Assembly (NCBI GenBank): GCA_013166835.1
Contig: JABLTI010000021.1
Location: 1-32,100, forward strand
From: Promethearchaeati archaeon
GTDB lineage: Archaea; Asgardarchaeota; Heimdallarchaeia; JABLTI01
Reading direction: 5' to 3'
Length of the DNA: 32,100 nt
The stretch's first letter is position 1; the number at the start of each line of letters is the position of its first letter. The notes beneath the pieces were generated by a model. That model saw only the letters and a list, made by a program, of their open reading frames with translations. It searched no databases and was not told where the DNA came from. A program made the translations under genes and the position numbers. This document shows, in pieces, positions 1 to 32,100 of the stretch.

Positions 1-54
1 ATTCAGAAAGACTATTTTCCTCGAGAAGAATTGATAGTCACTAAGGTAAGATAA
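1..54 (+). CDS. 3' end of an upstream gene (IQKDYFPREELIVTKVR*), possibly fwdA
   Basis: Open frame from base 1 to TAA at 52-54, just upstream of fwdC; identity guessed only from the usual fwdA-fwdC gene order. Confidence 0.35.
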   Translation: MQKDYFPREELIVTKVR

Positions 55-73
55 TGTGTTGGTTGGTGGAATA

Positions 74-898
74 ATGGCGACTATAAATCTGACCTTGAAA
101 AAATTTGCAACAAAATTGAATATTCCAATCGAAGCTGAAATAATTTCTCCGGATAATTTCTTTGATAAAGATTTGACGGAAATTAGTCATTTATCTGTTT
201 GGCGAGGGAATAAAGAATTAACAATTAGTCAAGTTTTTACCATTTCTGGGGATCATGTAAAAGGTGGAGAAATCAAAGACCTCAAGATAGTTCTGAAAGG
301 TGATTTAACAAAGTTTAAACGAATCGGACAAAATATGTCTGAAGGATTAATTGATATTAAGGGTTCAGTTGGCATGCATTTAGGAACACAAATGGCTGGT
401 GGCAAAATTATTGTACAAGAAGATGCAGACGATTTTGCTGGAGCAAATATGAAAGGTGGAGAAATGCATATTTTAGGAAATGCTGGTCACTATCTTGGTG
501 GTTCTGTGAGGGGTGATTGGCGAGGGATGTCAAACGGGAAAATAAGAGTGGAAGGGAATATTGGTAATGAATGTGGTGTCTGGATGAGGAAGGGAATTAT
601 CGAAATAGGTGGAAATGTCAATTTGTTCCTTGGCATACATATGCACAATGGTTTAATTGTGGTGGATGGTGATGTAGAGGAACGAGCTGGAGCTGAAATG
701 ACTGGTGGGATCATTGTTATAAAAGGTAAACTCTTAAAGAATCTACCATCATTTGAATTTGTAGGTAAGAAAAAAGACATAGAAATTGAGAATTACGGCA
801 CAATTGTTGGTAACTATCTTGAATTTAAAGGAGATTTTGCAGAAAGAAAACAAGGATCGATGTTTCTCTTAGAAAGCAAGAATATTCATTTACTTTGA
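74..898 (+). CDS. fwdC: Formylmethanofuran dehydrogenase subunit C
   Basis: PIEAEIISPD N-terminal motif, repeated G-x-x-M-x-x-G beta-helix units, GDWRGM and FKGDFAE motifs; ATG at 74 follows a GGTGG RBS, favoured over the start at 56. Confidence 0.92.
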   Translation: MATINLTLKKFATKLNIPIEAEIISPDNFFDKDLTEISHLSVWRGNKELTISQVFTISGDHVKGGEIKDLKIVLKGDLTKFKRIGQNMSEGLIDIKGSVGMHLGTQMAGGKIIVQEDADDFAGANMKGGEMHILGNAGHYLGGSVRGDWRGMSNGKIRVEGNIGNECGVWMRKGIIEIGGNVNLFLGIHMHNGLIVVDGDVEERAGAEMTGGIIVIKGKLLKNLPSFEFVGKKKDIEIENYGTIVGNYLEFKGDFAERKQGSMFLLESKNIHLL

Positions 899-933
899 TT
901 TTTTCGTATTTAACTTGTTAGAATCTCTTTATT

Positions 934-1650
934 TTATACTGTACTAGTATAAACACTACGTGATGCTATATCGTATATTGTTTCTAAAAGATTCAAGTTA
1001 ATAATATCTTGTTCAAAAGTTATGACCCCATTTGCAGAAATTTCAACATCGAATTGAAAATTCACTTCTCTTAAAGTAAGGTTTATTTTGTGATTCTTTG
1101 GTTTATACATTTTCAAATTATCAAGATAGATTTTATTGTCGCTTATAAGAACTTCAAGATTTCCTGATAAATTCTCATCAATGGCCAAATCACTGAGTGT
1201 TAGTGATTGCGGAGTAATCTTTAATCTTGTTTTTGATAATTTAAGATAGAAATTCAGTAAGTCAAAATCGCAAGGTGAAAAACGCAGATTAATTCGTTTA
1301 CTAAGAAAATTTATGGCTCTTTTTATGTGTGTTTTTCTACCTGTGAAAAAACAAAGGAATATTCCAACTGGCGTTTCTAAATCAACTGGCGGATTAATAA
1401 TTTTTATTGATGTATCATCATATATAATCATCGTCTCAGATCGCATTGATGGAAGTGTTCTATGAGGGAAAGCAAATTTCTTTTCATTTATAGTATAATA
1501 TTTCCCTTGAAAGAAGCTACTCGCCAAAGGATCAAAGGTAACAAATTCAGTATCAATTGAAGGATTTCCAAAATCTATACTAGCAAACTGCTCTTCAGTA
1601 AGGTGTTCTTCACCGATTAAATAACCCCAATACAATGCGATGGTGTTCAA
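934..1650 (-). CDS. Hypothetical soluble protein, 238 aa
   Basis: Long ORF in AT-rich DNA with no competing ORF; no recognisable family motif. Confidence 0.7.
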   Translation of the reverse strand: MNTIALYWGYLIGEEHLTEEQFASIDFGNPSIDTEFVTFDPLASSFFQGKYYTINEKKFAFPHRTLPSMRSETMIIYDDTSIKIINPPVDLETPVGIFLCFFTGRKTHIKRAINFLSKRINLRFSPCDFDLLNFYLKLSKTRLKITPQSLTLSDLAIDENLSGNLEVLISDNKIYLDNLKMYKPKNHKINLTLREVNFQFDVEISANGVITFEQDIINLNLLETIYDIASRSVYTSTV

Positions 1651-1742
1651 ACAATCAACTCAAATTGTATAATGTTATAATAGAAAACAGTCTTAATAAA
1701 AATTTCATTAGAGTACTGAAAAAAAGCTTTTTTTTATGATAA

Positions 1743-2333
1743 TTACATATTCATATATCGTTCTGCGGCAGAGGGTTCTCGTTCTTCTTCTTCATCTTTT
1801 ATCATTCTTCTTCTGATTTTTGCTGCAACATAGATTCCAATGATTATGAAAAGTAAAATACCTATTCCAGAGATTAATCCAATAACCCAATCTTGAATAT
1901 TATTAGATTGATAAGTATAAGTCAAATCTAAGTTTGCAGGTGAACTGTTAGGATTAAAGAAAACAAAATAAATTGATCCATTTATATCCGTTGTAGTTTT
2001 ACTACTTTCTTGAATTCCCTCATAATAACCAATGGTTTCAAAATAAGCAGATCTTTCACTCAAACTTTGACTTTGCATTGTATAAAATTGCACCTTAGTA
2101 ACTTCTCTTCCTTGTACTGACAAGTCTGAAATCCATAGATACTTAGTAACTTGATTTTCTGTGAGATTTAGTTCGTGAATAAAAGTCCAGCTTTGAAGAG
2201 GTAGGGAATAATCCTTATTTATTGGTCCAGTAGTTTCTTCACTATTTATTTCAACAAAAGATATAGTAGAAGTTAAAACTAGAATGATGGTGAATAACTG
2301 AATTAAATGAGTAAAAATCCTCTTCTTTTTCAT
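1743..2333 (-). CDS. Type I membrane protein: signal peptide, beta-rich ectodomain (possibly GOLD-like), TM helix, charged tail
   Basis: Basic plus hydrophobic N-terminus; GSIYFVFFN motif; TM WVIGLISGIGILLFIIIGIYVAA followed by KIRRR. Confidence 0.75.
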   Translation of the reverse strand: MKKKRIFTHLIQLFTIILVLTSTISFVEINSEETTGPINKDYSLPLQSWTFIHELNLTENQVTKYLWISDLSVQGREVTKVQFYTMQSQSLSERSAYFETIGYYEGIQESSKTTTDINGSIYFVFFNPNSSPANLDLTYTYQSNNIQDWVIGLISGIGILLFIIIGIYVAAKIRRRMIKDEEEEREPSAAERYMNM

Positions 2334-2461
2334 AATATATAAAAGAAAATTACTGACATAAAAAATTTGGGACGATTGCTTTGTTTTATTTTATCAAGAA
2401 CAGTCTTAAAGAAAGAGATGCGTTTTTGTCGTTTTTGATTAAAAATCATTTAATTCTTTAG

Positions 2462-2476
2462 AAAGAGTTTTTAAGT
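2462..2476 (+). promoter_or_regulatory. Probable BRE/TATA promoter of alba
   Basis: Purine-rich AAAGAG followed by TTTTTAAG about 100 nt upstream of the alba ATG. Confidence 0.4.
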
Positions 2477-2575
2477 TATTTGCCAATAGGAAGGAATACC
2501 AAGTTTATGACAATGACATGAACTTACTGACTCATTACAGTCGATTTAGATTCAAATTAAGGTGGAACATAAAAC

Positions 2576-3052
2576 ATGTCCAAGGAAAAAAAACCTAAAG
2601 CGAAGAAAGCTGACAAAACAGAGGAAAAAGCTAAAGCAACTAAAGCAAAAGCCAAGCCAAAAACAACTAAAGCCAAAGCAGAAGCCAAACCAAAGGCAAC
2701 AAAAGCTAAGGCAGAAGCTAAACCAAAAGCAGAAGCCAAACCAGAATCAAAGCCAGCTGAAAGCAAACAAAAGTATAAACCTGAAAACACCATTTTTGTT
2801 GGAAATAAGCCTGCTATGACTTATGTTTTAGCAATTATGACTTGCTTCAATGAAAACAAAGCTAAAGAAGTACAAATCTGTGCAAGAGGACGTGCAATTA
2901 GCACAGCAGTTGATGTAGCTGAATTAACAAGAAATAGATTTATGTCAGAACTAAAAGTTAAGTCTATCATAACAAGCACTGAACAAGTTGTTCGAAGAGA
3001 AGGTGGCGGAGTAGCCAACGTTTCTGCTATTGAAATCACATTAGCGAAATAA
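2576..3052 (+). CDS. albA: DNA/RNA-binding protein Alba with a 69-aa Lys/Ala/Pro-rich N-terminal extension
   Basis: Alba core [16 protein letters not shown]...[14 protein letters not shown]...NVSAIEITL; RBS AAGGTGG precedes the ATG at 2576, so the extension is likely translated. Confidence 0.95.
2633..2755 (+). repeat. Degenerate coding tandem repeat, K(A/T)TKAKA(EA)KP units of about 27-33 bp
   Basis: KATKAKAKP / [11 protein letters not shown] / [11 protein letters not shown] / KAEAKP / ESKP, with synonymous differences between copies. Confidence 0.85.
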
Positions 3053-3181
3053 TTCCCTTCTTTTTCTTGCTTTTTCCTTCAATTATTTCAATATTAATTC
3101 ATAGGAGAATTAATAAAGTACTAGATGACTGAGAAACTAATTCAATTAAAATTTGACCAACCACTGTTGGTGTTTCTAATT

Positions 3182-3715
3182 ATGAAAACTGCAATATGTG
3201 CTTTTTGTGCGCAAACAGGAATGCTTTGTAAAGATTGTCAAACCAAGTTAGCAGAAGGCGAAATAACTAATACAGACATAAAAATTGCTAAAACAGCAGT
3301 TGATTTTGAGAAAAATAATCCAAATGCTTCCAAAGTAACCATATTGGAAACCATTGAAAGACCAAAATTTATTCTCTTAATAGTTTCTCCAGGATCTATT
3401 AGATTCTTAACTGGAGGTACTCTGGATTTTGACAAGAGATTAGAACGAGTTTTGAATAAACCAATTAAATTAATGGAAAAGAGTAAGAATAAAAGGAGAG
3501 TTATTGATGATATCTTTTCTCCTGCACTAATAAGTGGTATAAATACAATTTTTGTTCCGATTCGTTCATCACAACCAGGTCAATCATCTGTAGAAGAAGA
3601 AACTATAGTTGTCCTTTCTCCTGACGAAAAAGAAAAGCTTCCAGGCACAGTAAAAGAATTGATTGATTTAGTTAAACTCGTTGCCGGTGAAGATATAAGA
3701 GTTGAATTTCGCTAA
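3182..3715 (+). CDS. Archaeal NusA-like KH-domain protein with N-terminal Cys4 Zn finger
   Basis: MKTAICAFCAQTGMLCKDC Zn motif and KH-like core; position after alba is common in archaea; ATG at 3182 preferred to 3125. Confidence 0.8.
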   Translation: MKTAICAFCAQTGMLCKDCQTKLAEGEITNTDIKIAKTAVDFEKNNPNASKVTILETIERPKFILLIVSPGSIRFLTGGTLDFDKRLERVLNKPIKLMEKSKNKRRVIDDIFSPALISGINTIFVPIRSSQPGQSSVEEETIVVLSPDEKEKLPGTVKELIDLVKLVAGEDIRVEFR

Positions 3716-3744
3716 GAGATGAAATTCTTTTTTTTATTTTTAAA

Positions 3745-5016
3745 TCAATACTTCAGAGGATTCGCTTTCATTAATTCCCGTAATACGACAGTTGCATAGG
3801 AACCTCGTTTTAAAGTAAATTGTGTAACCACATAATCTTGATTCTCGGAATCAACATCTATTGAGTATGAGAGATTTTCAGGTATTAGTGCGATTCTTCT
3901 ATTTGATCCAATAAATCTTAGTGTTGGCAGATACTTGACCTTAAAATTATCAAGTTTAATATCATCTTTCTCAAGCAATGATTTTGCATAATCCGATAAC
4001 ACATTATCAGTTAAATTTGTTTTAAACCCAATTATAGGTAAGATTGCTATATTCTCTTCTAATTCATCTATAGGATTGTTTGATAGATTACCATAGATGC
4101 GAATTCTTTCTGATAGAGTTAAATTCCAAATATGCGATTGATAAGCGTGAATGAAGATTCTCTGAAGATTCTTAGGTAAAATGTGTAATGCTCCAAGAAA
4201 ATCATTCGGTTTTTTACTCAAGTATTTCAAGATTCGTTTCTCAAAAATCATACTACTTGGAAGTAATTTCAAAGTTTTCTTGGGATCATTGGTTTCTTGA
4301 AACATTTTTCGAGCAAGGATGGTTGATTCAGCTTCATCTTCGGTAGTATAAGAGATATAGAGATGAAGTGCTTTCTCTACTTCACCTAGCAATAAGAATT
4401 TGCCAATGATGTGAGAAATAGGTCTTCGAGTTCCAAAACGTTGATGCCCAAAATAATTTGGTATCCCATTGAATTCATTAATTTCTTTAATGATATTCTT
4501 CACTTTATGATTTATCTGCTCTTTCCCATAATTTAATTCTCTTATTTTAATTGTAAAATGATTTCCATATAAATCCCCAAGGTACGTTTGGTAAATGGTT
4601 GTTCGTGGTGATCGTATGATAATTCCTTCTAACTCCAACTGACTAAGCTTTTCAGGTGGTATTTTCCAAATCGTTGCCCTTTGAGCAGTATATGCTGTTT
4701 TGTCTTTTGTTCCTGCAACATTAATATCATTTAGTTCTCGCTTAAGTGATGAAGAAATTTTGTATAAAGCGTTATTACTTTCAATATCCTTTTTTATCAA
4801 TACAAATTCTGTAAATAATCCCGGTTCATTATTACCTAAAGAAAAATAAGGATCATCAATGGGTATTTTTCGTCCATCCAATAAAACTTCCTCTACTCGA
4901 AAATCATCTGGAGTAGTACGTAATTTTCCATCAATTCCCTCTGTTTCAGTACAATAATAGAGTATCCCCATTTTTTTCTCAATGGGATGACTTTCTCTTA
5001 ATTCTCCTTCTGCCAT
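3745..5016 (-). CDS. truD: tRNA pseudouridine(13) synthase TruD/Pus7
   Basis: DFRVEE, AGTKDK (catalytic Asp), GNHFTI, PNYFGHQRFG, HAYQS, GSYATVVLRE motifs. Confidence 0.96.
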   Translation of the reverse strand: MAEGELRESHPIEKKMGILYYCTETEGIDGKLRTTPDDFRVEEVLLDGRKIPIDDPYFSLGNNEPGLFTEFVLIKKDIESNNALYKISSSLKRELNDINVAGTKDKTAYTAQRATIWKIPPEKLSQLELEGIIIRSPRTTIYQTYLGDLYGNHFTIKIRELNYGKEQINHKVKNIIKEINEFNGIPNYFGHQRFGTRRPISHIIGKFLLLGEVEKALHLYISYTTEDEAESTILARKMFQETNDPKKTLKLLPSSMIFEKRILKYLSKKPNDFLGALHILPKNLQRIFIHAYQSHIWNLTLSERIRIYGNLSNNPIDELEENIAILPIIGFKTNLTDNVLSDYAKSLLEKDDIKLDNFKVKYLPTLRFIGSNRRIALIPENLSYSIDVDSENQDYVVTQFTLKRGSYATVVLRELMKANPLKY

Positions 5017-5038
5017 TCAGATCTCCTAAAAATCTCTT

Positions 5039-5407
5039 TCAGAGTAATTTAAGGTTAGATGTAATTTTATCCATGACATTATTAGGAGCAGGACCTATTG
5101 CTACAGCTGTTGCAGTACCAGGGGGTAATTCTGTAAGTCCCGCATCATTCACAAAAGAACAGGGGAGATTTTTGCTTCGAGCTTTTTGATAAATTAACTC
5201 CAATTCTTCTTTAGTAGCTATTTGCACTGCAACTTTTTTTTGTCCTTCAGAAAACCAGCTTTTTACCCACTTTAGTTTTGCTCTTTTTGCTTCTTCTACA
5301 GAAATTACTGCTGCATGAGCCGCTTGGATTGCCATCTTACCTTTTGACATTTTGAGATCTGTGCGAATAGCTATAATCATTTTATATTGAAATTCTTCAG
5401 TTCTCAT
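5039..5407 (-). CDS. pth2: Peptidyl-tRNA hydrolase Pth2
   Basis: RTDLKMSKGK, QAAHA, GQKKVA, DAGLTE, IGP, T-x-x-LKLL motifs. Confidence 0.96.
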   Translation of the reverse strand: MRTEEFQYKMIIAIRTDLKMSKGKMAIQAAHAAVISVEEAKRAKLKWVKSWFSEGQKKVAVQIATKEELELIYQKARSKNLPCSFVNDAGLTELPPGTATAVAIGPAPNNVMDKITSNLKLL

Positions 5408-5492
5408 TTGTCAATCACATCATTTGGAAATTCTGATTCTATTTATAATTCTTTATTAAGATTTATTGATTTTTAGTATTTAATATAATCTA

Positions 5493-5510
5493 GTTAATAA
5501 TATTATTAAC
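5493..5510. promoter_or_regulatory. Perfect 18-bp palindrome in a divergent promoter region; candidate operator
   Basis: GTTAATAAT-ATTATTAAC between pth2 (-) and the reductase (+). Confidence 0.4.
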
Positions 5511-5577
5511 AGATATAATAGAACCAACAACTTAAGAATGAATAAATTACTTACATCCTATATATTAACTAATTCAA

Positions 5578-6837
5578 ATGAGGAAAATCCTTTCAAGTAT
5601 TTTTGGGGTTCGTAGTTTGGAGTCCGATGTTGCCATAGTAGGAGCTGGACCAATTGGTTCGTTAGCGGCTTTACATGCTGCTAAAAAAGGAATTAAGGTT
5701 TCCATTTTAGAGCAAAGGAAAGAAATTGGTTTTCCAGATCATTGTGCTGGTTTACTGAGTGTTAATGGTTTAACTCTCCTTGGATTAGATAATTTGCCCC
5801 GAAATATAATACAGAATACAGAAATACAAGGAGCAAAATTTTATTCTCCTTCTGGTCAAGTTTTTTCAATAAAAAGAAATGAGACTCAAGCTTATGTTAT
5901 CAATCGTGCATTATTTGATCAATTTCTAAAACAAAAGGCTGAGAAAGCAGGAGTCAATTATCTGACAAATAAAAAAGTGCTTGATGCAAATTTTGATCGT
6001 AATAATAAGAAGCTAACAATTGAGTATCTTGATCTAAAACTGAAAAAGAAAAAACAGCACACTTCTACTGTAGGAATTATTGCTAGTGGTTCTAAAAGAA
6101 AAATTGCTCAAGACTCCGGATTCAAACAAATCTCAAATAGGAAGTATCTCACCGGTTACCAATATGATGTTGAAAACATATCTGATTTGGATATTAATAT
6201 GGTTGAAATCCATTTAAGTAATAAACTAGCTCCGGGTTTCTTCGTATATATTATACCTACTTCTCAAACTTCCGCAAAAATTGGTTTAGCTTCAAGATTG
6301 AAACCATCAATTGACCAACTTAATCATTTCATCCAAATACATCCAACTGTTAAAGATAGATTTGTTAAAAGCTCAATTAAGAAGAAATATAGTGGCAGAA
6401 TTATCATAAATGGTTTACTGAGAAAAACGTCATCAAATGGTCTATTAATAACAGGTGATGCTGCAGGACAAACAAAAGCAACTACAGGTGGAGGTGTGAT
6501 TACAGGTGGCATCGCTGGTACTATAGCTGGAAAAATTGCAGCAGATTCCATTCTCGCTCAAGATAATAGTAGGAGATTTTTGAAAAAGTATGATGTTTTA
6601 TGGAAAAAACAACTATTATCTCAATTCAAATCAATGGCTTTCTTTAGATGGTGTGTAAATCGATTAACTGACAAAGCGTTGGAAAAAGTCTTTGAGACAA
6701 TTATTGAGAACAATATAGCAGATTTAATTGTTGAAAAAGGAGACATAGACAGCCAAGCAGATGTTTTACGTGCTCTTTTAAGACATCCTGCTATCATAAA
6801 ATTAGCAATAAGAGTTTTACCTCTTTTACAATTCTAA
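5578..6837 (+). CDS. Geranylgeranyl reductase family (DGGR-like) FAD oxidoreductase
   Basis: GAGPIG FAD motif, HCAG, RALFDQFL, PGFFVYIIP (PxxYxWxFP-like), GDAAG...TGGG, YDVLW; true start may be TTG at 5617. Confidence 0.88.
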   Translation: MRKILSSIFGVRSLESDVAIVGAGPIGSLAALHAAKKGIKVSILEQRKEIGFPDHCAGLLSVNGLTLLGLDNLPRNIIQNTEIQGAKFYSPSGQVFSIKRNETQAYVINRALFDQFLKQKAEKAGVNYLTNKKVLDANFDRNNKKLTIEYLDLKLKKKKQHTSTVGIIASGSKRKIAQDSGFKQISNRKYLTGYQYDVENISDLDINMVEIHLSNKLAPGFFVYIIPTSQTSAKIGLASRLKPSIDQLNHFIQIHPTVKDRFVKSSIKKKYSGRIIINGLLRKTSSNGLLITGDAAGQTKATTGGGVITGGIAGTIAGKIAADSILAQDNSRRFLKKYDVLWKKQLLSQFKSMAFFRWCVNRLTDKALEKVFETIIENNIADLIVEKGDIDSQADVLRALLRHPAIIKLAIRVLPLLQF

Positions 6838-6850
6838 AAAAAGAAGAGAA

Positions 6851-6868
6851 ACCTCAAAAAAATGAGGT
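6851..6868 (-). terminator. Hairpin plus T-rich run between convergent genes
   Basis: ACCTCA-6 nt-TGAGGT, followed on the minus strand by TTCTCTTCTTTTTT. Confidence 0.5.
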
Positions 6869-6897
6869 ATGTATTTGCTATATAATATCTAAACAAA

Positions 6898-7917
6898 TTA
6901 TTTCTTCATTATATAACCAGTGAAACTTGGTGCCGGTAAATCTTTCATGGTTAGTACGCCAGGATTTGCATTCACTACTTTTGGAATAAGATTCACTATC
7001 ATTGAAGCGGTACCAACATCGCCATGAACTCCACCAATGATTTTCTGGTTGATTCCGGGAACTCCTTCGATTACAATACTATCATATTCCTCGTGATCGC
7101 CAGAATAAGCAAAGAAATCTAAAATAACGATTTCATGGTTACCTTTCATAGCTACTCCTCTGCTATGAAGTCCTCTAACATAACCCTCCGGAACTCTTCC
7201 AAAGGGACTATCAAATTCTTTCTCAGTAATCATAGCTTTTGGTGGAAATTCTACAATCTTGTCTACGTTTAATCCTAGAGCTGAAACAATCATTTGAATT
7301 GATTCTTCAAGTCCGACATGACCGGTGATTTCTTTATCACTAATTTTCTTGTTGAATTCACCAATTGTTAGATTAGTTCCAATTTTCTTCTGGAAAGGAA
7401 TTCTTCTACGACTTGAATTCATCATTCGGGTTACATGTATTTTTTCAACTGTTTCACATGGAGCTGTGAGTACTATTGGTAACAAATCCATTAAGTAACC
7501 AGGATTAATACCAGAACCTGTAACTGTAACCTTTTTCTCTTTCGCTAATTTGTCGATTTTTGTTGCTAATTCAGGATGGAAATCCCATGGGTAAGATAAT
7601 TGCTCACACATAGTAATTACATTAGCTCCTGCTTCAACAGCTTGAATTATCATTGGGGCTATTGTTTCAAAAAATGATGAAGTTGCGATAATAACAACAT
7701 CAACTGTATTATTCAATAAAGGTTCAAGATTCTTTACTATTGGTAAATCTGGAACATCGGATAATTCAATAATTTCATTCAGTTTTTTACCTTCAAAAGC
7801 TGGATCAATATCTACGATTCCCAGGAAATTAACATTTTCTCGTTTCAATAGGAGTTTTGTCACTAGTTGACCCATTGGTCCAAATCCTACTTGTATCACA
7901 TTAAATTTTTCGCTCAA
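6898..7917 (-). CDS. NAD(P)-dependent dehydrogenase, DapB-related / 2,4-diaminopentanoate dehydrogenase-like family
   Basis: Rossmann GFGPMG, G-x-GINPG, GHVGLEES, GGVHGD-x-GT, PG-x-x-TM-x-DLP motifs; substrate unknown. Confidence 0.8.
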   Translation of the reverse strand: MSEKFNVIQVGFGPMGQLVTKLLLKRENVNFLGIVDIDPAFEGKKLNEIIELSDVPDLPIVKNLEPLLNNTVDVVIIATSSFFETIAPMIIQAVEAGANVITMCEQLSYPWDFHPELATKIDKLAKEKKVTVTGSGINPGYLMDLLPIVLTAPCETVEKIHVTRMMNSSRRRIPFQKKIGTNLTIGEFNKKISDKEITGHVGLEESIQMIVSALGLNVDKIVEFPPKAMITEKEFDSPFGRVPEGYVRGLHSRGVAMKGNHEIVILDFFAYSGDHEEYDSIVIEGVPGINQKIIGGVHGDVGTASMIVNLIPKVVNANPGVLTMKDLPAPSFTGYIMKK

Positions 7918-8025
7918 TTAAAAACCTCACTTTATTCTACTTTTTATTCTGATGTAAGTTTTAGCATTAAAATTTTTTTTGTTAGATATTTTGAATGAAA
8001 AACACTAGAAAAAACAAGAAAAATT

Positions 8026-8098
8026 GTGGCTCAGCTACCCCAGTTTAGCTCATTGTCTTGCACAAGACTAGCCAGACCGTACGTCACATCATAGCCAT
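8026..8098 (-). ncRNA. Box C/D 2'-O-methylation guide sRNA, probably double guide
   Basis: Terminal stem UGGC/GCCA, 3-nt bulge, box C AUGAUGU (8086-8092), box D CUGA (8031-8034), internal stem GUCUU/AAGAC with atypical D'/C'; GC-rich island with upstream AT-rich promoter and downstream U-tract; both spacers antisense to conserved 23S domain V sequences. Confidence 0.8.
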
Positions 8099-8213
8099 AG
8101 AATAATTGCAAACAAAATCAATTAAATTTATTGATTAAATTCATTTGTTTATTAACTAAATCAAAATCAACTTGCGCTAAAGTTATTAAGTTTGTATTAT
8201 CAAATTCATTGTA

Positions 8214-8903
8214 ATGACTAATGAAAACAACTCTAAAACTAATAATCGTTTTTCCATTCCAAAAGTTTATGATCTAATTGCTGAAAGCTTTGACTCCAAA
8301 AGACGACATCCTTGGAAAGAAGTTATTCAATTTATCAAGCAGCTACCATCAACAAATCGGATTTTAGACTTAGGTTGTGGAAATGCTCGTCATACAAGCG
8401 TTATGCTCGAGAGAAATTTCGAAGCTATTGGTTTAGATATCTCATATAGAATACTACAAGCAGCAAAAGAAAACGAATTATCTTTAGTAAAAGATAAACT
8501 TACTAGTTTAATTAATGGTGACGCAAGAGTTCTTCCTTTTAAGAATAAAGTATTTAACAATGTCATAATGATTGCAGTACTTCATCATTTTGAGTCAAAA
8601 GATGACCGGCTGGAAATTTTACGAGAAATCATGCGAGTCTTAACAGAAAATGGCACTTGTCTTATTAGTACTTGGCTGAGGACGCATCCAAGATTCCAAA
8701 AAGAGGATTTATCTGAAATAGTAAAATTAGGAAAAAAAGACATCTTAGTCCCTTGGACTCTCCCAGATGGAAAGAAAATTAATCGGTATTATTACCTCTT
8801 TGATAAAGAAGAACTTGAAGCAATAGTTCTACAACTAGATTTTAAGATATTAAATAGCGAGATATCCAATCATAATTTGTTTTTAACAGTTAAAAAAACA
8901 TAA
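8214..8903 (+). CDS. Class I SAM methyltransferase, Trm9/ALKBH8-like tRNA U34 carboxymethyl methyltransferase candidate
   Basis: VYDLIAESFDSKRRHPW, LDLGCGNAR, IAVLHH, D-x-LVPW and RYYYLF-x-x-x-EL match the Trm9 family pattern. Confidence 0.8.
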   Translation: MTNENNSKTNNRFSIPKVYDLIAESFDSKRRHPWKEVIQFIKQLPSTNRILDLGCGNARHTSVMLERNFEAIGLDISYRILQAAKENELSLVKDKLTSLINGDARVLPFKNKVFNNVIMIAVLHHFESKDDRLEILREIMRVLTENGTCLISTWLRTHPRFQKEDLSEIVKLGKKDILVPWTLPDGKKINRYYYLFDKEELEAIVLQLDFKILNSEISNHNLFLTVKKT

Positions 8904-9030
8904 AATTACTTCTTATCTGCAAATTTGTTAAAAACCATTAATTTAAGAATGAATTGTTCTAATAATTAAGTATAGGAGTTTCGCAAGCTTTTATTCGAAT
9001 AGAAAATAAAGAAGATGGTGGAACCTAAAC

Positions 9031-10176
9031 ATGATTAAGAAAATAAAACGATTATATCATCGAAGAAAAGCAGTAAGCCCAGTTGTTGCTGCTCTTCTCT
9101 TAATAGCTCTAACTGTTGCAGCAGTTGCTATTGTTTATTTTGTAATAATTCCAATATTTCAAAGACATAGAATTGAGATTTCTATTGATAATATTAAGGA
9201 TACCAATAAGGACTCATTGTTTGATGAAATTTCACTGTATATTGTGAATACTGGTACAAAAACAGTGGAAATTACAAATGTTACTGTTTGGACAGCAACT
9301 ACTAATGACCTTGGGAACTCGGATAACTGGATCCCTCATCTGGATTGGACTTTTGATAATCCTGCTCAAGCTACCTCTGATCCCTCTGAAGTGTATTCAG
9401 CAAAAGTAAGCGGTGATAATCAAATTGGTTTAACAATTTGGGAAAATACCTATTATCGTTTAGAAATTCAGTACACTGGAAGCAAAACTGCGTATTTTAG
9501 TGATTGGATTTCCTTAAATGATCAAGTGGATCTATTTGACATACTTACTAACTTTTCACAATTTAACTTAACCGCTTCGGGTTTTGAAGGAACAATCGAT
9601 GATCCAAGTCGAGCTGCAAATAATTACTTGACAAATACTGATGGTGATTGGCAATTAAATGAAGACGCTGTTAAACTTCTACCAGTATTAGATGAAACAC
9701 AATATGTTCCATTTTATATTGGTTCACAAATAGTTGTTTTTCACTCAATAAATGGTAACTTAACTGAACAGCCACTCGTGCAAACTTTTGATATAAGTAG
9801 TAATCCATTTAGAGCAAGTAAATTCTTCATCTTAGGATTAGCTGGATCTTGGGGTGACAATTTTGCAACTAATGATTGGGCTGTTAATTTAACGTTTGTT
9901 TATACAGATGATTCAACTAATAACTATCTTATGAATCATTCATACGTTGATGATTGGTGGTATGATGCAAATCCTGGTGGCATTTGTATTTCCGCTGCAA
10001 CAGGTGCAGTTACAGAAATAGACCTTGGCACACAAGCTGATACTCCTCACTCTCACATTCATACCCATACAACTAGATTTTACTTGGATTATTTCAAATA
10101 TCTTAAAGCTGTTATTTTTGCTGATCCTGGTGATGATCAATCAGGCGGACATTTACTATCACTAACGTTTAGATAA
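9031..10176 (+). CDS. Large type IV pilin-like protein with class III signal peptide, paralog 1
   Basis: RRKA|VSPVVAALLLIALTVAAVAIVY prepilin motif; large Asn/Asp/Thr-rich ectodomain; GGTGG RBS. Confidence 0.85.
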   Translation: MIKKIKRLYHRRKAVSPVVAALLLIALTVAAVAIVYFVIIPIFQRHRIEISIDNIKDTNKDSLFDEISLYIVNTGTKTVEITNVTVWTATTNDLGNSDNWIPHLDWTFDNPAQATSDPSEVYSAKVSGDNQIGLTIWENTYYRLEIQYTGSKTAYFSDWISLNDQVDLFDILTNFSQFNLTASGFEGTIDDPSRAANNYLTNTDGDWQLNEDAVKLLPVLDETQYVPFYIGSQIVVFHSINGNLTEQPLVQTFDISSNPFRASKFFILGLAGSWGDNFATNDWAVNLTFVYTDDSTNNYLMNHSYVDDWWYDANPGGICISAATGAVTEIDLGTQADTPHSHIHTHTTRFYLDYFKYLKAVIFADPGDDQSGGHLLSLTFR

Positions 10177-10183
10177 TTTGATG

Positions 10184-10221
10184 ATCTAGCAATTTGCTAG
10201 ATTCCCTTTTCCTTTTTTTTT
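10184..10221 (+). terminator. Inverted repeat plus T-tract after pilin-like gene 1
   Basis: ATCTAGCAA-T-TTGCTAGAT (10184-10202) followed by T-runs. Confidence 0.55.
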
Positions 10222-10348
10222 GGTTATTTTTCGAAATTATCCAGAACCGAAAGAATATATGTGAGAGTTCATAATAATATACTGCGCAAAAAAAATTAAT
10301 TAACTATGAGAAAGAACATCTTACTATAATTCATTGGTGTTATCACTT

Positions 10349-11518
10349 ATGCTGAAAACAATTAGAAAGTTGATTAGAAAAAGAAAAGCAGTAAGCCCTG
10401 TAATTGCTGCTATCTTGTTAATCGCTTTAACTGTAAGTTCTGTATCAATTGTCTATTTCTTAGTTATACCTATGTTTAGTAGAACAAATCTTTACGCTTC
10501 TATACATAACATAAAGGACCGAAATAAGGATTCTTGGTTTGATGAAATCACTCTTTTTGTTTCAAACCTTGGCACCAAGCAGGTCGAAATTTCTCAAGTG
10601 ATAGTTTGGACTGTCTCAAGGAGCTCCTTAGGTGATAAGAGTCAATGGGTAAAACATGAAGCATGGAATTTCACTATAACGGGTAGCAATATTGTTCATC
10701 CATCAGATCCTAAAACAGTGAAATTGCGAACTGATAACAGCTATGTTTTAGGTTCAGATCAAATTGAATTAGATTTGTATGATGATACACATTATCGTCT
10801 AGAAATTCATCAATCAGGTCAAGCAGCTACTTATATTACCGATTGGGCTTTATTAAATGAACAAGCCGATTTTGATGATGTGCTTGATAATTTTGAAGTT
10901 TTTGATTTACAGGTTTACGGCTTAGAAGGTTCCATAGATGTTCCTGGTTGGCCTTCTAACAATTATTGGACAACAGGCGGCGAAGATCATGGGCCATTGT
11001 TGCCAGGCCAAAACGTTTGGTTGCCTGTTCCAGGACAAAGTGATTATGTCAAATTCTATTATACAGGTAAAATCGTTATTTTCCATTCAATTAATGGAAA
11101 TCTTACTACTCAACCAACATTTCAACAAATAAATAGAACAGCTGTTCCGTTCAGAGCAAACAAGCTTTATCTTTTAGGACTAGCTGGTTCCTGGGGTGAT
11201 GAGTTTCCTAATGGTGCTACTGCTTTAACTTTCAATGTTACATATACTGATGGGAGTAGTGATATCTGGAATCTTGGCCATGAATATATAGATGATTGGT
11301 GGTATAACTCAAATGCTGGGGGTAGGTGTGTTAGTGCTCCTTTTGGAATAATAAGGGAGATAGACCTTGGATATCAATTAGATTATCCTGGCCAACCTAT
11401 TCATACTCATACTGCCAGTTTTTCAGTAAATATATTCAAGTATATTCAATATATTTCATTTACAGATCCTGGTAATGATGCTAGTGGTCCACACCTTATT
11501 TCGATATCTGCTGGTTAA
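10349..11518 (+). CDS. Large type IV pilin-like protein with class III signal peptide, paralog 2
   Basis: KRKA|VSPVIAAILLIALTV; co-linear with 9031..10176 (FHSINGNLT, LGLAGSWGD, DDWWY, IHTHT, DPG shared); ATG at 10349. Confidence 0.85.
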   Translation: MLKTIRKLIRKRKAVSPVIAAILLIALTVSSVSIVYFLVIPMFSRTNLYASIHNIKDRNKDSWFDEITLFVSNLGTKQVEISQVIVWTVSRSSLGDKSQWVKHEAWNFTITGSNIVHPSDPKTVKLRTDNSYVLGSDQIELDLYDDTHYRLEIHQSGQAATYITDWALLNEQADFDDVLDNFEVFDLQVYGLEGSIDVPGWPSNNYWTTGGEDHGPLLPGQNVWLPVPGQSDYVKFYYTGKIVIFHSINGNLTTQPTFQQINRTAVPFRANKLYLLGLAGSWGDEFPNGATALTFNVTYTDGSSDIWNLGHEYIDDWWYNSNAGGRCVSAPFGIIREIDLGYQLDYPGQPIHTHTASFSVNIFKYIQYISFTDPGNDASGPHLISISAG

Positions 11519-11538
11519 GGAACTTCCATCAATTTTTT

Positions 11539-12309
11539 TTATTTTTGTGTTAGTAGTTGAAGATATTTTGGGAGAGGTTTATTGTGGAGTTCCAAAACCT
11601 TCAAATCCGCTTCCAGAGCATTGTCGGAAATTATTATTTTTCCCCATTGATTTGGTTGTCCTTTAGCTGCTTCTCCTAACAAAACCTTGGTTCCATCACA
11701 AATGTATAGATTAAAAGGAGCATATTTTTCAACAGACTGATAAATTTCGCTTACAGATTTATGCAAATCATCATGTAACGAATTTCTTTTTGCTGAATCT
11801 GAATTTTCCTGATACTTCCCTTTTGGTGGTAATCCAAAGAAATTCTTAATAGCATTTGATAGGAAAAATTGACCTTCATCATCCTCATAGAATTTTATTA
11901 CAGGTAATGATATTCTAATATCCACTTGACTTAAAATCTTCGGTAGAAAATGTGAGACTTTGTTTGGTAATTCAACTTCAATACTCTCTTGTTTGTTTAA
12001 ATCAATATAATCAACATTGTGACCCTTTAGTTCCTCAATTAATCCTGTTGCTTCATAATTCTCTAGGGCATTAGAATGACTAGTTGATCCTTCACCAATC
12101 ATTATTTGTTGGGCATTTAATTCACTTAATACCTCTACAATATTTCTAATAACTATTGTAGAAGTAGTATATGGTGCTGGTTTTGGATAACCCATATTTG
12201 GTTTAAGTAAAATTTTTTTGTTTTGTATTTGTTCAACTAATTTTTTCTTTACTATCCACTCATGTAGTTGGTTTTTTAATTCCTTAATATCTTCAATAAT
12301 TGTGATCAA
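11539..12309 (-). CDS. DUF362 family protein
   Basis: KILLKPN, IGEG, ISLPVIK, A-x-KNFFG, DG and D-x-x-x-x-D motifs typical of DUF362. Confidence 0.75.
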   Translation of the reverse strand: MITIIEDIKELKNQLHEWIVKKKLVEQIQNKKILLKPNMGYPKPAPYTTSTIVIRNIVEVLSELNAQQIMIGEGSTSHSNALENYEATGLIEELKGHNVDYIDLNKQESIEVELPNKVSHFLPKILSQVDIRISLPVIKFYEDDEGQFFLSNAIKNFFGLPPKGKYQENSDSAKRNSLHDDLHKSVSEIYQSVEKYAPFNLYICDGTKVLLGEAAKGQPNQWGKIIISDNALEADLKVLELHNKPLPKYLQLLTQK

Positions 12310-12328
12310 TTTTTTTTACCACAATAAT

Positions 12329-13321
12329 TTATTTCTCTTGCTTCTTCAATTCGAAATCTAACAAGTCTAAAAATTTATTCCATTTACTCTTTTTAATTCG
12401 AGCTCCAGCTGCTGTAGGATGACCACCACCACTTCCCCCGACTTCTTTGGTTGCATTTCTTACTGCTATATTTAGATCATAGTTCTCATCTCGTCTTCGT
12501 AGAGACATAGAGATATTGTCACCAAATGAATTTCCACATACTCCTACCGGTTTATCAGTAGCTGTCGCTGCAAATAATGCTCCTTTACCTTTGAACCCTC
12601 CTCCAGTTGGTATATCTAGAATATAACCAACAAACTTTTTGTGTTTAGCATTTTCATGAACATATTTTCTGACTGATTTTTCTACTTGACTTCCCCTTAA
12701 AGCTTTATCAACAAGATCATTTAGTTCACTAGGTAAAACACCAAGTGCTAATCTCTCAATAATACTCCTCTTCATTTTCATTTCATCTTCAACTGGAATT
12801 TCACCCAGAGCTTGAACAATAATTGCTGCTTGGAAAGCAATACTTCGTTCGTCATAATCGTTCATTACTTCCTGAGCGAATAAAGTATCCATTTTATAAT
12901 CTCCCACAGCTCCAACAGCGGCCAACAATTTATGTTCCCAACTTAGTTTATCCTCGAAATGCAGGTACGTAAGTTCAGCTGCACAAGCATCTTGTCTATG
13001 AATCGTTTCGGTTGCTGGAATATCTTTTTTCTTTATTCCTAATGGAAGTGGGTGATGATCAATATAGATGATTTCACTCCCATTTTTCAGTAAACTCTTC
13101 ATTTCATTGAAAACTTTATTGTAATCATTCTCATTGAGAGCAATGTCTGTTATGATTATTTTATCGTATTTTTGCTTGATTTTCTTTAAATCGTCATCCA
13201 GTTGAATTGGTCGTGTTAACCAAATACGTGCTCCGGGATGAGCAGCTAAGGCAATAGCTCCTGAAGTCATTCCATCACAATCACCATGACAAAGAATTAT
13301 TGTATCTTTCATTATCATCAC
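12329..13321 (-). CDS. DHH/DHHA1 family phosphoesterase (RecJ/NrnA-like)
   Basis: HGDCDG, ITDIA, IDHH, GD, SLR and GGGH-x-x-AAG motifs. Confidence 0.9.
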   Translation of the reverse strand: MMIMKDTIILCHGDCDGMTSGAIALAAHPGARIWLTRPIQLDDDLKKIKQKYDKIIITDIALNENDYNKVFNEMKSLLKNGSEIIYIDHHPLPLGIKKKDIPATETIHRQDACAAELTYLHFEDKLSWEHKLLAAVGAVGDYKMDTLFAQEVMNDYDERSIAFQAAIIVQALGEIPVEDEMKMKRSIIERLALGVLPSELNDLVDKALRGSQVEKSVRKYVHENAKHKKFVGYILDIPTGGGFKGKGALFAATATDKPVGVCGNSFGDNISMSLRRRDENYDLNIAVRNATKEVGGSGGGHPTAAGARIKKSKWNKFLDLLDFELKKQEK

Positions 13322-13446
13322 AACTTTTCATAATACAATTCATCATTTGAAATATAGATTTAACCCTACCTTTATCTCTATTAGAAACAAATATTTAAAG
13401 ACCTTAGAGATTCTTTGCCAAATATATAAATTAAGGATGTATTCTT

Positions 13447-14355
13447 GTGAACGCTTACATATTACATGCTGGTTGGAAATTAAAACCACAACCAGAACCC
13501 TATATTATGTTTAATACACAGGGAAGCGAACAAGAGAACTTGTTAATTTTAAAACAAGGGGAAAACATAACAATTAAAGTAAAACCTAATCAAGAAAAAA
13601 CTTGTGTGGGTTTTCATAGTGCTTCAGGAAAGCACATACCATGTAAAACTACAGAATTAATTCCTTTAAACAAAGTTCAATGTCAAAGCTGTAGTTTATC
13701 AGAATTTTTCATTTGTAAAGCAATTTGTCAAGGAGATTTTTGTCATCCTTCCAGTGAAGAAGCTAATGAGCATTGCTGGAAAACTCCCGCCAGTGTCTAT
13801 CTTACTCATATTGCAGGGAAGATTAAGGTAGGATCTTCAACCAGTACTTTGCGAAGATGGATAGGGCAAGGTAGCGATGCAGGAATTCGTATTGCTGAAG
13901 GCGTTGGTTTAGCACCAAGAGCATTAGAACATCAAATTAGTACCAAATTCTCCCTACCCTTAGCCATTAGAACAAGTCAAAAAATGAAATTTATAGGAAA
14001 AAAGATTGACAAAGATAAAATAACCAATCAATTAAAGTCAATCATTAATGAAATATATAAAACAATGAAATCTGAAATTTTAATCCCGAAAAAGGGTTTG
14101 GAACCCATAACTTTTCTGGACAAGTTTTTCAGTGAAATACCTTCAATGAATGTTCAACCATTAGTTCTCAAGCTAGACAAAACTGGTTTAGATTTAAGTG
14201 GAAAAATCGTTGGAGTAAAAGGATCAATTTTGGTAGTGAAAAACGTTGAAACATATTTTGCTCTTCCTCTTGATCCACTAGTAGGTATACAAGCTCATCT
14301 AAGTCAAGAATATGAAGAAATGAAGGGGCAAAAGAGTTTGTTTGATTTTGTTTGA
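13447..14355 (+). CDS. DUF2797 family Cys-rich protein with a C-terminal PIP box
   Basis: CVG...C...QCQSC...C...C...HC cluster, VYL...IKVG, RWIGQG, G-x-IVGVKG motifs; ends QKSLFDFV. Confidence 0.78.
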   Translation: MNAYILHAGWKLKPQPEPYIMFNTQGSEQENLLILKQGENITIKVKPNQEKTCVGFHSASGKHIPCKTTELIPLNKVQCQSCSLSEFFICKAICQGDFCHPSSEEANEHCWKTPASVYLTHIAGKIKVGSSTSTLRRWIGQGSDAGIRIAEGVGLAPRALEHQISTKFSLPLAIRTSQKMKFIGKKIDKDKITNQLKSIINEIYKTMKSEILIPKKGLEPITFLDKFFSEIPSMNVQPLVLKLDKTGLDLSGKIVGVKGSILVVKNVETYFALPLDPLVGIQAHLSQEYEEMKGQKSLFDFV

Positions 14356-14357
14356 AT

Positions 14358-14969
14358 TTATATGGATTTGGAATTTACAGAATACTTTTCTCGATTACTT
14401 TTATAACTTGAAACATAAGCACTAAAAACTAACACAAAGATCACTATTATTATTGACACAACTAAATTGAGCATAACAACTCTCCCGTATGAAATCAGAA
14501 AATCTTCTGTTTTCAAACTAGCTCCCCAATACAGGAAGACAACAACACAACCAATTATAATACTGGAAATTATGAATAAAGGCCAAATTATTCTTTGAGA
14601 TATTTTGATTCGTGTTATTTTTTCATTAAAAACTGAAAGAATTGTTACTATTGTTGTTAGAAGCAGAAAGAAGATTATAGCTGTAATGAATACCCAACTT
14701 AATTGTGCTGGAAAATTAGCAGCAAATCCTTCAGTGGTGGTTTCTAATCCTATATCGAGTATTGAAAAATTTCCATTCCAAAAGTAGTATGTCACGGTAT
14801 CAGCTAATAAATCAGTAGAAATAATTATTGGAGTTCTAAAATAAAACACAAGTATATTGATGGAATAAATCATAAAAATCAAGCTAAAAATTGGAATTGG
14901 ATCTAAAAGCTTCTTGAGATATTTTGTGAAAGTAATATTATCCTCTTTTTTATCCTTTCTTTTACTCAT
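14358..14969 (-). CDS. Hypothetical 4-TM membrane protein
   Basis: Four hydrophobic segments, with an extracellular loop between TM1 and TM2. Confidence 0.7.
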   Translation of the reverse strand: MSKRKDKKEDNITFTKYLKKLLDPIPIFSLIFMIYSINILVFYFRTPIIISTDLLADTVTYYFWNGNFSILDIGLETTTEGFAANFPAQLSWVFITAIIFFLLLTTIVTILSVFNEKITRIKISQRIIWPLFIISSIIIGCVVVFLYWGASLKTEDFLISYGRVVMLNLVVSIIIVIFVLVFSAYVSSYKSNREKYSVNSKSI

Positions 14970-14984
14970 TTTAGATCCATCATT

Positions 14985-15461
14985 TTATTTTTCAGAATTT
15001 TTATTCATAAATTTAAATCTAAAATAAACTAAACCTATAGGTAGAATACAAAGAATTAATCCTAAAATGAGAGAGACAATTGCTAGACCGAGATCTGATC
15101 CGGAAAGTGCTTTTGTAAGTACAACTATAATTTCAACTACTGGCATTAGCCCTAGAGTAAGAGACCCTAACAATGCCCAGAAATAATTATTTTCAAAATA
15201 AATAAATGCTAGTGTCCCTCCTGCTAAAATAAACATTAGTATGCCAAGGTATAAGAAAATCTCAGTAAAAGAATAATTTGTAATAATAAAGATCGAAATA
15301 ATGTCAAGTATCAGAAACATCGACAATAAAATAGAAATCCACATTGTTCTTTGTTTTATATAATATGAAAAATAAGTTTCATTTTCACCTGCTTCATCGC
15401 TACCAACTGTTTTGTTTTCCTTCAAAGGCATTTTATTTTTCATATCCACAACTTTGGTCAA
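14985..15461 (-). CDS. Hypothetical 4-TM membrane protein
   Basis: Four hydrophobic segments; 15 nt from the next gene, probably co-transcribed; start uncertain. Confidence 0.7.
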   Translation of the reverse strand: MTKVVDMKNKMPLKENKTVGSDEAGENETYFSYYIKQRTMWISILLSMFLILDIISIFIITNYSFTEIFLYLGILMFILAGGTLAFIYFENNYFWALLGSLTLGLMPVVEIIVVLTKALSGSDLGLAIVSLILGLILCILPIGLVYFRFKFMNKNSEK

Positions 15462-15667
15462 ATTAGTAATTGCAAACTCAGTTTTAAAGATTAGCTAGTC
15501 TAGGTTTAGTAATCTTATAAGCAATAAGAAACAACTTTTAAAAAAAACTAAATATTGCTTAAAAAGCATAACATTTTAGTTTTAGTCATCTCCCTAGTAA
15601 ACACAATTAATAGTAACTTTAATCTATAAAACAAAAATTCTATGTAATAAATAAGAGTGGGAATTGA

Positions 15668-18124
15668 ATGTCTGACGAGAAATATATTCAACACAAATAC
15701 ATCAAGCCTGAAAGTATTGAAGCTCGTCTATACCAACAAACAATTTTTGCTAAAACATTAAAAGGAAATACTTTGGTAGTTTTACCAACAGGTTTAGGAA
15801 AAACAATTATTCTTGCACTTTTAACCGCTAAACGTATGGAGCAATATCCTGATTCTTTCATATTACTTATAGCTCCAACTAAACCATTAGTTGAGCAACA
15901 CCTCAAAACATTCCAGAAAGTTTTCAATATCATTGAGGATGAAATTGTGATGTTAACAGGTTCTGTTTTACCTGAGAAAAGAATCAAAATTTGGAAACAA
16001 GCCCAAATCATAATCGCAACTCCTCAAGTTGTAGAAAATGATCTTTTAGCTAAGAGACTTGATTTAAAGAGATGCTCTCTTCTTGGAGTTGATGAAGCAC
16101 ATCGTTCCGTAGGCGATTACGCTTATGTTTATGTTGCAAAACAATATATGAAAAAAGCAGCAAATCCATTAATCTTAGGTATAACAGCATCCCCGGGATC
16201 AGATCAAGAGAAGATTAATGAAGTTTGTAAGAATCTCTCGATAAATCATGTGGAGACTAGAATAGAATCTTCAACTGATGTTAAACCGTACGTGCAAAAA
16301 ACAGATGTTGATTGGGTACATCTTGAATTACCAGAGAAATTCTTGAGAATTAAAACACTCCTTGAACGATCATTATCATCGAAACTAAAAGAACTGAAAC
16401 GTTTAGGTTGGCTTCAGTCGTCAAGTATTAATGTTCGTCGTAAAGATTTATTGAGATTACCACCTCAAATTACAAAACAATTTGATAAAACAGAAAATGC
16501 AACAGAATTATATCTAGCTCTTGGTCTAGTAGGTTCATCAATTAGATTGACTCATGCATTAGAATTACTCGAAACACAAGGTATTAGCTCATTGATCATG
16601 TATTTTGAAAAAATGCATAAAGAAGCTAAGAGCTCAAAAGCTACTCGAAATCTTATTTCACTATTGAGTGAAGATCCTCTAATTGTTTCTTATGATATTG
16701 CAAAGCAAATATTCGAAGATGGTTTCGAACATCCTAAGATCCCTGAATTAACGAAAATCGTGGGTGAAATGGTTCGAGAGAGCCCTGATTCTAGGATTTT
16801 GGTCTTTACACAATATCGTAATTCAGCCAAAAAATTAGCCGATATTCTAAATGATATTGATAATGTGAAAGCATCTCGGTTTGTAGGGCAAGCTTCTAAA
16901 GCTGGGGATAAAGGATTCTCTCAGAAAAAGCAATTAGAAGTAATGCAACAATTTCGTGATGGACTCTTCAATTGTTTGGTTGCAACTAGTGTTGGCGAAG
17001 AGGGGTTAGATGTATCCGAGTGTGATTTAGTGGTTTTCTATGACTGTGTACCTTCAGCAATAAGAAATATTCAAAGAAGAGGACGCACGGGTAGACAAAG
17101 AGCTGGGAGAGTTGTTGTTTTAATTACTAAGGGAACCCGTGATGAAGGATATTTCTGGGCTGCAAGACGTAAAGAACGTCAAATGAAGAGAAACTTGAGG
17201 GAACTGGAGAAATATGGGAAGAAAGCCATAGATACAAAGCAAAGATCCATGGAAGATTTCTTCGCAGCAGCTACAGATGATGCTGAAATTGAAGAAGATA
17301 AAGTTTCTGAAGATACCCCTTTTGATGAATTAGCAATTCTCTCAGATGAAGCATTAAGTAAACTCGAAGATGAAATAGAAAGTGATACAAGTCAAAGTGT
17401 ACCGCAAATAACTGATGCTGAGATTGAAAACATTGCTAAATTCTTCACAGAAGATGATGATTCATCTGCACCGGACAAAGTAAAGATAATAGTTGATTCC
17501 AGAGAAGGAAAATCTGGAATTGCTAAAGAACTCTCTCAATTAGATGTGGAAATAGATTTACAGCAGATTACCGTTGGAGATTTTGTTCTAAGCTCTCGAG
17601 TGGGTGTGGAAAGAAAAGACGTTGCTGATTTTAGTCAAAGTATTATAGATGGCCGACTTTTCCCACAATTAATTGCTTTGAAAAGGAGTTATCCGATTCC
17701 TCTTCTAATATTAGAAGGCGAGACATTATATGGTCACCGAGCTATAAATCCTGAAGCAATTAGAGGTGCAATCTCAACAATAACTCTGAATTTTGACATT
17801 CGAATAATTTGGTCTAGAAGCACGAAAGATACTGCAAGATTTTTACGAAACATAGCAAAACGAGAACAAAGAAAAAGTGATAGAACTCCAAGTATAAGAA
17901 CAGAGAAAGCTCCAATTGAAACTTCTGAATTACTTGAATTTATAATTGCAGGATTTCCTAATATTAACGCAGTATTAGCAAAACGAATACTAGATAAGTT
18001 TGGTTCTTTGGAGAATTTCTTCAATGCTTCCGTAGAAGAAATTCAAGAAATAAAAGGTATAGGTAAGAAAATTGCCTTGGAAATTAAGGAACTACTCGCT
18101 GTATCATACAAATCTGAAGAATAA
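15668..18124 (+). CDS. hef: Hef helicase/nuclease (FANCM/Mph1 ortholog): SF2 helicase, ERCC4 nuclease, HhH2
   Basis: PTGLGKT, DEAH, TASPG, QRRGRTGR; VDSRE, GDF, ERK nuclease motifs; IKGIGKK HhH; acidic linker. Confidence 0.96.
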   Translation: MSDEKYIQHKYIKPESIEARLYQQTIFAKTLKGNTLVVLPTGLGKTIILALLTAKRMEQYPDSFILLIAPTKPLVEQHLKTFQKVFNIIEDEIVMLTGSVLPEKRIKIWKQAQIIIATPQVVENDLLAKRLDLKRCSLLGVDEAHRSVGDYAYVYVAKQYMKKAANPLILGITASPGSDQEKINEVCKNLSINHVETRIESSTDVKPYVQKTDVDWVHLELPEKFLRIKTLLERSLSSKLKELKRLGWLQSSSINVRRKDLLRLPPQITKQFDKTENATELYLALGLVGSSIRLTHALELLETQGISSLIMYFEKMHKEAKSSKATRNLISLLSEDPLIVSYDIAKQIFEDGFEHPKIPELTKIVGEMVRESPDSRILVFTQYRNSAKKLADILNDIDNVKASRFVGQASKAGDKGFSQKKQLEVMQQFRDGLFNCLVATSVGEEGLDVSECDLVVFYDCVPSAIRNIQRRGRTGRQRAGRVVVLITKGTRDEGYFWAARRKERQMKRNLRELEKYGKKAIDTKQRSMEDFFAAATDDAEIEEDKVSEDTPFDELAILSDEALSKLEDEIESDTSQSVPQITDAEIENIAKFFTEDDDSSAPDKVKIIVDSREGKSGIAKELSQLDVEIDLQQITVGDFVLSSRVGVERKDVADFSQSIIDGRLFPQLIALKRSYPIPLLILEGETLYGHRAINPEAIRGAISTITLNFDIRIIWSRSTKDTARFLRNIAKREQRKSDRTPSIRTEKAPIETSELLEFIIAGFPNINAVLAKRILDKFGSLENFFNASVEEIQEIKGIGKKIALEIKELLAVSYKSEE

Positions 18125-18130
18125 TTGTAA

Positions 18131-18517
18131 TTATTCTTCTTTCATTTTCTTAAGTGTTTGACTTAATTTATCTATTGCTTCAGAGAGTTTTACTATTTCA
18201 TCTGTATCTACTGATTTCTCCAATTTCTTGCGGAGATCCTCTATTTTCCCTTTGATTGTTTTTTCAACTTCTGTATCTTCAGAGTTAATTTTTGTTTTTT
18301 GCTTTAATGCTTGTTTGTACTCTTTTGGAAGATCACTCTCATCTCTATATATGTAAACTTCTTGATTACAAATCTTGCAATAGATTTTCTCATCTATCTT
18401 AATTAAAGGGTAATTGCAATTTGGGCATGCAACGTTTAGTAATGTCCCACCTGCTTTAAGAGCAGCAGCAATCGCTTTGATACCATCTTCTTCTTTTATT
18501 GTTTTCTCATTACTCAT
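18131..18517 (-). CDS. UPF0148 / Sjogren-scleroderma autoantigen 1 (ZNRD2)-like Zn-ribbon protein
   Basis: G-x-TLL-x-x-x-CPNCNYPL...YCKIC followed by a C-terminal coiled coil. Confidence 0.85.
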   Translation of the reverse strand: MSNEKTIKEEDGIKAIAAALKAGGTLLNVACPNCNYPLIKIDEKIYCKICNQEVYIYRDESDLPKEYKQALKQKTKINSEDTEVEKTIKGKIEDLRKKLEKSVDTDEIVKLSEAIDKLSQTLKKMKEE

Positions 18518-18532
18518 TTATTTCACCATTTC

Positions 18533-19819
18533 CTAAAACGAAATTTGTTTTTCTATGGATTGTTGTCCAAACACTTTTTGGGTTGCTTTTTTGACTTTTT
18601 CACGATTTTTTGCTGTCGAGTAAACTCTGAAGATATACATCATTCCCATTAATGATTCAAATATTCTTGAGACTTTACGAATATTTACTTCTTTCTTCTT
18701 TCTTTTGCTTCCTTCTCTCATAAACATAGGTATTTCATAAGCAGGGAGATCAATAGAATGGGAATATGGTACGCTTGGAAGTGTTGGAATATCAATGAAT
18801 ACTGTATCAATATCTACTTTTGCTTCTTTAGCTATTTCCTCAATTAAATTCTCTCTGTAATCTTTTTTACTCAAAGTTGATTGTATAAAATCATCACGAG
18901 TCATAAATTCTCGTTCGAATGCAACCTTCAGTAATTTTCTATTCGCTAAATCTTTCATGATTTTCTCTGATGCTTTACAATCCATTAGTTGTGACCAAAC
19001 TGTAAAATCATCCAATTTCACATAATCTTCAGGTGTTTGGAACCCAAGCAAATCAATTTCCTCGTTAGCTAACTCCATAGCTCGAACTATCATTAATTGT
19101 GATGCTCGGGAAACCTTATGAAAATAAATAGTTCTAAACGATTCGACTCTAGCGATAAGAAATGCTTCTAGAGCAGGTAAAGCTGAGTAATTTACAGCTA
19201 AATTGTTATTGATAACTCCCATTGTATACAGAATTCTCATAATATCTACTTGACCATATTCTGCTCCTGTGTGATACGAATCCCTTACAATGAAATCCAT
19301 TTTATCAACATCACATGCTCCAGAAATAACTTGATTTAGGTACCCCTTTCCCTTAATGGTTTTATTTCCATGAATGAACCCAGAAATTTGCTCAACTTTT
19401 ATTCCATGATTATTGAGAATATCAGCAATTTCTGTTTCTTGTATTATCCATCGAGAAAGATCTTCATGGTGTTTATTTATCTTCAATAACATGGCTTCAA
19501 AAGTATGTGAGAATGGTCCATGACCAATATCATGTAGTAATGCGGCTATCCTTAATTGTTTGATTTCGAAATCGGTAATTTCTACATCTTCATCGTTTTT
19601 TAGTGAATTACCCATTTTTTCTGCAAGAAAACTGACTCCTAGTGAATGTTCAAATCTAGTATGATTGGCTCCAGGGTAAACGTATTCTGAACCTGATAGT
19701 TGTTTAATTCTTCTTAATCTTTGATAGTATTTTGTGTCAATCAGTTCTTTATCTAAATCACTTATGAAGATGTATCCATGAATTGGATCTTTTATAAATT
19801 GGATTTTCTTTACAGTCAT
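18533..19819 (-). CDS. HD-domain phosphohydrolase (SAMHD1/dNTPase-like)
   Basis: DPIHG, QRLRRIKQL, HTRFEHSLG, LLHDIGHGPFSH, DVDKMD, IYFHK; ATG at 19819 has a GTGAG RBS. Confidence 0.93.
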   Translation of the reverse strand: MTVKKIQFIKDPIHGYIFISDLDKELIDTKYYQRLRRIKQLSGSEYVYPGANHTRFEHSLGVSFLAEKMGNSLKNDEDVEITDFEIKQLRIAALLHDIGHGPFSHTFEAMLLKINKHHEDLSRWIIQETEIADILNNHGIKVEQISGFIHGNKTIKGKGYLNQVISGACDVDKMDFIVRDSYHTGAEYGQVDIMRILYTMGVINNNLAVNYSALPALEAFLIARVESFRTIYFHKVSRASQLMIVRAMELANEEIDLLGFQTPEDYVKLDDFTVWSQLMDCKASEKIMKDLANRKLLKVAFEREFMTRDDFIQSTLSKKDYRENLIEEIAKEAKVDIDTVFIDIPTLPSVPYSHSIDLPAYEIPMFMREGSKRKKKEVNIRKVSRIFESLMGMMYIFRVYSTAKNREKVKKATQKVFGQQSIEKQISF

Positions 19820-20047
19820 TTTTCTCACTTAATCAAAACTATGGGAGTTAGTTGATAGTTCTATCAAACATTCATTAGTATCGCAATATTCAATTTTATG
19901 CTTAAAAAACAATTTCCTCAATATAAACATAACAATCAAAATCAGTTATTAAAATGAAAAATAATAAAGCTTGGAATTCCAATTTCTTTTCTTCTAGAGC
20001 AAAGAACTTTATCAGTCTTCCCTTTTATGGACGAAAGGGACCATCAT

Positions 20048-20446
20048 CTAATGTGATGGTACGTCTGCCATAATCTGAGATAAGGTGGGTGCATGTTGTG
20101 AGAGACTTCTAACGGTTACAGGCATTGATTGCTGATCAGTTGATCCACCTATAAGGTAGAATCTTCCAAGATCCTTCAAAACTAAAAATCCATTGGAACC
20201 ACGTAGTATAATATCTTGTAACGGACTGAATGATAATCTATCTATTGCTAATTTACTAGTTGATACTAGTGCTGCAGCAACAGCTGATAATTCCACAGGA
20301 TCTATATCTTTATTTTGAGCAAAAAATGCTACTCTCTCGCCTGCATCTGAAACAACTGCAAGTGCTCCTAACTGTGTTTCTGAAGTTATTTGTTGGAGTA
20401 CTGCAACAAGTTCTTTTGCTTTTGATGGTGGGACTTTAATTGACAT
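20048..20446 (-). CDS. Roadblock/LC7 (MglB-like) domain protein
   Basis: Helix, AVVSDAG, ELSAVAAAL, IILRGSNG pattern of the roadblock fold; 132 aa. Confidence 0.8.
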   Translation of the reverse strand: MSIKVPPSKAKELVAVLQQITSETQLGALAVVSDAGERVAFFAQNKDIDPVELSAVAAALVSTSKLAIDRLSFSPLQDIILRGSNGFLVLKDLGRFYLIGGSTDQQSMPVTVRSLSQHAPTLSQIMADVPSH

Positions 20447-20486
20447 TTCTCTTCACACCCTATCTATATTTATGTCTTTATAATAT

Positions 20487-21503
20487 TTATTCAATTTCTA
20501 TTTGAAAAGTACTCATTAAATCTTCAATATCTTGCTCTATTTTTACTTCTTCTTCCTTTTTCTTAGGTTCTTTATCGAGTCTCTTCAAAACTTCTACGAC
20601 TTTTACAACACCGTTTTCAATAATAATTCTTGGAACCCTATCTGGAGCTAAGAAAACTCCTTCAGGTGGATTTGGTGGTACTAGGAAATCATTGCCTTGT
20701 TGTTTATAAACACCAGTTCCAACAATAACTAAATCACGCTCATATCCAGCTGGTACACCTAATTCTTTTATCATATGAAATGCCTTACTCGGATCAACTT
20801 CTTCAATCATTTTTTGATGAGTAGGTCTTGGAGCATGAGTACTAGCTGTTGGTTGAGGAGTTGGTGGTGGTGGAGCTGTGGTTGTTGTTTCAAATCTTTT
20901 TGCTTCTTTTGTTCCTGGGGCTGGTTTAATCATCTGAGGTTCTTTGCCACCCATCATTTCACTTAGAATTGTTTTTTGTGGTTGTCTACTTCTTGGTGCT
21001 TGAGCTTGATCTGGTCTTTTTGCTCGGGGACCATCTTGTGCTTTTGGTTCAGGTCTAGAACCAGCAAATTGGCTTTCACTGGCCTTATCTTTATCTGTAT
21101 AAATGATTTTCTTTGCAGGTGCAGTTCCAGCTAATTTAATATCAACACCACTCTCTAAACCCATTTCTGATGGATTGGTTGGTATACCTCGAGTTGTATC
21201 TTCGACAACACCAACTGTAGCTTCCCCACGGGATCGTTTAATTGTGAAATCAAATTCTTGAGTTTCATCTCCTTCCTCTACAACTGATAAACGATAAGCA
21301 AACCCATAATATGTTTTTCTTAATTCAGCTGCTGCCCTACTCCCGATAAATTTCTTCTTAATTCCGGAATTTGCTCCTTTCCAAAGGAAAATTCGTTTGA
21401 ATTGATCATCTACAACAATTATAACTTTTGTACTCTCAGAAATGAACTCTTTTTCTTCATCTAAAGTCCCATCTTCTAGAACTTTGTAAAATTTCATTGT
21501 CAT
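20487..21503 (-). CDS. Asgard-type gelsolin-domain protein (1DGelX-like) with long Pro-rich linker
   Basis: Gelsolin core VIIVVD...IFLWKG...A...L...VEEGDE-x-x-EF; C-terminal block PAGYERDLVIVG...PEGVF...PRIIIENG resembles the Asgard 'X' domain as I recall it. Confidence 0.8.
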   Translation of the reverse strand: MTMKFYKVLEDGTLDEEKEFISESTKVIIVVDDQFKRIFLWKGANSGIKKKFIGSRAAAELRKTYYGFAYRLSVVEEGDETQEFDFTIKRSRGEATVGVVEDTTRGIPTNPSEMGLESGVDIKLAGTAPAKKIIYTDKDKASESQFAGSRPEPKAQDGPRAKRPDQAQAPRSRQPQKTILSEMMGGKEPQMIKPAPGTKEAKRFETTTTAPPPPTPQPTASTHAPRPTHQKMIEEVDPSKAFHMIKELGVPAGYERDLVIVGTGVYKQQGNDFLVPPNPPEGVFLAPDRVPRIIIENGVVKVVEVLKRLDKEPKKKEEEVKIEQDIEDLMSTFQIEIE

Positions 21504-21699
21504 TTTAGCTTTCTCCTATCAATATGTGGGTGTTTTCACATATTAAGCTTTTAAATAGTGCATTTTTATTTTTTTCTGAATAAATGCTTGCGATATCCTA
21601 AATAACTTTTACTCTTTGTATATAAAATCACTTTTGGTATTGACAAAAATCTAATTTTCATATAATGTGACGAAACAAAATGATTTCTAATTCAGATTT

Positions 21700-22113
21700 T
21701 TATTCCGTCTCATTTTCATTTAGGAATGTATCAATTAATCCTATCGCTTCCATGAATAGCTCTTCGTTGTTTTCTTGGAAGTTAACAGATAGATAAACCA
21801 TTTCTCCAGTGAGTGATACAATCTTTTCTGCAAGTGCTTTTGTATAAAGCTCATTCCTTGTTCCAATAACTGTTGCAGTGGAGAGGTTTTTTCTATCAAT
21901 TATCGGTCGTCTGGATTTTTTGCTTGTTTCATTTTCTCTATCTATTGGAAAGGTGGGTAAAGAAATAGCCATAGTGCCCAGTTTCAAAGATTCTTTTTCT
22001 GATATGACCAGGAAAAAACCATTTGTGAATCTAATTCCTACTAAACACAAATTATCACTTTCTAATTGGAAATATGGTTCTTCTTTGTTTTTTTCTTTAG
22101 TTTGATCTTCCAT
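21700..22113 (-). CDS. Proteasome assembly chaperone 4 (PAC4/PSMG4)-like protein
   Basis: LGTMAISLP...ST-x-x-VIG...ALAEKI...GEMVYLSVN pattern fits the PAC4 family. Confidence 0.65.
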   Translation of the reverse strand: MEDQTKEKNKEEPYFQLESDNLCLVGIRFTNGFFLVISEKESLKLGTMAISLPTFPIDRENETSKKSRRPIIDRKNLSTATVIGTRNELYTKALAEKIVSLTGEMVYLSVNFQENNEELFMEAIGLIDTFLNENETE

Positions 22114-22142
22114 AATAATTCCAACTTTGAATCAATAGGGAT

Positions 22143-22616
22143 CTATTCTAAATAATCTAAATCCAAAACAAAATCAGCAATCGCTTCCATAGCTGGTGTT
22201 ACATTTTTCTGCCAAGATATGATTAGAAGTTGTTTATTTTGTTTTATTCGTGAGAATATTGGGAACAAACCTGAATCTGTAGTTCCAATCCCTATAATAT
22301 CTATTGAATTAGAATTCATGCATTCCAAAGCATTAATAGCTACATGAAGATCTACATCACTCCCAACAATTTCTTCATGAAATCCAAATGAATTTATTAA
22401 TTCTGATTCATCTTGTGATAATTGTTTATCTGTAATTATTTTACCTACTCTTGTAACTCCAATTTCCATCAATGATTCTGTTATTACATTCAATTTTCTA
22501 AGATCAAAATCAGGTAATATTGTAGGACCATCAATTATAATAGCAATTTTCTTCTTATCATCATCTGTAATAATTCTTAGGGCTTTTCCAACTCTATTTA
22601 ACATCCATTTCACCAC
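22143..22616 (-). CDS. NYN/PIN-like domain protein (TIGR00288/DUF88-like), possibly catalytically degenerate
   Basis: IAIIIDGP, SDVDL, TTDSGLFP, ADF motifs. Confidence 0.75.
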   Translation of the reverse strand: MVKWMLNRVGKALRIITDDDKKKIAIIIDGPTILPDFDLRKLNVITESLMEIGVTRVGKIITDKQLSQDESELINSFGFHEEIVGSDVDLHVAINALECMNSNSIDIIGIGTTDSGLFPIFSRIKQNKQLLIISWQKNVTPAMEAIADFVLDLDYLE

Positions 22617-22635
22617 TGAATCTTTTTTCTACTCA

Positions 22636-23400
22636 CTATTTACCATATCTTCGCTCTCTTTGCTGGTAAATCCTAATAGCTCTCCAAAGATCAATTTTTC
22701 TGAAAGCAGGCCAATAAATATCTGTAAAGTATAATTCAGAATATGCACTTTGCCAGAGTAAAAACCCACTTAGTCTTTCTTCACCAGAAGTTCTTATAAT
22801 TAGATCTGGATCAGGGATACCTTCAGTGTAAAGATGATCGTTTATTGTTTCTTCACTTATATCAGTGATATTGATTTCTTCTTTTTGAACTTTAGTAGCG
22901 ATTTTTCTCACAGCATCTACAATTTCAGCTCTTCCACCATAACTAAGTGCAACGTTCAGAATATGCTGTTCATAATCCATAGTTTTTTCTTCGATATCAT
23001 TAATCAATTTTAATATTTTATCAGTAAGAGTATCGCGTCGACCAATAATTTTTACTTTAATCCGATTATCAACAATCAAAGGATCAGTGTTAATTTTGTG
23101 AAGTTTCTTTATTAGTAATTCCATTATCTGCTCTACTTCTTCTGTTGTACGATTAAAGTTCTCAGTAGAGAAAACATAAAGAGTAATTATTTTAATTCCT
23201 AATCTTAAACACCATATTAGAAGTTCATCAACTTTTTCTGCTCCAATGAAGTGACCTTCTTTCGCATCCAATCCTTTCTTCTTAGCGAATCTCCTGTTGC
23301 CATCTAAAATTACTCCTATGTGTTGAGGTTTGGGTCCTTTCTTTATCTGATTCCAAAGCCTTTTTTCATAGAATTTATAAATAGGCGATTGTAATTTCAT
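22636..23400 (-). CDS. uppS: Polyprenyl diphosphate synthase (cis-prenyltransferase)
   Basis: HIGVILDGNRR, FSTENFNR, YGGRAEI, DPDLIIRTSGEERLSGFLLWQ, RRYGK. Confidence 0.97.
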   Translation of the reverse strand: MKLQSPIYKFYEKRLWNQIKKGPKPQHIGVILDGNRRFAKKKGLDAKEGHFIGAEKVDELLIWCLRLGIKIITLYVFSTENFNRTTEEVEQIMELLIKKLHKINTDPLIVDNRIKVKIIGRRDTLTDKILKLINDIEEKTMDYEQHILNVALSYGGRAEIVDAVRKIATKVQKEEINITDISEETINDHLYTEGIPDPDLIIRTSGEERLSGFLLWQSAYSELYFTDIYWPAFRKIDLWRAIRIYQQRERRYGK

Positions 23401-23528
23401 TTCAGATCAACAATATTCTTTAGTATTTTTTATTTTCCTCCTCAACTTTTACGAGGAAATTATATAACTGTTATCTTTTAAACGAGATTCTATATATCAT
23501 TCTTATTATTATACATTAAGTATTTCAT

Positions 23529-24110
23529 CTAAAGTTTTGCTATATCCTTTATTACTATACCAGTTCTTATACTACCAAAATCACAAAATGTTGTGCTCTT
23601 CCAACGTTTGTATACATTATCTAATTGATTTAGAACCTTCGCAAAATAGAGATTGATGACAATCCCATGAGATGCTATTAGAATTCTTTTACTTTCATAC
23701 ATTTTATCAAGTTTATTTATTTTTCCAGAGAATCGACTCAATGCATGAGCTGCTTTTTCCCAATTATTAAATGACTTGTCTAATTCGTGCATACATCTTT
23801 TTACAATTGAGCTATAATCTTCCGTAGTGCTTAAAAAACCTCCAGAATCCCTATCTAATTCATTGAAATCACTGAATTGTGTTACTGATTTTGAATCTCT
23901 CAACGCAAGAGGTTTTACCGTTTGATAGGCTTTTCTCTCACATGATGAGATTATTATATCAAGATCTTTGAATTCTTTTACTGATGTCAATTCTTCAGCT
24001 TCTTTATAACCTTCTTTAGACAAGGTCCATTTAGAAACAGGGATTTTGCCAGTGATCTTAGTTTTTGCATGTCTCAATAAAAGAAATTCATTATTTGCCA
24101 TAGTAAACAA
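23529..24110 (-). CDS. Histidine phosphatase (phosphoglycerate mutase-like) family protein
   Basis: LLRHA, SS-x-x-x-KA-x-QT, F-x-E and ASHG motifs; start may be ATG at 24101. Confidence 0.88.
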   Translation of the reverse strand: MFTMANNEFLLLRHAKTKITGKIPVSKWTLSKEGYKEAEELTSVKEFKDLDIIISSCERKAYQTVKPLALRDSKSVTQFSDFNELDRDSGGFLSTTEDYSSIVKRCMHELDKSFNNWEKAAHALSRFSGKINKLDKMYESKRILIASHGIVINLYFAKVLNQLDNVYKRWKSTTFCDFGSIRTGIVIKDIAKL

Positions 24111-24228
24111 TCATCTTTCAATGTATTATAAAATTGTTGAAAAGAAAATTTCCAAGTATAAAATAATGTCTTCTGAAAATAGAAAATAATGATAAAAGTG
24201 TTGCTAGAACAACATACATTTTTAGAAT

Positions 24229-24660
24229 CTAAAGAACATCAGCAATTTTCCTTGCTGCTCTACCCATTTCTAAAAAGATTAACCCAAGTTTTGCATCTTT
24301 TCGTGAGCTACATGTCAAAACTGCGTTTGGACCTGCGTTCATTGATATGATAGTTCCTTCGGAACCTTCTACAAAAACTCGCTCAATACGTCCTTTTCGC
24401 ATTTCCTCAATAACTCTTTCACCTAATGATAACATTGCTGCAGTCATAGCTGCTAATCTTGTTTCTTCAATATCTCTTGGTAATGCTGATGCGATTGGTA
24501 AACCTTCTACACTTACTACTGCTGCGGCTTCAATCTCAGGGACAGAAGATTCTAATTCCTTTAACATATTATTAAGTTCGGTGTTTCTCCCACCAGCTGC
24601 CCCAAAACCAATAACAGAGAGTAAGTCTTCTCTTGAAACTTGTTCATCTTTACGCTGCAA
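24229..24660 (-). CDS. Roadblock/LC7 domain protein
   Basis: IEAAAVVSVEGLPIASALP, RLAAMTAAMLSLGER, KLGLIFLEM; TTG start with a GAAGGT RBS. Confidence 0.92.
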   Translation of the reverse strand: MQRKDEQVSREDLLSVIGFGAAGGRNTELNNMLKELESSVPEIEAAAVVSVEGLPIASALPRDIEETRLAAMTAAMLSLGERVIEEMRKGRIERVFVEGSEGTIISMNAGPNAVLTCSSRKDAKLGLIFLEMGRAARKIADVL

Positions 24661-25016
24661 TTTGATACCTTCTAAGATTTTGCGTCGGTGAATATTTACT
24701 ATTCAGTCTTTGGTTGTAACCTATTATAAGTTTATTTAATTATGCTATTTCTAACCAAATCCTTATCCACATAATATGATAAATTGAAATTATTAATCCA
24801 CACTATAAAAGAACTTCGAAAGAGGTCTTTTTCGTCAGAGCAATTATTTACGATTTAATTTGGTTAAAAATAGAAAACAAAAAAATCGTAATATTATTAA
24901 AAGATTAAACACTGCAAAGTAATTCAATCAGTTATCAGTAATTTCCTATATCTACGAATCATTTATTAATATGCGTTTATCCAAAAGATTCGACCAGCAT
25001 TTGATGTGAATAGAAT

Positions 25017-25685
25017 TTGAAACGAAGCAAATATCTGACCATTAGCATAACAATTGCCTTAACATGTTTAGTCGTTGCTTATAGTGTAAATACTGCCCAA
25101 TCCATACCTCCAATTGATACACTAGTTCTCTATGTCGCAGCGGAAGACGTTAATCCTTTTGTTGGAGATAATGTAACAATAATTGGCTTCTTCAAACATT
25201 ACTTGAACACAACTGAAAGCTTGCGAAATGTTACTATAGAGCTAAACAATGTTGACGCTGCATTAAACATTACACACGTTAATGTCAATAATTACAATAT
25301 AACAAACTACAATCTCACTCAATACTTATTAGTAGATGAAAATTCAACAACTCCGATTTTCTGGTGGAATTCTACTTACATAAATATTACTTGGGCACAA
25401 TTCGATCATTTGATGACCTTTTCATATAATTTTACGGTTCATTGTCATACTTCTGGACAACAATCAACAGGTCAACCAATTGCTACATATTATCTTAATA
25501 ATGAATTGTTAATCTATAATGGTGCTCATGTCGTTCTGTATGTTGAGCTTATACCACTAACTCTTGCAATACCGTATCCCGAACGTGGTTTGTGGGCGTG
25601 GCAGTGGTGGTTTGTAGGAAGCTTGCTTGTGGCAGCACCTATAATCATAATAGTCATAACTAGACTTACATTATGGAAGAGATAA
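25017..25685 (+). CDS. Surface glycoprotein: signal peptide, Ig-like beta domain, C-terminal TM anchor
   Basis: Signal peptide; ten N-x-S/T sequons; TM FVGSLLVAAPIIIIVI followed by TRLTLWKR. Confidence 0.75.
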   Translation: MKRSKYLTISITIALTCLVVAYSVNTAQSIPPIDTLVLYVAAEDVNPFVGDNVTIIGFFKHYLNTTESLRNVTIELNNVDAALNITHVNVNNYNITNYNLTQYLLVDENSTTPIFWWNSTYINITWAQFDHLMTFSYNFTVHCHTSGQQSTGQPIATYYLNNELLIYNGAHVVLYVELIPLTLAIPYPERGLWAWQWWFVGSLLVAAPIIIIVITRLTLWKR

Positions 25686-25724
25686 AAAACAGACTAGAAT
25701 TACTTGCCTAGTTTTTTGTCATTT

Positions 25725-26819
25725 TCATTTTTCAATGACTTCTTTGTATAATTTTTCATATTGAGGAACGATTACATCTGGATGGAATTTTTCTCGAGCA
25801 ATTCGAGAACCTTCTTCACCGAGTTTCTTTCTTAATTTCTCATCATTTACGAGCGTTAGAATGCTTTCAGCTATTCCATCAACATCTCCGGTTTCAACTA
25901 CGAAACCAGTTTTTTCATGAACATTAACTTCGGGGAGACCACCTGCATTCGATGAAATCACCGGAATTTTGCATGACATTGCTTCTAAAGCAGCTAATCC
26001 AAAACTCTCAATTGCCGAAGGAATGAGAAAGATATCTGTGAAACAGAGAACTCTTGGTACATTAAGCAAACTACCTCGAAACGTAATATTATCCTTTAAT
26101 CCCATAGTAATAGCTAAATCACGACAGTATTCTAGTTCCGGGCCTTGGCCTATCATTTCTAATCTAATGTTTGGATGTTTTTCAACTACTTGGGCTAATG
26201 CCTTAATTATGTCTGGGGATCGTTTCACTTGTCGGAAATTTGAAACATGCGATAATACAATCTCATCTTTTACCGGTTTCTTGATATGTGAGAATTTCTC
26301 TGGATCTACAAAATTATAAATGACTTGAATTTCTTTTTCAATACTATAATGTTCGTCAATGAATTTAGTCATGAATTTAGAAACTGTAGTTAACGCATCA
26401 TGATTATTCAAACTATTCTCCAAGATTGGCTTATATGCGTCATCAAGACCAAGTAAATGTATGTCGGAGCCATGTAAAGTTGAAATGATATTCATTTTTG
26501 GATCAGTAAGTTTTGCTAGATGAAGTGATACAGAATGAGGAATAGCGTAATGCGCATGAAAAACATCTATTTGTTCTTCCTTCTGTAATTTCGATATAAG
26601 CGAAGCAAGAATAATAGTATAAGGTTTGTATTTGAAAAGAGGATAAGACAAAATGTTAACTTCATGAAAGATGAATTTTTCTTCTAATTTCAAGCGTTCA
26701 GGAAGTTGATAGGAAATAAAATGAACCTCATGACCTCGTTCCATTAGCTTTAAACCTAATTCCGTTCCTACAATGCCACTACCACCAAAAGTTGGATAAT
26801 TAATAATTCCAATTTTCAT
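25725..26819 (-). CDS. bshA: N-acetyl-alpha-D-glucosaminyl L-malate synthase
   Basis: KIGI-x-x-YPTFGGSG-x-V-x-TELG, HAHYAIPH, TLHGSDI, HVSNFR-x-VKR, ESFGLAALEAM. Confidence 0.95.
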   Translation of the reverse strand: MKIGIINYPTFGGSGIVGTELGLKLMERGHEVHFISYQLPERLKLEEKFIFHEVNILSYPLFKYKPYTIILASLISKLQKEEQIDVFHAHYAIPHSVSLHLAKLTDPKMNIISTLHGSDIHLLGLDDAYKPILENSLNNHDALTTVSKFMTKFIDEHYSIEKEIQVIYNFVDPEKFSHIKKPVKDEIVLSHVSNFRQVKRSPDIIKALAQVVEKHPNIRLEMIGQGPELEYCRDLAITMGLKDNITFRGSLLNVPRVLCFTDIFLIPSAIESFGLAALEAMSCKIPVISSNAGGLPEVNVHEKTGFVVETGDVDGIAESILTLVNDEKLRKKLGEEGSRIAREKFHPDVIVPQYEKLYKEVIEK

Positions 26820-26852
26820 TTTTCATACCTCGAAATTTCATTCCAGATTATT

Positions 26853-27530
26853 TTATAGAAGTGCTGACCAATCCTTCAATGCTAATGGATCTTTCATATA
26901 GAAAGCTTCACCATATTCTACCTTTATCAATGATCCATAGAACTTACATCTCTCTTCTACTGGAAACGGTAGGTGTTCCATTGAAAATTCTTTGAATTGT
27001 GATTTATAGGTCATAATAGTTTCTTTCTTCTTCTTGAACTCTTTACTAATATCCAGAATGAAAGTAAATTTTGACTGATTATTAAGCTCATAATAAAGCA
27101 TATGTTTTACTTTATGTTTTGGATGATCTAGTTTTATTTTCTGAAGTTTAGCAAAGTGACAGGCTTCAGAGACAGTTAAAGAAGTTGTAACGTGGTCTGG
27201 GTGACGATCCTCCCAATATGGCATTAAAACAACTGTTGGTTTGAATTCTCTTATTTTATTTGTAATCTTTAGAATTACTTCTTTCTTATCCTCAAAGGGT
27301 AAATAAGCATCAGGAAAACCAAGATTTTGACGGAGTTCTGCTCCGAGGACTTTTCGAGCTGCCTCAGCTTCTTCTAATCTAGATTCTTTAGTTCCAAGTG
27401 AACCCATCTCTCCTGCAGTTAGATCAATAATTCCAACCTTAAAACCAGCATTTATTGCTTTAACAATAGCTCCACCAGCACCCAATTCCGCATCGTCCGG
27501 ATGCGGAGCAAACACTAAAACATCCAGCAT
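26853..27530 (-). CDS. bshB1: GlcNAc-malate deacetylase (PIG-L family)
   Basis: PHPDDAE-x-G-x-GG, DLT-x-GE-x-G, DRHPDH, Y-x-SQF, YGEAF; lies between bshC and bshA. Confidence 0.93.
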   Translation of the reverse strand: MLDVLVFAPHPDDAELGAGGAIVKAINAGFKVGIIDLTAGEMGSLGTKESRLEEAEAARKVLGAELRQNLGFPDAYLPFEDKKEVILKITNKIREFKPTVVLMPYWEDRHPDHVTTSLTVSEACHFAKLQKIKLDHPKHKVKHMLYYELNNQSKFTFILDISKEFKKKKETIMTYKSQFKEFSMEHLPFPVEERCKFYGSLIKVEYGEAFYMKDPLALKDWSALL

Positions 27531-29125
27531 TTCAACACCACATGATTTCCAGGATCAACTTTTGTCATTAAATCCTTCATACAATCTAACATATTAATTG
27601 AGTACTTGTTTAAGTATTGGAAGATGTTAAAAATTCTTTCTTGTGGTTTCTCATCAGGAAATACATAGGCTTTTGCTTTTTGGAGTTGTGCTTGTAAAAC
27701 TTGATTATCATCTTTCACATATTTCAAGTACATTCGTTCGATGTTGTTTAGCTCCTTCAATATGCTTTGCTTTCTTCCTTCTGCACGTTTACCTAATTCT
27801 TGACTTACATCTGATAGATTTTTATTCATGTCATCAAGAGCATTTGTAATTTTGTCAAAATAATTCGCCAAGAATTCTTTATTTTCTGATTTTAACAATC
27901 TAGAAGTGAGTTTGTTTGTGTCTCTAAGTTCAGCAAGATTCACATCATATTTGTCAACAATACGATTAATATGTCGTTCTAGAACTGTAGCTCCCATTCT
28001 GAATTGTAAATTGGGTTGTTTCAATCCGAATTCTGGATAGAGATCTTTTATTTGTATATGATAACCTATTTCTGATGGTCCACCAACAAAAATATGTGTT
28101 GGCATTATAGTATCTTGAGCTAAGGGTCGATAGATAGCATTAGTACTAAATCTATAAGGATTTTCCTGTAATTCATCCAATATTTGTTCTCTATTAAGAG
28201 TTGAACCATTTGCAATGTGATACATTCCTTTCTTATCGATTGTTATAGTGTTTCTAAAATTATCTTCATCGATATAGAAAAGCCCAACAATATCTTCTTT
28301 TTTATGCATTTTAGGTTTGTAACCTAAATCGTTTAGTTGACTAGTTGTTTTTAGAAAGATTTGATTATAATGAACTGGTTTCTCAATGAGTTTCGAGAAA
28401 TAATCAGTAAGGTGTGACCTGAAAATCCAAGGTTCCACTAATATTAATCCCCATTTACCAAATAATCTTGTCATAATACGACTGAAGAAATCTCCCCACA
28501 TTCTTGATTTGTCTAATTCTGGTATAATTATATCACTAAACAACATATCAGTGAACTCTGTTTCGGGGAAAGTTTCAATCATAGTAGTAATTGTATTATT
28601 GCATCTGCTTTTGAGTAATTCAATTCTTTCCAAACTTTTACCAATTGCATCGGATGCATCTATAATTAAAGGAATAATATCATTACTTTTATTGAGAATT
28701 CTAATATTGTTTACTTCTTCTACATCATGATCCTCCGAAGCATTCCAAAAAACAGGAATGAGTTTAATCTTTTCACTACTAAATTTCTCTGCATAATTGA
28801 TTGCTGCGAACGTTTTGTAAATGGTATACAATGGTCCGGATAGAAAACCGGGTTGTTGACCAGTAACTACAAAATAGATATCTTCATTTTCAATTTGTTC
28901 TATATTTTTTATTGTCTCATCATGAGCACCTATCGATTTATTGTATTTCAATAAAATTTCTTTAAGTAATGATCTATCTCCATTAAATTTTACAGAATGG
29001 AGTTTTTTCGGACTTTTCTTTAGAAAATCAAACATCGGTTGCTTCTTGTTAAGATAATCAAGTAGCATGTTGTTTGGATAAATACTATTTCGGTCTAATA
29101 CTTCAAGTTCAATTGGGTCATCCAT
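27515..29125 (-). CDS. bshC: Bacillithiol cysteine-adding enzyme
   Basis: VVTGQQ, GPLYTIYK, FW-x-ASEDHD, RPL-x-QD, VGGP-x-E-x-x-Y, PQER motifs; 536 aa; overlaps bshB1 by 16 nt. Confidence 0.95.
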   Translation of the reverse strand: MDDPIELEVLDRNSIYPNNMLLDYLNKKQPMFDFLKKSPKKLHSVKFNGDRSLLKEILLKYNKSIGAHDETIKNIEQIENEDIYFVVTGQQPGFLSGPLYTIYKTFAAINYAEKFSSEKIKLIPVFWNASEDHDVEEVNNIRILNKSNDIIPLIIDASDAIGKSLERIELLKSRCNNTITTMIETFPETEFTDMLFSDIIIPELDKSRMWGDFFSRIMTRLFGKWGLILVEPWIFRSHLTDYFSKLIEKPVHYNQIFLKTTSQLNDLGYKPKMHKKEDIVGLFYIDEDNFRNTITIDKKGMYHIANGSTLNREQILDELQENPYRFSTNAIYRPLAQDTIMPTHIFVGGPSEIGYHIQIKDLYPEFGLKQPNLQFRMGATVLERHINRIVDKYDVNLAELRDTNKLTSRLLKSENKEFLANYFDKITNALDDMNKNLSDVSQELGKRAEGRKQSILKELNNIERMYLKYVKDDNQVLQAQLQKAKAYVFPDEKPQERIFNIFQYLNKYSINMLDCMKDLMTKVDPGNHVVLKCWMF

Positions 29126-29277
29126 AAATATTCACATCAAATCTTATAGTTAAAAAAATTACGACTAAATTTTACTCTTTCCACTCTTCTTGTTTACTTG
29201 TCAGCTAAATCAACTGTTTTATTCATTTTAACCTTCTGTTTAATATTCTAAAAGGTTATTTCACATCTTGATTATAC

Positions 29278-29328
29278 AAAAAGAAAAAAAAATAGGAAAA
29301 AATAATTGATGGAAAAAACATCAATTAT
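29278..29328 (-). terminator. 10-bp hairpin plus long U-tracts upstream of the bsh operon
   Basis: ATAATTGATG (29302-29311) / CATCAATTAT (29319-29328), followed on the minus strand by several T-runs. Confidence 0.6.
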
Positions 29329-29444
29329 CAATTCATTTCTTATTAATCAAATATTCAGACATTGCTTCTACAGCTTTTCTACTTACTCCTAAGCAAGGAT
29401 AACAGTAGTCTAGTATTAATTAATAAAAAATTATGAAAAGAGAA

Positions 29445-32100
29445 TTAAAAAAATAATTTGAGGATTTCAAAGATAGATATATCATCAAATATCTTCTTCA
29501 CTTTTAATTCTCTGCCATCTGTGTTTACGATTTTACCTGATCTTGAGATCCAAGCAGGCATTGGTATAATAAGGTCTGCATTTTCATTGTATCCCATTGA
29601 GATAGTAAAGCCTTTGAATTTTTTATTCATAGCTCCAATTACTAAATAATTGTCTGCTATTGGTACTTTACCAAATCCAAGTTCTATAAGTCCAACTTCA
29701 TTTAATCCTTTATGCATAATTACTGTGGGAACTTTTTCAGGTTTGGCTGGGGCATTTAGAATTGCTAATTCATAAGAATCATTCGTTAGTATAGCCCCTT
29801 GTTTCTTAGCTATATGTAAAAATGGTTTTAACAAAGGATAATCACTTAGAGAAACATCTAATTTTATACGTTTGCTCTTCAAAATATCTGTTATTTTGGC
29901 TGTCGAAATTCCTTCATCAAAAATTGCCCCTATTTTGAATCCATGTTTTTCACTAAATTCTTTAAGTTTTATTGCTTCATCATTAGTGACATTTGGAGCT
30001 AAGACAATAGCTAAATCCTTTTTATGTTTGTTAATTATACTTTTAGCTTCGTTCAAAGTAATTTCAGTGAATCCTTTTCCAGATTTTTTCATTGGTTTCT
30101 TAATATTCTTCTCCCAAGTTCTGTCAAATCTTGGCTTATCACATACAAGTCCATAATTCCATGAATTATCTATAGATGAAACATTGACTGAAAATCCCTT
30201 ATAAATATCAATATTCATTTCACAGCCAATACCACAGTTATTACAAACAGTAGGTATTGATATTACATCCCAAGGACCGTTTTTAACAAAAGGAGTAGTG
30301 GATGCAAATGCTCCTGTCGGGCAGATATCAACAAAACTACCTATGAAATCGCCTTTTACATCACCCATTTGCATGCCTGATGGTGGGCCGTTCTTTGTTG
30401 GGAATCCACGATTTAGATTATCTATTAAACCTTCTCCAATAATTTCATGAGTAAGATTTACACATCGACCACATAGGATGCATTTGTTGTTATCAAGAAT
30501 TATCTGTGGATGTGATTCATCTATTGGATCAGTATGTAATTCTCCAATATATTGATCTTGGTTTGCATTATATAATTTCGCGTATTCCCTTAATTTACAT
30601 TCAAAGGAATCTAAACAACCACAAGACATACATCTATTTACTTCTTCTATAGCCTCTTCCTCAGTAAATGAAGTTTCAACCTCTTTAAAAGTACTAATTC
30701 TTTCTTCAACAGGAAGATCTTTAGTTTTTACACGATTTAATCTTTCTCTGTCTTTATAATCTTCTTCTGTTACTTTCTTCCAGTGCTTATAAGGTCTATA
30801 AGTTAGAATTAACTTCTTTAATTCTTCATCATTTTCGATTTCATCAAGATATTCCCATGGTTTTTGTAAAGCTTCTTTATATTGTGGTAGTTTTTCTTTT
30901 ACATATAAATCAATCATAATTGCTGCTTCTTTGCCTGTTGCTATCGCTTCAATGACTGTCGAAGGACTGAGAGCTAAATCTCCTCCTACAAACGTACCTG
31001 GGATATTTGTTTCATATGTGGTTTTATCATAATCAGCCCACATAATAGAATATTTAAGACCAATATTATCAAGCAACTCTTTATCTGAACTTTGTCCTAC
31101 TGCAAAAATAACATTATCAATGTCTAAACAATAGTTTGTTCCGTCACAAGCTATAGGTCTGCATCTGCCACTTTCATCTGGTTCACCAAGTTTCATTTTA
31201 ATCAATTCAATTTGATTAACATTTTCTTCGCCAATAATCTTCAATGGATTAGAAAGAAGATTGAATTCAATTCCTTCTTCTTCTGCTTCTTCGATTTCCT
31301 TTTCTTCCGCGGGCATTTCGTTACGAGTTCTTCTATAAGTAACAATAACATTGGAACCTAGTCGTTTTGCAGTTCGGGCAACATCCATTGCACTATTTCC
31401 TCCTCCAACTACCATTACATTTTGCCCAATCTCAACTTTTTCACCTAAGTTGATTTTTCTTAAGAAATCAATCGCATCCATCACACCTGGCATTTCACAA
31501 CCTTCTAATTGTAGCTGTCGACTTTTCCATGCACCAATTCCAAGAAATATTGCATCATATTTTTTCTGTAATTCATTAAATGAGATATCTTCTCCTATAC
31601 GAGTATTTGTTTTAACCTGAATACCAGTATTGATAACTGTTTCAATATCCTTCCTGAGAATATCTTTAGGTAATCTGTATTCAGGAATACCATATCTTAA
31701 CATACCTCCTAATTCAGGCATTGCTTCATATAAAGTAACATCATGTCCTTTTATTCGAAGATAGAAAGCACAAGATAGCCCTGCTGGTCCACCACCAATA
31801 ATAGCAACCTTCTTACCTGTATCTGGTGGGATTTCAGGCATCCAAGCTCCATGCTCAAGATCATAATCTGCGACAAACCGTTTTAATTGTCGTATTGCTA
31901 AGGGTTCCTCAACTAGATTTCTCCTACATTCTTTTTCACAAAATGCCGGACAAATTCGGCCAAGAACCGCTGGAAGAATATAATCTTTTTTCATTAAAGC
32001 AACTGCTTCATGATATTTGCCATTTGCTGCTAAAGCTAAATAACTTTGGACATCGCTTTTTGTTGGACAACCATCATTACAAGGACCAATACAATCCCCA
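29445..32100 (-). CDS. Multidomain NAD(P)H Fe-S flavoprotein: GltD/SudA-like module fused to FdhA/NuoG-like Fe-S domains; 5' end outside the window
   Basis: Frame stays open past 31994 to the edge (GDCIGPCNDGCP...); GRICPAFCEKEC, GGGPAG, GGGNSA, YRR, RCMSCGC, CILCGRC, CNNCGIGC...C motifs. Confidence 0.9.
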   Translation of the reverse strand, partial: GDCIGPCNDGCPTKSDVQSYLALAANGKYHEAVALMKKDYILPAVLGRICPAFCEKECRRNLVEEPLAIRQLKRFVADYDLEHGAWMPEIPPDTGKKVAIIGGGPAGLSCAFYLRIKGHDVTLYEAMPELGGMLRYGIPEYRLPKDILRKDIETVINTGIQVKTNTRIGEDISFNELQKKYDAIFLGIGAWKSRQLQLEGCEMPGVMDAIDFLRKINLGEKVEIGQNVMVVGGGNSAMDVARTAKRLGSNVIVTYRRTRNEMPAEEKEIEEAEEEGIEFNLLSNPLKIIGEENVNQIELIKMKLGEPDESGRCRPIACDGTNYCLDIDNVIFAVGQSSDKELLDNIGLKYSIMWADYDKTTYETNIPGTFVGGDLALSPSTVIEAIATGKEAAIMIDLYVKEKLPQYKEALQKPWEYLDEIENDEELKKLILTYRPYKHWKKVTEEDYKDRERLNRVKTKDLPVEERISTFKEVETSFTEEEAIEEVNRCMSCGCLDSFECKLREYAKLYNANQDQYIGELHTDPIDESHPQIILDNNKCILCGRCVNLTHEIIGEGLIDNLNRGFPTKNGPPSGMQMGDVKGDFIGSFVDICPTGAFASTTPFVKNGPWDVISIPTVCNNCGIGCEMNIDIYKGFSVNVSSIDNSWNYGLVCDKPRFDRTWEKNIKKPMKKSGKGFTEITLNEAKSIINKHKKDLAIVLAPNVTNDEAIKLKEFSEKHGFKIGAIFDEGISTAKITDILKSKRIKLDVSLSDYPLLKPFLHIAKKQGAILTNDSYELAILNAPAKPEKVPTVIMHKGLNEVGLIELGFGKVPIADNYLVIGAMNKKFKGFTISMGYNENADLIIPMPAWISRSGKIVNTDGRELKVKKIFDDISIFEILKLFF

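What the first reader, a model, noticed from the sequence alone, without database searches (positions are those of the whole stretch)
8026..8098. Box C/D guide RNA that may be an Asgard counterpart of eukaryotic snR73/SNORD35 (U35)
Seen: the minus strand reads UGGC-UAU-GAUGU-GACGUACGGUCUG-GCUA-GUCUU-GUGC-AAGAC-AAU-GAGC-UAAA-CUGGGGUAG-CUGA-GCCA. This gives a canonical C/D kink-turn (4-bp stem, 3-nt bulge, tandem G.A, U.U, G-C) and an internal atypical K-turn (D'=GCUA, C'=AUGAGC) closed by a 5-bp stem. Knowledge: the archaeal/eukaryotic LSU has (U/C)AGACCGUCGUG at E. coli-equivalent 2586-2597. The D' guide ACGGUCUG pairs 8 nt there, plus 3 more after a one-base bulge. The D+5 rule selects the C at E. 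coli-equivalent 2590, which is yeast Cm2959 (snR73) and the human site guided by SNORD35. From memory, human U35 also has box C AUGAUGU and a D' guide ending GGUCUG. Inference: a guide RNA shared between Asgard archaea and eukaryotes, with a eukaryote-like relaxed C'/D'.
Basis: partly seen in the sequence, partly recalled or inferred. Interest (0 to 1): 0.85.

Follow-up and report, generated by a model that had tools for sequence, protein, structure and literature searches.

The report
Heimdall archaeal C/D box methylation guide RNA
This is a genuine small guide RNA gene of a Heimdall-type Asgard archaeon that most likely directs ribose methylation of one cytidine in the catalytic centre of the large ribosomal RNA, the same site that yeast snR73 and human SNORD35 guide, but the same guide also occurs in non-Asgard archaea, so it is an old archaeal feature rather than a special Asgard-eukaryote link.

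Summary
The minus strand 8097-8027 reads as a box C/D RNA with a 4-bp terminal stem, box C ATGATGT and box D CTGA. It lies in a 296-nt ORF-free, AT-rich spacer. It is conserved in 9 of 11 family relatives at 82-100% identity while the flanks decay.

Complementarity alone does not establish the target: 183 of 300 shuffled guides pair with rRNA as well. Comparison does. The same guide core (ACGGTCT, one base before the D' position) follows box C in full C/D sRNAs of:
- 22 of 22 genomes of a sister family and 8 of 31 of another;
- two other Asgard lineages;
- at least 6 of 251 genomes of a non-Asgard phylum.

The guide co-varies with the rRNA: A opposite U, or G opposite C, at E. coli 2594. The N+5 rule selects E. 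coli 2590. I equate this with yeast Cm2959 and human Cm4506 by recalled numbering.

The window's family is a variant, with a one-base insertion in the guide, D' GCTA instead of CTGA, and an internal hairpin. Rfam SNORD35 does not match. The Asgard-only link is refuted. Expression and methylation are untested.

The parts
8115..8135 (-). Conserved A/T-rich upstream block with a TATA-like core (8130-8121), centred about 28 nt before the 5' stem. Putative archaeal promoter.
   Evidence: Conserved in the 10-genome alignment while the sequence between it and the RNA varies. Promoter function is inferred from position only.
8094..8097 (-). 5' half of the terminal stem (TGGC).
   Evidence: Pairs with 8030-8027. 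All 4 pairs are invariant in 8 distinct sequences, so there is no covariation.
8086..8092 (-). Box C, ATGATGT.
   Evidence: Invariant in 10 of 10 copies. The base before it (8093) varies T/A/G, as expected for a bulge base.
8073..8085 (-). D' guide (13 nt). Its core ACGGTCT (8080-8074) pairs with the 23S site. G at 8077 is the fifth base before D' and pairs with the C at E. coli 2590. T at 8081 is the extra (bulged) base.
   Evidence: pairing; 11 of 13 positions invariant; the two that vary are 8085, which is unpaired in the model, and 8073, next to the box. (same guide elsewhere). (covariation with rRNA).
8069..8072 (-). Degenerate D' box, GCTA.
   Evidence: Invariant in 10 of 10 copies. It has the same position relative to the guide core as CCGA/CGGA/CTGA in the sister family. 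It lacks the consensus GA.
8055..8068 (-). Internal hairpin (5 bp here, 3-5 bp in relatives).
   Evidence: The base GTC/GAC is invariant; there is no covariation. Sister-family copies have 13-35-nt hairpins at the same place.
8047..8053 (-). C' box, ATGAGCT (only TGA is invariant).
   Evidence: Relatives read ATGATCG, CTGAGCT and ATGAGCA.
8035..8046 (-). D guide (12 nt). Its best rRNA match is 9 pairs with a 23S stretch that I aligned by eye to E. coli 2437-2445, with the fifth base opposite about 2441.
   Evidence: Weak: 39 of 300 (relative's copy) or 96 of 300 (window copy) shuffles do as well. The guide differs in the other genus, G011.
8031..8034 (-). Box D, CTGA.
   Evidence: Invariant in 10 of 10 copies.
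8027..8030 (-). 3' half of the terminal stem (GCCA).
8007..8023 (-). T-rich tract directly after the RNA. Putative archaeal terminator.
   Evidence: T-rich in most but not all relatives. Inferred, not tested.
6898..7917 (-). Downstream gene on the same strand: a 2,4-diaminopentanoate dehydrogenase-like oxidoreductase with a DapB-like N-terminus. Context only.
   Evidence: Pfam DAP_DH_C 3.9e-36. Neighbour of the RNA in 10 of 10 family loci.
8214..8903 (+). Divergent upstream gene: a class I SAM-dependent methyltransferase. Context only.
   Evidence: Pfam Methyltransf_11 2.6e-17. Neighbour in 10 of 10 family loci.

Best explanation
The minus strand 8097-8027 is an independently transcribed archaeal box C/D sRNA gene of a Heimdall-type Asgard archaeon. 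The RNA would assemble with L7Ae, Nop5 and fibrillarin, all of which the genome encodes. Its D' guide pairs with helix-90 sequence of 23S rRNA in the peptidyl-transferase region and places the C at E. coli position 2590 opposite the fifth base before D', for 2'-O-methylation. I equate that C with yeast Cm2959 and human Cm4506.

The RNA is the local version of a guide that is widespread in Archaea, in both Asgard lineages and a non-Asgard phylum. In this family the guide has gained one inserted base, so the pairing is 8 pairs, a bulge, then 3 pairs. The D' box has decayed to GCTA, and a short hairpin separates D' from C'. The D guide probably targets a second site in the same rRNA domain (about E. 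coli 2441), but that assignment is weak.

Shown: sequence anatomy, conservation, presence of the target sequence in relatives' 23S, the same guide in other lineages, guide-rRNA covariation between families, and presence of the protein genes.

Inferred: transcription, RNP assembly on the degenerate C'/D', the methylation itself, and the exact nucleotide (2590 rather than 2591).
For: - Anatomy.
- Conservation: the RNA is 82-100% identical in 9 relatives while the downstream flank falls to 19%. The CM finds it in 9 of 11 family relatives. Synteny holds in 10 of 10 loci.
- Protein partners: fibrillarin and Nop5 are adjacent on contig C173, and there are two L7Ae-family ORFs.
- Target sequence: the 23S site is present in 5 of 5 same-genus 23S genes.
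- D' guide conservation: invariant at 11 of 13 positions. The two variable ones are unpaired in the model or next to the box. The D guide, by contrast, changes in the other genus.
- Sister family f3: the same guide core in the same register after box C occurs in 22 of 22 genomes. All 9 contexts inspected are full sRNAs.
- Family f2: 8 of 31 genomes. All 6 contexts inspected are full sRNAs with a terminal stem.
- Other Asgard lineages: 4 of 4 genomes of family f27 and 1 genome of f13.
- Non-Asgard phylum: 9 of 251 genomes, against 4 for the reversed control. Of the 9 contexts, 6 are clear sRNAs, 1 is ambiguous and 2 look like chance.
- Insertion: the canonical copies read ACGACGGTCT where the window reads ACGTACGGTCT, a single inserted base with the same end points of pairing.
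- Covariation: f2 and f4 23S have U at E. coli 2594 (4 of 4 genes), and f2 guides have A opposite it. f1 and f3 23S have C, and the f3, f27, f13 and non-Asgard guides have G. One f2 guide pairs over 12 contiguous positions.
- Numbering.
Against: - Complementarity alone is not significant: 183 of 300 shuffled D' guides find an anchored rRNA match at least as good.
- The window's own genome has no assembled rRNA, so the target is taken from relatives.
- D' lacks the GA dinucleotide that forms the tandem sheared pairs. Whether L7Ae and Nop5 assemble there is unknown.
- A one-base bulge after 8 pairs is unusual for archaeal guides.
- In family f2 the GA of the D'-like box lies one base closer to the guide core, so the selected base could be 2591 there. 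The register is therefore uncertain by one base.
- No stem shows covariation.
- The MFE fold is no better than shuffles.
- No Rfam C/D model matches.
- No RNA data exist (see Tried and rejected).
- The one f3 23S available reads C instead of G at E. coli 2588, which would mismatch its own guide. That rRNA lies on its own 4.7-kb contig of a MAG and may not belong to it.
Confidence: 0.72

Rival explanations
1. One reading: a guide RNA shared specifically between Asgard archaea and eukaryotes, that is, a direct Asgard orthologue of SNORD35/snR73 with a eukaryote-like relaxed C'/D'.
For: Same target nucleotide. D' is degenerate and an internal hairpin is present in the Heimdall-type class copies. 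A nucleomorph snoRNA for the same site also uses a D' guide (table passage).
Against: The same guide, mostly as a D' guide, is present in canonical sRNAs of a non-Asgard phylum. It is canonical in two other Asgard lineages. Rfam SNORD35 (RF00211) does not hit the locus among 9 matches at E <= 10 in the whole genome. No C/D family is found at E <= 10 in the region. Genomic context is not kept even between Heimdall-type families, so descent cannot be traced by synteny.
Confidence: 0.1
2. The RNA is a real C/D sRNA, but its D' half is catalytically dead. Without a GA in D', no second RNP half assembles. The conserved D' antisense element then only base-pairs with pre-rRNA, in a chaperone or bridging role, and only the D guide methylates.
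For: D' GCTA lacks both kink-turn purines. Pairing is interrupted by a bulge. The literature describes conserved guide-target pairings without methylation, and chaperone roles (passages). The guide could also pair over 10 positions (6 Watson-Crick, 4 G.U) with the A-loop strand 39 nt upstream, which would suit a bridging role.
Against: The A of D' (8069) and the TGA of C' are invariant and placed as in a kink-turn with a 3-nt bulge next to the hairpin. Sister-family copies keep a GA at this place. The fifth position before D' is a Watson-Crick G-C pair in all copies.
Confidence: 0.13
3. The D' guide targets the A loop (helix 92, E. coli 2548-2557) rather than helix 90.
For: This is the longest ungapped run in 3 of the 4 same-genus 23S genes scanned: 10 pairs, using the inserted T. 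It is absent from G006. The G010 23S, not scanned, carries the same sequence. A-loop methylation is common in archaea (section read).
Against: Four of the 10 pairs are G.U, including the pair at the fifth position, which would be a wobble at U2551. In one same-genus 23S (G006) the A-loop base that pairs with the inserted T differs, though no sRNA copy was found in that genome. The comparative evidence (the same core in other families, covariation at 2594) points to helix 90.
Confidence: 0.04
4. It is not a trans-acting RNA but a structured 5' leader or L7Ae-binding regulatory element of the downstream dehydrogenase mRNA.
For: It lies about 110 nt upstream of, and on the same strand as, the DAP-dehydrogenase-like gene in 10 of 10 loci. 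L7Ae-bound kink-turns in mRNAs are reported (abstract seen in the listing).
Against: A T-rich tract follows the RNA. The guide is shared with sRNAs that lie in unrelated contexts in other families. The full C/D architecture with two 12-13-nt spacers is not needed for a leader.
Confidence: 0.02

Closest known systems
Archaeal box C/D sRNAs (for example the Pyrococcus, Sulfolobus and Pyrobaculum sR families; Rfam snoPyro_CD and sR models)
   Same: Box C and box D with a terminal stem forming a kink-turn. Two guides of 12-13 nt, each ending at a D-type box. A target in the peptidyl-transferase region of 23S, which is a known methylation hotspot (sections read). The partner proteins are encoded. 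Canonical relatives carrying the same D' guide give sub-threshold hits to these Rfam families.
   Different: 71 nt rather than about 55 nt. D' is GCTA and C' is only TGA. A 14-nt hairpin sits between D' and C' instead of a 3-9-nt loop. The guide pairs 8 + 3 with a bulge. No Rfam archaeal model hits it, even at E <= 10.
Eukaryotic SNORD35 (U35) / yeast snR73 / plant U35
   Same: They guide 2'-O-methylation of the same rRNA nucleotide: yeast C2959, human C4506, Arabidopsis C2949 (passages). The equivalence to E. coli 2590 rests on my recalled offset. They have a relaxed internal box pair.
   Different: No detectable sequence or structure similarity by the Rfam model RF00211. The eukaryotic genes are intron-encoded or independently processed; this one has its own putative promoter. 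The same guide exists in non-Asgard archaea, so the resemblance is at the level of an ancient target site.
The guide lineage found here in other archaea (Heimdall-type families f2 and f3; Asgard families f27 and f13; six genomes of a non-Asgard phylum)
   Same: Box C followed by a guide ending in ACGGTCT plus one base and then a D'-type box. The second guide is variable.
   Different: The others read ..CGACGGTCT..AAGACGGTCT or ..CAACGGTCT without the inserted T. D' is CTGA, CCGA or CGGA. The genomic neighbours differ: the f3 copy lies upstream of an ORF I read as a RIO-type kinase, from its translation and not tested.

Membership tests
Archaeal box C/D sRNA | Box C (RTGATGA) near the 5' end and box D (CTGA) near the 3' end | tested here: met
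   ATGATGT at 8092-8086 (last base T instead of A) and CTGA at 8034-8031. Both are invariant in 10 of 10 copies.
Archaeal box C/D sRNA | A terminal stem that closes a C/D kink-turn (3-nt bulge, tandem G.A/A.G) | tested here: met
   TGGC/GCCA, bulge T-A-T, then G.A, A.G, U.U and G-C can be written from the sequence. The pairs are invariant, so there is no covariation support. The three-dimensional fold is not testable here.
Archaeal box C/D sRNA | Internal D' (CTGA) and C' (TGATGA) boxes | tested here: not met
   D' is GCTA and C' is TGAGCT. Only the TGA of C' and the final TA of D' are invariant. Sister-family copies have CCGA, CGGA or CTGA.
Archaeal box C/D sRNA | About 12 nt between C and D' and between C' and D | tested here: met
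   13 nt and 12 nt. Three relatives have 13 nt before D.
Archaeal box C/D sRNA | Guide complementary to rRNA or tRNA, with a Watson-Crick pair at the fifth position before the box | tested here: inconclusive
   8 pairs (7 Watson-Crick) plus 3 after a bulge with relatives' 23S, with G-C at the fifth position. Not better than shuffles (183 of 300). Supported instead by homologous guides and covariation.
Archaeal box C/D sRNA | L7Ae, Nop5 and fibrillarin encoded in the genome | tested here: met
   PF01269 1.4e-95, PF01798 7.3e-62, PF01248 7.4e-28 and 2.2e-17.
Archaeal box C/D sRNA | A stable small transcript and guide-dependent 2'-O-methylation | not testable with these tools
   No RNA run holds the locus. 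No methylation data.
Archaeal box C/D sRNA | Match to a curated Rfam C/D model | tested here: not met
   No match at gathering score in the window. No C/D family at E <= 10 in 7950-8200.
SNORD35 / snR73 (Rfam RF00211 for SNORD35) | Score against the family covariance model | tested here: not met
   RF00211 searched over the whole genome at E <= 10 gives 9 matches, none at contig C3 8026-8098, and the best is 19.1 bits against a gathering score of 36. The snR73 model was not searched by its accession. The all-family scan of the region found no C/D family.
SNORD35 / snR73 (Rfam RF00211 for SNORD35) | Guides methylation of the LSU C equivalent to yeast C2959 / human C4506 | tested here: inconclusive
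   The predicted target is the C at E. coli 2590. Its equivalence to yeast 2959 rests on a recalled numbering offset (yeast U2921 = E. coli U2552) and on the helix-90 location stated. No yeast or human rRNA was available to align.
SNORD35 / snR73 (Rfam RF00211 for SNORD35) | Sequence similarity of the antisense element and boxes to U35/snR73 | not tested
No U35 or snR73 sequence was obtainable from a tool.

The most novel reading that the evidence does not exclude
The guide for this rRNA cytidine is one continuous RNA lineage from the common ancestor of TACK and Asgard archaea to eukaryotic U35/snR73. On this reading the Heimdall-type copies catch it in transition toward the eukaryotic form: a decayed D' box, an enlarged internal hairpin, and a functional antisense core shortened to about 8 pairs.
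Probability: 0.15. Interest if true: 0.65.

Novelty: new member of a known kind. Interest (0 to 1): 0.4.

Why it matters
The finding adds an apparently unannotated C/D sRNA to an Asgard genome. It also shows, by comparison across lineages and by covariation of guide and rRNA, that one eukaryotic methylation site in the peptidyl-transferase region (yeast Cm2959, human Cm4506) has a guide of the same design in several archaeal lineages. The site and its guide are therefore likely older than eukaryotes and older than Asgard archaea.

For RNA biologists, the Heimdall-type copies are natural experiments. They carry degenerate D' boxes, long internal hairpins, 8-pair antisense cores and, in this family, a bulged guide. 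These test how much of the archaeal symmetric RNP design can be relaxed.

The finding does not open a new kind of system.

Tried and rejected
- **Thermodynamic folding** of the 73-nt stretch gave -20.1 kcal/mol and z -0.67, with 49 of 200 shuffles as good. This is uninformative, as expected for C/D RNAs.
- **Stem covariation.** All 11 pairs never vary or only break, so there is no support either way. By eye, the pair flanking D'/C' changes from G.T to C-G in three genomes but is G/A in G011. I did not count this as evidence.
- **Perfect complements of either guide in the own genome:** none other than the antisense strand itself.
- **tRNA targets.** Aragorn found only 20 tRNAs, and the best runs contain many G.U pairs or do not start at the box.
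- **A 10-mer scan of the own genome** for other guides to the helix 90-93 stretch gave only noise from AT-rich words.
- **A strict pattern scan of the own genome** for further C/D sRNAs gave 29 candidates. Most looked like coding sequence by eye, and ORFs were not checked. No typical guide length could be derived.
- **A look-alike in G008** (contig C16) has a 12-nt perfect complement to the 23S site, but it lies inside a 631-aa ORF and lacks box D. I rejected it as chance.
- **Pattern hits rejected or left open.** L118-L124 and most of L061-L084 and L089-L090 look like coding or chance matches. L062 and L064 are ambiguous. The reversed-pattern control was nearly as frequent as the pattern.
- **RNA runs.** No RNA holder was listed among the 23 runs returned. 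Twenty hold the stretch or part of it, and none of those is on record as RNA.
- **Synteny between families.** Neither neighbour gene of the window is found beside the f2, f3, f27 or non-Asgard copies (17 loci).
- **Literature.** Searches 'Asgard / box sRNA / fibrillarin / methylation' (37 papers) and 'Asgard / C D box / snoRNA' (21 papers) listed no catalogue of Asgard C/D sRNAs. I saw listings only, apart from the passages cited. Supplementary tables of Dennis 2015 and Lui 2018 list the predicted archaeal sites and could show that this site is already recorded.
Full report
**What is there**

From 5' to 3' the parts are:

| Part | Sequence | Window coordinates |
|---|---|---|
| 5' stem | TGGC | 8097-8094 |
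| Unpaired base | T | 8093 |
| Box C | ATGATGT | 8092-8086 |
| D' guide | 13 nt | 8085-8073 |
| D' position | GCTA | 8072-8069 |
| Internal hairpin | 5 bp with a 4-nt loop | 8068-8055 |
| C' position | ATGAGCT | 8053-8047 |
| D guide | 12 nt | 8046-8035 |
| Box D | CTGA | 8034-8031 |
| 3' stem | GCCA | 8030-8027 |
| T-rich tract | | 8023-8007 |

It has 51% G+C, while the rest of the spacer has 19-20% and the genome 34%.

MFE folding is no better than shuffles (z -0.67). No Rfam family matches, neither at gathering score in the window nor any C/D family at E <= 10 in 7950-8200.

**Whose genome**

The assembly has 260 contigs and is 84.75% complete. It contains neither 23S nor 16S rRNA. Its fibrillarin is 96-99% identical to those of MAGs labelled Candidatus Heimdallarchaeota, so the Asgard attribution holds. 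Fibrillarin and Nop5 are adjacent on contig C173, and there are two L7Ae-family ORFs.

**Is it a gene?**

- blastn of 8000-8130 against 40 relatives found clear homologues in 8 of 10 same-genus genomes and in the single genome of the other genus of the family (E 6e-50 to 2e-14). It found nothing convincing in the 29 genomes of other families.
- A covariance model built from the 10 copies gave the same picture over all 83 genomes of the class. It hit 9 of 11 family relatives, and the best hit elsewhere had E 0.075.
- In the three most distant same-genus copies only the RNA aligns (query 34-104).
- Identity to the window copy is 82-100% within the RNA, against 19-84% in the 37 nt downstream and 53-91% in the 43 nt upstream.
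- The upstream conservation is a block with a TATA-like core about 28 nt before the stem. I read this as the promoter, by inference.
- All 10 copies lie between a class I methyltransferase gene and a 2,4-diaminopentanoate-dehydrogenase-like gene. Those proteins have diverged to 50-62% identity.
- The stems never vary, so covariation neither supports nor contradicts them.

**The target: what complementarity alone shows**

The 23S genes of five same-genus relatives all carry the site.

This is not evidence by itself. Of 300 shuffled guides, 183 found an anchored match at least as good in the 5.8 kb of a relative's 23S plus 16S. Several other 8-10-pair runs exist in 23S.

The D guide pairs over 9 positions with a stretch that I aligned by eye to E. 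coli 2437-2445. Of 300 shuffles, 39 (relative's copy) or 96 (window copy) do as well. That assignment is weak. The D guide is also different in the other genus.

Neither guide has a perfect complement in the own genome or a good tRNA match among the 20 tRNAs found.

**The target: what comparison shows**

The D' guide is invariant at 11 of 13 positions in the 10 copies. The two variable positions are the 5'-most base, which is unpaired in the model, and the base next to D'.

The same core, ACGGTCT in the same register, turns up behind box C in other lineages.

- **Sister family f3.** All 22 of 22 genomes carry box C, four bases, then GACGGTCT. The nine contexts I inspected are all complete sRNAs. 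Each has a D'-type box (CCGA, CGGA or CTGA) one base after the core, a 13-35-nt hairpin, a C' box, a conserved second guide and box D.
- **Family f2.** 8 of 31 genomes carry box C followed by ..CAACGGTCT. The six contexts inspected are complete sRNAs with a 6-bp terminal stem.
- **Outside the class but within the phylum.** 4 of 4 genomes of family f27 (1.3-1.4 Mb) and one genome of f13 have fully canonical sRNAs with ..CGACGGTCT, one base, then CTGA.
- **A different phylum.** I used the phylum of a MAG labelled Candidatus Bathyarchaeota, which I take to be Thermoproteota. The strict pattern matched 9 of 251 sampled genomes, against 4 for the reversed control. Of the 9 contexts, six are canonical about 55-nt sRNAs, one is ambiguous and two look like chance.

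These canonical copies read ACGACGGTCT where the window reads ACGTACGGTCT. The window's guide is therefore the common archaeal guide with one inserted base, and its pairing has the same two end points.

**Guide and rRNA co-vary**

- The 23S of f2 (three genera) and of f4 reads T at E. coli 2594, in 4 of 4 genes. The five f1 genes and the one f3 gene read C.
- The f2 guides have A opposite that position. The f3, f27, f13 and non-Asgard guides have G.
- In G016 the guide pairs with its own 23S over 12 contiguous positions. Its second guide pairs 32 nt upstream in the A-loop stem.

This is the strongest single argument that the lineage acts on this site.

One observation goes the other way. The only f3 23S I had reads C at E. 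coli 2588, which would mismatch its guide. That rRNA lies on its own 4.7-kb contig of a MAG.

**Which nucleotide**

The A of GCTA (8069) abuts the hairpin. With the invariant TGA of C' and a 3-nt bulge, it can be drawn as a kink-turn whose second sheared pair is replaced by T-A. This register equals that of the f3 boxes. The fifth base before it (G 8077) pairs with the first C of the ACCGT stretch.

The annotated E. coli 23S copy I aligned is offset by -1. Its A-loop U is at 2551, where Dennis et al. give U2552. The target is therefore E. coli position 2590, where E. coli has A.

In f2 the GA of the D'-like box lies one base nearer the core. A one-base uncertainty (2590 or 2591) therefore remains.

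**The link to eukaryotes**

- Yeast snR73 guides Cm2959 in the helix-90 region (passages).
- Human SNORD35A/B guide 28S C4506, Arabidopsis U35 guides C2949, and a nucleomorph snoRNA uses a D' guide for the same site (table passages).
- That yeast 2959 equals E. coli 2590 rests on my recalled offset (yeast U2921 = E. coli U2552). I could not align a yeast rRNA.
- The Rfam SNORD35 model does not hit the locus.
- The canonical archaeal relatives give only sub-threshold hits, to archaeal sR families and not to SNORD35.

**Verdict**

What is shared is an old archaeal guide and target, not an Asgard-eukaryote speciality.

What is particular to this family is the inserted base in the guide, the loss of the GA in D' and the short internal hairpin. 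Relaxed D' boxes and long hairpins characterise this sRNA across the Heimdall-type class. They do not appear in the other Asgard lineages seen. Degenerate internal boxes are also known in Pyrobaculum (passage).

Transcription, RNP assembly on the degenerate C'/D' and the methylation itself remain untested.

Noticed in passing
L022, L023, L025, L029 (23S genes of same-genus relatives G008, G009, G006, G005): The 23S genes are 3259-4282 nt long, much longer than the 2987-position Rfam model. In G008 about 70 extra bases lie between the stretches that align to E. coli ~2454 and ~2470. These may be expansion segments or introns. I did not analyse them.
   Followed up: no
L026 (G020, family f2) about 4600: The 23S sequence breaks off into unrelated AT-rich sequence directly after the GTGAGA that follows the guide's target site, about E. 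coli 2600. This is probably an rRNA intron only a few bases from the predicted methylation site.
   Followed up: no
L072 494-1426 (-) and the f3 loci L155-L162: In family f3 the homologous sRNA ends 20-30 nt before a conserved ATGCC start. The ORF there looks like a winged-helix plus RIO-type kinase, judged by eye from the translation and without a Pfam run. That would make an sRNA gene a neighbour of a ribosome-biogenesis gene.
   Followed up: partly
L021 (G015 contig C57) 23S, site region: This 23S reads C where the nine other 23S genes examined read G (E. coli 2588), and it lacks the long insertions of the other Asgard 23S genes. It may be a contaminant contig in that MAG.
   Followed up: no
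G000 contig C28 16759-16800 (+): A 60-nt stretch has a box C-like ATGATGT, an internal CTGG / ATGAGA and a terminal CTGA. The 12 nt before its box D pair 11 of 12 with the 23S stretch just downstream of the helix-90 site. I did not check for coding context or conservation.
   Followed up: no
window 9031-10176 (+): An ORF with an archaeal type IV pilin N-terminal domain (Pfam Pilin_N, 5.4e-05, just below the curated cut-off).
   Followed up: no
G036 contigs C61 and C160 (L066): The same 21-nt pattern hit occurs twice in one genome, inside what reads like a repeated coding sequence for an Asp-rich repeat protein. It is unrelated to sRNAs.
   Followed up: no
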